Of a DNA stretch of 64,000 nucleotides, positions 1 to 64,000 are shown piece by piece. Within the stretch, counting starts at the first letter, position 1; every line of letters starts with the position of its first letter. The position numbers were made by a program, and so were the translations under genes. This stretch comes from Aquificaceae bacterium (GTDB taxonomy: Bacteria > Aquificota > Aquificia > Aquificales > Aquificaceae): assembly GCA_037924335.1 (NCBI GenBank), contig JAXSMZ010000004.1:1-64000 (forward strand). The letters are read 5' to 3'. The notes beneath the pieces are model-generated. The model searched no databases, was not told the origin of the DNA, and saw only the letters and a list, made by a program, of their open reading frames with translations.

Positions 1-90
1 GTTCTTATGCGGTTCACAAGGGAGTCTATAGTCTCCTTGCCTGCGAAACCTCATCCTGTGGAATATTTTTCTATGGGATGAGGAACTATA
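1..90 (+). mobile_element. 3' end (structured RNA / right end) of a TnpB-derived element, family A, truncated by the window start
   Basis: Near-identical to 55218-55300 and to the reverse complement of 18952-19025. Two hairpins (CAAGGGAG..CTCCTTG; CCTCATCCTGTGGAA..TTCTATGGGATGAGG) and an AACTAT end. Confidence 0.75.
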
Positions 91-149
91 TCTTTCTCCA
101 AAAACTCGCATTAAAATAGTCCAGAACAGGTGATCATAGGAGGTGCGCA

Positions 150-908
150 ATGACTGCCAAGCTGATATTTAGCACACCAAACCATAAGGTAGCCTTTTTT
201 GAAGAGTTAACTCCAGCAAGTGCAGTACAGGCAAACCAGTACGTCATAATCCATAAAGGTGAGGGTGTAATGCTAGACCCAGGGGGCCATAAGGTTTTCC
301 CAAAGCTTCTATCGGACATATCAGTTCTGATACCACCAAACGACATAAAGTACATACTCCTATCCCATCAGGACCCAGACATAGTTGCATCCATAAATGG
401 CTGGCTCATGACCACAAAAGCAATTGCTTACATATCCAAGCTCTGGACGAGGTTTTTGCCTCACTTTGGGCTGGACTCTCAGCTGGAGGATAGGGTAATT
501 CCTATAGATGACAATGGCACAAAGCTAAAGCTAAACGACTGCGAGCTTTTAATACTCCCAGCTCATTTTCTTCACTCTCCCGGAAACTTCCAAGTTTACG
601 ACCCATGCTCAAAAATACTCTTCTCAGGAGACCTTGGAGCATCTTTAGGACAGGACTACTTCTTCGTTGAAGACTTTGAATCCCATATAAAGTACATGGA
701 AGGCTTTCACAGAAGGTACATGGCGAGCAACAAGATATTAAGGTTCTGGGTAAACATGGTAAGACAGCTTGATATAGAAACAATTGCTCCACAGCATGGG
801 GCCATCTTCAAAGGAAAGGATATGGTAGAGAAATTTTACAGCTGGCTTGAGAACCTGGATGTGGGCGTGGACCTGATAACTCAGGACAGGTATAAAATAC
901 CTGTATGA
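150..908 (+). CDS. MBL-fold di-iron protein (ODP/FprA-like lactamase domain without flavodoxin)
   Basis: SHQDPD, AHFLHSPGN, SGD and PQHG motifs; AGGAGG RBS. Confidence 0.8.
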   Translation: MTAKLIFSTPNHKVAFFEELTPASAVQANQYVIIHKGEGVMLDPGGHKVFPKLLSDISVLIPPNDIKYILLSHQDPDIVASINGWLMTTKAIAYISKLWTRFLPHFGLDSQLEDRVIPIDDNGTKLKLNDCELLILPAHFLHSPGNFQVYDPCSKILFSGDLGASLGQDYFFVEDFESHIKYMEGFHRRYMASNKILRFWVNMVRQLDIETIAPQHGAIFKGKDMVEKFYSWLENLDVGVDLITQDRYKIPV

Positions 909-1117
909 AGGGCAAAGACTTCTTAGCTCTGAGCGTTGCCTTTAACATAGCTGGAGGGGTCTTGGCAGGACTCTTGCTAGGCTATGCCTTTGATAGGTGG
1001 TTTATGGAAGGGGTCTTCAAGACTAAAACTTTTCCCATTGGTCTCATCTTCTTCTTCTTACTGGGTATAGTCTCTGGCTTTTGGAATGCGTACAAAGACT
1101 TAAAAAGGTTACAATGA
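905..1117 (+). CDS. AtpZ/AtpI-family small membrane protein
   Basis: 70 aa, two TM helices, G..LGY..D.W pattern; ATGA-coupled to the upstream gene. Confidence 0.7.
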   Translation: MKGKDFLALSVAFNIAGGVLAGLLLGYAFDRWFMEGVFKTKTFPIGLIFFFLLGIVSGFWNAYKDLKRLQ

Positions 1118-1656
1118 TAAACTACTGGACAAAGAAGCTAAAAAGGGTTGGTGCCTTGCTCTTCCAAGAGGGGCTCGTAGATGCTAGAGCTGGCAATCTG
1201 TCTGTTAAAGTGGGGCAAAGGATGATAATAACAAGGGCTGGGTCACACCTTGGCCTCTTAACGGAACAAAGCTTTATACTTTTAGACATAGACAGAGAGG
1301 GTATTCTGGATGAAAGGGCATCATCGGAGCTTCCTGTCCATAGGGTGATATACAAAAGAACATCAAAGAGATCCGTAGCTCATGCCCATCCACCAAGGGC
1401 TGTTGCCATATCTTTTGAGGTGGAAAGGATAGTTCCAAAGGATTCTGAGGGGAAATATCTTTTGGGTGAGGTGCAGGTCATCCCTGACATGCCTTCTGGT
1501 AGCTTGGAACTCGCCAGAGAAGTCTCAAAGGTTTTAAAGACTAAAAGGCTTGTTGTGGTAAGGGGTCATGGTGTCTTTTCTGCTGACGAAGACCCTTTTT
1601 ATGCTTACAGTCATATATCCGTGCTTGAATATTCTTGTAAAATACTCTTGGGATGA
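1114..1656 (+). CDS. Class II aldolase/adducin family protein (FucA-like)
   Basis: GNLS, ASSE..VH, HAHP and RGHG motifs; start moved to the ATGA-coupled ATG at 1114. Confidence 0.85.
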   Translation: MINYWTKKLKRVGALLFQEGLVDARAGNLSVKVGQRMIITRAGSHLGLLTEQSFILLDIDREGILDERASSELPVHRVIYKRTSKRSVAHAHPPRAVAISFEVERIVPKDSEGKYLLGEVQVIPDMPSGSLELAREVSKVLKTKRLVVVRGHGVFSADEDPFYAYSHISVLEYSCKILLG

Positions 1657-2096
1657 GTGAGGTCTACAGGGGTTGTAGAATACCATCTGAGCTCTATTAC
1701 GATATAGAGAATCAAGTGTGGTACAAGTTGGAAGAGGATGGCACTGTTAGGATAGGAGCTACAGATGTTGGGCAAACAAGGGCTGGGAAGATGGTCAACG
1801 TGAGGATAAAGCCAGTTGGTAAGCATGTACCAAAGGGCAAACCCGTAGCAAGCTTGGAAAGTGGCAAATGGACTGGTCCTGTCCCAGCAGTTATTGAAGG
1901 AGAAGTTATAGAAAGGAATGAAGTCTTGTTTGACACTCCAGAGCTTATAAATGAGGAACCATATGGCGCCGGATGGATAGCAAGGGTCAAACCAATAAAC
2001 CTTGAGAGGGATATAAAAGACCTCATTACTGGGAATGAAGCCATAAGGAGGATGAAGGAGTACATAGACAGAGAGTCTGTAGAGTGTAAGGGTTAA
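1653..2096 (+). CDS. GcvH-like lipoyl carrier, probably LbpA-type
   Basis: Lipoyl-Lys motif LESGKWTG, NEEPYGAGW, Cys near both termini. Confidence 0.8.
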   Translation: MSEVYRGCRIPSELYYDIENQVWYKLEEDGTVRIGATDVGQTRAGKMVNVRIKPVGKHVPKGKPVASLESGKWTGPVPAVIEGEVIERNEVLFDTPELINEEPYGAGWIARVKPINLERDIKDLITGNEAIRRMKEYIDRESVECKG

Positions 2097-2100
2097 TCCT

Positions 2101-2321
2101 GTGAACTACTCCATCTTATAGAAGATGGAGCTTCCTGCTTCATAGAGGCTTTTCACCTCTCCACAGGCTTAAGTTCGGGTAGTTCCTACCCTACCACCCG
2201 TTAGGTGGGTGAGCCCACTTTGGTTTTCAGAGCTACAAATAATTATAGACTGACATATGAACTTTGTCAAGTTTTTGCAATTCATCTCCACCCTATAGAG
2301 GATGGAGACTTCTTGCAAGAT
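2101..2321 (-). mobile_element. Non-autonomous IS200/IS605-type element: left-end hairpin, promoter, TnpB omegaRNA-like scaffold and right end, no ORF
   Basis: Minus strand: left end GAAGTCTCCATCCTCTATAGGGTGGAGA; scaffold GGGTAGGAACTACCCGAA..AAGCCTGTGGAG..GAAGCAGGAAG; right-end hairpin CTCCATCTT..AAGATGGAG then TAGTTCAC. Confidence 0.8.
2242..2270 (-). promoter_or_regulatory. Consensus sigma70 promoter inside the mini-element
   Basis: TTGACA(2270-2265)-17 bp-TATAAT(2247-2242) on the minus strand. Confidence 0.85.
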
Positions 2322-3668
2322 TTATGTTAAAGCCTTATCCACAAGGGAAGGAATAAGAGGAAGCTCGTATTCAAAGATGGTCCTAACATCCAAAAGGATA
2401 CAATCATCCTTCACCCTACAAATTATAGGTGTTTCAAGACTTCTTAAGCGTCTCTCTATCTCTTGAACGCTAAAGTTTTTGTGTTTCAACGCTACACAGT
2501 AGGTCTCAAGAGTTAACTGAGGAAGTGAACCACCTCCACATTTAGAGAATTCCTTTAAAACCTTTACCTCCAAGCTCTGAATCTTCTTCAATAAGTTCAT
2601 CAACCTTTTAGCCTTCTTCTTTAACTCCCAAGGTTCATAGGTTAGCATTCTTACTATGGGTATCTGTGTGTACCTTTCCTCTATATAAAGCCTTAGAGTC
2701 ATCTCAAGGGCTGCAAGCGTCATCTTGTCCACTCTCAGAATTCTGCTCAGCGGGTTTTTCTTCATAGCTTCTACAAGCTCTTTTTTACCCACTATTATGC
2801 CAGCCTGCGGTCCCCCAAGCAGTTTATCCCCGCTTCCCGATATTACGCTTATCCCTCTGCTGATATAGCTCCTAATGTCTGGTTCATCTGAGTTTATTCC
2901 AAACCTCCTTAGGTCTATAACAAGTCCACTGCCAGCATCGTAGTAAACTGGGATACCAAACTTTAAAAGCTCCTCAGGCTTGACATCTTCAACAAAACCC
3001 TCCATGTAAAAGTTGCTCCTGTGAACCTTCATAATAAGGCTTGTGTTCTCCGTTATAGCTTTTTCATAGTCAGAAAGCTTGGTTTTGTTGGTCGTACCTA
3101 CCTCAACAAGCTTAGCTCCTGATTCTCTCATTATATCTGGTATACGGAAGCCTCCTCCAATTTCTACAAGCTCACCCCTTGATACTATAACCTCCCTACC
3201 TTTGGCAATGGTGTTGAGAACTAAAAAAACCGCAGCGGCGTTGTTGTTTACTACAAAGGCTGATTCACATCCTGTCAATCTTTTTAAGTAGTCTTCAACA
3301 ATTTCAGACCTTGATCCCCTTTTCCCCTCCAGAAGGTTATACTCTAAGTTAGAATAGCTCTTTGCTATATCTTTGACAAACTCTGCCGCACTGTCAGATA
3401 TGGGAGCCCTTCCCAGGTTTGTGTTTATAACGACACCCGTAGCGTTTATAACCTTTCTCAGCTTGGTGTTTATCCTCCTTTTCACTTCGGCTTCTATAAG
3501 GATTTCAAGGTCTTTCAGGCTACTCCTTCTTCCTTCTTTGACCTCTTGCCTAACCCTGCTGAGAGTATCCCTTATGGCTTCCTTAAGATAAGCCTCTGGA
3601 TATTTTTCCTTGTACCTTTCAAGGAGTTTGGATACCTGTGGCAAACTTTTCAGCAGGTCGTATCTCAT
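2322..3668 (-). CDS. selA: L-seryl-tRNA(Sec) selenium transferase
   Basis: INATGVVINTNLGRAP, SRGELVEIGG and SGDKLLGGPQAG motifs. Confidence 0.97.
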   Translation of the reverse strand: MRYDLLKSLPQVSKLLERYKEKYPEAYLKEAIRDTLSRVRQEVKEGRRSSLKDLEILIEAEVKRRINTKLRKVINATGVVINTNLGRAPISDSAAEFVKDIAKSYSNLEYNLLEGKRGSRSEIVEDYLKRLTGCESAFVVNNNAAAVFLVLNTIAKGREVIVSRGELVEIGGGFRIPDIMRESGAKLVEVGTTNKTKLSDYEKAITENTSLIMKVHRSNFYMEGFVEDVKPEELLKFGIPVYYDAGSGLVIDLRRFGINSDEPDIRSYISRGISVISGSGDKLLGGPQAGIIVGKKELVEAMKKNPLSRILRVDKMTLAALEMTLRLYIEERYTQIPIVRMLTYEPWELKKKAKRLMNLLKKIQSLEVKVLKEFSKCGGGSLPQLTLETYCVALKHKNFSVQEIERRLRSLETPIICRVKDDCILLDVRTIFEYELPLIPSLVDKALT

Positions 3669-5389
3669 CTGATAAATCTTCTCACATCACCTTCTCTAAC
3701 AGTCATACCAATCCTATCTATGTGCTCTAGTAAGGGGATAAGGTACTTCCTTGTAAGCTTAAGTTTTTCCTTTGCTTGCTGTAATGTAAACACTTTCCCT
3801 ATACTTCTCAGTTCTTCTACGTATCTCCCAAAGAGTTCACTCTTCAGATAAAGGAAGTTTCCTATGCTCAGTATATACCCTCTCTTTATTGCAAGTATTA
3901 GAAGACCCCTGAAGGCTTCAAGCTCCTTCTCCTCCTTTATGCTCTCTCCCATAAAGTCCATAAGCTTTTTAAAATCTTCCAAATCCTCAATTTTTGCCTT
4001 TCTCTCATCAATTAGAAAGCCTTCTAAGACTGCGTATCCTTTCAGCTCACTCAGAAGGCTCTTTGTAACCTCCTCGCTTATTTTAAGCATTCCTCTCAGC
4101 TTAGAAAGCTCTATAATGCCGTTGGTCTTATCAAGCGTGACTTTTATGCTCTCCTTTATATCCTTAAGAACCTCTGTGGAGTAAATTCTGTTTCCTATTC
4201 TAAAACCGCTTAAAGATTGAGGATTTAAGGGTTTACCAAAAGAAGAGTTTATGCATCTTATTTCTACCCCGTCCTTTCCCCATTCGAAAAGCTGGTAGAC
4301 TATAAGGTCTTCCTTTAGAATGGATAAGCCCTCTCTTAAAAACCTTTTGGAGAGCCTTCTTGGGTTTGGATGTAGGACTTTGTAGCTTCCTACGTACTTA
4401 CCAGATGTGCTAAGAATGGGTCCCCTATCCCCCCTTATACACAGAACTGGTTGAGATAATCTCAAAATGTAGCAGTTGTCTTCTACCTGCTTTGGTACTG
4501 TAGAAACTTCTCTCATACCAAAGAATGCAAGGTACTCTCTACCAGGAAGGATGCCTTCAGCTTGAACTATGACAGCCCTTGTCTTTGTAAAATCCCACTT
4601 TTTTGTTAACCAGTATCCCCTTTCGACCGATCTCCAGTCTACTTCTGGAAGGTTTATGGCAAGCCTCTCTCCAGCCCTCCCTTCCTTTACAAACTTCCCA
4701 TGATTCTGTATCTTCCTAACTTTACCCTCCAAGCCTATTGGCTCTACAGTTAGAGTGTCCCCCTCCCTTACAAGGCCCGATACGCAACTCCCCCTTATGA
4801 CAGTCCCATAACCTTTCACATGGAAAGCTGAGTCTATGTTCAGCTTAAAGAAGGCATCGTAAGGTGGGAAGCTTATGTGCTTTATGTAATTCTCTATACC
4901 TGCCTTGAGCTCCTCAAGTCCGACCCCATCTACGACGGATACACAGAAAGACCCGTAACATTGAATGCCCTCCTTCCTCAAAAACTCATTAACTTCTTCC
5001 ATGACAAGCCTTCTTATCTCATCCTCAACCTTATCTATCTTTGTTATTACCACTACAGTGTGGTCTAAACCAAAGCTCTTCATAAGCTTTAGATGCTCCA
5101 CTGTTTGCGGCATTATGCCTTCATTTGCATCCACCACAAGTATAACCCCTTGCACGCTGGAGAGACCAGCTATGGCATTCTTTATGAACCTTTCATGCCC
5201 CGGTATATCTATTATCTCTACTCTAACGTCCATGTTAGGATAGTCTATAAAGGCGAATCCTATGTCTATGCTCATCTCCCTCTTCTTTTCCTCTGGTAGT
5301 CTATCGGTATCTACACCTGTGAGTGCCCTTATAAGGGATGTTTTACCATGGTCTACATGGCCAGCTGTTGATAGGGTTACATACTTCAT
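3665..5389 (-). CDS. selB: Selenocysteine-specific elongation factor
   Basis: [14 protein letters not shown] and TKID GTPase motifs; C-terminal winged helix [10 protein letters not shown]; adjacent to selA. Confidence 0.96.
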
Positions 5390-5404
5390 ACAATTTAAAT
5401 TAAC

Positions 5405-6661
5405 CTAAATTACATAAACCCGGTACTCTTCTTTTTTCAAGCCTTTTAGCCCATCCGGAAGGGTATCTATCTCAGATAGAAACATGTCCCTTATTTCCTT
5501 TAGGCTTGGTAAAGCCTTCTTTAAGCTGCCCCCCTCACAGAAAAGCTCAACAAGACCACCCTCTTTGTATCTGACAACCTCATCATGATCCATTTTTCCA
5601 TCCTTGTAGTACCTTATGACCTGCCTCTTGTAGGGAAAGGTAGCCTTCCCAGTGCTCAGCTTAAACTTAGGTTTTCCTTCGTATTCAACGAGCTTATAGG
5701 CTATGTCAAGATAAGGTGCATCTGAAGAAGTTATGAACTTTGTACCAACACCAAAAGCATCTATTGGACAACCGCAAGAGAGCCAATCTTCTATGCTATA
5801 CTCATCTACGCCACCGCTTACTATTATTTTTACATCCCTCAGCCCTTCTTTATCGAATATCTCTCTAACACCCATTGAGAGTTCTTTTATATCTCCGCTG
5901 TCCAGTCTAACCCCAACTACATTTACACCTTCTTTCATAAGTTTTGCCGCTTTTCTTGCACCCTCTAAGGTATCGTACGTATCTATCAGAAGTACAGCCC
6001 TACCTGGGAAGGAGCTGGCAAAGGCTCTGAATGCATCCTCTTCCTCTTCAAACACCATGACAAAGGAGTGAGCCATCGTACCAAACACTTTTATCCCAAA
6101 CTCTTTACCAGCTTGAAGGTTGGAAGTACCATCAAAGCCAGCTATATAGCTTGCCCTTGCTGCATAAAGCCCGGCTTCTGGCATGTGAGCCCTTCTTAGA
6201 CCAAAATCTATGAGTGATTTTCCCCTCGACACAAGAAAGCTTCTTGCAGCCTTTGATGCGGATAGTGTTTGAAAGTGTATGACATTTATAACGAGCGTCT
6301 CAAGAAGCTGAACTTCTGGTAAAGAACCCTCTATCTGAACTAATGGCTCGTTCTGAAACACTATCCTTCCCTCAGGTATGGCATAGACCCTTCCTCTAAA
6401 CTCATACTCTCTGAGATACTCAAGAACATTCTCTTTGAATATCCCTAAGCTTTTGAGATACTTTAGCTCTTCGTCCTCAAACCTGAACCTTTCAAGATAC
6501 TCTAAAAGGGTTTCAAGACCGCAGGACACTAAAAAATTTCTTTCTTCTGGAAGCTCTCTCACGAAGAGGCTAAAAACTGCATTTCCCAATTTTTGAGCGT
6601 CAATGTAGGCTTGGACCATGGTAAGTTCATAGAGGTCTGTTATCAGAGCCGTTGATTGCAT
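5405..6661 (-). CDS. pncB: Nicotinate phosphoribosyltransferase
   Basis: [24 protein letters not shown] and RLDSGD motifs. Confidence 0.95.
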
Positions 6662-6662
6662 A

Positions 6663-8621
6663 TCAGCCGTAGCTTGTCTCTTCTTCCTTTGGCTTTATCC
6701 TAAGGAGAGCATCTTCTGGTGTTACGTTGTCACCTGGTTTGACAAATATCCTTTTGACAACTCCGCTTATAGGTGCGTGTATTTCGTTCTCCATCTTCAT
6801 AGCTTCAACTATAACCACAGTCTGACCCTCTTTAACATCTTCACCCTCTTTTACCAAAACCCTGACAACCCTTCCTGGCATTGGAGCTGTTGCATCACCA
6901 GGTTCAGTAGCCTTTGGTATTCCCTTCTCTTCAGTTTGTATGGCAGAAGCTGGTGCTCCTCCCGCTGGCAAGGCTTCTACTAAAGGGGTAAGTTGAACCT
7001 CTTCCAGCCTTCCATCTACTCTTAGATAATACTTCCTTGGCTTTCTTGCTTCTTGGTATGCGCTGACCCCCTCTACTTTTACTTTGAACTTCTCGCCGTG
7101 ATAGACTATCTCAAACTCAACGGGTGCTGCACCTGGAACAACTCCAGGTTTTACTTCTGTGGCTTGTTCAAGCTCTTCAACAGGCTCTGGGTGGAGCTCT
7201 CCCTTCTCTCTTGCTATGAAGAAATCCTTTGCCTGCATGGGGAACAGGGCATAGAGGAGCGTCTCTTCATCGGAAGGTTCTCTCCCAAGCATGGAGCCTG
7301 TCTCTTTGTATGCCTTGTCCCAGTCCTCTGGGTCTGCAAGGTCTGCAGCCCTTATGGAAAAGTCTGGCTCCTTACTGGGACCCAATATCTTCTCTGCCAA
7401 CTCCTTTGAGATTGGGCCTGGTGGCCTTCCGTACTTGCCCTCCACATAATCCCTAACCTCCTTTGTTATCACCTTGTATCTCTCTCCAGATATGACGTTA
7501 AGAACAGCCTGAACACCCACTATCTGGGAAGAGGGGGTAAGGAGCGGTGGATGCCCTAAATCCTTTTCCACATGGGGGACCTCTTCCAAAGCTTCCTCCA
7601 TTTTATCCAAAGCGTTGGCCTCTATGAGCTGAGCCACCATGTTGGAGATCATTCCGCCGGGTATCTTGTGTATGAGTACTTTTGCGTTTACCCCAGCATA
7701 TTCTGTTTCGTACCTTTTATACTTTTTCCTTATGTTCTTTACTATCTCGGCAAGCTCATCAAGCTTCTTCATATCTATGCCCGTATCAAAGGGAGTTCCC
7801 TCCAGCATCGCAACCACAGACTCCGTAGCTGGATGGGAGGACCCAAAGGCAAGGGGGGAAAGGACAGTATCCAGCATATCAACACCAGCAAGAACAGCCA
7901 TCATATGGTTCACTATGGCTGTACCACTCATGTCGTGGTTGTGAAGCAGTACGGGAAGCTTACCTCCTGTTGCTTCTTTTATGCCTTTTATGATGGCATA
8001 GGTTTCAAAGGGCATTATGATGCCAGTCGCATCTTTGAAGGATAGCCAATCTGCTCCCATCTGGGCTATTTCTAAGGCATACTCTATCCATTTTTGGTAT
8101 GTGTGTATGGGGCTTCTTGTGTAGCTTATCTCAGCATGTACCTCTCCACCAAACTCCTTTATAGCTTTTACGGGAATCTCTATGTTCCTGTTGTCATTCA
8201 GGGCATCAAACACCCTAAAGACCTGTATGCCGTTTTTTATAGCTCTCTCTACAAATTTATAAACCAGCTTGTCCGACTTGGGCCTGTATCCTACTATGTT
8301 CTGACCCCTGAAGAGCATCTGGAGCTTTGTTCTCGGCATAACCTCCTTTATGCGCTTTAGCCTCTCCCATGGGTCCTCCTTTAGGTACCTAAGGCAAACA
8401 TCGTAGGTGGCACCTCCCCAAACCTCTACAGCGTAAAAACCGACTTTGTCCATAGCTTCACACAAGGGCAAAAGGTCATCAGTTCTGACCCTTGTGGCAA
8501 GCTTACATTGCTGGCCATCTCTCGGCGTTAGGTCCGTTATGAGTATCTTCTTTTTAAACCCTTCCCTCTCAAACTCCTTCATCTTCTCTTTTATCTCTTC
8601 CATAATCTCAACAACGTGCAT
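6663..8621 (-). CDS. cfiA: 2-oxoglutarate carboxylase large subunit (carboxyltransferase plus biotinyl domain)
   Basis: RDGQQ, WGGATYD, HNH and EAMKM biotin motif; 652 aa; N-terminus resembles Hydrogenobacter CfiA as I recall it. Confidence 0.85.
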   Translation of the reverse strand: MHVVEIMEEIKEKMKEFEREGFKKKILITDLTPRDGQQCKLATRVRTDDLLPLCEAMDKVGFYAVEVWGGATYDVCLRYLKEDPWERLKRIKEVMPRTKLQMLFRGQNIVGYRPKSDKLVYKFVERAIKNGIQVFRVFDALNDNRNIEIPVKAIKEFGGEVHAEISYTRSPIHTYQKWIEYALEIAQMGADWLSFKDATGIIMPFETYAIIKGIKEATGGKLPVLLHNHDMSGTAIVNHMMAVLAGVDMLDTVLSPLAFGSSHPATESVVAMLEGTPFDTGIDMKKLDELAEIVKNIRKKYKRYETEYAGVNAKVLIHKIPGGMISNMVAQLIEANALDKMEEALEEVPHVEKDLGHPPLLTPSSQIVGVQAVLNVISGERYKVITKEVRDYVEGKYGRPPGPISKELAEKILGPSKEPDFSIRAADLADPEDWDKAYKETGSMLGREPSDEETLLYALFPMQAKDFFIAREKGELHPEPVEELEQATEVKPGVVPGAAPVEFEIVYHGEKFKVKVEGVSAYQEARKPRKYYLRVDGRLEEVQLTPLVEALPAGGAPASAIQTEEKGIPKATEPGDATAPMPGRVVRVLVKEGEDVKEGQTVVIVEAMKMENEIHAPISGVVKRIFVKPGDNVTPEDALLRIKPKEEETSYG

Positions 8622-8641
8622 ACCTTACCTCCTAATTTTTA

Positions 8642-10060
8642 TCAAAGTCCGTGATAGTTAGCTATGGCTGCAGATATCAAAGCAACAAAGTCCTCTTTAT
8701 CTCTATGCTCTGGATAGTCCAGCAGTCCTTGGTGTTCCTCAAGGTATTTGGTGGTGAACTTCCCACTTCTGAAATGGGAGTCTTTCATTATGTTTATCAG
8801 TAAGGGGATTGTGGTTTTTACACCAGTTATTTCATAAGTTTCAAGCGCAGCCTTCATTCTGTCCACGCAAACTTCCCAAAGGGGTGCCCATGCTATTAAC
8901 TTTGCTATGAGAGAATCGTAGTAGGGTGTTATCTCGTAACCCCTTGATGCTGCATGCTCAACTCTGATACCAAAACCACCAGGTGCGTAGTACCTTTCTA
9001 TTGTCCCAATGCTTGGAGCAAAGTTCTTCTTTGGGTCCTCTGCGTTTATCCTGCACTCTATGGAATAACCGCTTAGCTTTATGTCCTCTTGCCTGTATCT
9101 CAGCTTTTCTCCTGCTGCTATCCTTAGCTGCCACTTTACTATGTCAACACCCGTTACCATTTCTGTGACAGGATGTTCCACCTGAATTCTTGTGTTCATC
9201 TCTATAAAGTAAAGATTGCCCTTTTCATCGGCTATGAACTCCATAGTTCCAGCACTGTAATAGCCTATCTCCTTTGCCGCTTTTACTATTAGGCTTCCGT
9301 AATATTCCCTTTGCTTTTCTGTAAGCAACAAAGATGGTGCTATTTCTACAAGCTTTTGGTTTCTCCTCTGAATGGAACAATCCCTCTCGCCAAGGTGTAT
9401 GACGTTTCCATAAGTATCTCCTAAGACCTGAAACTCTATATGTTTTGGGTTCTCTATGTACTTTTCTAGAAGAAGGTCGCCCCTTCCAAAGGCCTTGGCA
9501 GCTTCATTGTAAGCGTTCTCATAATTTTTTACGAGTTCCTCCTCGTTTCTACATATCCTTATACCCCTTCCACCGCCACCGGCAGAAGCCTTTAGAAGCA
9601 CCGGATAGCCTATATCTTTTGCAATAAGCTTTGCCTCTTGCAGATCCTTCAAAACCCCATTGCTACCTGGCACTGTAGGCACTCCAGCCCTTTTCATAAC
9701 TTCCTTTGACCTTGCCTTGTCCCCCATAAGTTCTATAACCTTCCAATGGGGACCTATGAAGGTTATTCCCTTTTCCTCACAGAGCCTTGCAAAATGCTCG
9801 TTTTCAGCCAAAAAGCCGTATCCCGGATGTATGGCGTCGGCACCCACTTCGAGAGCTAAGTCCACTATCCTTTCCATGTTAAGATAAGTATCTAAGGGGT
9901 TAACACCTATCATATAAGCCTCGTCTGCCATCTTAACGTGTCTAGCCGTTGGCTCCACATCGGAGTATATACCTACCGTTTGTATGTTAAGCTCTTTGCA
10001 TGCTCTCATGATCCTGCAGGCTATCTCACCCCTATTTGCCACAAGCACTTTTTTAAACAT
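8642..10060 (-). CDS. cfiB: 2-oxoglutarate carboxylase small subunit (biotin carboxylase)
   Basis: ANRGEIA, GGGGRG, RDCSIQRR and EMNTRIQVEH motifs; adjacent to cfiA; MFKK start fits the GAGGAG RBS. Confidence 0.85.
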   Translation of the reverse strand: MFKKVLVANRGEIACRIMRACKELNIQTVGIYSDVEPTARHVKMADEAYMIGVNPLDTYLNMERIVDLALEVGADAIHPGYGFLAENEHFARLCEEKGITFIGPHWKVIELMGDKARSKEVMKRAGVPTVPGSNGVLKDLQEAKLIAKDIGYPVLLKASAGGGGRGIRICRNEEELVKNYENAYNEAAKAFGRGDLLLEKYIENPKHIEFQVLGDTYGNVIHLGERDCSIQRRNQKLVEIAPSLLLTEKQREYYGSLIVKAAKEIGYYSAGTMEFIADEKGNLYFIEMNTRIQVEHPVTEMVTGVDIVKWQLRIAAGEKLRYRQEDIKLSGYSIECRINAEDPKKNFAPSIGTIERYYAPGGFGIRVEHAASRGYEITPYYDSLIAKLIAWAPLWEVCVDRMKAALETYEITGVKTTIPLLINIMKDSHFRSGKFTTKYLEEHQGLLDYPEHRDKEDFVALISAAIANYHGL

Positions 10061-10073
10061 GCTTCTCATCTCC

Positions 10074-10490
10074 TCAAAGGATCTCTATATTAAATTCGAT
10101 GGGTGCTACCTTGTTTATCATGTAAGCTATGGAACACGTTCCAGGTTCGTATATGGTCTTTTCGAGAGCCTTTTCCACATCCTCTTTGGATACATGACCT
10201 TTTACCTTCACAAATAGATATATTTTAGTAAAAACCTTAGGATAGCCTTCCGTTATCCTCTCTGCATCCGTCTCTATCTGTATATGCTCCGTGTGCTTTC
10301 CCTCTTTGTGAAGAGCTTCGTAAAGATGTATGCCTACACAGCCAGCTATTGAATGGAAGAGTAGCTCAGGAGGTCTTACGCCTCTTCCCTTCCCGCCAAC
10401 GTAAGAAGCAGCATCTATTGGTACTTCTCTTCCAGACTCTCCTATGCCCACAAAGTGAAAGTCTTCCCTTTGCTCTACCTTAACTTTCAT
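10074..10490 (-). CDS. OsmC/Ohr family protein (YhfA-like)
   Basis: G.RPPELL..SIAGC and a second Cys in CSI. Confidence 0.85.
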   Translation of the reverse strand: MKVKVEQREDFHFVGIGESGREVPIDAASYVGGKGRGVRPPELLFHSIAGCVGIHLYEALHKEGKHTEHIQIETDAERITEGYPKVFTKIYLFVKVKGHVSKEDVEKALEKTIYEPGTCSIAYMINKVAPIEFNIEIL

Positions 10491-10523
10491 AAAAAAACCT
10501 CCTTCAGATCGTTGGACTATTAA

Positions 10524-11576
10524 TTATATATCAAACCTTTTAGATGAGAAGGCATCAAAGTACTTGGACCTTTCTCCCTTCAGCAACAAATCGCTCAAAA
10601 GCTTTGCAGTTAAGGGTGCGTTAAGTATGCCGTTTCTGTAATGCCCAGTTACAACAGCATAGTTTTCTCCAAGTTCAAAGATGGGAAGGTCATCAGGAGT
10701 TGCTGGTCTGAAGCCTACAAGGGCTGAGATGAACTTAGAACTTTTCAACGATGGTACCAAACTGATGGCATTATGGGAAAGACCTCTCAATCCTTCAAGG
10801 CTTACACTACTATCAAAGCCTACATCTTCAGAAGTTGCACCAATGTAGAGGTACCTACTTCTTGGTATTAGATAGGAAATGCGAGAGTAAAGGACTCTAG
10901 GAAGGTTTGCTTCCTTAACCTTTATGGCTTGTCCCTTTATTGGTGAAATGGGTAAGTTGAAAAGCTCTTTCGTCCATGCACCAAGGGAGAAGATATAAAA
11001 ATCAGCTTTGTAAGAACCTTTAAGACCTTCTACGTTGCTTATCTTCCCATTCTCTTTATGCACCCTTATGACTTCATCTATGGAAAGCTCAACACCTAGC
11101 CTTTCCATGGAAAAAAGAAGAGCATCCATAAGCATCTGTGCATCTACCCATCCCTCTTCCTTGTAATGTATAACGCAAAGTATTCCATCGGAGATCCAAG
11201 GGAAAAAGTCCTTTATATTATCTCTGTACTCCTCAAGCGATACCCCAAGCCTTGAATGTTTTTTAACCAAATCAAAAATATGCTCTTCATCCTTTAAAAG
11301 GACTCTGTTTATACCATCCTGCCAAAAGTCTATCCTTTGATTGGACACGTCTCTCAAAAGGCCCAAAAAGGTGGGGAAAGCTTTGAGGCTCTCGTAAGAG
11401 AATTCAAAAAGCTCACCCTCTAGCCCTTCAGAAAAGGGAGCAAGCATACCACCAGCTACCCACGAGGTAGCTTCCTCAGGGTTTCTTGTTATTAGCTTCA
11501 CCTTAGCACCAGACAGAGAAAGCATAAAAGCACTGCTCAAACCAACAACACCGCTTCCTATAACGAGGATCTTCAT
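10524..11576 (-). CDS. thiO: Glycine oxidase ThiO
   Basis: GSGVVG FAD motif, AGGMLAP, GFRP..PD, GHYRNGIL. Confidence 0.9.
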   Translation of the reverse strand: MKILVIGSGVVGLSSAFMLSLSGAKVKLITRNPEEATSWVAGGMLAPFSEGLEGELFEFSYESLKAFPTFLGLLRDVSNQRIDFWQDGINRVLLKDEEHIFDLVKKHSRLGVSLEEYRDNIKDFFPWISDGILCVIHYKEEGWVDAQMLMDALLFSMERLGVELSIDEVIRVHKENGKISNVEGLKGSYKADFYIFSLGAWTKELFNLPISPIKGQAIKVKEANLPRVLYSRISYLIPRSRYLYIGATSEDVGFDSSVSLEGLRGLSHNAISLVPSLKSSKFISALVGFRPATPDDLPIFELGENYAVVTGHYRNGILNAPLTAKLLSDLLLKGERSKYFDAFSSKRFDI

Positions 11577-11602
11577 TATGTATTAGAATATATTTCATTA
11601 GA

Positions 11603-12694
11603 ATGGAAAGCATAAGCTCCCTCAGAAAAGAGATAGACAGGATAGACGAGCAGATACTAAAACTTTTGAATGAAAGGCTCAGCATTGCCCAAAGGATAGG
11701 TGAGCTTAAAAAGGCAATGGGAGTTCACATTCATGCACCAGAAAGGGAGAGGGAGGTCATTGAAAGACTAACAAAGCTTAACAAAGAGTTATACGGTGGA
11801 AGGTTCCCTGAGGAAGCCCTCTTTCATATATACAGAGAGATAATGTCTGCATGCCTTTCTTTGGAGAAGGTTCATAAAGTGGCTTACCTTGGACCCAAGT
11901 CTACCTTTACTCATCAGGCAGCCCTTGAGTACTTTGGCTTCTCCGCAGAGTACATACCAATGAGCACCATAAAAGATGTTTTCAATGAAGTGGAGCTTGG
12001 AAGAGTAGACTACGGAATAGTTCCAGTGGAGAACACTATAGAGGGGGTTGTGAATTATACCCTTGATATGTTCTTAGAGTCCAACTTAAAGATAGTTGGT
12101 GAAGTAGTTACGCCCATAAGGCTACATCTTCTTTCCAACCTTTCTGACATAAAACAGGTAAAGAAGGTCTTTTCTCATAAACATGCCATCGCCCAGTGTA
12201 GAAACTGGATAGAGAAGAACTTGCCTAATGTGCAGATAATTGAGACAGAAAGTACAGCAAAGGCGTGCGAGATGATCTTAGAGATGGATGATTCAGCAGC
12301 CATTGCAAGCGAGGTGGCTTCCTATACCTACCATCTTAACATACTGGCGGAGAACATACAGGACAGTGCCAACAACTTTACAAGGTTTCTTGTGATAGGA
12401 AACAGGGAGGTTAAAAGAACTGGAAGGGATAAAACAAGCTTGATACTCGCAGTAAAGAATGAACCAGGAGACCTTTATAAGACTTTGGAAAGTTTCTATG
12501 TGTACGGTGTGAACTTGACAAAGATAGAATCAAGACCATCGAGGAAAAAACCTTGGGATTATGTGTTTTTTGTTGACTTAGATGGTCATATAGAGGATGA
12601 AAACGTCAAAAGAGCCATTGAGGAGCTTATGAAAGAAAACAGAATAATAAAGATACTTGGTTCTTATCCAAAGGCATTATTTGAAGAGGGCTAA
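11603..12694 (+). CDS. pheA: Chorismate mutase/prephenate dehydratase
   Basis: LRKEIDRID chorismate mutase domain, PVENT, NFTRF, ACT-domain ESRP. Confidence 0.97.
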   Translation: MESISSLRKEIDRIDEQILKLLNERLSIAQRIGELKKAMGVHIHAPEREREVIERLTKLNKELYGGRFPEEALFHIYREIMSACLSLEKVHKVAYLGPKSTFTHQAALEYFGFSAEYIPMSTIKDVFNEVELGRVDYGIVPVENTIEGVVNYTLDMFLESNLKIVGEVVTPIRLHLLSNLSDIKQVKKVFSHKHAIAQCRNWIEKNLPNVQIIETESTAKACEMILEMDDSAAIASEVASYTYHLNILAENIQDSANNFTRFLVIGNREVKRTGRDKTSLILAVKNEPGDLYKTLESFYVYGVNLTKIESRPSRKKPWDYVFFVDLDGHIEDENVKRAIEELMKENRIIKILGSYPKALFEEG

Positions 12695-13543
12695 GATGGT
12701 AAGTATCCTTCTCTTTTGCATCTCGCCAAGCTCAGGCTCTATGTGTTCATCGCCTATCTTTAGCCCAACTGGATAACCTTCCTTTATGAACTTTATGGTA
12801 AGGTATGCAAGCTTGGATATTCTCTCTTCTAAGGAGCCATCGACCAAATCAAGGGATAGTACTATGGGTTTTCTCTCTTCTGTGTAAGTGTCCTTTACGT
12901 ACAGGCTGCCTGTTTTGGCAGATGCTTTCCAATGTATGAGCTTAAAAGGTTCGCCTCTGTACTCTTTTATTCCATGTACCTCATCGTAACCCCTCTGTGT
13001 AGCACGGAGGTTAGCATATCCAGTCTTTTCTCCCTCATTCGTACCCATCTCAACGCTCGCTTCCGTTGGTTTTGGGAAAACTACAAGGTTAACCTTTACC
13101 GTGTGCGTGTAGTACCTCTCAAAAAGCCCAACTGGGAAGTTAGTACGAATGGTTATGTTTATCTTCTCGTAAAGACCCCTTTCGTCAAAGTAAAGAGAGA
13201 GACTTCCATATGACTTTCTAAATATGATGGGTATTGCCTCCGATGTTCCGTTGGACGATACGTATACGAGCAAGGAGGGTACCTTTTTCCTGTTTTCAAG
13301 GATGACCCTGAAGCTCTCATGCCTGCCAGCATAAACTTCTTGCGGGGGAATGACCTTCACGTCTATACCGTACAAGTTATAGAGGGAGAGGATACCAGAA
13401 ACAAGCATAAAGGACAACATCGCTGAAACTACAAGGTACAGCAGATTGTTTGCTGTGTTTACAGCGGCTATGCCAAAGAACACTGTTATGCCTATGAATA
13501 TTAGGCCAAATAAGTTAACCTTTACCCTGTATCTTCTCTTCAC
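12677..13543 (-). CDS. DUF58 family membrane protein
   Basis: [13 protein letters not shown] region, FPVGLF, EY.GE....IHWKASAK. Confidence 0.88.
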
Positions 13544-14384
13544 CCTTAGTTAAAAGTTTAAACATTTCAAAGGGTATAGGAAGCACAACTGTGTTGCCTG
13601 GTTTTGTGCTGACTGTTTGGATAGTTTCTAAGTATCTAAGCTGTAGTGCAAGAGATTCAGAAGCCAGTATCTTTGCAGCATCTGCCAGTTTTTGTGCTGC
13701 TTGGTATTCAGCCTCAGCCGCTATAACCTTAGCTCTTCTTTCCCTTTCAGCTTCAGCCTGCCTTGCCATTGCACGCCTTAATTCCTCTGGAAGGTCTATC
13801 CTTTTTAACTCTACAGCCACTACCTTCACACCCCATGGGTCTGTCTGTCTGTCTATGATCTCTTGAAGAGTCAAATTGAGTTTTTCCCTCTCAGCTAAGA
13901 GTTCATCAAGCTCCACAGCACCGCATACGCTCCTTAGAGTGGTTTGAGCTATCTGAGATGTGGCATAGTAGTAGTTTTCTACTTCAACAACGGCTTTTAT
14001 GGGTTCAACTACCCTGAAGTAAACAACAGCATCAACGCTAACAGAAACGTTATCCCTTGTTATGATGTCCTGCGTAGGGACATCAAGGGTTACAGTTCTT
14101 AGGTCCATCTTTACCATTCTGTCTATTATTGGAATTAGGATAAAGATCCCAGGACCCTTTGCTCCTATAACCCTACCAAGCCTGAAGATAACAGCCCTCT
14201 GATACTCGGGTATGATCTTCAAACTGGCAACTAAGAAAACTATTACCAGTATTATTACCACAATAAGCGGTGAAGTTATCATAATAACACCCCCAAAAGT
14301 TTTTATAACATCCACACCAAAGATGGAAAGGAGCACAACTGCGAGAAAAAGTAAAAAAGGTAAAGCTTCCAATATTCCTCTCAT
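13515..14384 (-). CDS. SPFH/band-7 stomatin-like (slipin) protein
   Basis: [35 protein letters not shown]. Confidence 0.95.
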
Positions 14385-14410
14385 ACGCTTTTATTATATA
14401 ATTTTCCACC

Positions 14411-14623
14411 ATGAAGGTTAGAGTATTGATACTTCCCAAAAAAGGACTTTTGGACCCAGAGGGAAGAGCTATCAAGGAGATGCTTTTGGAGAACGGATAC
14501 AGGGTGAAAAACGTAAAGGTTGGTAAAGTCTTAGAGATGGATGTGGAAGAGGACACTGATATAAAAGAGCTTGTGGAGAAGTTCCTTGTCAACCCCCTCA
14601 TCGAGGAGTATGTTTTGGAATGA
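14411..14623 (+). CDS. purS: FGAM synthase subunit PurS
   Basis: LDPEG.A, VGK, LVNP.IEEY; upstream of purQ. Confidence 0.93.
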   Translation: MKVRVLILPKKGLLDPEGRAIKEMLLENGYRVKNVKVGKVLEMDVEEDTDIKELVEKFLVNPLIEEYVLE

Positions 14624-15300
14624 AGTTTGGTGTTTGTGTTTTTCCAGGTTCCAACTGCGATTATGATGTTTACTACGTGATAAGGGACATACTGGGTCAG
14701 AATGTAGAGTTTTTGTACTACAAGCAGACAGAAATAAACGGTTTTGACTGTGTTATCTTACCTGGAGGTTTTTCTTTTGGAGATTACTTGAGGGCTGGAG
14801 CTTTGGCTAGCAAAACGCCTTTGGCTTATGCTATACAGGATTTTGCAAGTAGGGGAGGGCTTGTTTTTGGTATATGCAACGGTTTTCAGATACTTACAGA
14901 GCTTCACCTACTACCCGGAGCTTTGCTAAAGAACGATAACCTGAGGTTCGTATGTAAGGATGTTCATATCAGGGTAGAGAGTAACAAGTCAATGTTTACA
15001 AAGAAGATAGAAAAGAAGGAAGTGCTTACCATTCCAATAGCCCATGAGGAAGGGAGATACTATGTGCCCCAAGAAGTTCTCAGGGAAATGGAGGATAATG
15101 GTCAAATAGTCCTTAGATATTGCGATGAAGAGGGAAACATAACAGAAAATGCAAATCCTAACGGTTCTGTAAGCAATATAGCCGGTGTGTGCAACAGAGA
15201 AGGAAACGTATTTGGGATGATGCCACATCCAGAGAGGGCAAGCGAAGATGTACTCGATTCCCACGATGGGCTTTTGCTTTGGTATTCTCTTATAAACTGA
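14620..15300 (+). CDS. purQ: FGAM synthase glutaminase subunit PurQ
   Basis: FPGSNCD, GGFSFGDYLR, GICNGFQ, MMPHPER. Confidence 0.97.
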   Translation: MKFGVCVFPGSNCDYDVYYVIRDILGQNVEFLYYKQTEINGFDCVILPGGFSFGDYLRAGALASKTPLAYAIQDFASRGGLVFGICNGFQILTELHLLPGALLKNDNLRFVCKDVHIRVESNKSMFTKKIEKKEVLTIPIAHEEGRYYVPQEVLREMEDNGQIVLRYCDEEGNITENANPNGSVSNIAGVCNREGNVFGMMPHPERASEDVLDSHDGLLLWYSLIN

Positions 15301-15304
15301 CCGA

Positions 15305-16150
15305 TCACTTACCAACTACCATAACAGCACCAGGTCTTTTTATCCTGGGAACAAGGATCTCCATGACCCTAAATTGGTGAACCATGTTAACAGTTTCTGT
15401 ATAAGCCAAGCTCATGTCTAAACTTACAACTATATCCATGTTTTGTGGGCCTGAGGACACGAGAATAGCTTTATCCTGTGGGACTATAGGCGTATAGAAA
15501 ACATCGGCCACTACCTTCTTTATCTGTTCTAATTCCAAAAGCCCTGTATTGTGATAAACTCTGTTAAGCTGAAAGTATTGTTTAGGATTCAAAAGCAGAT
15601 AATATGGTCCAAAAAATCCGCTCTCAGATAGTTTGGCAATTCCCAAGGACACATCGTTGAAGGCATTCCCCAAAACTTCCCAATCGCTCATAGACATGGT
15701 TTGTCTTCCCTCTACAGTGAGGAGTCCCTCAATACCTAACTTTTTGTTTCCATGAATGATGAGCGTGTCTTCTGCTACTGCGGTGGCAAAGGATGCTGAT
15801 GCTGCCGCCGAAGTGTCCATAGGTATGTTAAACTGCCTCCAGTACTCTAAATCTCTCCAGCTTACAGTAAAGGGTTTGTATATTGTAGGCAGTACAATAT
15901 GCTTCCTCGTACCAGTTCTCACCGGTTCACATATTTGGCTCTCCTCACCGGGCTTTACTTCACAGCTCCCTGGCTCCACACCCAAAAAGACATCGTAGGA
16001 TATGACCTGATGTCCAGCGCCCAATGGACCAACAACTGGCATAAACCTCCTGCACACTAACGTCTTCTTTGCTATATTCAATATTGTCTCTTCCAAAACA
16101 TTCCACTCTTGCTCACTCAAGGGTGATAGGTCTCTTCCTAAAAAATCCAT
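15305..16150 (-). CDS. Family 1 encapsulin shell protein (Linocin M18-like)
   Basis: MDFLGRDLSPLS..W start, RRF.PV.GP.GAG, AED..I..G, GPY.L; GGAGG RBS. Confidence 0.9.
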   Translation of the reverse strand: MDFLGRDLSPLSEQEWNVLEETILNIAKKTLVCRRFMPVVGPLGAGHQVISYDVFLGVEPGSCEVKPGEESQICEPVRTGTRKHIVLPTIYKPFTVSWRDLEYWRQFNIPMDTSAAASASFATAVAEDTLIIHGNKKLGIEGLLTVEGRQTMSMSDWEVLGNAFNDVSLGIAKLSESGFFGPYYLLLNPKQYFQLNRVYHNTGLLELEQIKKVVADVFYTPIVPQDKAILVSSGPQNMDIVVSLDMSLAYTETVNMVHQFRVMEILVPRIKRPGAVMVVGK

Positions 16151-17264
16151 CCTTCTTACCTCCTATATTATAATAAGTTTCCTTGATAAACTCCCTTAAA
16201 AAATAGAACCATCCTTTTGTGTACACGTTTTTGTATTTCCTTTCCCCTTTCAAGATCCCGTAATAGCTCCTGAGAAAGCCACCTTTCCCCATACTGTAGG
16301 CTATCCTTTGGAATCTGTACGCGACCCTTGCTATCTTTCCCGCGTACACAAGCTCAGAAACTATATCCCTTAGTAGGTTTCTGTAAAGTTTTATAGCTTT
16401 TGATGGTTCTTTCTCTATAGCCTCTGAAAGCAAAAGACCACTCAGTACTGCATAATAGATACCCTCTCCCAGAAGAGGGTCTGCTAAGTTTGCTGCATCG
16501 CCAACAAGCAAAACTCTCTCAGAACCGTAATGTACATCCTTTTCACTCTCTGCATAAGGTATGTGCCAACCATAGACCCTTGTCTTGTACTTTAAATTCC
16601 TTCTCTCTGCGTAAGCTTTCAAAAGGCTCAAAAGGTTCTCCTTCCCTGCGCTTGCCAATCCTACACTCAGCATATGACCTTTTGGGAAGATCCAGGCATA
16701 ACCCTTTTCCACAATACCTATATCAATGATAACTTTATCCTTTAACTCTCCAGTTGTAAAGAACTCTAAAGCTCTGAAAAATTTGGACTTTTTAAAGCCA
16801 AGAACCTTTGAAACTTTTGAGTGGAAACCATCAGCACCCACAATAAAATCGGCAAAGAAAGCACCCCTTGAAGTATAGACCTTGTACTTTCCCAGACTTT
16901 TTTCAAAACTCAAGAATTCAGTTTCTTCGAGAAACTGGACCCCCTTTTCTTGAGCACACCTTGCAAAGGAAGCATCAAACTGGGGTCTATCCACTATGTA
17001 AGCTACTGTTTCATTGGATGGGGTTTCAACCCCTCCATTACCCATGTATCCAAGAATTCCAGAGTTTACTCTGTTCAGCACAAGCCCTTCCCAACCTTTT
17101 GGTAAAAGCTTTTCCACTCTTCTTGATAGACATCCTGCACAGAGCTTAAAGCGTGGTAGTTTGTTTTTTTCTAAGAGCAATACCTTAAGTCCCTTTTGAG
17201 AAAGATAAAAAGCACAGGAAGAGCCAGCAGGCCCCCCACCTACTACAACGACATCATAATTCAT
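16113..17264 (-). CDS. Geranylgeranyl reductase-family FAD oxidoreductase
   Basis: GGGPAGS, PRFKLCAG, GADG, GYAWIFPK, GDAA..DPLLGEGI. Confidence 0.9.
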   Translation of the reverse strand: MNYDVVVVGGGPAGSSCAFYLSQKGLKVLLLEKNKLPRFKLCAGCLSRRVEKLLPKGWEGLVLNRVNSGILGYMGNGGVETPSNETVAYIVDRPQFDASFARCAQEKGVQFLEETEFLSFEKSLGKYKVYTSRGAFFADFIVGADGFHSKVSKVLGFKKSKFFRALEFFTTGELKDKVIIDIGIVEKGYAWIFPKGHMLSVGLASAGKENLLSLLKAYAERRNLKYKTRVYGWHIPYAESEKDVHYGSERVLLVGDAANLADPLLGEGIYYAVLSGLLLSEAIEKEPSKAIKLYRNLLRDIVSELVYAGKIARVAYRFQRIAYSMGKGGFLRSYYGILKGERKYKNVYTKGWFYFLREFIKETYYNIGGKKDGFFRKRPITLE

Positions 17265-17280
17265 AAGAATAGTTTAGCAC

Positions 17281-17559
17281 TCAATCCTCCTTACCATAGT
17301 ACTTTGTGAGATAGTCAACTATGGCTGGCACATCCTCTGGTTTTATAGGAGCTCCCATTACTTTTATCATCTTGTTTACGCTTGCCTCCCACCCCTTTCT
17401 GTTAAGGAAGGGCGAGTTCATCTGTATGTAGTCAAGGCTATGACAGACAGAGCAGTTGGCTTCAACAAGAGCCTTACCTTTACCTTCCTTTAACTTTATG
17501 CTTTCTTCACCAGCAAAAGAAAAAGCTACTATTAGGACTATGAAAAAAAGTTTTCTCAT
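17281..17559 (-). CDS. sorB: SorB-like monohaem cytochrome c
   Basis: Signal peptide, CSVCHSLDY, KM...MGAP; downstream of sorA. Confidence 0.88.
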   Translation of the reverse strand: MRKLFFIVLIVAFSFAGEESIKLKEGKGKALVEANCSVCHSLDYIQMNSPFLNRKGWEASVNKMIKVMGAPIKPEDVPAIVDYLTKYYGKED

Positions 17560-17571
17560 CTTTATACCTCC

Positions 17572-18819
17572 CTAAAGAACCTTTACGGTAATCTTCTGAA
17601 CTACGTTGTGATGATAGCCTGCTGGGTTCCATATGAGCTCAAAGGTTTGAGTCTGTCCTATGCGGTTTGTTGCCTTTGCCATGATGGTATAAGTTCCTCT
17701 CTTTGCAGGTTTAAACCTGTATGTCCACTGTCTCCAAGAGAACCTTCCATAGTCTTTGCCAAGTTCAGCATCTTTCCATGTTCTCCCGCCATCCGTTGAA
17801 ATCTCAACAGTCTTTATACCGTAGCCACCATCCCACGCCATTCCCTTCACTTCCACCATCTGACCCAGTCTGAAGGTTTGCCCATCGTTTATATTCGTGA
17901 TGAGCGAATTGACCACAATTTCAGTTATGGGTGTGTTTGTTACTGTCTCTTGGGATACGAACCTATCTACCATGGGAAACTTGCCAAGGGGTAGCCTGTA
18001 GGCCGTTTTCATCCAGAAACCGTCATAGGGTCTTGAAACTACGTCTATTGATGTTATATGTTTCATCCAGTAGGTAGCTGTCCATCCTGGTACCACAAGT
18101 CTTGCGGGAAAGCCGTTCCAATGAGGCAGAGGCTCTCCGTTCATCTCATAAGCTATTATGGTGTTTTCATCGAGAGCTTTCCAGACCGGTATGCTCTTTA
18201 TAAAGTCTGGTGTACCAGCAGCCACACCGGAATCTGCACCGTCAAGAATAACCTCAAGAGCACCAGCCTTTAGGCCTGCCTTGTTGAGAATATCCTTCAA
18301 TCTTACCCCTTTCCATTTGGCATTACCCATAGCACCGTATCCCCATTCAATGCCTGGTACATGAGGTTTCATAAGACCCCTTCTGTTTCCAGAACATTGA
18401 CATAGAGCCACAAGCTCAACCTGCTCAAACTTGGTCTTTAGGTCTTCCAAAGTAAGTTCTAAAGGCCTTTCAACGGAGTCTCCACCAACCTTTAACCTCC
18501 ACTCTTTTTCACTTACCTGTGGTATGTTGGAAAGGTGATACCTGATAAAAAATACATCGTTCGGTGTGAAGACCTCGTTAAAGTACTTGACTGGCATCTC
18601 ATAGTTTGGTGGTCTGTAAGTTTTCTTTATAAGCGGTTTTTTACCGGAAATAGCTTCAAGAGTTTGTTCTTCAATAGTTCCTTCTGGGAGTTCCTTTACT
18701 GCAGTGCTAAGAAGTGATGGGTCAACAGTGGCAAGGGCAAGCTTTGGTATCAGTAAGCCACCACCGGTTGCAACAAAACCTCCCACGCTACCTTTGATAA
18801 AGCTTCTTCGGCTTAGCAT
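17572..18819 (-). CDS. sorA: Sulfite:cytochrome c oxidoreductase molybdoprotein
   Basis: Tat signal SRRSFIK, FFIRYH, CSGNRR Mo-ligand Cys, NGFP.RLVVPGW, WNPAGY; start placed at MLSRR by RBS. Confidence 0.9.
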   Translation of the reverse strand: MLSRRSFIKGSVGGFVATGGGLLIPKLALATVDPSLLSTAVKELPEGTIEEQTLEAISGKKPLIKKTYRPPNYEMPVKYFNEVFTPNDVFFIRYHLSNIPQVSEKEWRLKVGGDSVERPLELTLEDLKTKFEQVELVALCQCSGNRRGLMKPHVPGIEWGYGAMGNAKWKGVRLKDILNKAGLKAGALEVILDGADSGVAAGTPDFIKSIPVWKALDENTIIAYEMNGEPLPHWNGFPARLVVPGWTATYWMKHITSIDVVSRPYDGFWMKTAYRLPLGKFPMVDRFVSQETVTNTPITEIVVNSLITNINDGQTFRLGQMVEVKGMAWDGGYGIKTVEISTDGGRTWKDAELGKDYGRFSWRQWTYRFKPAKRGTYTIMAKATNRIGQTQTFELIWNPAGYHHNVVQKITVKVL

Positions 18820-18951
18820 TCTTAAACCTCCACTCTTCAAGTTTTATAAGATAAGAAAATAAGTTATCTAAGATTATATTGCAATAAAAAAAAGTTATAG
18901 GATTATTAATTTCATTTATGCCATTATTTTGTATGTTATTGACAATATTTA

Positions 18952-19331
18952 ATAGTTTCTCACCCTAAGGATAAGATTTCGCAGGCAAGGGGACTATAAG
19001 CTCCCTCGTGAACCGCAGAAGAACATTCTTACAGGTGAAAAACTGCCATCTATTACTCTTTTGAATATCCTGTTTATCTCTGTCTTCAAAAAGTGCTTTG
19101 CCCTCTTCCACAAAGACAAGTTTTAAATACCACTTGCCATCTTTCTTTAAAACCTCTATGTTAGAACACAGCTTCCAATCTCTGAAATAGTTATTGGAGA
19201 GGTTTTCAAGGAAGTCTAACTTGCCTGTGTTTGCAAAGTCCAGAGAGAAAAGCAAGCTTCTTTTAATGACACTCCGCACTGCTACATTTATCAATAGGTT
19301 TCTATAATTTCAGTGACTAGTTTCTAATACA
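18952..19331 (-). mobile_element. Internally deleted TnpB element, family A
   Basis: Left end TGTATTAGAAACTAGTCACTGAA shared with 55002; residual ORF with KKDGKWYLKL and the FTRELIVPLPAK tail shared with 55088-55291; 3' hairpins shared with 1-90. Confidence 0.75.
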
Positions 19332-19389
19332 TCCCTCAGAGTGTTTCAAAAAGCGGAGATGGTTATCATCCCCATACACCCCTTGACTT

Positions 19390-19403
19390 ATGATAAAAAT
19401 CAT
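19390..19403. promoter_or_regulatory. ATGAT-N4-ATCAT palindrome (putative CRP/FNR-family site)
   Basis: ATGATAAAAATCAT beside TTGACT; the motif recurs at 37859 and 58018, with a variant at 27838. Confidence 0.5.
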
Positions 19404-19452
19404 TTAAATTTATGGTATATTAACGTGAAATTTATCACAGGAGGTGCGTAGC

Positions 19453-20862
19453 ATGGATGTTCTTGGTTTCTACCCCATGTGGTATGTACCAACCTTTGGC
19501 AGTGCATTTACCATTGCCATCATAGCTACAATTCACGTGATGGCCTCCCACACATCTGTAGGTGCTTCTATACTGCTTGCCTATCTTGCCACAAAGGCTT
19601 ACAGGGAGAATCAGCCCCAGATCTACGACTACATCAAAAAGTACCTACTGGGACTTTTAATATTCTCCTACGTGTCTGGTTCTATAACTGGTCCTGGCAT
19701 ATGGTTCTCCGCAACGGTGGCAAACCCGAGAGGTATATCGGCACTCATCCATAACTTTGTTTGGGTATGGGCAGCCGAGTGGGTTTGGTTTATAGCTGAA
19801 GTGACACTTGTTTATATCCTCTTTTATACTTTGGGTAAGATAGACCAGAGGAGCTGGCTAAGGCTTGTTTGGACCTTTGCCATAGGATCTTGGGCAACCA
19901 TGTACATAATAGTTGGGATACTCTCCTTTATGCTCTCCCCGGGTCATGAGAAGTGGTTCACCACAGGAAACATACTTGACGCCTTTTACAACAAGAACTA
20001 CTTCCCACACCTTCTTGAAAGGTCCTCCTTCATGTTTGCCATAGCTGGAACTATAGGAATAGTCATAGCAAGCTTGATGAAAAAGGATATAAGCGAGAAG
20101 GTCTACAAAGATATAGCTAGAACAGTATCTTACTGGGGTATGGGAGGTGTTGTGTTCACTCTTATGTTCTTTGCATGGTACATTTCAACCCTTCCCAACA
20201 GAAGCGATGTGATTCTAAACAACATAATCCCCATTTATCTTAAGCTTCCAATAATACTCATAGTTGTAATAGTTCTGCTTCACTTTTTCCTCACTGCTGT
20301 TAGACCAACGATCGCGAGACCTTGGATAGCTTATCCTATATACATACTCATATTCTTCATGGGTGTCTACCCTGAAGAGAAGATAAGAGAAACTTTAAGA
20401 AAGCCGTACGTTGCCGGTGAATTTGTGTGGGTAAACCAGATCATAGACAAGGATGTTCCGGCAAAGGGTATAAAGTCGGAAGTACCCATAATCGACCAAA
20501 AGGGCCTCTTAACTCTAAACCCTTTTGTACCTGAAGGTTTAAAAAAGATAACGCCCGAGAATCAGATAATGGCTGGAAAGACTATGGCTATACTTGCTTG
20601 CTCTGGATGTCATAATGTCACGGGCTCTACAGGTCTTAGGCCCTTTGGACAGAAGTTTGCAGGTATGACAGACCCAAACGCTGTTTACAACTTTTTGGTT
20701 AGCTATCTGAGAAATAGCCATCCTCCTTACATGCCCAAGCTTGTGGGTACCGATGACGAGGTAAAAGCTCTCTCTGCCTACATAGCAGACATGATGTCCA
20801 AAGGTGGCTCTGTATCCGCAAGGATAGAAGTTCCAAAGGCTTCTCAAGAGGCTAAAAGATAA
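19453..20862 (+). CDS. Cytochrome bd-like oxidase subunit I with C-terminal cytochrome c (OR-C-type)
   Basis: About 9 TM helices; IHV..SH, GPGIWF, AEWVWF..E and E..RKPY (equivalent to CydA EYGRQPW); no Q-loop; CSGCH plus PYMP. Confidence 0.75.
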   Translation: MDVLGFYPMWYVPTFGSAFTIAIIATIHVMASHTSVGASILLAYLATKAYRENQPQIYDYIKKYLLGLLIFSYVSGSITGPGIWFSATVANPRGISALIHNFVWVWAAEWVWFIAEVTLVYILFYTLGKIDQRSWLRLVWTFAIGSWATMYIIVGILSFMLSPGHEKWFTTGNILDAFYNKNYFPHLLERSSFMFAIAGTIGIVIASLMKKDISEKVYKDIARTVSYWGMGGVVFTLMFFAWYISTLPNRSDVILNNIIPIYLKLPIILIVVIVLLHFFLTAVRPTIARPWIAYPIYILIFFMGVYPEEKIRETLRKPYVAGEFVWVNQIIDKDVPAKGIKSEVPIIDQKGLLTLNPFVPEGLKKITPENQIMAGKTMAILACSGCHNVTGSTGLRPFGQKFAGMTDPNAVYNFLVSYLRNSHPPYMPKLVGTDDEVKALSAYIADMMSKGGSVSARIEVPKASQEAKR

Positions 20863-20875
20863 GGAGGTAAGACAG

Positions 20876-22177
20876 ATGAGTGGAAGAGACCTTTTAAGGT
20901 GGTTTTTGGTAGGGGTGCTATCCTTTATGCTGGTGGGTGGTAAGGTTGCTTTGGCAGTTGACACTTCTGCTATGCTAAAAGCTATGCCAGACCCAGCTGG
21001 TGCGCCTTTCTTTCCTGTTGTGATGCAAATACTTCAGGTGCTAACATGGGCACTGCACATACTCTTTGTCTATTCTGCAGTTGGAGGGCTTTTCTTTGCC
21101 ATATATGGATTTATCAAAAGGGATGAAAACTGGCAGAGGCTTTCCTCTGCAACCGTAGAGCTTTCTAAGGTATCCGTCTCCCTTGCCATAGTTTTGGGTG
21201 TCGCACCCTTACTTTTCTATCAGGTCATATACGACCCCCTTTGGTACTCATCGGCAAACCTTTCCGCCTGGTGGTACATTATGTTTATAGTCTGCCTATT
21301 GATAGGTTACTACTTTATCTGGGCTGCATACTTTACAAGGAATAAGCCATCTACTTCCATGTTGATGTCCATACTGGGTATTGTCTTCCTGCTGATTGTG
21401 GGCTTTATCATACACGTGGTCAACTATCAATCTCTTTATCCAGAAAAGTGGGTTAGCTGGTATACCTCCAATGGAACTACTATGAACACGAGCGGATGGA
21501 ACATATACAGCTTTAACCTATTCAGATACTTGGCCTTCTTGGTTTTTCCATCTATAACTGTCACTGGTGTTTTTCTTATGCTATATAGCTGGTATTTCAA
21601 AGATAGAGAAGATATGGATAGAGCTTACTTAGATTGGGCTGGAAGAGTTGGAGCAAGGTTTGCTTTGTTCTCTGGTGCTGGATGGCTCCTTTTCCATATC
21701 CTTTACATCCTCAGCATACCCACAGATTGGGGTGCAAAGGGAAGCATCCTAACATGGCTTAGCGTCCTTGGAATAGCTTTGGCTGCTGGTGTAGTGTTTA
21801 TGGCACAGAAGAACCCAAGCAAGATGTCTATACCTTCTTTGCTTGCTGGAGCCGTAGCCATAATCCTTGTTGCTGTCTTTAGAGAGTATCTGAGGGTTGC
21901 ATCCACGGCCAGGTTCGGCTATTCTATCTATGACTACAAGCTGAACCTTGAATTTCTTAGCCCACTGCTGTTCTTTGGTACTTTGGCTACTGGCCTTATT
22001 CTTTATGCATATGCATGGTGGATGGCCTATAGGGCTGGAAGAACTCCAAAAGGTAAGGTTTATGAAGCTTCGGAGACAGAACATTATCTTGGTGATGCCT
22101 CCGTTTTCGTTGTTATTCTTTGGGCTGTTGTTTGGATAGGTGTGGGACTAATTATCATAGTAAGGAACTACGGTTAA
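20876..22177 (+). CDS. CydA-like second subunit of the bd-like oxidase
   Basis: Polytopic; LHILFV..A.GG, GVAPLLFYQVIY and FREYLR; AGGAGG RBS; operonic with 19453. Confidence 0.65.
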   Translation: MSGRDLLRWFLVGVLSFMLVGGKVALAVDTSAMLKAMPDPAGAPFFPVVMQILQVLTWALHILFVYSAVGGLFFAIYGFIKRDENWQRLSSATVELSKVSVSLAIVLGVAPLLFYQVIYDPLWYSSANLSAWWYIMFIVCLLIGYYFIWAAYFTRNKPSTSMLMSILGIVFLLIVGFIIHVVNYQSLYPEKWVSWYTSNGTTMNTSGWNIYSFNLFRYLAFLVFPSITVTGVFLMLYSWYFKDREDMDRAYLDWAGRVGARFALFSGAGWLLFHILYILSIPTDWGAKGSILTWLSVLGIALAAGVVFMAQKNPSKMSIPSLLAGAVAIILVAVFREYLRVASTARFGYSIYDYKLNLEFLSPLLFFGTLATGLILYAYAWWMAYRAGRTPKGKVYEASETEHYLGDASVFVVILWAVVWIGVGLIIIVRNYG

Positions 22178-22183
22178 AAGTCA

Positions 22184-22204
22184 GCCGGGCTTTGCCCGGC
22201 CTTT
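22184..22204 (+). terminator. Probable intrinsic terminator
   Basis: GCCGGGC-TTT-GCCCGGC hairpin directly after the stop at 22177. Confidence 0.55.
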
Positions 22205-22228
22205 AGAATGTGTTAAACTATTCTGCGA

Positions 22229-23827
22229 ATGCAAAAAGTCCTCATCCTCGGAAGCGGCCCCAACAGGATAGGCCAGGGTATAGAGTTTGATTACGCATGC
22301 GTCCATGCCATATTTTCCATGATGGAAGAGGGAGTCCAAACCATAATGGTAAACTGCAATCCAGAAACAGTCTCCACAGACTATGACACTGTAGACAAGC
22401 TTTACATTGAGCCCATAGTCCTTGAGAACGTGCTTGCTGTCATAAGGAGAGAAAAACCCGACGGTGTCTTCCTTCAATTTGGAGGACAAACACCCTTAAA
22501 GCTATCCTTGGAGCTTCAAAGGTTGGGAGTGAAGATATTAGGGACGCAGCCAGAGAGCATAGACATGGCAGAGGACAGAGAGCTCTTCAGGGACCTGATG
22601 AGCAAGCTGGAGATAAAACAACCACCCAGCCTGGCAGTGAGGTCCAAGGAAGAGGCTATTAAGGCTGCAAAGGAGATAGGCTACCCTGTTCTTGTAAGAC
22701 CTTCCTATGTGCTTGGTGGGAGGGCTATGAAGATCGTTTACGATGAGGAAGACCTTCTTAAGTATCTGGACCAGGCAGTGAGCGTAAGCTACGAGAGACC
22801 CATACTGGTAGATAAGTACCTTCAGGATAGCATAGAGGTTGACGTGGATGCTATAGGGGATGGTGAGGAGTATCTTATAGGTGCTGTAATGGAGCATATA
22901 GAAGAGGCAGGAGTACATTCGGGAGACAGTGCAGCATCCATCCCACCTTACACGCTCAAGGAGGAGATTGTAAATACCATAAAGGAGCAATCAAAGAAGA
23001 TAGCTAAGGCTCTCTCTGTGAAGGGTCTTATAAACCTTCAGTTTGCTGTCCAAGAGGGAGAGGTTTATGTCCTTGAGGTGAACCCAAGGGCCTCCAGGAC
23101 TGTCCCCTTTGTGAGCAAGGCTATTGGCTATCCTCTTGCCAAGCTTGCCGCTAAGATAGGAATAGGAAAGAGGCTCAGAGATTTAGTTCCAGAGGTATTT
23201 GAAAGGTTAGAAAAGGAAAAAGCTCATACTGCCAGCGACTTTTTACCCAAGGATAAGAAGCTTTTTGCTGTGAAGGAGGTTGTCTTTCCTTGGAATAGGT
23301 TTCCTGAGGTGGACCCAGTTTTAGGACCAGAGATGAAGAGCACTGGGGAAGTTATGAGCATTGACGAAGAGTTTGGGCTTGCCTACTATAAGGCTCAGCT
23401 TGCGATTGGTAACAGGCTACCCACAGAAGGTATAGTCTTCCTTAGCGTTGCGGACAGGGACAAGTCAAAGGTAGTTGAGCTGGCAGAAGGATTTTTAAAG
23501 TTTGGCTTTAAGCTGTGTGCCACAACAGGGACTTATAAGTTTTTGAAGGAAAGAGGTATAAATGTGGAGCATGTTCTAAAAGTTTCCGAAGGAAGGCCCA
23601 ATGTGGTAGATATGATTACCAACGGGGAGATAAACTTAGTGATAAACACACCAACTGGGAAAAAAGCGCGTAGCGATGCTTATTACATAAGGAGGGCAGT
23701 TTTGCAACACAACGTACCATATACCACTACAGTGAGGGGGGGATACGCCATGCTCTCTGCCATAAAGTGCTATTTGGAGCACAAAGGAAAGCTAAAGGTT
23801 TATACTCTTCAAGATATACATAGATGA
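22229..23827 (+). CDS. carB: Carbamoyl-phosphate synthase large chain, C-terminal half (split CarB)
   Basis: Begins at LGSGPNRIGQGIEFDY; has the second ATP-grasp domain and the MGS domain; only 532 aa. Confidence 0.95.
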   Translation: MQKVLILGSGPNRIGQGIEFDYACVHAIFSMMEEGVQTIMVNCNPETVSTDYDTVDKLYIEPIVLENVLAVIRREKPDGVFLQFGGQTPLKLSLELQRLGVKILGTQPESIDMAEDRELFRDLMSKLEIKQPPSLAVRSKEEAIKAAKEIGYPVLVRPSYVLGGRAMKIVYDEEDLLKYLDQAVSVSYERPILVDKYLQDSIEVDVDAIGDGEEYLIGAVMEHIEEAGVHSGDSAASIPPYTLKEEIVNTIKEQSKKIAKALSVKGLINLQFAVQEGEVYVLEVNPRASRTVPFVSKAIGYPLAKLAAKIGIGKRLRDLVPEVFERLEKEKAHTASDFLPKDKKLFAVKEVVFPWNRFPEVDPVLGPEMKSTGEVMSIDEEFGLAYYKAQLAIGNRLPTEGIVFLSVADRDKSKVVELAEGFLKFGFKLCATTGTYKFLKERGINVEHVLKVSEGRPNVVDMITNGEINLVINTPTGKKARSDAYYIRRAVLQHNVPYTTTVRGGYAMLSAIKCYLEHKGKLKVYTLQDIHR

Positions 23828-24351
23828 AAGTACTTTTGACTGGAGCACCTGGCGTAGGCAAAACCACACTCGTCAAAAAGGTAGCTCAAAAGCTCAAGGG
23901 AAAGGTCGTAGGCTTTTGGACGGAGGAGGTAAGAGACATATCTACTGGAAAGAGGACTGGTTTTAGAATAAAGGATACTGAAGGTAATTCGGAAGTTTTT
24001 TCCAGCAAGTTTTTCACATCTAAACACTTGGTAGGTTCCTATGGTGTTAACGTGGAGAAGTTTGAAAAGGTAGCCCTGTCCATAATTGAAAAAGCGATGA
24101 AGGAAAAGGGAAAGATAATTCTCATAGATGAGGTTGGCAAGATGGAGCTTTTCTCAAAGAGCTTTGTTTCTCTTGTGGAAAGAATATTCTCTGACCCAAG
24201 GACAAAGGTTTTGGCTACCATACCTATAAGGGATGTTCACCCTCTAGTGGCTTGGATAAGAAGACATCCTTCTGCTGTTCTCCTTCAGATGACAAAAGAA
24301 AACAGGGACAGCCTTCTTGAGGACGTTATAGGCCTACTGACGGAAGGATAA
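23824..24351 (+). CDS. NTPase_1 (THEP1) nucleoside triphosphatase
   Basis: TGAPGVGKTT, GFWTEEVR, IDEVGKME. Confidence 0.92.
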   Translation: MKVLLTGAPGVGKTTLVKKVAQKLKGKVVGFWTEEVRDISTGKRTGFRIKDTEGNSEVFSSKFFTSKHLVGSYGVNVEKFEKVALSIIEKAMKEKGKIILIDEVGKMELFSKSFVSLVERIFSDPRTKVLATIPIRDVHPLVAWIRRHPSAVLLQMTKENRDSLLEDVIGLLTEG

Positions 24352-25081
24352 GTCTTTTTATGTCCAGCATAACACCTACAAAGCAACCTAAAGAGAGGAA
24401 AGGTCCAAAGGGGATGGCAAAGGAAAGACTCTTGTTCTTTATAACTATCGGAAAGGCATACAAAAGCCCAAAGAAAGAACCAAGAAAGACAGCATAAATT
24501 ACTCCCCATACACCTGCTACAGACCCAATGAATGCCATAAGCTTTACATCACCAAAGCCAAGGCCTTCCATCTTTTTAAGCTTTACGTAAAAAAGATAGA
24601 TGAGCAAAAAGGGAACACTACCAGAAAGAGCACCGACTAGGCTGTTCCAGAAGCCAAAACTGTCCCTAAGAAAGGAAGTACTCATGCCAAAGACAAGTCC
24701 ACCTAGATTCAAGCTGTCTGGAAGTATGAAAGTGTCCCAGTCTATGAAGGAAAGAACGAGAAGCACAGAAAAGAAAACAAACATAACAAAAAATTCAAAG
24801 CTTAGCTTCCACTTTGCATAACATAGTACCATCAGAAGCCCAGAGAAAGCCTCCACAAAGGGATACCTGATAGGTATACGAGCCGAACAGTCCCTACACC
24901 TTCCCTTGAGTAATATGTAGGAGATTATGGGTATGTTGTCGTACCACCTTATCTTGGAATTGCATACTGGGCAGTGAGAAGGTGGTATTACTATGGATTC
25001 TCTCCTCGGTATTCTGTGGATGAGCACGTTGTAAAAGCTACCAAGCACTGTACCTACTATGAAGAGAAGCAAGTAGTTCAT
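24326..25081 (-). CDS. pilD: Prepilin peptidase/N-methyltransferase
   Basis: GSFYNV..HR.P, two CxxC pairs, GFGDVKL, PFGPFL. Confidence 0.95.
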   Translation of the reverse strand: MNYLLLFIVGTVLGSFYNVLIHRIPRRESIVIPPSHCPVCNSKIRWYDNIPIISYILLKGRCRDCSARIPIRYPFVEAFSGLLMVLCYAKWKLSFEFFVMFVFFSVLLVLSFIDWDTFILPDSLNLGGLVFGMSTSFLRDSFGFWNSLVGALSGSVPFLLIYLFYVKLKKMEGLGFGDVKLMAFIGSVAGVWGVIYAVFLGSFFGLLYAFPIVIKNKSLSFAIPFGPFLSLGCFVGVMLDIKRLILPSVGL

Positions 25082-26949
25082 AATTTTGAGAACTCTCCCA
25101 CATTTTTCTCGTAAAGAGCTCTTAGATTCTCGCTTCTTTGGGTTATCCAGTTGCTCCTGTAGAGATGAACTACAAAATTTATCTCTGGATTTTTACCACT
25201 GATAACCTTTATCCCCTTTTCTTCTGAAAGGGTTTTAAGGATCTCATCATGAAGGCCCACATCGTCAAAGGACCAAGGAAGAAACTTCCTGCTTTTCTTT
25301 GGTCCCAGAAGGGTTTGAAAGCTCCCTTCAGTCTCCCCATAAAGGTTCATAGGAAGACTGATTTTGGCAAGCTTGCTAATGCCATCCTCAAAGGGAGAAA
25401 AGACTATAAAGTTTTCAAGCCTTTGAGCCATCCTCTGCACCTGTTCTAAGTCAAAGCATTCAAGAAGGTCCTCTCCGTAAACTAAAAGGTTTCTTATGCT
25501 TCCCTCATTTACTGCTTCCCATACGCTTCCTATGTCAGAAAGCTTATCACCAAAGACCTTGTAAACTCCAAGAAAGTTGGCTCCTTTATGAAGCAACAAA
25601 ACTCTAAAGCCTTTATCCTGAGACATTTCTCTTATGAACCTTCCAACCTCTTTGGCATTGGATAATCCTGTTGTATTAACGACTATAACACCATTACCCT
25701 GAAGCCTTTTTATGTCTTCAAGCTCTACAGACGATGGCCTTAGCTTGGCATCCCTTTCTACCTTTCCTACCTTGTAGACCCTACCTTTTATGTAATAAGA
25801 AAGGGCTGGGGCTGTTGAAGTTATATCATCACCTACGAGCACATAAAAGTCTGCATCCTTTACTTCGTCTATGTAAACAGGTTCATAATCACCGTATCCA
25901 TCAAGAAAAGAAAAGAAGTCTGCTTTCAACGGAGAAGTTACGAAGGCACCCAACTTTGTTGCCATTTGCCTTATCCTGTGGAGCACATCGTTGCTAAGGT
26001 AAGAAGAGAGAACAAAGGCAGTGCTATCTCCTTTGTTTTTTAGCATAGATGATAAGAAGTTGACTATTTGGTCAAGGCTTTCCTCTTTGCCATACATCTG
26101 GGGCTTTAAGAGTCTGTTAGTGTTTAAAACATCGTAGCCAAAAAAGGTCTTAGCGCATATGTTTAGGTCCTCTGTAGGCTTTGTTCTGTAAACCTTTTCC
26201 TTTGACCTCCAGTCTCCAACTCCGTACTCTATCTGGACTTCACACCCAACAGGGCAGACGTTGCAAACAGTAGTTTCTTTTTTGACAAGCCAGCTCCTTG
26301 TCCAAAACTTAAAAGGCTTGGATATTATGGCACCAACGGGACACACATGTACACAAAGCCCACACATCTCGCACATGGATGTGTCCATAGGTCTTACGGT
26401 TGGGACTATGTTGGCTTGAAAGCCCCTCTCTTCCACGTAAAGAGCATGGGCACCGTTTATATCGTCACACACCCTTGTGCATCTGTAACAGACAACACAT
26501 CTGTTGGAGTAATACTCAAGAAAGTCGCTCTCCCAATCCAGAAAGTGCCTTTCCTTTTGCAGGGCAGATACGGGAACTATCTGTTTCTGTGGTCCAAAGA
26601 TGGCTCCGTAGTTTTGAAGGTCACATTCTCCAGCCTTATCGCATATGGGACAGTCCAAAGGATGCCTTGTCATAAAGGCCTGTAAGAGATACCTTTGATT
26701 GTCCTTCACCAAAGGATGCTCAGTGGATATAACCATCCCATCCTCTACCTTTGTGTTGCAGGAGGTGATAAGCCTTCCCATCTTCTCGTTGTACACTATG
26801 CACATTCTACAGGCACCTATTATCTTGAGCTTGGGGTGATAACAAAAGTAGGGAATGTTTATACCGTTCTCCAGAGCAACCTGAAGGATAGTTTTGCCCT
26901 TTTGGGCTTCTATCTCTTTACCATCTATAAAAATTTTTACCTTCTCCAT
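25078..26949 (-). CDS. nuoG: NADH:quinone oxidoreductase subunit G
   Basis: FCYHP, CRMC, HPLDCPICDKAGECDLQ, CxxCxxC..C and CNVCPVGC Fe-S motifs. Confidence 0.9.
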   Translation of the reverse strand: MEKVKIFIDGKEIEAQKGKTILQVALENGINIPYFCYHPKLKIIGACRMCIVYNEKMGRLITSCNTKVEDGMVISTEHPLVKDNQRYLLQAFMTRHPLDCPICDKAGECDLQNYGAIFGPQKQIVPVSALQKERHFLDWESDFLEYYSNRCVVCYRCTRVCDDINGAHALYVEERGFQANIVPTVRPMDTSMCEMCGLCVHVCPVGAIISKPFKFWTRSWLVKKETTVCNVCPVGCEVQIEYGVGDWRSKEKVYRTKPTEDLNICAKTFFGYDVLNTNRLLKPQMYGKEESLDQIVNFLSSMLKNKGDSTAFVLSSYLSNDVLHRIRQMATKLGAFVTSPLKADFFSFLDGYGDYEPVYIDEVKDADFYVLVGDDITSTAPALSYYIKGRVYKVGKVERDAKLRPSSVELEDIKRLQGNGVIVVNTTGLSNAKEVGRFIREMSQDKGFRVLLLHKGANFLGVYKVFGDKLSDIGSVWEAVNEGSIRNLLVYGEDLLECFDLEQVQRMAQRLENFIVFSPFEDGISKLAKISLPMNLYGETEGSFQTLLGPKKSRKFLPWSFDDVGLHDEILKTLSEEKGIKVISGKNPEINFVVHLYRSNWITQRSENLRALYEKNVGEFSKL

Positions 26950-26987
26950 AGTTTAGAAATTATATACTTGTTTTTGCTTGCAAGCCT

Positions 26988-27029
26988 GTGAACTACTCCA
27001 TCTATAAGATGGAGCTTCTTGTGGAGTTT
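26988..27029 (-). mobile_element. 42-bp single-hairpin IS200/IS605 remnant (left-end leader fused to right end)
   Basis: Minus strand: CTAC|AAACTCCACAAGAAG-CTCCATCTTATAGATGGAG-TAGTTCAC. Hairpin matches 2101-2130 and leader matches 27626-27642. Confidence 0.7.
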
Positions 27030-27066
27030 GTAGATTTACCCACCCTATTCCACAATATGGCAAAAG

Positions 27067-27528
27067 CTAAGGACCTCGTTTGAATTGCTGGGTATACCCG
27101 AGAGGATGTAATATCTCCCCCCTCGCTACACTCACCGCAAGTGTGTAGAGCCGGTCATTGGAGAGCAAAAGCTCCTGTCCGTTCATCTCCATAAAGTATT
27201 CAAACACGACTACCGCAGTCCTTTTGTTGCCATCAACAAAGGGGTGGTTTTGTATGAGCTTTGAAAAGAGAGTAAAGCCAAGAGAGAAAAGGTCTCTTTC
27301 GCCTTCGTATTCCTTTTTGTTAACCGCAGAAGCTATGGCGGACTCCAGGAGGTTCCTGTCCCTTACTCCAAAAACTCCCTTATGCTCTTGCATTATGAGC
27401 CTGTTAATCTCCACCACCTCCTCGCCAGTGGGCAGTATAAGGTCCTTTTCTGAGAGCTTTAGAAGAAGGTCTTTCCTGCGGTCAAGAATAGCTTCAACCC
27501 TTCTATAAAAAAGCGGACTAAACTCCAT
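27067..27528 (-). CDS. doc: Death-on-curing (Doc/Fic) toxin with N-terminal extension
   Basis: GVRD.NLLESA and HPFVDGNKRTA Doc motif. Confidence 0.88.
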   Translation of the reverse strand: MEFSPLFYRRVEAILDRRKDLLLKLSEKDLILPTGEEVVEINRLIMQEHKGVFGVRDRNLLESAIASAVNKKEYEGERDLFSLGFTLFSKLIQNHPFVDGNKRTAVVVFEYFMEMNGQELLLSNDRLYTLAVSVARGEILHPLGYTQQFKRGP

Positions 27529-27550
27529 AGTTTAAAATATAAGCCATGAG

Positions 27551-27621
27551 GGTCAACTACTCCCTAATGAATTAGGGAGCTTGCCCCTCTTGGGGGCATG
27601 AGGCTGGTTGACTGCAGCCCT
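27551..27621 (+). ncRNA. Truncated IscB omegaRNA/HEARO-like structured element
   Basis: GGTCAACTAC-[TCCCTAAT..ATTAGGGA]-GCTT-[GCCCC..GGGGC]..GGTTGACT; the 5' GTCAAC pairs with GTTGAC; no iscB ORF follows. Confidence 0.55.
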
Positions 27622-27625
27622 TTAC

Positions 27626-27795
27626 GAAACCTCCACAAGAAGGCTCTCCTTTTCAAAGGAGAGATGAATTGTGGTAAAATAATAATACATAAACCTGTCT
27701 GGCATAGGCAGTAATCTATGCCCTACCGTTGGACTGACGGGAAGTTATGCCCTGAGGAAGGGAAGCTCCTCACTTCAGTGAGGAGAGGAAGTCAC
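27626..27795 (+). mobile_element. 170-bp non-autonomous IS200/IS605-type element, family B, with short omegaRNA-like scaffold
   Basis: Inserted 3' of TTAC; left-end hairpin CTCTCCTTTTCAAAGGAGAG; right end GAAGCTCCTCACTTCAGTGAGGAGAGGAAGTCAC; inverted copy at 54731-54901. Confidence 0.85.
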
Positions 27796-27837
27796 GAGGT
27801 GAATCAATTATCAGGATTATACTTAGCCTGAAAATGC

Positions 27838-27899
27838 ATGACATATATCATATTGACATTGGTTCTCACTTCAATAAAATATTGAAACCGAATTTCAAT
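27838..27899 (+). promoter_or_regulatory. Promoter of the porin operon with Fur-like box
   Basis: TTGACA(27853)..TAAAAT(27875); palindrome ATTGAAA-CCGAA-TTTCAAT (27881-27899) over the likely start site; ATGAC-N4-ATCAT just upstream of -35. Confidence 0.65.
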
Positions 27900-27913
27900 A
27901 AAGGAGGTATAAG

Positions 27914-29269
27914 ATGAGAAAGGTCCTTCTGACAGCTTTGTTTTCCAGTATGGCTTTTGCACAGACAACTGATGAAAAGATTCAAGAGCTTGAAAAGCAG
28001 ATAAGGATGCTCCAGCAAGAAGTACAGAAGCTAAAGGAAGAACAGAAGAAGGCAGAGGAGACAAAGCAGGAGACAGAAGTCCTAAAGGAGGAGATAAGAA
28101 AGCTCAGGCTTGAGATTGCCATGCCACAGCTTGAGATTAAATCCTACTCTGGATTAGGTCCCGCAGCCTCCAAGGTGCACTTTAATCCAAGGGGTGTGTC
28201 CATCGGTGGTTATGGTGAGATACATTTTACGTACAATCCAGATAAGCGACCCAAGAGTACTGTAGATGCAAAAAGGCTAGTTCTTTACCTTGGTTATGCT
28301 TTTGATGAAAAGCTAAAGTTTAATTCAGAAATAGAATGGGCTCATGCCTTCGTGGAGGGTGCTGAAGAGAGCGGTGAGGTTGAAGTAGAGTTTGCCTATC
28401 TTGATTACAATTTTAACGAAAGATTTGGATTAAGGGGTGGTCTTCTCCTCATTCCTGTTGGCATAATAAATGAGTATCATGAGCCTCCAACCTTTCCAAG
28501 TGTGGATAGGCCATATGTAGAAAGGAACATAATTCCAACAACCTTTAGAGAGTTGGGTTTTGGGGCTTATGGCAAAATTGGAAATTTTGAATATAGAGCT
28601 TATATTACCAACGGCTTAAAGCCTAACGAAGAAGCAGGAGAGAAGGTAGAAAAGGGAGAACTGCTTGGCGGCTTTAAGCAAAAGGGTTTTAAAGCTGCTG
28701 CAGACCAAGTAGCCTTTACAGGTAGAATAGGTATTAACCTGCCATATAACATAAAGGTGGGTGGGAGCACATTTATAGGAGGGGTTCAAAACGATGAAGG
28801 TAAAAGACTTGGCACTGTCAGCCTCTTTTCTCCACATCTTTGGTGGCAGTACAGTGGTTGGGACATAAGGGCGGTGGGGGTATACGGAAGCACATCGGAT
28901 GCTCAAAAGATATCATTAGCCGTAAGTCAAGACCCTGCATGCACATATCTTGGCGACCTCTCAAAATGTACAACGTTTCCAAAAAGGTTCTACGGATTTT
29001 ATACTCAAGTGGCTTACGATATTTTTAGACTTTTTAAAACTAGTGACCAGGAGCTTTATGTCTTTGGTATATATGAAAACTATAATACTCATTCAAGTGT
29101 GCCAGAAGGCTTTGAAAAACCTACAGGCTCAAAGGTGCAAGTCTTTAACCTTGGACTATCTTATAAACCCCATCCCTTAGTGGCTTTAAAGGCTGATTAT
29201 GTGAGGTTTGAGCCAAAAAGTGCCAAAAAACAAAACATATACAGAGCTGCCATATCTTGGATGTTTTAG
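27914..29269 (+). CDS. Outer-membrane beta-barrel porin with N-terminal coiled coil
   Basis: Signal peptide AFA|Q, coiled coil, SIGGYGE, FNSEIE, alternating beta-strand pattern, C-terminal Phe (ISWMF). Confidence 0.85.
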   Translation: MRKVLLTALFSSMAFAQTTDEKIQELEKQIRMLQQEVQKLKEEQKKAEETKQETEVLKEEIRKLRLEIAMPQLEIKSYSGLGPAASKVHFNPRGVSIGGYGEIHFTYNPDKRPKSTVDAKRLVLYLGYAFDEKLKFNSEIEWAHAFVEGAEESGEVEVEFAYLDYNFNERFGLRGGLLLIPVGIINEYHEPPTFPSVDRPYVERNIIPTTFRELGFGAYGKIGNFEYRAYITNGLKPNEEAGEKVEKGELLGGFKQKGFKAAADQVAFTGRIGINLPYNIKVGGSTFIGGVQNDEGKRLGTVSLFSPHLWWQYSGWDIRAVGVYGSTSDAQKISLAVSQDPACTYLGDLSKCTTFPKRFYGFYTQVAYDIFRLFKTSDQELYVFGIYENYNTHSSVPEGFEKPTGSKVQVFNLGLSYKPHPLVALKADYVRFEPKSAKKQNIYRAAISWMF

Positions 29270-29281
29270 GGAGGTATAACT

Positions 29282-30907
29282 ATGAGAAGATGGCTCTTTC
29301 TCCTACCCTTTTTTATCTTTTCCTGTGGTGGAGGAGGGGGAGAGGTTCAAAAAGATGAGTTTGCCAACCCAGAGCCTAACATACCCCTTGAGTGCTATAC
29401 AGATACAGGAATAGTAAGATATGGTAAAGCTATAGCAAACCCATGCTATGTTTGCCACACAAAAGCAAACACTCCCTATGCTAACGAAGTGGATGACTTT
29501 AACCTAACCTTTGTTTATGACTTTCCAGAGAGAATACTAAAAATAGGAAACCCTTGGCTAAATACCATAAGACCAGACCTTACAATAGGTAGTATACCAA
29601 TACCAACAGATACAGAAATCACTGTATGGATAAGGCAAGATAACTGGACCCCCGCCTATCAAAACAGAGGGAAAGGGGATATGGAATATTTTCCCGATGT
29701 GCCACCCCTTTATTCTTATAGTAATGGAACTTACAAGCTTGTAAATATAGATACTGAAGGCTTTGTAGGAAACACGGGCTGGAGAGTTTTCAAATGGAAA
29801 CCTTTTCCGGGATTTTTCCCCACCAACGGAAGGATAGACTCTACCTTAATAAGACTTCCAGAGCCTTTTAGAAAACAAAATGGAATCTCCGATAGGCAGG
29901 TTTATAAGAAAAACCTGGCCATTGTGGAGTGTGCAGTAAAAGGAGTAGAGCCTGGAGAAATGTGTAAAGGGACAGAAGTAGGAGACTTTATTATGCCAAG
30001 CTATTATGAGGGAGATGCTAGCAATGTGCCCGTAATTACATACCAATATCCACCAGGCACAGAGTTTGCCCACCCTCTTTATTACTTGGATCCAGCAAAC
30101 ACCATATCATACAAGGCCTTAAGGCTTAAAGAGATGAGGTATATGAAAAAGATAGCCTACGCACAAGAACAAACCAACGGTGAAGAGGAGGAAGAAGGAT
30201 TTTTCTACGATAGGGGGCTTGTATTCAACGACAGCAAAAACTGGTTGATGGCTGGTTTTATAGAGGACAGGGATGGAAAGCTAAGACCTCAGACTGCTGA
30301 AGAGATGAAGTTCTGCATAGCTTGCCATGGAGGTATAGGTGGGACCGTGGATGGAACCTTTACCTACTGGAGAAAGGTGCCAGGGGCTGGTGGATGGATG
30401 GAGCAGGACTACAATCTTACGGTAAAGAACATAAGGGATTGGAACTACAGTTCCTTTGAAGGAAGCATGGGAGAAGAGACTAATAAGGTCATATCCTATG
30501 TAAAAGGCGAGTACCAGCTTTACTTTTCCATGACCAACGGTGGAGACCACTTTAGAAGCAACTATGAGATAAGGTCAAGGATAAGCAAAGATCCTAACAA
30601 AATATCCTTTCTATTGTCTCCTCAAGACAACATACTTAACAACCCATCCCTTATAAACTACCTTGATGCCCAAGGCTACATAAAACCAGAACTCTTTTTA
30701 CCATCTCCAGAGAGAGCCCTAGGGATAGATAAACAGTACTACAGAATAGTTAAGGCTCAGGCATTTAAGTTTGGTAGAGATGTTTTTGAAGGCCCCTTTG
30801 GTCTATCCTCAGGTGGAAACTCTTTGGAAAAGGATATTCCAAAAGAGACTGGTATAGGTCTATCAAGTATATGGATGGTCATAAAAACCTTTTTGTTTTT
30901 GGAGTAA
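29282..30907 (+). CDS. Uncharacterised di-haem c-type lipoprotein
   Basis: Lipobox IFS|C followed by a Gly linker; CYVCH and CIACH; GGAGG RBS. Confidence 0.85.
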   Translation: MRRWLFLLPFFIFSCGGGGGEVQKDEFANPEPNIPLECYTDTGIVRYGKAIANPCYVCHTKANTPYANEVDDFNLTFVYDFPERILKIGNPWLNTIRPDLTIGSIPIPTDTEITVWIRQDNWTPAYQNRGKGDMEYFPDVPPLYSYSNGTYKLVNIDTEGFVGNTGWRVFKWKPFPGFFPTNGRIDSTLIRLPEPFRKQNGISDRQVYKKNLAIVECAVKGVEPGEMCKGTEVGDFIMPSYYEGDASNVPVITYQYPPGTEFAHPLYYLDPANTISYKALRLKEMRYMKKIAYAQEQTNGEEEEEGFFYDRGLVFNDSKNWLMAGFIEDRDGKLRPQTAEEMKFCIACHGGIGGTVDGTFTYWRKVPGAGGWMEQDYNLTVKNIRDWNYSSFEGSMGEETNKVISYVKGEYQLYFSMTNGGDHFRSNYEIRSRISKDPNKISFLLSPQDNILNNPSLINYLDAQGYIKPELFLPSPERALGIDKQYYRIVKAQAFKFGRDVFEGPFGLSSGGNSLEKDIPKETGIGLSSIWMVIKTFLFLE

Positions 30908-30913
30908 AATATA

Positions 30914-31465
30914 ATGAGAGTGTGTAGGTGGTGCCTTTTTTTGAGTTTTTTTGTTTGTCTGCTTTCCTTTGGAGTAGAAAGCTCCGCAAGAGACTTTAAG
31001 ACCCCAGAAAGAGCAATAAAGGATGTTTTTCCAGGCGCACAGGTAGAGATAAAAAATCTGATCCTCTCTAATGAGCAGAAGGAAAGTATAGAAAAGCTCT
31101 CTGGCACTAAAATGGACACAAGGCTTGTATCGTGGTACATAGCTAAAAGAGATGGTAGAGTAGTGGGCTACGCTTACATAGATACGCATACAGTGAGAAC
31201 TCATCCAGAGGTAGTGCTTTATGCCATAAATCCATCGGGTGGTATAGAAGTTATAGAGGTTCTGTCTTTCAACGAACCTCTTGAATATATGCCTGATGAG
31301 AATTGGCTTAGGCTCTTTAAGGGTAAGGTTTTCACAGGTGAAAACTTTATTCTCAGGAGGGATATCCCAAACATAAGCGGGGCAACCCTTACATCCAGAG
31401 CCATAACAAACAATACCAGAAAGGTGCTTGCCATGTGGAAGGTACTTTTTGGAGGCAAAAAATGA
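30914..31465 (+). CDS. Exported FMN-binding (flavinylated) protein
   Basis: Signal peptide; ISGATLT matches the [ST]GA[ST] ApbE flavinylation motif. Confidence 0.82.
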   Translation: MRVCRWCLFLSFFVCLLSFGVESSARDFKTPERAIKDVFPGAQVEIKNLILSNEQKESIEKLSGTKMDTRLVSWYIAKRDGRVVGYAYIDTHTVRTHPEVVLYAINPSGGIEVIEVLSFNEPLEYMPDENWLRLFKGKVFTGENFILRRDIPNISGATLTSRAITNNTRKVLAMWKVLFGGKK

Positions 31466-32373
31466 GATTTTTTGTATCGGGCAATATAAAGGAAAACAGA
31501 CCCCTTTATTACCTCGTAGTTTTATTTCTGTTCTTTTCTTTTCTCTACTGGTTTGGCTCTTGGTTTTATTTTCATAGCAGGTATGGTTTTAGCTACTCAT
31601 CCGCTTTCAAGTACTTCTTTGGAGACCCATCCTTCCCCGAGAAGGTTTCCTTATCCCAGGTTTTTCAGGACATGCACATAGACCTTTTTATGTACTCTTT
31701 TTTTCTTCTTGTGGTCTTCTCCCTCTTTCTTCTTACTTCTTACTCTAACACGCTTAAGGTTTCTCTCATAGTGCTTACTTTCCTATCCCTTCTTGTCTTT
31801 CTTACGTCAGACTTGGCCATAATCTTTTTGACACCGTGGATCATATACCTTAAGCTCTTTTCCTTCTTCATCTTTCAGGCTTTGGTCGGTTTTCTTCTTT
31901 TTTTTACTTCTCTTTTTTTCCTCTCTGGTGGAGAGGACAAGGGACCGGGGTCTTCAAACATAAGGCTTACTTTATTTATGTTTTCTATCTTCTTGCTTCT
32001 TTTTACCTTTTTTAACTTCTTTCTTTTCTTTTTCAAAATGGGATTTAGTCTTCAAAGCTTAAAAGATTACTACCTTGGAAACCCAAACCTTTTCACAAAG
32101 CCAAAGACCTTTGAGGGCCTCTTTAAAATCTTTTACCCCCACCTTATTTCCATGGCCCTTTTATCCTTTACTGCGGCACACCTTCTGCCTAAGTGGAGAC
32201 TTGCGGTCGGTTTGGGTCTTTTCTTTCTTTCCTTTTTTGATAACCTGTTGGGTTTTTTGATAAGGTTTGTCTCTCCTTATTTTGCTGTGTTTAAACTCTT
32301 TTCCTTTCTGTCCCTTGAGCTATTTCTTCTTTATTCTTGCTATGTTCTTCTTTTGAGCTCAAGGAATGGTTAG
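31462..32373 (+). CDS. Phe-rich inner-membrane protein with internal two-fold repeat (about 8 TM helices)
   Basis: ATGA-coupled start; repeats GFS.....YFFG.P..MHIDLF and GFS.....YYLG.P..YPHLISM..AHL; about 60 Phe in 303 aa. Confidence 0.75.
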   Translation: MRFFVSGNIKENRPLYYLVVLFLFFSFLYWFGSWFYFHSRYGFSYSSAFKYFFGDPSFPEKVSLSQVFQDMHIDLFMYSFFLLVVFSLFLLTSYSNTLKVSLIVLTFLSLLVFLTSDLAIIFLTPWIIYLKLFSFFIFQALVGFLLFFTSLFFLSGGEDKGPGSSNIRLTLFMFSIFLLLFTFFNFFLFFFKMGFSLQSLKDYYLGNPNLFTKPKTFEGLFKIFYPHLISMALLSFTAAHLLPKWRLAVGLGLFFLSFFDNLLGFLIRFVSPYFAVFKLFSFLSLELFLLYSCYVLLLSSRNG

Positions 32374-32383
32374 GCAATGACCC

Positions 32384-33718
32384 TTATCTGAGGTTCCGTA
32401 CTTCTTTTGAGTAAGCCCAGTAGAATATAACAGCCCTCAGCGTCATCTCCACACTCATAAAAACCCAAGGTACCAAGGGAGTATGAAAGACCTTAAGGAG
32501 AAGATAGGATGGTATTATCCTGAAAACCCAAAAGGAAAAGAAGTTTACTGCCAAGGGTATGTAAGTCTTTCCCATACCCTTTAGGGCTCCCGAGTATATG
32601 CTGGCGTATGCCATCTGAGGCTGTGAGAGTGCAACGATGATGAGATAATAAACAGCATAACGGATGACATCTGCATCCCTTGTGAATATAAGGGAGAACT
32701 CACTTGGGAATAGAAGAAGAAAAAGACCTATGAGACCCATGATGAAAGCTGTGAGGTGAGCCGTTAGATTTATTCCATACTTAAGACCTTCATAGTTTTT
32801 TGCTCCCCAATTTTGACCAGATAGGGTAGTAGCTGCAACCATAAAGCCAAAGCCTACCATAAAGGAGACGCTTTCTACCCTTAGACCCACCTGATGGGCT
32901 GCAAGCACCTTGTCTCCAAAGCTTGCCAGAAAGCCAACAAAGATGTTAAAGGAAAGGCTCGTAAAAGCCCTCTCTATGGCTGTAGGCGTTCCTATCCTCA
33001 TAATACGCAAGAGGACACTTTTATCAAAACAGAGGCGCATAGTGAAAGGCTTCCTCTTTTTGATGTATAGGAGAAGGTACGCAAAGAGCCCCACCACTTC
33101 TGATAGGACTATACCCCACCCAGCACCAGCTACCTCAAGCTTTGGAAAGCCCAAGTTTCCGTATATGAGAAGGTAAGCGCTGCTTATGTTAACCACGTTC
33201 ATAAGGAGGGCGACCTTAAAGGGGGTTTTGGTGTCTCCCCATCCGTTGTAGGCTGCGTATACAGTGTTTGTGGTAAACCCCACTGTTATTAAAGCAAAGA
33301 TAGGGTCAAGGTAGTCTCTTGCCAGATGAACAACATTCTGAGATGCCCCAAACTTTGACATCAGAAAGATTACCATGGGTGTTCCCAAAAAGGTCAGGGG
33401 GAGTGCTATCAGAAAAGAGATAAGAAGTCCCCAGAGTAAGGCTGGAGATGGATCTTTGCCAGCTCCCACTCTTTGAGCAACAAGCACAGATGTTCCAGTG
33501 TAAGATAGAGCCATAAGGGAGTATATGAACCAAAGCATGCTTGCCGAGTAGCCAACTGCTGCTATGGCAGTGGAAGACAATCCAGACACGAGTACGATGG
33601 AAAAGGCACTCTCCACAGTGTAAAGAAGGTTAGAAAGCACTATGGGAAAGGCTAAGTTTACAACTTTTCTTATTACGCTGACCTTTCTCTCGCTCGGTTC
33701 AATGATGAGTTTTGACAT
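32384..33718 (-). CDS. MATE family efflux transporter
   Basis: 12 TM helices; GDTKTP, GAGW, RIGTP..E and GQNWGA motifs. Confidence 0.93.
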   Translation of the reverse strand: MSKLIIEPSERKVSVIRKVVNLAFPIVLSNLLYTVESAFSIVLVSGLSSTAIAAVGYSASMLWFIYSLMALSYTGTSVLVAQRVGAGKDPSPALLWGLLISFLIALPLTFLGTPMVIFLMSKFGASQNVVHLARDYLDPIFALITVGFTTNTVYAAYNGWGDTKTPFKVALLMNVVNISSAYLLIYGNLGFPKLEVAGAGWGIVLSEVVGLFAYLLLYIKKRKPFTMRLCFDKSVLLRIMRIGTPTAIERAFTSLSFNIFVGFLASFGDKVLAAHQVGLRVESVSFMVGFGFMVAATTLSGQNWGAKNYEGLKYGINLTAHLTAFIMGLIGLFLLLFPSEFSLIFTRDADVIRYAVYYLIIVALSQPQMAYASIYSGALKGMGKTYIPLAVNFFSFWVFRIIPSYLLLKVFHTPLVPWVFMSVEMTLRAVIFYWAYSKEVRNLR

Positions 33719-34454
33719 AGGACTCTATTACTCTCTTAGCTTCTATGTAGCCGGCCATATAGAGCTCATCAGCTTTCCATATGTCCACGGTAGAATATCC
33801 TTGAAGCTTTGGCTCTATGGTCATATGGCATAGTTCCTTTCTCTTGTCCACGTTGGACCTCACAGCCAAAAGAAAGCTTCTGACTATAATGTGTGCTATG
33901 CTCCTTACCTTTTCCACAGAGTCAGTTGGGTTTACATCCACTCCTACCAGCAGTCCCTCTTTGTTCAAAAGGGGCTCCACTGGTAAGTTGTTGGTGACAC
34001 CCCCATCTACAAGGAGGTAATCTCCGTACCTTATAGGTTCAAAGATGCCGGGCAGGGCACAGCTTCCCAAAAGTAAAGGGTACAACTCACCAGAATCAAA
34101 GTAAAAGGTCCTCCCACTCTTTATGTCCAAAACACATATGTGGAGTTTTTTGGCAAGCTGCTCTATCCTTTCTACTCCCAAGTGCCCTCTCAAGAACCTT
34201 TCTGCCTTGCTGAAGCTGAAAAGCCCATACTTGGGAACCTTTGGTCTTATGGTTTTTAACCAATCTTTGGACTTTACAATCTTTAACATTTCCTCCGGAG
34301 TGTAACCACTGCAGTAAAAAGCACCCACAAGAGCACCAGCACTTACACCGCTCACAGATGTAACCTCAACGCTAAGCTCCTCAAGAGCTTTTAATACACC
34401 GATATGAGCTATGCCTCTTGCAGCACCACCAGAGAGAACAAGTTTAACCTTCAT
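33699..34454 (-). CDS. Patatin-like phospholipase
   Basis: LSGGAARG, GVSAG and DGG motifs. Confidence 0.93.
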   Translation of the reverse strand: MKVKLVLSGGAARGIAHIGVLKALEELSVEVTSVSGVSAGALVGAFYCSGYTPEEMLKIVKSKDWLKTIRPKVPKYGLFSFSKAERFLRGHLGVERIEQLAKKLHICVLDIKSGRTFYFDSGELYPLLLGSCALPGIFEPIRYGDYLLVDGGVTNNLPVEPLLNKEGLLVGVDVNPTDSVEKVRSIAHIIVRSFLLAVRSNVDKRKELCHMTIEPKLQGYSTVDIWKADELYMAGYIEAKRVIESYVKTHH

Positions 34455-34914
34455 GACCTAAAAGGATAACACACATACAGACTATACCCTCTTCCCTGCA
34501 AAATCCTTCCTTTGTTTTGCCTTTCAGAGAGATGATTCCCTCATCTACTCCCAAAAGTTTAGCCAAGCTTCCTCTTATCTTCTCCTTTGTGGGGGATATC
34601 TTTGGGCTATCCGTTATTATCACGCAGTCAAGGTTTAGAATCCTGTAGCCTTTTTCTCTCATCCTCTTGAGAGCTTCTTTCAAGAAGGTATCCGACCTTT
34701 TACCTTTCCACCTTGGGTCTGTGTCTGGAAAGAGCTGTCCCATGTCTGGTTCTCCCAAAGCTCCCAGTATGGCGTCTGTGATGGCATGGAGAAGAACGTC
34801 CGAGTCTGAATGCCCCTTTAGACCTTTGGGATAGTCTATGAGCACCCCCCCCATGTATAGGGGCTTTCCCTCTTGAAACTCATGGGAATCAAAGCCAAAG
34901 CCTACTCTAATCAT
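34444..34914 (-). CDS. ispF: 2-C-methyl-D-erythritol 2,4-cyclodiphosphate synthase
   Basis: RVGFGFDSH, GHSDSDVLLHA, D.G.LFPD. Confidence 0.96.
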   Translation of the reverse strand: MIRVGFGFDSHEFQEGKPLYMGGVLIDYPKGLKGHSDSDVLLHAITDAILGALGEPDMGQLFPDTDPRWKGKRSDTFLKEALKRMREKGYRILNLDCVIITDSPKISPTKEKIRGSLAKLLGVDEGIISLKGKTKEGFCREEGIVCMCVILLGHEG

Positions 34915-36034
34915 CCTTTAAGAATATACCTTTAAGAGCGCTAAAGAGCAAATTTAGGTCTTCTTCCCTGTACCTTAAACTTACTGTTAGCCTGAGCCTT
35001 GCTTTGCCTAAAGGTACTGTAGGGTACCTTATGGCTTGAAGGAATATACCTTCTTTGAAAAGCCTTTCCCTTATCTCCAAAGCTCTCTTTTCGTTGTAAA
35101 CCATCATGGGAATTATGGGAGTTCCGTAAAAAGGTGCATCTATTCCCAGTTTCCTTGTAATTCCGTGTATCCTTGCAGAAAGCTCTCTTAAACTTTGGAC
35201 CATGCCTGGATTTTGCTTGACTATTTCTAAAGCCTTTATGGCTCCAGCGCATAGGGAAGGTGGTAAAGATGTGGAAAATATCAAACTTCTTGCCGTGTTT
35301 ATCAGATACTGGCAGAGCTTTTCTGAACCACAGACAAAGGCACCATAAGAGCCAAGGGCTTTAGAGAGCGTTCCCATCACAATCATGTACTCTTCCCACT
35401 CTTCTGAGAACTCTTCAAGCCCCCCTCTCCCATTCTTTCCCAAAACTCCTGTTGCGTGGGCTTCATCAAGGTAGAGCATGCAGTCATAAGACTTGGCAAG
35501 CTTTTTTAGGCTTGGGACATGAGCCACATCCCCATCCATGCTAAAGACAGTATCGCTCGCTATAAGACATCTTCTGTGTTTTTTTCTTTCCCTATGAAGT
35601 ATAACTTCAAGATGCTCATAGTCCCTATGTTTGAAAATAAAGACCTTTGCCTTAGAGATCCTACAACCGTCTATTATGCTTGCATGGTTTAGCTCATCGC
35701 TCAGTATCATATCTCCCTCTTCCACAAGGCTGGAGATGGAGAGGTTTGCAAGGTAGCCAGACCCAAAGAGAACACAGCAAGGAACACCCTTGAAATTGGC
35801 CAAGGCATCTTCCAACTCTTTGTGGTACTTGGTATAGCCAGAGACCAATTGAGAGGCACCGCTACCAAGACCGTACTCTTTTAGCACTCTCTGGGCTTCT
35901 TTAACCACCTCTGGATGGTCCCTAAGGGCCAAATAATCGTTGGAGCAGAAGTCCCTTAGCTCTTCTCTTGGTCTTCTCTCTCTGTAAAGACCTTTTTCCT
36001 TTAGCTCCTTTAGAAGTTCTTCTATCCAATCCAT
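34907..36034 (-). CDS. bioF: 8-amino-7-oxononanoate synthase
   Basis: SNDYL, NHASIIDG, FSMDGD, DEAH, TLSKA, IRYPTVP. Confidence 0.93.
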   Translation of the reverse strand: MDWIEELLKELKEKGLYRERRPREELRDFCSNDYLALRDHPEVVKEAQRVLKEYGLGSGASQLVSGYTKYHKELEDALANFKGVPCCVLFGSGYLANLSISSLVEEGDMILSDELNHASIIDGCRISKAKVFIFKHRDYEHLEVILHRERKKHRRCLIASDTVFSMDGDVAHVPSLKKLAKSYDCMLYLDEAHATGVLGKNGRGGLEEFSEEWEEYMIVMGTLSKALGSYGAFVCGSEKLCQYLINTARSLIFSTSLPPSLCAGAIKALEIVKQNPGMVQSLRELSARIHGITRKLGIDAPFYGTPIIPMMVYNEKRALEIRERLFKEGIFLQAIRYPTVPLGKARLRLTVSLRYREEDLNLLFSALKGIFLKDD

Positions 36035-36036
36035 GC

Positions 36037-37335
36037 TCAGCTGAAAAGCTTAACTACCAAATATAAACCCAATAAGGTGAAAGCCAAGGTGGGTAAGGTT
36101 AGTATTATGCCGGTTTTAAAGTAATAACCCCAGCTTATCTTTATCCCTTTGTACTCAAGAACGTAGAGCCAAAGAAGTGTTGCCAGAGAGCCTATCGGTG
36201 TTATTTTGGGACCAAGGTCGCAACCCACTACGTTGGCATAGCCGAGGATTTTCTTCATTTCTGTGGAAAGTCCAGTCTCATCTATAGCAAGGTTCACTAT
36301 CATAACAGAGGGCATGTTGTTCATCACCGAGGACAAGAAGGCTGAAAGGAAGCCAGTTGTGAACACCCCAACCCAGTTATCCTCGCCGGCGGCAAGCTCC
36401 AAAAGTCTTGAAAGCTGGTAGGTTAGCCCTGCATTCCTAAGACCATAAACTACTACGTACATACCAATGGAAAATACCACGACCTTCCAAGGTGTCTCTC
36501 TCATAACCAAGTTGTACACGCTAAAAACCCTGTACCTCAGAGAAACCAAAAAGAGCAAAGCACCAGCAAAAGCTATTATGAAGGATGCCGGTATGTGATA
36601 GAAAGCCTCGCTTATGAAAAACCCAAAGAGCATCAAAAGAGCAACTACCCAAACAGCTTTAAATACAAAAGGGTCCTTTATGGCAAGCTTTGGTGGCTTG
36701 TCTTCTATAGCCTCTACATCGTAGGTTTTTATCATATCTTTTCTGAAAAACAGGAAAAGCACTCCAATGGTGGCAATTAGAGAGAAAAGGTTTACGAAGG
36801 TCATTCTAAAGGCATACTCAAAAAAGCCTATGTTGAAGAAATCTGCCGTCAGAATATTAACTAAGTTTGAGACAACTAAGGGAAGGCTTGTAGTGTCTGC
36901 AACGAACCCAGCTGCCATTATATAGGGAAGCATGTCCCTCTTCTTTAGACCTAAATACTTTATCTTCTGGTAGATTATGGGAGTGAGTATGAGGGCAGCA
37001 CCGTCGTTGGCAAAGGAGGCAGAGATGAGAGCTCCAAGGAGTACTATGTAAAGAAAAAGCTTTCTCCCATCACCTTTTGCAAAATGCATCATATGAAGGG
37101 CTGCCCACTCAAAAAAACCTACCTTGTCTAGTATGATGGATATGAAGATTATGCCCACAAAGGCGATTGTTGGGTCCCATACGATCTCCACAACCTTTTT
37201 TACATCTTCAAAGGACACAACGCCGAAGACAATGGCCAAGATAGCCCCAAAGGTGGCACTGTAGCCCATCCCTATGCCCCTTGGCTGTTTTATTACTAGA
37301 AAAAGAGTCAAAACAAAAAGAAAAACTGCCAACAT
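36037..37335 (-). CDS. arsB: Arsenite efflux permease
   Basis: FANDGAALILTP, SLPLVVSNLVN, NNMP, GPKITPIGSLATLLW. Confidence 0.93.
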   Translation of the reverse strand: MLAVFLFVLTLFLVIKQPRGIGMGYSATFGAILAIVFGVVSFEDVKKVVEIVWDPTIAFVGIIFISIILDKVGFFEWAALHMMHFAKGDGRKLFLYIVLLGALISASFANDGAALILTPIIYQKIKYLGLKKRDMLPYIMAAGFVADTTSLPLVVSNLVNILTADFFNIGFFEYAFRMTFVNLFSLIATIGVLFLFFRKDMIKTYDVEAIEDKPPKLAIKDPFVFKAVWVVALLMLFGFFISEAFYHIPASFIIAFAGALLFLVSLRYRVFSVYNLVMRETPWKVVVFSIGMYVVVYGLRNAGLTYQLSRLLELAAGEDNWVGVFTTGFLSAFLSSVMNNMPSVMIVNLAIDETGLSTEMKKILGYANVVGCDLGPKITPIGSLATLLWLYVLEYKGIKISWGYYFKTGIILTLPTLAFTLLGLYLVVKLFS

Positions 37336-37631
37336 TAATCTTTTGCCTCACAAGCTATACTCAGACCCTCTAACGGTATACCTTTTATCATCTGTTTAAT
37401 ACATTCTGGCAAGTTTTTTATGCGGTAGTAAACCCATTTACCCCTCCTTTCTCCCTCAATTATGTCAGCCTCCCTTAAAATTCTCAAGTGGAAGGAGACT
37501 CTTGGCTGATAGGTTCTAAAGGCATGTTGAAACTGGCAGACACAGACTTCTGGGTATTCCAGAAGCATTCTTACTATTTTCAGTCTGATCTCATCAGAAA
37601 GTGCATAAAAAACTCTCTCCAAGTCCTTCAT
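37335..37631 (-). CDS. arsR: ArsR/SmtB transcriptional repressor
   Basis: ALSD.IRL.I, EVCVC metalloid box, VSFHL..L; coupled to arsB. Confidence 0.92.
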   Translation of the reverse strand: MKDLERVFYALSDEIRLKIVRMLLEYPEVCVCQFQHAFRTYQPRVSFHLRILREADIIEGERRGKWVYYRIKNLPECIKQMIKGIPLEGLSIACEAKD

Positions 37632-37632
37632 A

Positions 37633-37794
37633 TTAGTCTATCAACTTCTTAGACCTTGATATGGCTTCTTCTATATCTTCTTTTGAAACCTTGCCTTCGA
37701 TCTCAATGGCTGGTTTGCCATCTACCAATTTGACTTGAATGAACTTTACTTCCTTAACCTCAGAAACATCTACTATTCTCCTTCCTTTCTCCAT
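37633..37794 (-). CDS. 53-aa small protein absent from the ORF track
   Basis: MEKGRRIVDVSEVKEVKFIQVKLVDGKPAIEIEGKVSKEDIEEAISRSKKLID*; AGGAGG RBS; stop 1 nt before the arsR ATG. Confidence 0.7.
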   Translation of the reverse strand: MEKGRRIVDVSEVKEVKFIQVKLVDGKPAIEIEGKVSKEDIEEAISRSKKLID

Positions 37795-37858
37795 TCTAAG
37801 CCTCCTATAAAAATTTTTTTATGTATTTTTATGATAAAAGGAATACAAGACTTTTTCT

Positions 37859-37872
37859 ATGATTAAAATCAT
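37859..37872. promoter_or_regulatory. ATGAT-N4-ATCAT palindrome
   Basis: ATGATTAAAATCAT in the divergent ars/VWA intergenic region. Confidence 0.45.
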
Positions 37873-37911
37873 CTCTGAAGAACTCTCCTTTGAAAGCTAT
37901 ATTCTATCTTT

Positions 37912-39756
37912 ATGAAGGAAAAATGGAAGATCATTGCGAGCATGATCAAAGGGGAGTTTGGTATTGAGGTACAGCCAAGCTACGAGGGATGGGGAGCAGG
38001 TTATGATCCAAAAAACTTGCCTCTTTTGGAGATGTGGGCAAGGGGTGAGGCTAAGGATATACCACAGCATGTTAAAAAGCCAAAAGGTATAGTGTTTAGT
38101 ATTCCAGAGCTCATAAAGAAGCACGAGGATACGGTCATAAACCACATAAGGCACGAGGTTAACTATCTTTTAAGTACGAACCTTTACTTTTGGAGACTTG
38201 GGCAGAGAGAGTTTTTTAAGTTTGGAATCCAGCCTACGGCTTTTTTGGTTCTTTACTCTGTGCTAGAATCCATCAAGGCGGACGAGCTTTTAATAAGGAA
38301 ACACCCTAAATCTTCAGACTCTTTAAAGGATAGATACAGTCAAATCATAAAAGAGCTTCCAAAAAAACTTTACCCACATCACAGATTTGCTCTTGGTTTT
38401 CTCATGCTGTGGTTGGGAAGGTTGGATGAGATGGAGACAGAGGGTCAAAGAAAGGTAAAGTCCTTAGAAGGGAGTTTTTTTGATTATCTTAGCAGTGATG
38501 AAGAAGGGGCTTATTACATACTTATGGAAGACTTATTCGGTAAGTACAGGGTTACAATAGAAGAGTCTCAGGAGCTTAGCCACATAGATATGCTCGTTGA
38601 AGAGGCATGGGGAAAGGTAAAAGAAGGGCACAGAGCAAGGATAATAACCGATGTTCTTGGAAAGCTTCCGCAGGATGTGAGAGCTTTGATAAAAAACCAG
38701 ATGTCTTTGGAAGAGAAAAACCACGTGCTCGGAAGTCTAAAGAACATACCAGACTGGATGCAAAGCTACATGAGGGAGATGTCATACATAAATTTGGTTG
38801 AAAAAGATTTAGCTTACATATCCCACTTTTTACCCAAGACTCTTGAAAGGGACATAGAACACAGAGGCTTTGTCTCTTTCTTGCTCAAGGGATGGGAAAG
38901 TGTAGGAGAGGGTGGGTTTTCCAATTCAAGCAACAAAAAAGAGGAGTTGTCTGAAAGGGATAAAAAGTATGAAAAGCTGTATAAACTCAAAGAAAAGGAC
39001 TTCAGAGAGTACAGACTTCTTTTGAAAAGTGTGCTACCTTATGTAGAATCTATGAAGCGCAGGTTTATAAAGCTGTTCCAGCAAGAGGATGAAGGTTGGA
39101 CATGGGGATATGTTCATGGAAGGCGCATGGACCACAAAAGAATTAGCGTAGAGGTTCCCACAAAGCAGGGTCGCATTTACAAAAGAAGGATTCTCCCAGA
39201 TAGAAAAAGGATAGCTTTTAAACTTCTTATAGATGTATCCTCTTCTATGAAAAGGGAGGAGAAGATACGTAATGCTCTGAGGTCTTTGATCCTTTTCAGT
39301 GAGGTTTTGGAAAAAATGGATTTGCCCTTTTCCATAGATGCTTTCAGCAGTGATATGTTCTCTATAAAGCCCTTTGCCACAGATTACAGCTCATCCCTTT
39401 CAAGAATAATAGAGCTTTCTGATATTCTCGGTGGGACAACAAACATAGAAAAGGCTCTGGTATTTGCTTCGGAAGATTTAGAGACTTTTTGTAAGAGGAA
39501 CGGCATTAAAGGCATTCTCATCCTATTTTCCGATGGTGAGCCTACAAAGGGACTCAAAGGAAAACCTTTGAAGGGTCTTATAGATGAACTCAAAGCAAAA
39601 TTTCCTATAGTAGGCATAGGTGTGGGAAGTACAAGAAACTTCATAGAGGATTACTTTGAGGAAACAGCCATAAGAGTAACAGATATGTCTAAGCTTCCCT
39701 CCGCCTTCACTTTTGTTATGGAAAACCAGTTCAAAAGGTTACAGATGCAAGCCTAA
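37912..39756 (+). CDS. VWA (MIDAS) domain protein, CobT/NorD-like
   Basis: GRRMD, LLIDVSSSM, GGT, FSDGEP and GIGVG in the C-terminal domain. Confidence 0.82.
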   Translation: MKEKWKIIASMIKGEFGIEVQPSYEGWGAGYDPKNLPLLEMWARGEAKDIPQHVKKPKGIVFSIPELIKKHEDTVINHIRHEVNYLLSTNLYFWRLGQREFFKFGIQPTAFLVLYSVLESIKADELLIRKHPKSSDSLKDRYSQIIKELPKKLYPHHRFALGFLMLWLGRLDEMETEGQRKVKSLEGSFFDYLSSDEEGAYYILMEDLFGKYRVTIEESQELSHIDMLVEEAWGKVKEGHRARIITDVLGKLPQDVRALIKNQMSLEEKNHVLGSLKNIPDWMQSYMREMSYINLVEKDLAYISHFLPKTLERDIEHRGFVSFLLKGWESVGEGGFSNSSNKKEELSERDKKYEKLYKLKEKDFREYRLLLKSVLPYVESMKRRFIKLFQQEDEGWTWGYVHGRRMDHKRISVEVPTKQGRIYKRRILPDRKRIAFKLLIDVSSSMKREEKIRNALRSLILFSEVLEKMDLPFSIDAFSSDMFSIKPFATDYSSSLSRIIELSDILGGTTNIEKALVFASEDLETFCKRNGIKGILILFSDGEPTKGLKGKPLKGLIDELKAKFPIVGIGVGSTRNFIEDYFEETAIRVTDMSKLPSAFTFVMENQFKRLQMQA

Positions 39757-40040
39757 CGTCTCACATGGAAGCTATAGTTGGTTTTTTTAGGATATTTTTT
39801 CGCCTCCTCAAAAAAATCCATAGCTTGATGCTCTTGACCCAAGGACATGTTTAAGAGTCCCAAGAGGTAATACTTCTCAAAACAGTCCTCCGAAAGCATA
39901 AGCCATTTTGTAGCCTCCAAGTACTTGAACTCCGTTATGTATCTTAGACCAAGGGAAAGAGGGTCCTTTAAACCCTTTAGGTCCTCTTTGTTTATCTTCC
40001 TTCCACCTTTGTAGATGATTATCCTAACCTTGACGCGCAT
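39753..40040 (-). CDS. Small hypothetical protein with one TPR-like motif
   Basis: YYLLGLLNMSLGQ..QA..FF..A; overlaps the upstream Fe-S gene. Confidence 0.6.
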   Translation of the reverse strand: MRVKVRIIIYKGGRKINKEDLKGLKDPLSLGLRYITEFKYLEATKWLMLSEDCFEKYYLLGLLNMSLGQEHQAMDFFEEAKKYPKKTNYSFHVRR

Positions 40041-40554
40041 TCCAATCGAAAATTTCCCTGTAAACCTCTGAATTTACCCTTTTAGCTATGTGTCTTTCTA
40101 TTGGAACTTGTTCTGTCTCAACAAAGTAAAGACAGTTGGTCACGCACTTAGAAACGCAAGAAGGCAAAAGTCCTTTATCCACTCTTTTGTAGCAATAATC
40201 ACACTTTTCCACCTTCATGGTGCTGGGATTAAAGCTTATAGCTCCGTAGGGACATGCTATTATACAAGCCTTACATCCTATGCATAGATTCTCCTGAAGG
40301 TATACAATCCCATCCTCTCTCTTCCTCATGGCCGATGTGGGACAAGCAAAGACACATGGGGCAGGCTCGCAGTGGAAGCAGTTCATGGGGAGGAAAAAGG
40401 CATCAGGTTCTTCCAAAAGTCCTTCAACTCTGAGGACCTTCATGGGTCTAATGCCAAAGGTCTCTATGCCTTTCTCTTGAACGCATGCAACCTCACACGA
40501 CAGACACCCTATGCATCTGTCCAAGTCTATGAGCATTACAGGCCTTTTTGTCAA
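40024..40554 (-). CDS. 4Fe-4S dicluster protein (DmsB/NrfC-like)
   Basis: CIGCLSCEVAC, CFHC..APC..ACP, CIGCKACIIACP, CDYC...PSC...C; TTG start with AGGAGG RBS. Confidence 0.9.
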   Translation of the reverse strand: MTKRPVMLIDLDRCIGCLSCEVACVQEKGIETFGIRPMKVLRVEGLLEEPDAFFLPMNCFHCEPAPCVFACPTSAMRKREDGIVYLQENLCIGCKACIIACPYGAISFNPSTMKVEKCDYCYKRVDKGLLPSCVSKCVTNCLYFVETEQVPIERHIAKRVNSEVYREIFDWNARQG

Positions 40555-40590
40555 TTTAGCCTCCTTTAGTTATATTATAATTTTCAAAGA

Positions 40591-40680
40591 GGAGAGGTGG
40601 CCGAGAGGCCGAAGGCGGCTCCCTGCTAAGGAGTTGTAGGGTTAAATGCCCTACCGCGGGTTCGAATCCCGCCCTCTCCG
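40591..40680 (+). tRNA. tRNA-Ser(GCT), CCA not encoded
   Basis: GGAGAGG/CCTCTCC acceptor stem, CT-GCT-AA loop, long variable arm, GGTTCGAATCC. Confidence 0.95.
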
Positions 40681-40693
40681 TATTGGAATGAAT

Positions 40694-41809
40694 ATGAAAA
40701 GAGCTGTGCTTGCCTTAGAGGATGGTACTTATTTTTTGGGATATTCCTTCGGTGCTGAAGGAACGGCCTATGGGGAGGTTGTTTTTAATACATCCATGAC
40801 TGGCTATCAGGAAATAATTACAGACCCATCTTACAGGGGGCAGATAGTAGTTATGACTTACACGCAGATAGGAAACTATGGAGTAAACAGTCAAGACGTA
40901 GAATCCAAGAATATACAGGTAAGCTCCCTTGTGGTGAGGGAGCTTTCTGCCTTTTACAGCAACTGGAGAGCACAAAAAAGCCTTGATGAGTACTTAAAAG
41001 AGAGTGGTGTTTTGGGTATATGGGGAGTGGATACAAGAGCCATCGTTAAAAAAATAAGGGAAAGGGGTGTCATAAGGGGAGTTGTCTCTACGAGCGGTGA
41101 AGACCCAAAGAAGCTGGTTAAAATGGCAATGAGTATAAAGGATATTTCAGAGATGGACCTTGTTGAGGAAGTTGCTACCAAGGAAATTTACCACTGGAAG
41201 GAAGGGGATTGGAATCTACAGAGTGGATATGTAAAAAAGGATGATGGAAGACCCCTTTTTGCGGTTGTGGACTTTGGAGTCAAGTATAACATACTTAGAA
41301 GGCTTGTGGGTGAAGGAGCTAAGGTAATTGTCATCCCTCCTTATGATGTGGAAAAGCTAATAGTAGAGCTTGACCCAGATGCCATACTACTGAGCAATGG
41401 CCCAGGAGACCCAAAAAGAGTGCTGCAGGGGATAAGGCTTGTCAGAAAGTTCATGGAAAAGAAGCCCCTCTTTGGTATATGCTTAGGACACCAGGTTATA
41501 GGTTTGGCTCTTGGTGGCAGGACTTACAAGCTCAAGTTTGGTCATCATGGTGGGAACCATCCAGTGAAGGACATTAGAGATGGACATATAGAGATAACTG
41601 CTCAGAATCACAACTTTGCAGTAGACCCAGAAACGCTGAAGGATGTGGAGATAACTCATATAAACTTGTTGGATGAAACCCTCGAAGGCTTTAAGCACAA
41701 GTACCTTCCCATATATTGCGTGCAGTACCATCCAGAAGCATCCCCTGGACCTCATGATTCTAAGAACATATTCAAAGAGTTCATAGAGCTCTCTTATGCA
41801 AGAGTTTAA
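40694..41809 (+). CDS. carA: Carbamoyl-phosphate synthase small chain
   Basis: GEVVFNTSMTGYQE, SNGPGDP, GICLGHQ, QYHPE. Confidence 0.97.
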   Translation: MKRAVLALEDGTYFLGYSFGAEGTAYGEVVFNTSMTGYQEIITDPSYRGQIVVMTYTQIGNYGVNSQDVESKNIQVSSLVVRELSAFYSNWRAQKSLDEYLKESGVLGIWGVDTRAIVKKIRERGVIRGVVSTSGEDPKKLVKMAMSIKDISEMDLVEEVATKEIYHWKEGDWNLQSGYVKKDDGRPLFAVVDFGVKYNILRRLVGEGAKVIVIPPYDVEKLIVELDPDAILLSNGPGDPKRVLQGIRLVRKFMEKKPLFGICLGHQVIGLALGGRTYKLKFGHHGGNHPVKDIRDGHIEITAQNHNFAVDPETLKDVEITHINLLDETLEGFKHKYLPIYCVQYHPEASPGPHDSKNIFKEFIELSYARV

Positions 41810-43523
41810 AAAAGAGAACAGTAAGATACTTCTCGTATCCTTCTTTGTGTTCTTAGGCATTCTTGCTGTCTTCCTGAAGATAGCTTACATTCAACTCATA
41901 AGCAGGGAAGAGTACATACAGAAGGTTATAGAAAGGTTTCCCAAACTGGTCCTGGTAGAGATACCAACCTACAGAGGCTCCATAAAGGATAGAAACGGTA
42001 ATGACCTTGCTGTGAGCATACCCACAGTATCCATCTTTGCTTTTCCAAGATACGTTCAAAACAAGGAAGACTTAGCAAGAAGGCTATCCGCAGCTTTGAA
42101 CTTACCCGAGCAGGATATACTCAAAAAGCTCAGTACAGAAAAGAAGTTTGTATGGTTAGCAAGAAGGATAAAAAAAGAACTTTTACCTTATATAAGAAGC
42201 GTCATAATAGATACACAAAACACAAGAGCGGTTGGCATCCAAGAAGATTTTAGTAGGTTTTATCCCAATGGACACTTGGCAAGTAACCTTTTGGGCTTTG
42301 TTGGTGAAGATGGAAGAGGGCTTGAAGGTCTTGAATTTCTCCTGAATCCCTTTTTCGATGAGGAAAAAACCAAGGTAAAATACCTTTTGTCTCCAGACTT
42401 AGGAAGGATCGCATTAGAACCAGTTGAAGATACATTCTTATCAAAAGAAGTTTACACAACCGTAGACCTGGGGGTTCAAACCATATTGGAGGACATAAGG
42501 GATGAGATAGTCAAAACTTGGAAGCCAAAAAAAGTGTCCATCATCATCATGGATGTCAAAAAGGGAGACATACTAGGGCTTACCACATACCCTTACTATA
42601 ATCCCAATGACTACCAAAAGTATCCCCCATGGAGCAGGAGGAACTATGCTGTAACAGACCTTTTTGAACCTGGTTCTGTAATGAAACCCTTCTTCATAGG
42701 AAAGGTATTGGATAAGGGTTACATAAAGGAAAACTATGGTGTTGACTGTGGAAGAGGTAAGACTGAGGCTTACGGTAGGCTCATAAGAGATGTACATCCC
42801 TATGGATACCTGAGCGTTGACCAAGTTTTGATAAAGTCTTCAAATGTAGGTACTGTTAAGATAGCAAAATTCTTATCCAAAAAGGATGTGGAAGATATAA
42901 TGAGGAAGGTCCATTTTTATGATGCTTTTAAGATAATACCTGGAGAAGCAAAGCCAAAGCTTCCGGATTACAGCTACCCTGCAAACATACTATACTCAGC
43001 CATAGGGCAAGGGCTTTCCACAAACCTTTTGAACCTTTGCGTTGCATTTGGAAGCCTTGCGACGGGACAGATTGTAAAACCTCGAGTAGTTCTTTACTCT
43101 GTTGACAACGAAGGGAAAAAGTCTTACTCCCAAGTGGATGTTCTAAACTCTCACCTTTTTTCTCCAAGCGTGATGGACTGGCTGCACAGAAACCTTATAA
43201 AGGTAGTTGAAGAAGGAACAGCAAAGGCTGCACGCTCTGAGTACTTCACCATAGCTGGAAAGACGGGCACATCTCAGAAGTTTGACGTAAAAACTGGAAA
43301 GTATTCAAGGGAGAAGGTTGTAGCTTACTTTGTGGGTTACTTCCCAGCCACACAGCCTAGGTTCGTGGCTGGCATATCGGTGGATGAGCCTAAGGGGATC
43401 GCTTACGGTGGGTCAGCAGCTGCTCCTTACTTTAAGGAGCTTGTGGAAAGAGTTGCATCCTATTACCGTTTAGAACCCGATAAGCCTAAGGAGATCATCC
43501 CTCGTTTCCATGGGAAGGAGTAG
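41796..43523 (+). CDS. ftsI: Class B penicillin-binding protein (FtsI/PBP3-like)
   Basis: N-terminal TM, RG.I.DRNG, EPGSVMK, SSN, KTGT. Confidence 0.88.
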   Translation: MQEFKKENSKILLVSFFVFLGILAVFLKIAYIQLISREEYIQKVIERFPKLVLVEIPTYRGSIKDRNGNDLAVSIPTVSIFAFPRYVQNKEDLARRLSAALNLPEQDILKKLSTEKKFVWLARRIKKELLPYIRSVIIDTQNTRAVGIQEDFSRFYPNGHLASNLLGFVGEDGRGLEGLEFLLNPFFDEEKTKVKYLLSPDLGRIALEPVEDTFLSKEVYTTVDLGVQTILEDIRDEIVKTWKPKKVSIIIMDVKKGDILGLTTYPYYNPNDYQKYPPWSRRNYAVTDLFEPGSVMKPFFIGKVLDKGYIKENYGVDCGRGKTEAYGRLIRDVHPYGYLSVDQVLIKSSNVGTVKIAKFLSKKDVEDIMRKVHFYDAFKIIPGEAKPKLPDYSYPANILYSAIGQGLSTNLLNLCVAFGSLATGQIVKPRVVLYSVDNEGKKSYSQVDVLNSHLFSPSVMDWLHRNLIKVVEEGTAKAARSEYFTIAGKTGTSQKFDVKTGKYSREKVVAYFVGYFPATQPRFVAGISVDEPKGIAYGGSAAAPYFKELVERVASYYRLEPDKPKEIIPRFHGKE

Positions 43524-44123
43524 GGCATCTATCTTGGGAACTTTTACTGGCTTTATGTGGGTGAGCTCCTCCACTATGGTTGGGTTTGTCCTTTCGGATA
43601 CATCCTCTCCCGCAAAACCGTTCATCACTATACCAACAATGTCGATCCCCATGCTCTTTATGTAATGGAAGGATAAGAAGGTGTGATTTATAGTTCCAAG
43701 CCCAGCCTTAGCGACCAAAAGGACTGGCAGTTTCCAGTCTCTTGCAAGCTTTGCGTAATCGTAGTTTTTTTTAATGGGTACTGCTATGCCACCAGCTCCT
43801 TCCACCACAAGAAAGTCATACCTCTTTAGCATATCTTTGTAGTGCCCATAGAGCTTGTACAAGGAAAATTCTTTTTTTTCCTCCAAAATACTGGCGTAGG
43901 GAGACAGGGGTAAAGAGAAAATCACTGGAACAGCCTCAGATATGTCTTGTCCTGTAATGCTTACGATAAGTGACCCATCGGTAGGAAGAACAACAACACC
44001 AGTTTCAAAAGGCTTTAGATAGCCTACCCTTATACCCTTCTCCTTCAAGGAATAAATTAAGTTATAGGCTATAAAAGTTTTGCCAACGTTCGTGTCAGTT
44101 CCTGTTATCATCAAGGCTTTCAT
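43470..44123 (-). CDS. bioD: Dethiobiotin synthase
   Basis: TGTDTNVGKT, KP..TG, EGAGG, LGTINH. Confidence 0.96.
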   Translation of the reverse strand: MKALMITGTDTNVGKTFIAYNLIYSLKEKGIRVGYLKPFETGVVVLPTDGSLIVSITGQDISEAVPVIFSLPLSPYASILEEKKEFSLYKLYGHYKDMLKRYDFLVVEGAGGIAVPIKKNYDYAKLARDWKLPVLLVAKAGLGTINHTFLSFHYIKSMGIDIVGIVMNGFAGEDVSERTNPTIVEELTHIKPVKVPKIDALLLPMETRDDLLRLIGF

Positions 44124-44198
44124 TCTAATAATTATCAAACATACACGCTGGATGGTAAATTTTCACCCTGGCAGTTTGAAAGAATTTATAATAAATCT

Positions 44199-44564
44199 AT
44201 GCATCACCTGAGTGAGCAGCAAATAGCTGAATTGAAAAGTGTGCTCCTCTCAATGAGGGAGAAGATAATAAGGTCTGCCGATGAGCAGATAAAAGACCCT
44301 TCAAACGTAACCTTTGAAGGCGGAGATGAGATAGACAGGGCAAACATAGAGACAGAAAGGTACCTGCAACTTCAGAGAGTTAAAACGAGAGAACTTAACC
44401 TTTTAAGAAAGATAGATTATGCTCTCATGAAGATAGAGCAAGGTACTTATGGAATCTGTGAGAGCTGCGGGGCGCCTATACCCTTTGATAGACTTAAGGC
44501 TCGGCCTGTGACTACCATGTGTATAAACTGCAAAGAGTTTGAAGAGGAAAGGGAAAATGAGTGA
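44199..44564 (+). CDS. dksA: DksA/TraR family RNA polymerase-binding protein
   Basis: DEID coiled-coil tip; YGICESC...RL.ARP....CINC zinc finger. Confidence 0.88.
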
Positions 44565-45768
44565 GGATTGGATGTTTCCTAAGGTAAGAAAATTGCCTAA
44601 GTATGTTTTTGCAATGGTCAACGAGCTCAAGTACAAGCTGAGAAGAGAAGGGGAGGACATAGTGGACCTTGGAATGGGTAATCCGGACCTTCCACCAGAC
44701 CATCGTATTATAGATAAACTGTGTGAAGTATCCAGAAGGGATAACGTTCATGGCTACTCTGCATCAAGGGGAATACCAAGATTGAGAAAAGCCATATGTG
44801 ACTTTTACATGAGAAGGTACGGGGTAAGGCTTGACCCAGAGACCGAAGCCATTATGACCATAGGTGCAAAGGAAGGTTACTCTCATCTTATGCTTGCCCT
44901 ATTGGAGCCTGGGGATACGGTTATCGTTCCCAATCCTACCTATCCTATACACTATTACGCTCCCATAATCGTCGGTGGGGATGCTGTGTCCATACCGATA
45001 GTTCCAGAAGGCAATCAAGACCTTTACCAATACTTTACAAAAAAACTCTACGACCTTCTTAGGTCATCCTTTAGAAAACCGAAGGCAGTGGTACTGAGCT
45101 TTCCGCACAACCCAACAACCCTCTGCGTAGATTTGAACTTTTTCAAAGAGATGGTGGAGATAGCCAAACAAGAAGATGTCTGGATAATCCACGACTTTGC
45201 TTATGCAGATCTGGGCTTTGACGGTTACGAACCACCAAGCATACTTCAGGTAGAAGGTGCCAAAGATGTTGCGGTTGAAATATACAGTATGTCAAAAGGT
45301 TTTTCTATGGCTGGTTGGCGCATAGCCTTTATGGTGGGGAACGAGAAGCTCATTAAAAACCTGACGCATCTAAAAAGCTATTTAGACTACGGTATCTTTA
45401 CACCCATGCAGGTGGCAGCAATTATAGCTTTGGAGAGTCCCTACGAGATAGTGGAGAAAAACAGAGAAGTCTACAAGAAAAGAAGGGATGTTCTCGTGGA
45501 AGGTCTTAACAAGATAGGATGGGAGATTAAAAAACCCATGGGAAGCATGTTTGTATGGGCAAAGGTTCCAGATTGGGTTGGTATGTCCTCGCTGGACTTT
45601 TCCCTCTTTCTTCTAAGGGAAGCTAAGGTTGCAGTTTCTCCCGGCATAGGTTTTGGTGAACACGGTGAAGGCTACGTAAGGTTTGCTCTCGTAGAAAACG
45701 AACACCGTATAAGACAGGCGGTAAGAGGGATAAAGAAAGCTTTTGAAAAGTTCAAACAGAAGGTCTGA
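44557..45768 (+). CDS. Class I PLP aminotransferase (AlaC-like)
   Basis: [30 protein letters not shown]. Confidence 0.9.
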
Positions 45769-45790
45769 AAAGCGTTTAAAATATTAAACC

Positions 45791-47032
45791 ATGAAGCTTT
45801 TGGTGGTAAAGTTTGGTGGGACATCCGTTGGTACGCTCCAAAGGATAGAAAACGTCGCAAGAAGAGCTGTGGAAAAGATAAAGCAAGGCTATAAAGTTTT
45901 AGTAGTCTCATCAGCCATGGCTGGGGAGACAGATAGGCTTATAAACCTTGCCAAGCAGATAGACCCGAAGGCTCCAACCCGTGAGATGGATATGCTCATA
46001 GCTACTGGGGAACAGCAGGCAATAGCCCTCTTATCCATAATGATAAACAAGCTTGGGTATCCATCGGTTAGTTTGTGTGGATGGCAGGTTCCTATAATAA
46101 CTGATAGCGTACATACAAAGGCAAGAGTTAAAAAGGTAGGAGTTCAGAGGATAAAAAACCTTTTAAACGAGGGCTACATACCAGTGGTTGCAGGCTTTCA
46201 AGGTGTTACAGAAGACTGGGAAATAACCACTCTTGGGAGAGGTGGTTCGGACCTTTCTGCCGTTGTCCTTGCCCATGCCCTGAAGGCTAACTGTGAGATA
46301 TACACGGACGTTGAAGGCGTCTATACTGCAGACCCGAGGATCGTACCAGAATCAAGGAAAATACCTTACATATCCTATGAAGAGATGCTTGAGATGGCAT
46401 CCCTTGGTGCGAAGGTGATGCAGGCAAGGAGCGTTGAGTTTGCAATGAAAAACAACGTGAGAATTCATGTGAGAAGTTCCTTCTCAGAGAAGGAAGGGAC
46501 TTGGATAGTACCGGAGGAGGAAGTTATGGAAAAAGTTGCAGTAAGAGCTATAACTTTGGATACTAAGGAATCTAGGATAACTGTGGTAAGAGTACCAGAC
46601 AGACCAGGTATAGCTTACAGCATATTTAAAGCCCTCGGAGATGCTCACATAGTGGTGGATATGATAGTTCAAAACGTCTCTCATCAAGGCTACACAGACA
46701 TGTCCTTTACGGTTAACAAAGCGGATGCTCGAAAAGCTGAGGAGATAGTAAAAAAAGTGGCTAAAGAGATAGGAGCTCAGGAAGTTGTAAGGGACGATAA
46801 CGTAGCAAAGATATCCGTAGTTGGCATAGGTATGAAAAGCTCTTACGGTACTGCGGCAAAGATGTTTGAGGTACTTTACAAAAACGGAATAAACATAATG
46901 GCCATATCCACCTCAGAGATAAAGATATCATGCCTTATAGAAGGCAAGTATGGGGAGCTTGCAGTAAGGGAGCTTCACTCAGCGTTCATAGAAGAAGGGG
47001 AAGAAGTAAAGGTAATGAATGAGACTGGGTAA
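45791..47032 (+). CDS. lysC: Aspartate kinase
   Basis: [21 protein letters not shown], two ACT domains. Confidence 0.96.
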
Positions 47033-47969
47033 AGACAGAGCAGAGCTTCTCTTTGAGAAGTTCAAAAGTCTAAAGGTGCTGGTTGTAGGGGATGTGATCC
47101 TTGACAGATACGTGTTTGGGAAAGTAGAACGTATATCACCAGAGGCGCCAGTGCCCATAGTAGAGGTTGAAAGAGAGGATTTTAAGCTAGGTGGTGCTGG
47201 AAATGTGGCCAACAACCTATCTTCGCTCGGAGTAAAAACTTATCTCACTGGAGTTGTCGGAGAAGACTACGGCATGCACATTGTTTATGGGCTTTTGAAA
47301 GAAAAAGGGATTCAAACCCTACTGGTGAAGGATATAGGAAGACCAACAACTGAGAAAACAAGGATAATATCCCTATCGCAGCAACTGATAAGGATAGATA
47401 GAGAGGACAAGAAGGGAGTGGACGGAGGAGTTTTAAGAGAGCTTTTGGAGAGGCTTGATGTTGATGTGGATGGTGTGATACTCTCCGATTATGCAAAAGG
47501 TGTAGTGTGCAAAGATGTTGTAAGCAGAGTAAAACAGAAGGGAGTTTTTTATTCCATAGACCCAAGGCCTGACAATATGCATATTTACAAGGATGCTCAC
47601 CTGATGACTCCCAATGAAAAAGAAGCCAGAAGTATGTTTTCAGCAGGCAGTATAGAGGAGCTTGGCTGGGGACTAAAGAGGTCTCTCAATTTAACAACCT
47701 TAGTGATAACATTAGGACCAAAGGGGATGGCTCTCTTTGGAGACATTTTTGAAACATTTCCAGCAAGGGCAAAGCAGGTTTATGATGTGACAGGTGCTGG
47801 CGATACAGTTGTAGCTGTTCTTACCGCTTCTTACCTTGCTGGCGCTTCTTGGGAAGAGGCTTGCGAGCTAGCCAACTTATGCGCTGGTATAGTGGTAGGT
47901 AAGCTTGGAACAGAAACACCAAGTATTGAGGAGGTGTTTAAATACCTTGAGGAAGGGGAAGGACTTTGA
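47019..47969 (+). CDS. rfaE1: D-glycero-beta-D-manno-heptose-7-phosphate kinase (RfaE domain I)
   Basis: [30 protein letters not shown]. Confidence 0.93.
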
Positions 47970-48282
47970 GGACATGGCTTGCGAGTATCTTGAATCTCTT
48001 GGCTACAGTATAATACGCAGGAACTTCCATTGCCGAGGTGGAGAGATAGACATACTGGCAATGGACCAGGATACCCTTGTGTTTGTAGAAGTGAAGGGGA
48101 AAAGATGTAAAGGATATACAGACCCTGCAGAGAGAATAGACAGAGTAAAGAAAAGCAGACTTTTAAGATGTATAGAAGCTTATCTTTCTGAATATCCTAC
48201 AGAAAATCTGAGAGTAGATGTTCTTCTCTTTAGAGGAAACAGCATAGAGCACATCAAAGGTATAGAACTTGACAGCTTATAA
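47947..48282 (+). CDS. YraN family putative endonuclease (start uncertain)
   Basis: G...E..A..YL...G, GEIDI, FVEVK, RVDV. Confidence 0.85.
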   Translation: MRKGKDFEDMACEYLESLGYSIIRRNFHCRGGEIDILAMDQDTLVFVEVKGKRCKGYTDPAERIDRVKKSRLLRCIEAYLSEYPTENLRVDVLLFRGNSIEHIKGIELDSL

Positions 48283-48307
48283 ATTATATAAGATAATTCT
48301 TCATACT

Positions 48308-49015
48308 ATGAAGAGGGTGGTCATCGTATTTGCTCTGGCAGTGGCTTCATGTGGACCCATAACCAAAGAAGAGTTGGACAAAAAGTTTTCAGATGTGGAT
48401 AGCAGGCTAAGCAAGCTCGAAGAAAGACAGAAAAGGCTCGAAGAGCAAAGCATAAAGACAGAGATGAGAGTTGATAATTTGGCAGAAACCCTTACAAAGC
48501 TCAGGCTAGATGTGGAAAAACTGAAAACTCCTGGGAGAAGAGAGATAGAAACCAAACTCCCCCAGGAAAACTATAAAAGTGTAGAAAAGTCAAAGACTTC
48601 AGGGGGAATGGAGAAAGAAACGAAGCCCGTAGAGGATTATCAAAGGGAGTATGAGGAAGCTGTTAAGTTATACAACATGGGGCAGTTAGCTCAAGCTAAG
48701 GATAAACTTATAGGGTTCATAAAGAAGAATCCGCAGACTAACCTAACTGATAATGCTTACTTTTGGTTGGGTGTGGCATTCAGAGACCTTAATGAACTTG
48801 ATAAGGCAGAAGTTGTTTGGCTCACCCTTGTAGAAAAGTGCAAGAAAGGGGAGCTTCCAGATTGTAACAAGGTTCCAGCAGCGTATTTACAGCTTGCAAG
48901 GCTTTATGAACAGAAGGGTAACCAGCAGAAAGCCAGCGAGGTTTATAAATCCTTGATGGAAGAATATCCTCTTTCAGAAGAGGCTGAAATAGCCAAGAGG
49001 AAAATAAGTAAGTGA
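48308..49015 (+). CDS. CpoB/YbgF-like TPR lipoprotein
   Basis: Lipobox VAS|C, coiled coil, TPR motifs NAYFWLG and YP.S..A. Confidence 0.8.
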   Translation: MKRVVIVFALAVASCGPITKEELDKKFSDVDSRLSKLEERQKRLEEQSIKTEMRVDNLAETLTKLRLDVEKLKTPGRREIETKLPQENYKSVEKSKTSGGMEKETKPVEDYQREYEEAVKLYNMGQLAQAKDKLIGFIKKNPQTNLTDNAYFWLGVAFRDLNELDKAEVVWLTLVEKCKKGELPDCNKVPAAYLQLARLYEQKGNQQKASEVYKSLMEEYPLSEEAEIAKRKISK

Positions 49016-49704
49016 TGCTTCTAAATAAGCCAAATCACGTTGCTGTTATAATGGATGGCAATGGAAGATGGGCAAAGGAAAGGGGTTTGCCGAGGATATA
49101 CGGGCATTACGAAGGTGTCAAAAGGGCAGAGGAGCTAGTAGAAACCTGCATAGAGATGGGGATCATGTATCTTACACTTTTTACCTTTTCGACAGAGAAT
49201 TGGAAAAGACCAAAAGAGGAGATATCCGCCCTCTTTGACCTCTTCGAATCCTACTTAATAAAGAAGGGGGATGAGCTTATAAAAAAAGGTATAAGTGTAA
49301 AGTTCATAGGCAGAAGGGACAGATTGCCAGAGAGCTTATCCACCCTTATGGGAGATATAGAAAGAAGAAGCAAAGATTGTAATAGTATAACTGTAAGCCT
49401 TGCCCTCGATTACGGTGGAAGGGATGATATACTAAGAGCTATAAATAAGGCTATAAAAATGGGTCTGGGTAGAGTTGATGAGAGAGCTTTCTCCAATCTT
49501 CTTGACCTAAGCGGTATACCTGATCCAGACCTTTTGATAAGAACAGCTGGAGAGAGAAGACTTTCTAACTTTCTTCTTTGGAACTTAGCTTATTCAGAAC
49601 TTTACTTTACAGAAACTTACTGGCCGGACTTTGATAAAAAAGAGTTTTTGAAGGCCTTAGAAGATTACTCAAGAAGGATAAGGAAGTTTGGAGCGGTTTT
49701 ATAG
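49012..49704 (+). CDS. uppS: Undecaprenyl diphosphate synthase
   Basis: IMDGNGRWA, FSTENW, DLLIRT.GE.RLSNFL. Confidence 0.97.
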   Translation: MMLLNKPNHVAVIMDGNGRWAKERGLPRIYGHYEGVKRAEELVETCIEMGIMYLTLFTFSTENWKRPKEEISALFDLFESYLIKKGDELIKKGISVKFIGRRDRLPESLSTLMGDIERRSKDCNSITVSLALDYGGRDDILRAINKAIKMGLGRVDERAFSNLLDLSGIPDPDLLIRTAGERRLSNFLLWNLAYSELYFTETYWPDFDKKEFLKALEDYSRRIRKFGAVL

Positions 49705-50413
49705 AAGTAGAGAATTCATAGGAGTTTCTGTGGGAGCAGTGTCCATACTCTTAGCTCTATCTCCAAACTACATTTTTTTACTTGCTGTAGCTTTTTTATC
49801 CTTTTTTATAGCCTTTGAACTTTCAAAAGCTCTTGGTTTAGGAAAAATCTTCCTTTTCTCACCAGTCTTTTTTTTACTGAGCTGCTATAACTTGGGAGTA
49901 GGTATCCTCTTTTCTTTGCTCGTATCTTTCATCAAAGGCTACAGGTCATGGAATCTTGATGAACTTTTCAAGAGCTTAACCATCTTCTTATACTCTGGAA
50001 TATTGCCCTACTATATTTACACTGTTAAGTCCTCAAGTGATTATGAATTGGTCAAACTGCTACTTTTTGTATGGAGCGTGGATGTCTTTGCCTATTACAC
50101 AGGGAAAACCTTGGGCAAGACTCCCTTTTCCCCAAAGCTTTCACCAAAGAAGACATGGGAAGGCTTCTTCGGTGGCTTTCTTGCTGGATCGGTTGTTTTT
50201 ATACTGATTTCAGGCATCCCCCTATTTAAATCCATTTTACTTGGAACTTGTCTTGTATTGCTCGCAGTATCTGGAGACCTATTCAAGAGCTTCATAAAAA
50301 GGCAGGTTGGAATAAAAGATTTTTCTGGTGTACTTGGAGAGCATGGAGGCTTCACGGATAGGTTTGACTCTTTGCTTTTTGTTGCACCCGCCTACTCCCT
50401 CTTTTTGAATTGA
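49688..50413 (+). CDS. cdsA: Phosphatidate cytidylyltransferase
   Basis: SPKKTWEG, GDLFKS..KR..GIKD, HGG..DRFDS. Confidence 0.93.
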   Translation: MERFYRSREFIGVSVGAVSILLALSPNYIFLLAVAFLSFFIAFELSKALGLGKIFLFSPVFFLLSCYNLGVGILFSLLVSFIKGYRSWNLDELFKSLTIFLYSGILPYYIYTVKSSSDYELVKLLLFVWSVDVFAYYTGKTLGKTPFSPKLSPKKTWEGFFGGFLAGSVVFILISGIPLFKSILLGTCLVLLAVSGDLFKSFIKRQVGIKDFSGVLGEHGGFTDRFDSLLFVAPAYSLFLN

Positions 50414-50414
50414 A

Positions 50415-50430
50415 GCCCCCGGCAGGGGGC
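50415..50430. terminator. Hairpin between convergent cdsA and groEL
   Basis: GCCCCC-GGCA-GGGGGC. Confidence 0.55.
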
Positions 50431-50436
50431 AGAAGA

Positions 50437-52388
<1,952 letters not shown>

Positions 52389-52422
52389 CTTCTAACCTCC
52401 TTCTTAGGTTTTAGTTATAAAA

Positions 52423-52489
52423 ATTATATTAACATCTGCTACGGTTGTCAAGAGTTTCTTCCCAGAAATTTTAGTTTATTTTACTAAAC
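52423..52489 (-). promoter_or_regulatory. groESL sigma70 promoter with upstream HAIR-like inverted repeat
   Basis: TTGACA(52451-52446)-17 bp-TATAAT(52428-52423); TTTAGT-N7-ACTAAA at 52470-52488. Confidence 0.7.
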
Positions 52490-52560
52490 TTTTCTATATA
52501 AATAAAACATAAATTTAGAAGTATTGTTTACTGAAGTCATAGGCTATAGATTTATTTATC

Positions 52561-53622
52561 ATGAGATTTGCCGTCGGAATGAGTGGTGGTGTAGACAGCA
52601 GCGTAGCAGCGTTGATTTTGAAAGAGGCAGGGCATGAGGTTATTGGCGTAACTCTCAGATTTTACAAAGAGATTTGCGGTGATGAACTGAGAGTTTGTTG
52701 CTCTCCTAAGGATGTGAGAGATGCTGCATACATTTCAGAAAGGCTAGGTATTCCACATATAACCCTTGATTGGGAAAAGCTTTTTCAGAAGAGAGTTGTA
52801 CAGTACTTTGTTGAAGGTTATATGGAAAGTAAGACTCCAAACCCCTGTGCTATATGCAACAGAGATGTAAAAACTGGCTATCTAGCAAGGTATCTCAAAG
52901 AAGTTGCAGATTTAGACAGACTTGCAACTGGACATTACGCAAGAACTACAGAGTACAAAGGGAGAAAACTTATTAAAAGGGCAAAAGACATAAGCAAAGA
53001 CCAGTCCTATTTTCTGGCTCTTATAAAGAGAGAAGACCTTGACCTTCTTGATTTTCCAATAGGCTCTATGAGTAAAGAGGAGGTAAGAAAGATGGCAAGG
53101 CTTCACAAACTCCCAGTTGCAGAAAAGAGGGATTCTCAAGAGGTTTGCTTTCTGATGGGGAAAACACCTGGAGAGTTTATAGAGGCAAGAGAAGGGGTCA
53201 AGGAAGGCTTGATAGTTCATAAAGAGGGTTATATTCTGGGAAAACACAGGGGAACATACCATTTTACTGTGGGACAGAGGAGAGGACTTGGAGTATCCTA
53301 CCATAGACCTTTGTATGTTCTTCAGCTGAAGGGGGATGAGAATAAGGTGATAGTTGGATACGAAGAGGACCTGTACAGGGATACGATCCTCTTAGGAGAT
53401 GTGAACTTTCATCTACCTTTGGAGGAGTGGGGAGATGTTCATGCTGTCGTAAGGTACAGGTCTCAGCCTGTGAGGATAAAAGATGTGCAGAGGATTAAGG
53501 ATCATTACCTTATCAGGCTTGAAAGGCCTATAAAGGACACATCCCCAGGACAAGTGTGCGCTTTCTACGATGGTGATGTTCTCTTAGGTGGTGGTATAAT
53601 AGAATTCGTAGAGGCCCGGTAG
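52561..53622 (+). CDS. mnmA: tRNA 2-thiouridylase
   Basis: MSGGVDS, TPNPC..CN, ATGHY, KDQSYFL, GQRRG, PGQ. Confidence 0.97.
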   Translation: MRFAVGMSGGVDSSVAALILKEAGHEVIGVTLRFYKEICGDELRVCCSPKDVRDAAYISERLGIPHITLDWEKLFQKRVVQYFVEGYMESKTPNPCAICNRDVKTGYLARYLKEVADLDRLATGHYARTTEYKGRKLIKRAKDISKDQSYFLALIKREDLDLLDFPIGSMSKEEVRKMARLHKLPVAEKRDSQEVCFLMGKTPGEFIEAREGVKEGLIVHKEGYILGKHRGTYHFTVGQRRGLGVSYHRPLYVLQLKGDENKVIVGYEEDLYRDTILLGDVNFHLPLEEWGDVHAVVRYRSQPVRIKDVQRIKDHYLIRLERPIKDTSPGQVCAFYDGDVLLGGGIIEFVEAR

Positions 53623-53685
53623 CTCAGTTGGTAGAGCACCCGGCTGAAAACCGGGGTGTCGGCGGTTCGATTCCGCCCTGGGCCA
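53613..53685 (+). tRNA. tRNA-Phe(GAA), CCA not encoded, overlapping mnmA and mnmD
   Basis: GGCCCGG/CTGGGCC acceptor stem, TAGCTCAGTTGGTAGAGC D-arm, CT-GAA-AA loop, GGTTCGATTCC. Confidence 0.95.
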
Positions 53686-54598
53686 TCTTTAGAATTTCAA
53701 CCCTGAGTCTGTAATCTATGAGTATACGAAGGGGTTCTTCTTTTAAGCCCTTGTCTCTGAATGGTATGGCATAAGGAGATGCCTCCAACTTTCTGAGCTC
53801 CTCTTGACTCAAAGAGTCATCAAGGGATAAAGAGGCTACAGTTCCACCCCTTTTCCTTCCGACGCTCTGGGATGAACCGACACCAAATCCCAACAACTTT
53901 AAAGCCTTTCTCACGGGAAGTGAAGAGGTGTAAGATACCCAAAGGCCATCCTTTGCTATCAACCTCCTTATCTCTTTCAAAAAGTCCAAGCTCCATAGCT
54001 CTGGATTTCTGTACGGGGAGAAGGCATCATGGAAAACAGCGTCGGCCAAAAATTTATCTACTTCTTTTATTTCTTCTCTTGCATCACCCAAAAGGAGTTC
54101 AAACCTTATGCCATCTTTTTCAAACTTTGGAATCCCTTCAAGGATAAACTTATGGAATCTTCTGTAGGGTTCATTCAGGAGATGGATTTTATCCAACAGC
54201 TCCTTTTCAAAGGAAACTATATTTATTTCAGTATGAGGGTTTAACTTTCTTATCTCACTTATTGTAACTGCTACGTTATAACCAAGTCCAAAACCAACAT
54301 CAAGGATGAAAAGTTCCCTCTTGCATTTTGATTTTTCCATAAGGTTTGATGGATAGAGGAACTTCAAAAGGCATTCTTTCACAGCGCCAGCCCATAAGCT
54401 GTGATAAGGCTCACCGTACTTAGCACTCAGAAAGGTCAAACTTCCATCCTCCGTCCTTACAAAACCATGTCCGCCGATGGATGGCTCAAGCCAGAGGGAA
54501 ACTTCTCTGAGTATCTCCTTTTCCATCCCTTCGTCTAGAAGTATTCCTCTTTCCTCTCCAATTTTCTTCAGAAGATCTCTAAGAGTATTCCTTAGCAT
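53624..54598 (-). CDS. mnmD: Stand-alone tRNA mnm5s2U34 methyltransferase (MnmC2/DUF752-like)
   Basis: T.DGS.T, EPYHS, LDVGFGLGYN, DAFSP..NPELW. Confidence 0.88.
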   Translation of the reverse strand: MLRNTLRDLLKKIGEERGILLDEGMEKEILREVSLWLEPSIGGHGFVRTEDGSLTFLSAKYGEPYHSLWAGAVKECLLKFLYPSNLMEKSKCKRELFILDVGFGLGYNVAVTISEIRKLNPHTEINIVSFEKELLDKIHLLNEPYRRFHKFILEGIPKFEKDGIRFELLLGDAREEIKEVDKFLADAVFHDAFSPYRNPELWSLDFLKEIRRLIAKDGLWVSYTSSLPVRKALKLLGFGVGSSQSVGRKRGGTVASLSLDDSLSQEELRKLEASPYAIPFRDKGLKEEPLRILIDYRLRVEILKMAQGGIEPPTPRFSAGCSTN

Positions 54599-54730
54599 GG
54601 ATAAACACCCATTTTATGGACATCCGTCCACACCTCAGGTTTAGGGACTGACTGAAAGTATCTGTTCCTCTCAGCCAATCCCAATGCCTTACTCCAAAGA
54701 CACTCATACTGCTCATCAAGCAGGTTTTTG

Positions 54731-54901
54731 GTGACCTCCTCTCCTCTATTGAATAGAGGAGCTTCCCTTTCTCAGGGCATCACTTCCCGTCGGTCCAACG
54801 GTAGGGCATAGATTACTGCTTATGCCAGACAGGTTTATGTATTATTATTTTACCACAATTCATCTCTCCTTTGAAAAGGAGAGCCTTCTTGTGGTAGTTT
54901 T
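54731..54901 (-). mobile_element. 171-bp non-autonomous IS200/IS605-type element, family B
   Basis: Reverse-complement copy of 27626-27795; preceded by TTAC and ends in TCAC on the minus strand. Confidence 0.85.
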
Positions 54902-55001
54902 GTAAACACCAGCCCCACTTAACACGGTTAAGCAGGTTCCTGTTGGCATTCACATCAGCATGGAGTTTTTTGCCACATAGCTTGCACTCAAAACTGTCTC
55001 T
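54902..55001 (-). pseudogene. tnpB: TnpB C-terminal fragment; its 3' region probably continues at about 54600-54730
   Basis: Translates as RDSFECKLCGKKLHADVNANRNL (zinc finger plus RuvC-III ADVNA motif); not in the ORF track. Confidence 0.8.
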
Positions 55002-55300
55002 TGTATTAGAAACTAATCACTGAATATATAGAAGTTTATAGACGCATATAGAAGTTTAGAAACATAAAGACCCCTTGACACTTTTGGTTGTATGGATATG
55101 TTATAAAGAGGATAAAGGAGCTATGTGAGACCGCTGGTGTCCAGCTCTACATAGTTCCTTACACAAGCAGGGCTTGTCCTGAATGTGGATATCAGGACAA
55201 GATGAACCGCGTAGGTGCGCGGTTCACAAGGGAGCTTATAGTCCCCTTGCCTGCTAAACCTCATTCTGTGGAATATTTTTCTATGGGATGAGGAACTATA
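55002..55300 (+). mobile_element. Internally deleted TnpB element, family A
   Basis: Left end TGTATTAGAAACTAATCACTGAA with TATAGAAGTTT direct repeats; residual PYTSRACPECG...NR; 3' end matches 1-90. Confidence 0.8.
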
Positions 55301-55359
55301 AAGGCATGGAATGAGTATTTACAAGCCATTGCTGAAGTCTGTCATCAGGGGAAGCTAAG

Positions 55360-55734
55360 ATGATAATGAACGCTCCAGCTATACTCAATGAAGTACTGCA
55401 TGCACTTAAGAACTTTTACGAGAAAGAAGAAGAGCATATCATATACGTCAACAAGGTACCCATCACGGAGGAAGACAGGATAGCAATACTCGACGCATTG
55501 GGTGAAGGACAGGTAAGAATAAGGTTGGAGTCTAAGACTCAACCAGCAGAGTGGAGAGAAACGGGCATATACGGTGTGTGGATAGGTGTGTTCTTTGATA
55601 GGGATGGAAAGCCCATCTTAGAGACCATCGAGATAACAAGCTTCCCAAGATTGGCTTCATCACAAAAGGAAGATATAGCAGAGTCTATAAAGATATTGGA
55701 AGATAGGATAAGTGTGCTCTTTAGTAAGCCTTAA
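55360..55734 (+). CDS. Hydrogenase expression/formation protein (HupH/HyaF C-terminal-like)
   Basis: NAPAILNE, LGEGQV, ETG..GVW, ETIEIT..P. Confidence 0.8.
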   Translation: MIMNAPAILNEVLHALKNFYEKEEEHIIYVNKVPITEEDRIAILDALGEGQVRIRLESKTQPAEWRETGIYGVWIGVFFDRDGKPILETIEITSFPRLASSQKEDIAESIKILEDRISVLFSKP

Positions 55735-57976
55735 GAGGGTCGTACACAACCTGACCTAAGCAAAGTCCACCATCGTTGGGAGGTATCTTTTGGTGCGTGT
55801 AGACTTTAAAATTTTTTTCTTCTAAGAGCTCCTTTATCTTCTTTACGAGAGGGTCGTTCTGCATAACACCACCAGAAAGACAAACCTTATCCATACCAAC
55901 CCTGGAGGCTATATCTACACACAAAAAGGTTAACGTATTGATAAACCTTGAGGGTACTTTTTCCTTTTTTCTATCCTCTATAATGGCTTCAAAGGTTGGT
56001 CTCCAATCTATGAGTACTCCATCCACAGCGTAGGGGTATGAGTCCCTTACGTATGGGTCGTATAGGTCTTCCAACATCATAGCAGCTTGCCCTTCGTAAG
56101 ACACAGTTTGCTTTATCCCCAATATAGAAGCTACAGCATCGAAAAGCCTACCCACTGAGCTTGAGTAAGGAGAGTTTATGCCCCTGGACCATGCAATGTA
56201 AAGGTTCTTTAGCTCACTCTCTCTAAAGGACCTTAGAAACTCTAAAGGCATGCTCAAAGCCTTCTCATTGTAAAGTTCAAAGAGTATAGATAGAGCAACC
56301 CTTCTTGGCTCTTTCACAGCCTTCTCTCCACCTATAAGCCTGAAAGGCTTAAAGTAAAATACCCTCTCATAGTTTCTGTAATCACATACCAAAAACTCAC
56401 CCCCCCAGAGCGTTCCATCATCGCCATAGCCTGTTCCATCCCAAGCTATACCAAGAACCCTATCCTCTATCCCTCTCTCCGCCATGCACGAAAGCACATG
56501 AGCATAGTGGTGTTGAAGCTTTATAAGTGTTAGTCCCTTTTTTTGGGAGAAGCTTTCCGCCCACCTTGTGGTCTCGTATCTGGGATGAAGGTCGCATACA
56601 ACAAGCTCTGGCTCAAACTCATAAAGATCCATGAGGTCAAAAACCATATCTTCAAAGCTTTTGAGGGTTTCTATATTCTCTATATCTCCCACATGCTGAC
56701 TGAGAATTACATTATCATCAAAGCCTAAAGCGAACGTATTTTTGAGCATACCACCAACTGCTAAAACCCTTCTCTTTAGCTTGAAGGGGAGTCTTATGGG
56801 CAAAGGCACATAACCCCTTGACCTCCTCATAAAAATGGGCACATCCGCCACAACCTTTACAACAGAATCATCACACCTTCTTTTAATATCCCTGTCATGG
56901 ATAAGCACAAGGTCTGCATACTGGGTTAACTTCTCCATAGCCTCCTGGTTATCCTTAACTATGGGCTCATCCGATACGTTTCCAGAGGTGGCTATTAGCG
57001 GAAGGTCAAGATGGTCCAGTATAATGTGATGCAAAGGAGAGTAAGGAAGAAAGGCTCCAACCCTCTTTAGATTGGGCGCAACGGATGGTGAAAGTCCTTC
57101 TTTCTTCTTTATGAGAACTATAGGTCTTTCAGGTGAAAGGAGAAGGGCTTTTTCCATCTCTGTAGGCTCCGCATACTTGCAGACTTGATCAACATCTTTG
57201 AACATAACAGCAAAGGGCTTTTCCTGCCTTCTTTTTCTTACTCTGAGTAGCCTTACAGATTCCTCCCTTGTGGCATCACACATAAGGTGAAAGCCTCCTA
57301 TGCCTTTTACAGCAACTATATTACCTTCTTTGATGGCTTCTATGAGAACCTTTAAACTTTCTTCCCCTTTGGCCAACACCTCTCTGTATCTGTCTACAAG
57401 TGTCAGCGATGGACCACAGGAAGGACACGCTGTAGGTTCTGCATGAAATCTCCTGTCTCTCGGGTCTCTATACTCCCGCTCACACAAAGGACACATCTTA
57501 AAACCTTTCATGGTTGTGTTGGACCTGTCGTAAGGTAGCCCTTCAATTATGGTAAACCTTGGTCCACAGTTGGTACAGTTTATAAAGGGATACATGTATC
57601 GCCTGTCTTTTGGGTCGAGAAGCTCTTTCAAACACCAATGGCATGTAGCTATATCTGGAAGTATCAAAACTTCCTTCTTTCCCCCCTCCTTACTCTTCCT
57701 TATTTCAAAGGTTTCATACCCTATGTCCTCCAAGTATTCCACATCTTGGGAGTATATATGGGACAAAGGAGGTTTTTCTGTGCTAAGTTTTACCAGGAAG
57801 ACCTCTACTGCTTCCTTTTTCCCCTCCACCTCTATCTCAACACCAGAGGAGTTGTTTATAACCCAGCCCTTTAGCCCAAGCTGGGTAGCTATTCTGAAGA
57901 CAAAGGGTCTAAAGCCCACACCTTGGACAGCACCTTTAAGCTTTATCTTCAACCTCACTATTTTAATTCTATGCAC
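55721..57976 (-). CDS. hypF: Carbamoyltransferase HypF
   Basis: VQGVGFRPF, CTNCGPR, RRFHA, KGIGGFHL, QHH.AH, PNDGGL. Confidence 0.98.
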   Translation of the reverse strand: MHRIKIVRLKIKLKGAVQGVGFRPFVFRIATQLGLKGWVINNSSGVEIEVEGKKEAVEVFLVKLSTEKPPLSHIYSQDVEYLEDIGYETFEIRKSKEGGKKEVLILPDIATCHWCLKELLDPKDRRYMYPFINCTNCGPRFTIIEGLPYDRSNTTMKGFKMCPLCEREYRDPRDRRFHAEPTACPSCGPSLTLVDRYREVLAKGEESLKVLIEAIKEGNIVAVKGIGGFHLMCDATREESVRLLRVRKRRQEKPFAVMFKDVDQVCKYAEPTEMEKALLLSPERPIVLIKKKEGLSPSVAPNLKRVGAFLPYSPLHHIILDHLDLPLIATSGNVSDEPIVKDNQEAMEKLTQYADLVLIHDRDIKRRCDDSVVKVVADVPIFMRRSRGYVPLPIRLPFKLKRRVLAVGGMLKNTFALGFDDNVILSQHVGDIENIETLKSFEDMVFDLMDLYEFEPELVVCDLHPRYETTRWAESFSQKKGLTLIKLQHHYAHVLSCMAERGIEDRVLGIAWDGTGYGDDGTLWGGEFLVCDYRNYERVFYFKPFRLIGGEKAVKEPRRVALSILFELYNEKALSMPLEFLRSFRESELKNLYIAWSRGINSPYSSSVGRLFDAVASILGIKQTVSYEGQAAMMLEDLYDPYVRDSYPYAVDGVLIDWRPTFEAIIEDRKKEKVPSRFINTLTFLCVDIASRVGMDKVCLSGGVMQNDPLVKKIKELLEEKNFKVYTHQKIPPNDGGLCLGQVVYDPLKAY

Positions 57977-58017
57977 ATGACTCTAAAGGTCTATTGGATT
58001 TTATAAGTTTTTAAAAA

Positions 58018-58059
58018 ATGATTCTTATCATTTGACATCTTTAATTAATATGTTATATC
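58018..58059 (+). promoter_or_regulatory. ccp promoter with ATGAT-N4-ATCAT site abutting -35
   Basis: ATGATTCTTATCAT (58018-58031) then TTGACA (58032-58037) and TGTTATAT. Confidence 0.55.
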
Positions 58060-58092
58060 CTTCCCTATCAAAAACTTAAGAGGAGGTATAAC

Positions 58093-59148
58093 ATGAAGGA
58101 GCTCCTGCTAACAACCTCTATCTTTTGTGCAAGTGCTTTCGGCTTAGCAGCCTTTGCTCAAAGGATGTCAATGGACATAATAACACCGAAAGAAGTAAGA
58201 CAATACTTTTCTCCCATAACTCAGAAAGTAGCAGACAATCCTGAAAACCCTGTGACTCCTCAAAAGGTGGATTTGGGCAAGATGCTCTTCCATGATCCAA
58301 GACTTTCCAAAACGGGTAATATGAGTTGCAACACCTGTCATAATCTTACCAACTATGGTATTCTAAATATACCTAAAGAGATAGGGAATAAAGGTCAAAT
58401 CGGTATTTATAACATTCCGACAGTTTATAACGTAGCCTTTAACACGGTCATACTCTGGGAAGCTAGATTCAAGAACGTAGAGGAGCAAGCAAACCGTCCT
58501 ATACTTAACCCCATACAGGGAGCTATGCCAAATGGAGAGGCAGTTGTAAAGCTGATAGAATCTATCCCTGGATACAGAGAACTCTTCGCCAAAGCATTTC
58601 CAACTGAGAATAAGCCTATCACGTTTGAAAATGTGAGCAAAGCAATAGCTGCCTTTGAAAGGACGCTTATAACTCCTTCTCGCTTTGATAAATTCTTAGA
58701 AGGAGATGAAAAGGCTTTAACACAAGAGGAGAAAAGAGGCCTGCGCTTATTTGTAGATAAAGGATGCATAGCATGTCACAACGGTATAGGTGTAGGCGGG
58801 GGTATGTTTCAAAAGATGGGTATAGTAAAACCTTATAACTCCACAAGCCCATCTAAGGGAAGGTATGATGTTACCAAAAAGCCAGAAGACATGTACGTTT
58901 TCAAGGTTCCTTCTCTTAGAAATGTCGAAAGAACATATCCTTACTTCCACGATGGTCAAGTCTGGAGTTTGGAAGAGGCTGTAAGGATAATGGCAGATAT
59001 CCAGCTTGGTCTGCAGCTAAAGGATGACGAGGTAAAGGCAATAGTTGCCTTTCTTAGGTCTTTGACGGGAGAGATCCCAATGGATGCTTTGACGCTACCG
59101 GTCCTTCCTGCATCCACAAAGGATACACCAAAACCATCCCTTGACTGA
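58093..59148 (+). CDS. Di-haem cytochrome c peroxidase family protein (divergent)
   Basis: Signal peptide, LGKMLF.DPRLS, CNTCH, CIACH, FKVPSLRN, PYFHDG. Confidence 0.9.
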   Translation: MKELLLTTSIFCASAFGLAAFAQRMSMDIITPKEVRQYFSPITQKVADNPENPVTPQKVDLGKMLFHDPRLSKTGNMSCNTCHNLTNYGILNIPKEIGNKGQIGIYNIPTVYNVAFNTVILWEARFKNVEEQANRPILNPIQGAMPNGEAVVKLIESIPGYRELFAKAFPTENKPITFENVSKAIAAFERTLITPSRFDKFLEGDEKALTQEEKRGLRLFVDKGCIACHNGIGVGGGMFQKMGIVKPYNSTSPSKGRYDVTKKPEDMYVFKVPSLRNVERTYPYFHDGQVWSLEEAVRIMADIQLGLQLKDDEVKAIVAFLRSLTGEIPMDALTLPVLPASTKDTPKPSLD

Positions 59149-59175
59149 TGGAGCCCTGTCGCTTAAAGAAGTAGT

Positions 59176-59526
59176 TTAATCCTCACACTCCATCTCTAAA
59201 CTCTTGAGAAGCAGATCCTCCCCACCTTTTATGCGTGTTTTTAGAGAACCACACACAGGGCAAGCAACGTTCAACTCTTCTTTTTCGCTCTCCACAAGGC
59301 AGTCCTCGCACCAAACTTTTAGCCTTTCCACTTCTATAATAAACTCAGCCTTCTCTGCAATAGTTCCCTCTTTAAAAGTCTCAAAGGCAAACTCTAAAAG
59401 GTGTGGCTCTACACCCGATAAAACCCCAACGATCACAACAACCTTTGTTATCCTCTTGGCACCGTTCTCCCTAGCATACTTCTCTATAAGGGCAATAAGA
59501 CTTTGAACTACTGAAAATTCATGCAT
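59176..59526 (-). CDS. hypA: Hydrogenase nickel chaperone HypA
   Basis: MHE start, LSGVE, two CxxC pairs. Confidence 0.97.
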   Translation of the reverse strand: MHEFSVVQSLIALIEKYARENGAKRITKVVVIVGVLSGVEPHLLEFAFETFKEGTIAEKAEFIIEVERLKVWCEDCLVESEKEELNVACPVCGSLKTRIKGGEDLLLKSLEMECED

Positions 59527-60528
59527 CTAACAGATCCTTGGCAACAGCTCACCCATAGGCGGTTCAAGTATCCTGTGCGTACCATAAGGAGTTTTGAAGA
59601 AAACTTTAGGAATTCCGTCAGAAGGTAGAGCCTCTCCTATTATTGCTGCATCTTTACCGTCAGGATGATTTCTAATAGCGTTTAGAACCTTTTGTCCATT
59701 TTCAGATGGTACTGCCAAAAGAAGCCTCCCTTCACAGGCAAGATGGAAGGGTTCAAGGCCCAAAAGGTCACACAGCCCAACAACTGGTTCTTTGATGGGT
59801 ATGCTTTCCTGATCTATTAAAAAAGATACGTCCGAAGCAAAGGACCACTCGTAAAGGACTGCTGACAGACCTCCCCTAGTTGGGTCTCTCATGGCATGTA
59901 TTGTGGCGCCGGTGTTTATTATACACTCCACAAGGCTCCACAGGCTGTTACAATCGCTCTGGAGCTCCATATCCACGTTTATACCTTCCCTTTGGGCAAG
60001 TATGCATGCACCATGATCTCCTATGCTCCCCGATACTATGACCACATCTCCAGGTCTTACATTCTTACAGGATATCCCATCGTAAACAACTTCTCCTATA
60101 CCCGACGTGTTTATAAAGAGCCCATCCACGCTACCTTTGGGTACAACTTTAGTATCACCTGTCACTATGAGTGCTCCAACTTTTTGGGCCTCATCTCTCA
60201 TACTCTTAACAATAATTTCAAGATCTTCAAGAGAAAAACCCTCTTCTATTATAAAACCTGCAGACAGGTAAAGGGGCTTGGCTCCCATCACAGAAATGTC
60301 ATTGACAGTTCCAGCAACTGCAAGCTTACCTATGTTTCCGCCGTTGAAAAATATGGGCTTCACAGTGAAAGAGTCCGTTGTAAAAGCCAGCTTGGAATTT
60401 ATCTCCAATATGGCTGAGTCTTCAAGTTTACTCAGTTTTTCATTGTAGAAATACTTTATAAATACATCCTTTATTAATCTCCAAGTTTCCTCTCCACCAC
60501 CACCGGACGAAAGAAGAACTTTTCTCAT
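59527..60528 (-). CDS. hypE: Carbamoyl dehydratase HypE
   Basis: FTTDS, GTVND, GDTKVV, RDPTRGG, C-terminal PRIC; start set at MRKVLL. Confidence 0.97.
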   Translation of the reverse strand: MRKVLLSSGGGGEETWRLIKDVFIKYFYNEKLSKLEDSAILEINSKLAFTTDSFTVKPIFFNGGNIGKLAVAGTVNDISVMGAKPLYLSAGFIIEEGFSLEDLEIIVKSMRDEAQKVGALIVTGDTKVVPKGSVDGLFINTSGIGEVVYDGISCKNVRPGDVVIVSGSIGDHGACILAQREGINVDMELQSDCNSLWSLVECIINTGATIHAMRDPTRGGLSAVLYEWSFASDVSFLIDQESIPIKEPVVGLCDLLGLEPFHLACEGRLLLAVPSENGQKVLNAIRNHPDGKDAAIIGEALPSDGIPKVFFKTPYGTHRILEPPMGELLPRIC

Positions 60529-60538
60529 CCATATCCTC

Positions 60539-61855
60539 CTAACGGGTAGTGCATACAGAGCATACGTCAAAGCTCCTTAGCACCATCTCTGCCTGCACTG
60601 GGTTTCTTAAGCCAACTATAGCCTTTTCTGCAACACCCAAAAATCTCTCGCACCTTGGTCCCAAGTTCCACACGGAAGGTGTTATTATCTGATACCTAAC
60701 TATGGCACCTTTCTCTATCCATACACGGTGTATAAGTGTTCCTCTGGCTGCTTCAACAATGCCAACACCGCTCCCCGAGATATCCTCTGGCTTTCTATAA
60801 GATGAGTAAAAAGATGGCTCATCAACAGAAGTATAGATAGAAATAAGCTTATCCTTCACTGCAACAAGCATTTCCCAAACTTCAAGAACACGGGAGATGA
60901 CCCTTGTAACGTAACTGTCTTTAAAACTCTTGTGTACCCTTTTAATAAAGGGGTTTCCAGACAAAAACTGCCTGGCAAGAGGTCCAGTCTCATAAGGCAG
61001 TCCACCGTATCTAACAGCTCTAGCAGCTGAGTATGGGCTCTCATAACACTCTTTGACCTTTGAAAGGTTGAAAAAGCACAGTTTTTTCTCACCAGTAAAA
61101 TGCCCAGGGCTTACAAAAGGGAAGACCTCCCCACCTGTTATGAACCTGTTGTAAGATATGCCGAATTCTTCCATTCTGTGCTTCATGCATAGCTCTATAA
61201 AAATCCCCAAGTCTCCCCTGACATCCTCCCACAAGCCAGCCCCTCTTATGCTTTGAAAATCATCCTCTCCCATCCCCACCATATCCTCAAGGAAAAAGAG
61301 GAAGACTCTATCGAGTATAAGCAGAGCCTTAGATACGTCAGAATAAGTAGGGTTTGATGTAATACCTCCAGGAACTGCGTAGGAAGAGTGTGGCCATTGA
61401 CCACCAAACAAAGCCACAATCTTCAAAAGTTCTGAGGACACATTCAGTGCCTTCTTCCACTTTTCACCCCTGAAGGGCTCAAACCCGTTTAGACCCTCTC
61501 CAAGTCTTAAAAAGTCAGGCATAACAAAGAGATAGAACCACTTTATGTGGTTATGGATGATCTCTATCAGAAGGGTTATGTCCCTTAGCAATTTTGCCTT
61601 TCTGGAAAGTTTAACCTTACCTATGGCATCCTCTATAGCCTTTACGCAAGCCATTAGGTGTGCATGACCGCATATACCGCATACCCTTGGCGTTATAACA
61701 AGAGCGTCCATAAAAGGCCTTCCTTCAAGTACCCTCTCAATACCCCTAGAAGTTGGTATTCTTACCTTGGCATCGTTTATCTGTCCGTTCTTCCAAGAGA
61801 GCTCCAGCTCTGCAGTACCCTCAACTCTAGACAACAACCTCCTCTCAATCCTCAA
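60539..61855 (-). CDS. [NiFe] hydrogenase large subunit, cytoplasmic (group 2d-like)
   Basis: RVEG, RVCGICGHAH, EAARG, RSFDVCSVCTTR at the very C-terminus. Confidence 0.9.
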   Translation of the reverse strand: MRIERRLLSRVEGTAELELSWKNGQINDAKVRIPTSRGIERVLEGRPFMDALVITPRVCGICGHAHLMACVKAIEDAIGKVKLSRKAKLLRDITLLIEIIHNHIKWFYLFVMPDFLRLGEGLNGFEPFRGEKWKKALNVSSELLKIVALFGGQWPHSSYAVPGGITSNPTYSDVSKALLILDRVFLFFLEDMVGMGEDDFQSIRGAGLWEDVRGDLGIFIELCMKHRMEEFGISYNRFITGGEVFPFVSPGHFTGEKKLCFFNLSKVKECYESPYSAARAVRYGGLPYETGPLARQFLSGNPFIKRVHKSFKDSYVTRVISRVLEVWEMLVAVKDKLISIYTSVDEPSFYSSYRKPEDISGSGVGIVEAARGTLIHRVWIEKGAIVRYQIITPSVWNLGPRCERFLGVAEKAIVGLRNPVQAEMVLRSFDVCSVCTTR

Positions 61856-62702
61856 CTTTTAACCTCTCAGGCGCAAAGACCTTTGCAACTCCGGAGATCA
61901 TTATGTATCCCCTCTTAGAAACACCTATGGGAAGCTCTGCCGGTAAGCCGGCGAACTGCTTCGTTTCAAAGAGACCCATCCTTGGAAAATCAAACTCTGT
62001 ACAACCAAAGCATGGAGTCCCAGCTCTAGTTTTCGAACTGACGCAGTTCCACAGTACAGTATTGCATGAGGAGTGGGTCATGGGACCTCTACAACCGAAG
62101 TTATAAAAAAGGCAGCCCTTTTTAGAACCTAGCTGGTGCGTCTCTACTTTCCATTCAAAGTACTCGTTCCTTATGCATCCCCAATGCGTCAGATTTGAAT
62201 AATAATCCTTCGGTCTTCCCCATTCATCCAGCTTAAGCTTTGTACCCATGGATAAGTTCAGGAGGGTCCCAGCTATCCATTCGGGATGAGCAGGACATCC
62301 AGGTATGTTTATTACAGGAAGTCCACCCTTTGAGAGGAAATCAGTCCCTAAGAGTCCACCCTTCTCTTTGAACCTGTAACCGAGGCCAGAGACATCTTCC
62401 CTATGAAGGGCTGGAATGTTCCCATAGGATGCACAGCTTCCAACAGCAACAACAAAATCAACAACTTCAGATATCCTTTTTACCTCTTTATCATCTTTTT
62501 GTACAGCACCTTCAACAACGAGCACGTCAATCCTCTGTCCTCCGCTGAGCACTCTCTGCAATACTCTATGCTCACTCTCATTTGAAAGGGAAGGATGAAA
62601 GGCAAAATCTACGTTTTTTAACAGTGCCTCAATTTTTTCATAGTTTAGAAATGAGTGGGTGTTGCCACAGCAAGAGAGCCTCTGAAGCCACAGAATTCTC
62701 AT
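61845..62702 (-). CDS. [NiFe] hydrogenase small subunit without Tat signal
   Basis: WLQ..SCCGN, GSCA.YG, PGCPAHP, HWGC.R, GC.GP, PC.GC. Confidence 0.9.
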   Translation of the reverse strand: MRILWLQRLSCCGNTHSFLNYEKIEALLKNVDFAFHPSLSNESEHRVLQRVLSGGQRIDVLVVEGAVQKDDKEVKRISEVVDFVVAVGSCASYGNIPALHREDVSGLGYRFKEKGGLLGTDFLSKGGLPVINIPGCPAHPEWIAGTLLNLSMGTKLKLDEWGRPKDYYSNLTHWGCIRNEYFEWKVETHQLGSKKGCLFYNFGCRGPMTHSSCNTVLWNCVSSKTRAGTPCFGCTEFDFPRMGLFETKQFAGLPAELPIGVSKRGYIMISGVAKVFAPERLKVED

Positions 62703-63415
62703 CTTACAGCTTTTTTGTACATCTTCACTTTTAACTTTATGTAATCTATCCATTCTTCTAAACCTTCCCCAGTTTTGCAAGAAAGCATTATTACATCTAC
62801 GCTTGGCTTTATCCTCCTTGCAGAACTTATGGCTTCTCCAGGATTAAATTCCACGTAGGGGATAAGGTCCATCTTCGTTATAAGGAGGAGGTCTGCAGAC
62901 CTAAACATAACAGGGTACTTCTCGGGTTTATCATCCCCCTCCGTCGTAGAGAGCAAAACCACGTTCAGATGGGCTCCTACATCGTAGGATGCTGGACAAA
63001 CAAGATTTCCTACATTCTCCACAAATACCAAGTCAAGCTCTTCCATGGGAAGGTTATGTATACCCCCATGAACCATGAAGGCATCAAGATGACACGCACT
63101 ACCCGTAGTGATCTGGTAAGCGGGTGCTCCTTTTGCTTTTATCCTTTCTGCATCCCTGTTTGTTTCCAGGTCTCCTTCTATAACACCTATTCTAAAGTCT
63201 TTTCCCAGAATGTCTATTGTTCTCTCCAAAAGGGTTGTTTTGCCAGACCCCGGCGAACTCATAAGATTTATACAGTACACACCACACTCCTCAAAATGCT
63301 CCCTATTTTCTTGAGCTTGTTTGTCGTTAGCTTCGAGCACTTTTGCAAGAGCTTGAACAGTCTTGTGAGAAGAATGGTCATGTTCTGTGATTGAGCAACC
63401 ACACTCTCTACACAT
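62699..63415 (-). CDS. hypB: Hydrogenase nickel GTPase HypB
   Basis: MCRECGC start, SSPGSGKT, CHLDA, ENVGNLVCP, KYP. Confidence 0.97.
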   Translation of the reverse strand: MCRECGCSITEHDHSSHKTVQALAKVLEANDKQAQENREHFEECGVYCINLMSSPGSGKTTLLERTIDILGKDFRIGVIEGDLETNRDAERIKAKGAPAYQITTGSACHLDAFMVHGGIHNLPMEELDLVFVENVGNLVCPASYDVGAHLNVVLLSTTEGDDKPEKYPVMFRSADLLLITKMDLIPYVEFNPGEAISSARRIKPSVDVIMLSCKTGEGLEEWIDYIKLKVKMYKKAVR

Positions 63416-63496
63416 GGCAACCTCCGAATAGTTATTCATTCTTTAATATATATCCTTTAAAGTAGGTTGCAAGGTAGCCAAAGTATAATATTATCC

Positions 63497-64000
63497 ATGA
63501 AGATACCTTACTCCTGGCTTTCTGAGTTTCTCCACATAGAGGACGTACATCCCGAAGATGTGTGTAGAGAGCTAACTCTAAGGAGCGTTGAGACAAGCCT
63601 TTATAAGTTTGATACGCATATAGAGGGCGTTGTATTTGGAAGGGTCTTGGACCTGAGAGAGCATCCATCTAGGAAAGACCTTACGGTTTGCACAGTTGAT
63701 GTGGGAAAAGGTGATTATCTAAGGATAGTAACTGGTGACATGTCGGTAAAGGTAAAGGACGGTGTTATAGTTGCTCTGCCTAATTCAAGAGTGGGCAACC
63801 TGTATGTGAGTAAAAAAGAGATGAACGGTGTGGTTTCTGAAGGTATGCTTCTTTCTGCAAAGGAGCTTATGTTAGAAACCCATTCAGAGGGTATTTTGAA
63901 AGTGTATGAGGATATAAGACCTGGAACAACTGTCTATGAGATTTTAGGCTTCGGAGAGTACATATTGGAGATAGAGGTAACACCCAACAGAGGGGATCTG
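63497..64000 (+). CDS. pheT: Phenylalanine-tRNA ligase beta subunit (5' part, runs off the window)
   Basis: MKIPYSWLSEF.., HP..DL.VC.VD.G, GVVSEGMLLS..EL, EVTPNRGDL; not in the ORF track because it has no stop in the window. Confidence 0.95.
   Translation, partial: MKIPYSWLSEFLHIEDVHPEDVCRELTLRSVETSLYKFDTHIEGVVFGRVLDLREHPSRKDLTVCTVDVGKGDYLRIVTGDMSVKVKDGVIVALPNSRVGNLYVSKKEMNGVVSEGMLLSAKELMLETHSEGILKVYEDIRPGTTVYEILGFGEYILEIEVTPNRGDL

What the first reader, a model, noticed from the sequence alone, without database searches (positions are those of the whole stretch)
27838..32373. Candidate undescribed envelope-spanning redox/iron-uptake system: porin + di-haem lipoprotein + flavinylation substrate + duplicated membrane protein
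Seen: four tightly coupled genes (gaps 12, 6 and -4 nt) behind one sigma70 promoter whose start region carries a 7-5-7 palindrome ATTGAAA-N5-TTTCAAT. They encode a beta-barrel porin, a 541-aa lipoprotein with two widely spaced CxxCH motifs and an acidic EEEEEG patch, an exported protein with an SGAT motif, and an ~8-TM protein built from two repeats with membrane His residues. Established: [ST]GA[ST] is the ApbE FMN-attachment motif of extracytosolic electron-transfer proteins, and AT-rich palindromes of this type resemble Fur boxes. Inference: the products cover every envelope layer (inner-membrane haem-b-like protein, FMN protein, di-haem cytochrome, porin) and may form a TonB-independent reductive or oxidative metal-acquisition conduit. 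I do not recognise this combination as Mtr/Pcc, EfeUOB, P19/Ftr1 or Rnf/Nqr. No apbE is in the window, so it would have to act in trans.
Basis: partly seen in the sequence, partly recalled or inferred. Interest (0 to 1): 0.8.

Follow-up and report, generated by a model that had tools for sequence, protein, structure and literature searches.

The report
Iron-regulated porin–flavoprotein module, odd dihaem
Four linked genes of a hot-spring bacterium encode an outer-membrane pore, a predicted flavin-carrying protein and a histidine-bearing membrane protein that likely reduce iron for uptake under an iron-sensing switch, plus an optional two-haem protein whose distant relatives sit beside phosphate-releasing enzymes and may be an unstudied kind of iron-handling enzyme.

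Summary
The operon is the orthologue of Aquifex aq_1259/1262/1263/1264, and this scan noted the same module before in another genome (e1-3078872). The iron link is now well supported: a profile built only from porin promoters finds the same palindrome upstream of feoA in 22 of 23 Hydrogenothermaceae loci, against 5 of 1478 background ORFs. It matches the published deltaproteobacterial FUR box at 13 of 16 positions. The four-layer conduit is only partly right. FMN protein and membrane protein form the core (20 of 20 loci; porin 17, apbE 10), while the dihaem is optional (7 of 20). The dihaem is not a multihaem wire: its middle weakly matches the cytochrome P460/c'-beta fold and no Met ligand is conserved. 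Outside Aquificota its relatives do not sit in this module. They sit beside phosphatases (28 of 30 well-flanked loci), mostly PhoX-like proteins that lack Tat motifs. In Ralstonia wenshanensis and Ideonella an unrelated CcP/MauG dihaem fills the same slot. Best reading: Fur-type repressed, ApbE-flavinylated reductive iron uptake feeding FeoAB, with an accessory catalytic dihaem. It is a new variant of a known kind. Nothing is shown biochemically.

The parts
27852..27870 (.). Second, degenerate copy of the iron box, overlapping the -35 hexamer
   Evidence: PWM 14.7 bits; tandem copies in many relatives
27853..27880 (+). Sigma70-like promoter TTGACA-16-TAAAAT
   Evidence: 11/12 consensus match; function not tested
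27881..27899 (.). 7-5-7 palindrome, predicted Fur-family operator over the transcription start region
   Evidence: Unique perfect copy in the genome; the same motif lies before feoA in relatives; 13 of 16 match to the dFUR box of PMC545781
27914..29269 (+). Aq_1259-family predicted outer-membrane porin (distantly OprO/P-like) with an N-terminal coiled coil
   Evidence: 64% identical to aq_1259 over residues 70-451, 2272 homologues; relatives annotated porin or OprO/OprP; conserved acidic/His residues E139, E141, H144, E159, E187, H189, E190
29282..30907 (+). Aq_1262-family dihaem c-type lipoprotein, accessory; middle region P460/c'-beta-like
   Evidence: PF27085 by ESM Atlas; invariant C38, C55, C58, H59, near-invariant H264 and K290, no conserved Met; fold searches
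30914..31465 (+). Exported FMN-binding protein with an SGAT flavinylation motif (aq_1263 position)
   Evidence: PF04205 26.9 bits against cut-off 22; [ST]GAT in 18 of 20 relatives, 1 of the 2 misses frame-broken
31462..32373 (+). Aq_1264_TM protein: two fused 4-helix repeats, invariant H72, H227, H240; predicted haem-b protein
   Evidence: PF27139; hhalign of the halves 98.8%; two separate genes in Hydrogenothermaceae; AF2 pLDDT 91; no informative fold match

Best explanation
The operon likely encodes an iron-starvation module, predicted to be repressed by a Fur-family protein, in which a porin would admit iron to the periplasm and a membrane haem protein with an ApbE-flavinylated FMN protein would reduce Fe(III) to Fe(II) for import by FeoAB, while the dihaem lipoprotein is an optional partner found beside the porin. 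Shown: gene order and its conservation, the motifs, the shared operator with feoAB, apbE in the genome and often in the cluster, feoAB present, and no FTR1 found. Inferred: Fur binding; quinol to haem b (H72/H227 as a predicted pair between the repeats, H240 a further ligand) to FMN to Fe(III); and the direction of electron flow. The dihaem is inferred to be a catalytic, ligand-binding haem enzyme (one P460/c'-beta-type haem plus one haem near an invariant extra Cys). It would set the iron redox state or remove peroxide at the porin exit, like the CcP/MauG dihaem that takes this slot in Ralstonia wenshanensis and Ideonella.
For: A PWM built only from porin promoters scores >=12 bits upstream of feoA in 22 of 23 Hydrogenothermaceae and 8 of 20 Aquificaceae loci (14 of 20 >=8; the same aligned site in all 20). 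It scores 0 of 7 in a family that lacks the module, and 5 of 1478 ORFs in the own genome. The same box lies before ferritin-like, DUF2325 and apbE genes in relatives and at the own feoAB promoter. It matches the dFUR box, and PMC545781 lists a tandem-boxed porin predicted for Fe(II) transport. In 20 loci around the FMN gene: membrane protein 20, porin 17, apbE 10, dihaem 7. feoA lies within a few kb of the module in G001 and G132. R. wenshanensis and Ideonella show CcP/MauG + porin + FMN protein + ApbE + a different 4-His membrane protein with weak cytochrome b561 or DUF4405 matches. Flavinylation plus a membrane cytochrome is a described route to iron assimilation (PMC8238504, PMC11334425).
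Against: No haem, flavin, iron or expression data exist here. Haem binding by the membrane protein rests on three His alone; the N-terminal repeat lacks the second His, and fold searches gave only generic bundles. The box does not show the direction of electron flow. In Aquificaceae the feoA site is weaker and overlaps the -10 hexamer, and related genomes are not independent. The box also lies before an isopropylmalate-synthase-like gene. Which of the two Fur-family genes binds it is untested. No iron importer lies inside the operon. The porin is distantly related to phosphate-selective porins, and the dihaem's relatives sit with phosphatases.
Confidence: 0.6

Rival explanations
1. The module is iron-regulated but runs oxidatively or protectively: the dihaem oxidises incoming Fe(II) or removes H2O2/NO, as EfeB does, and electrons pass inward through FMN and the membrane protein to quinone.
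For: P460/c'-beta-like fold and no conserved Met; a peroxidase-family dihaem fills the same slot in two betaproteobacteria; the dihaem stays with the porin even where the FMN and membrane genes are elsewhere (L008, L024).
Against: The co-regulated importer is FeoAB, which takes Fe(II); no FTR1 was found in 5 of 5 genomes tested; 13 of 20 loci work without the dihaem.
Confidence: 0.15
2. The dihaem is a maturation enzyme for its neighbour. In most bacteria it would load or oxidise the metal centre of, or oxidatively modify, a Sec-exported phosphatase. In Aquificota it would do the same for the porin or a porin-borne substrate and take no part in the FMN chain. This concerns the dihaem only and is compatible with the best explanation.
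For: A phoX-like gene lies within 1.5 kb in 25 of 30 well-flanked distant loci, and other phosphatases in 3 of the remaining 5. A Tat pattern was found in 1 of 39 adjacent PhoX-like proteins (upstream of the likely start), against 11 of 12 canonical ones (the 12th by eye). PhoX is normally Tat-exported, and iron insertion in the cytoplasm was proposed as the reason (PMC4223295). BthA sets a precedent of a dihaem always beside a phosphatase (PMC6405878).
Against: One neighbour is a PhoA-type enzyme, which uses Zn/Mg. Two of 9 Aquificota Sec-type PhoX loci have no dihaem. The signal call is by regex only, and five adjacent proteins have an RR pair. There is no out-group base rate for Sec-type PhoX.
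Confidence: 0.3
3. The four proteins form an obligate trans-envelope electron conduit of the Mtr/Pcc type, for extracellular metal reduction or oxidation.
For: All envelope layers are represented; in all 7 of the 20 FMN-centred loci that have the dihaem it lies beside the porin.
Against: Only two haems; the dihaem is absent from most modules; none of 71 distant dihaem loci has porin, FMN or membrane homologues by Aquificota-built HMMs; control by an iron box fits assimilation better than respiration.
Confidence: 0.08
4. The operon serves phosphate scavenging or another metal (Zn, Mn, Ni) rather than iron.
For: The porin is distantly OprO/P-like; dihaem relatives lie beside phosphatases; two PF04185 genes lie divergently next to the R. 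wenshanensis cluster.
Against: The box is shared with feoAB and ferritin-like genes; no phoX was found in this genome; no box was found at the promoters of the phoX-dihaem loci.
Confidence: 0.1

Closest known systems
ApbE-flavinylation extracytosolic electron-transfer modules with membrane cytochromes: PepSY-like, MsrQ-like, DUF4405-like (PMC8238504, PMC11334425)
   Same: Exported FMN-binding protein with an [ST]GA[ST] motif, ApbE in the genome or cluster, a His-bearing membrane protein, and a link to iron
   Different: The membrane protein is PF27139, which matches none of those families; the partners are a porin and a c-type dihaem; the importer lies elsewhere (FeoAB). The combination is not in the main-text parts read.
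psp porin of Geobacter metallireducens and Desulfuromonas (PMC545781)
   Same: Porin weakly like PF07396 behind two tandem FUR boxes, with a homologue in A. aeolicus, predicted for Fe(II) transport
   Different: Identity with aq_1259 is unverified, since A. aeolicus also has a canonical PF07396 porin; the passages read mention no FMN, membrane or dihaem partners.
Cytochrome P460 / cytochrome c'-beta
   Same: Beta-sheet haem domain ending in CxxCH; the top 5 VIA-align rows (Z 3.4-5.3) and the top 8 Foldseek rows are this family
   Different: 541-aa dihaem lipoprotein with insertions, 14-19% identity, all scores weak; cross-link and ligand binding untested
BthA / bCcP-MauG dihaem peroxidases (PMC6405878)
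   Same: Two CxxCH motifs; BthA always lies beside a putative phosphatase, as distant Aq_1262 relatives do; a PF03150 protein fills the dihaem slot in R. wenshanensis and Ideonella
   Different: No PF03150 match and a different fold: an analogue, not a member
EfeUOB, P19/FTR1, MtrAB/PioAB/Pcc, Rnf/Nqr
   Same: Envelope redox proteins tied to iron or electron transfer; the FMN domain is shared with RnfG/NqrC
   Different: No FTR1, P19, DyP peroxidase, decahaem cytochrome or other Rnf/Nqr subunit in the operon

Membership tests
ApbE-flavinylated extracytosolic redox systems | Exported FMN-binding domain (PF04205) with an [ST]GA[ST] motif | tested here: met
   signal peptide judged by eye
ApbE-flavinylated extracytosolic redox systems | ApbE in the genome or cluster | tested here: met
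   (own genome, C25); 10 of 20 loci in cluster
ApbE-flavinylated extracytosolic redox systems | Covalent FMN on the motif | not testable with these tools
   needs in-gel fluorescence or mass spectrometry
PepSY-, MsrQ-, NapH-, DsbD-, Nqr/Rnf-like or DUF4405 modules | Membrane protein of one of these Pfam families | tested here: not met
   no Pfam or NCBIfam match at E 0.1; PF27139 instead
PepSY-, MsrQ- or DUF4405-like cytochromes | Four central His for two haems in a shared fold | tested here: inconclusive
   three invariant His; fold searches give only generic bundles
Fur regulon / psp porin | Tandem FUR-type boxes shared with feoAB | tested here: met
   binding itself untested
Fur regulon / psp porin | Sequence orthology to G. 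metallireducens psp; weak PF07396 similarity | tested here: inconclusive
   2 of 120 listed homologues carry PF07396; this porin is not hit; psp sequence not available
Cytochrome P460/c'-beta | Beta-sheet fold with C-terminal CxxCH | tested here: inconclusive
   Z 5.3, rmsd 3.4, 133 aligned; Foldseek best E 0.039; PF16694 below cut-off in several relatives: consistent but weak
Cytochrome P460/c'-beta | Single-haem protein of about 150 aa | tested here: not met
   541 aa, two CxxCH
bCcP/MauG/BthA | PF03150 domain | tested here: not met
MtrAB/PioAB/Pcc conduits | Multihaem (5-10) cytochrome partner | tested here: not met
   two CxxCH only
EfeUOB and P19/FTR1 | FTR1 permease | tested here: not met
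   0 of 5 genomes, including the own (99.9% complete); control rang in 4 of 14
Rnf/Nqr | RnfG/NqrC above cut-off plus other subunits in the cluster | tested here: not met
   TIGR01947 20.9 bits against cut-off 102; no other subunit among the four genes

The most novel reading that the evidence does not exclude
Aq_1262 is a new class of dihaem enzyme built on the P460/c'-beta scaffold that manages iron redox in the periplasm. In most bacteria it matures Sec-exported Fe/Ca PhoX-type phosphatases, which cannot receive iron in the cytoplasm. In Aquificota a separate clade serves an undescribed Fur-controlled porin-flavoprotein-cytochrome b iron-uptake module, in a slot that an unrelated MauG-type dihaem fills in other bacteria.
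Probability: 0.25. Interest if true: 0.8.

Novelty: new variant of a known kind. Interest (0 to 1): 0.55.

Why it matters
If true, it adds a TonB-independent, porin-based branch to flavinylation-driven iron assimilation and gives Aquificota a concrete iron regulon with a testable operator. The dihaem family offers a candidate answer to how iron-dependent phosphatases that lack Tat signals obtain their cofactor, which bears on iron-phosphorus co-limitation. Two unrelated dihaem families appear both beside phosphatases and beside this porin module, which makes the open question of BthA's function testable by comparison.

Tried and rejected
The complex prediction of porin (72-451) with dihaem (24-530) gave no answer (score 0.01); it is not evidence either way. 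No RNA holder was listed for the operon. A profile search of the dihaem family against PDB sequences found 0 matches at E<=1. Fold searches with the membrane-protein model gave only generic helical bundles or nothing significant. The 155-aa membrane proteins of R. wenshanensis and Ideonella are not detectably homologous to the Aq_1264 repeat (E 0.08 and 0.5). The acidic patch was rejected as a family feature (2 of 150). A search for single-repeat homologues reached few distant relatives (27 hits), so His conservation outside Aquificota is unchecked. The dihaem tree is a quick, unrooted one: porin-linked proteins form one side (SH-aLRT 100, long branches), so no direction of recruitment is claimed. 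The Prevotella porin locus showed no FMN or dihaem neighbour among ORFs of >=150 aa, and the Manganitrophus annotation showed none. Literature searches with no paper: (aq_1258, 1259, 1261-1264); the listings showed no description of the operon. The PhoX structure paper was not held, so the PhoX ligand labels used are recalled. Supplements were not read; the cluster tables of PMC8238504 may list these loci. A word search of earlier findings for the PhoX link found 0.
Full report
Observation. The four ORFs, the gaps of 12, 6 and -4 nt, the promoter-like site and the palindrome are as described. The perfect 7-5-7 palindrome occurs once in the genome and in none of three Markov shuffles; copies with two mismatches are at chance level (13 against 6-11). 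A second degenerate copy covers the -35 hexamer. The window is contig C4 of an Aquificaceae genome. The genes correspond to Aquifex aeolicus aq_1259, Aq_1262 (PF27085) and Aq_1264_TM (PF27139), with the FMN-binding gene (PF04205) between the last two. The acidic patch is not a family feature (2 of 150 relatives).

What travels together. The FMN protein matches in 88 of 178 genomes of the class. The dihaem matches in 33 of 178, some of them a distant paralogue. I fetched 20 of the 88 FMN loci, chosen for spread and contig length: the membrane protein is present in 20, the porin in 17, apbE in 10 and the dihaem in 7, always beside the porin. In Hydrogenothermaceae the membrane protein is often two adjacent genes, which confirms the repeat (hhalign 98.8%). 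H72 and H227 are equivalent positions in the two repeats, and H240 has no counterpart in the first. The core is therefore FMN protein + membrane protein + porin + ApbE, and the dihaem is optional. I confirmed its Aquificota part but not its claim of a dozen phyla. In Ralstonia wenshanensis and Ideonella dechloratans the porin and FMN homologues lie with apbE, a CcP/MauG dihaem (PF03150) and a non-homologous 4-His membrane protein. The same roles are thus filled by other families there. These are two genera only.

Iron control. The palindrome is conserved before the porin in relatives, often in tandem. A PWM from 27 such sites, none from feo promoters or from the own locus, was run on 150 nt upstream of feoA in 50 of the 98 genomes with a match. 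It scored >=12 bits in 22 of 23 Hydrogenothermaceae, 8 of 20 Aquificaceae (14 >=8, same aligned site in all 20) and 0 of 7 of a family without the module. The background was 5 of 1478 ORFs in the own genome. It also marks ferritin-like, DUF2325 and apbE genes. Its core matches the dFUR consensus of PMC545781 at 13 of 16 positions. That paper (passages read) predicts a tandem-boxed porin, psp, with an A. aeolicus homologue, for Fe(II) transport. Whether psp is this family is unverified, because A. aeolicus also has a canonical PF07396 porin. The genome has two Fur-family genes and feoAB; no FTR1 and no phoX were found. Caveats: kin are not independent, the Aquificaceae feoA site overlaps the -10, and one high-scoring site lies before a gene with no evident iron role.

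The dihaem. 291 representatives match at 50% clustering. C38, C55, C58 and H59 are invariant, the second CxxCH, H264 and K290 nearly so, and no Met is conserved. The AF2 model (pLDDT 82) matches only cytochrome P460/c'-beta over residues 129-370: VIA-align ranks 1-5 of 6 rows, best Z 5.3, rmsd 3.4, 133 aligned, and Foldseek ranks 1-8, best E 0.039. Sub-threshold PF16694 hits in several relatives agree. Each score is weak; the agreement is the evidence. That family has ligand-binding, high-spin haems (own knowledge), which argues for an enzyme rather than a wire.

Dihaem neighbours outside Aquificota. Of the best 80 of 570 metagenome loci, 71 are distant relatives. None has porin, FMN or membrane homologues by Aquificota-built HMMs, and 48 have a phoX-like hit within 1.5 kb (a few short hits may be repeat-driven). 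Among the 30 with at least 1.5 kb on both sides the count is 25. Of the 5 exceptions two adjoin a PF04185 phosphoesterase and one lies 1 kb from a PhoA gene. Some loci are near-duplicates. A Tat pattern was found in 1 of 39 adjacent PhoX-like proteins with intact starts (there upstream of the likely start), against 11 of 12 canonical Aquificota PhoX, the twelfth by eye. This is a regex test, and five adjacent proteins carry an RR pair. Within Aquificota, 6 of 9 divergent phoX loci have the dihaem paralogue beside them, 2 do not and 1 is cut off; none has the iron box at its promoter. The adjacent proteins keep most acidic PhoX motifs (labels recalled). PMC4223295 (passages) states that PhoX holds two Fe(III), uses Tat, and speculates that iron is inserted in the cytoplasm. 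Sec-type relatives would then need periplasmic help. PMC6405878 (passages) reports that the dihaem BthA always lies beside a putative phosphatase. Porin-linked dihaems form one side of an unrooted tree of 42 chosen rows.

Mechanism. Most likely (0.6): under iron shortage the operator is released, iron enters by the porin, and electrons pass from quinol through haem b and covalent FMN to Fe(III), whose product FeoAB imports. The dihaem, where present, acts at the porin exit as a redox or peroxide-handling enzyme. Gene content, motifs and the shared box are shown; binding, cofactors and direction are inferred. The rivals are an oxidative or protective direction (0.15), phosphate or another metal (0.1) and an obligate conduit (0.08). 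A maturation role for the dihaem (0.3) is compatible with the main reading.

Comparison and verdict. It works like the PepSY-, MsrQ- and DUF4405-type flavinylation modules (PMC8238504, parts 1-4 of 8 read; PMC11334425, parts 1-3 of 5) but fails their membrane-family test. It is not Mtr/Pcc, EfeUOB, P19/FTR1 or Rnf/Nqr. No description of the combination or of the dihaem-phosphatase link was found in searches. Supplements were not read, and most subscription papers are not held. PMC5768637 (passages) added only that four PhoX of one species have Tat signals. Verdict: real, a new variant of a known kind, with the dihaem family the most novel part. Interest 0.55.

Noticed in passing
window 19444-22177 (+): A 472-aa protein with a weak cytochrome bd subunit I match fused to a C-terminal CxxCH cytochrome c, followed by a 433-aa membrane protein with no family match.
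   Followed up: partly
window 27067-27528 (-): Fic/Doc-family gene divergent from the operon; not seen as a conserved neighbour.
   Followed up: partly
G000:C25 (L001): apbE lies directly upstream of exbB-, exbD- and tonB-like genes, judged by sequence. The genome has two TonB-dependent receptors, neither among the top box hits.
   Followed up: partly
G000:C16:697-1008; L156, L168, L171: A DUF2325-like gene carries the second-best box in the genome, and DUF2325 sits inside or beside the module in relatives: a candidate iron-regulon gene.
   Followed up: partly
G000:C5:39384: A 16-bit box lies upstream of an isopropylmalate-synthase-like gene; unexplained.
   Followed up: no
P0012, P0051, P0069, P0054, P0138: Dihaem relatives fused to a cytochrome cd1 haem-d1 propeller (2), a PF04185 phosphoesterase (1) or WD40/PD40 propellers (2).
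   Followed up: no
L154:6483-7541, L155, L157, L160: In Hydrogenothermaceae loci a boxed pair of a ~66-aa gene and a ~350-aa exported protein with no Pfam match adjoins the module.
   Followed up: partly
L163:9268-11691: A boxed P-type ATPase gene lies between porin and apbE.
   Followed up: no
L002; L045; L242: The porin is duplicated on both sides of the dihaem in L002; FMN and membrane genes lie in one 508-aa frame in L045 (fusion or assembly error); the phoX-linked dihaem paralogue is frame-broken in G033.
   Followed up: no
L054, L072, L087, L096, L103, L119: These PhoX-like proteins have the usual C-terminal motif near the N-terminus, which suggests a circular permutation.
   Followed up: no
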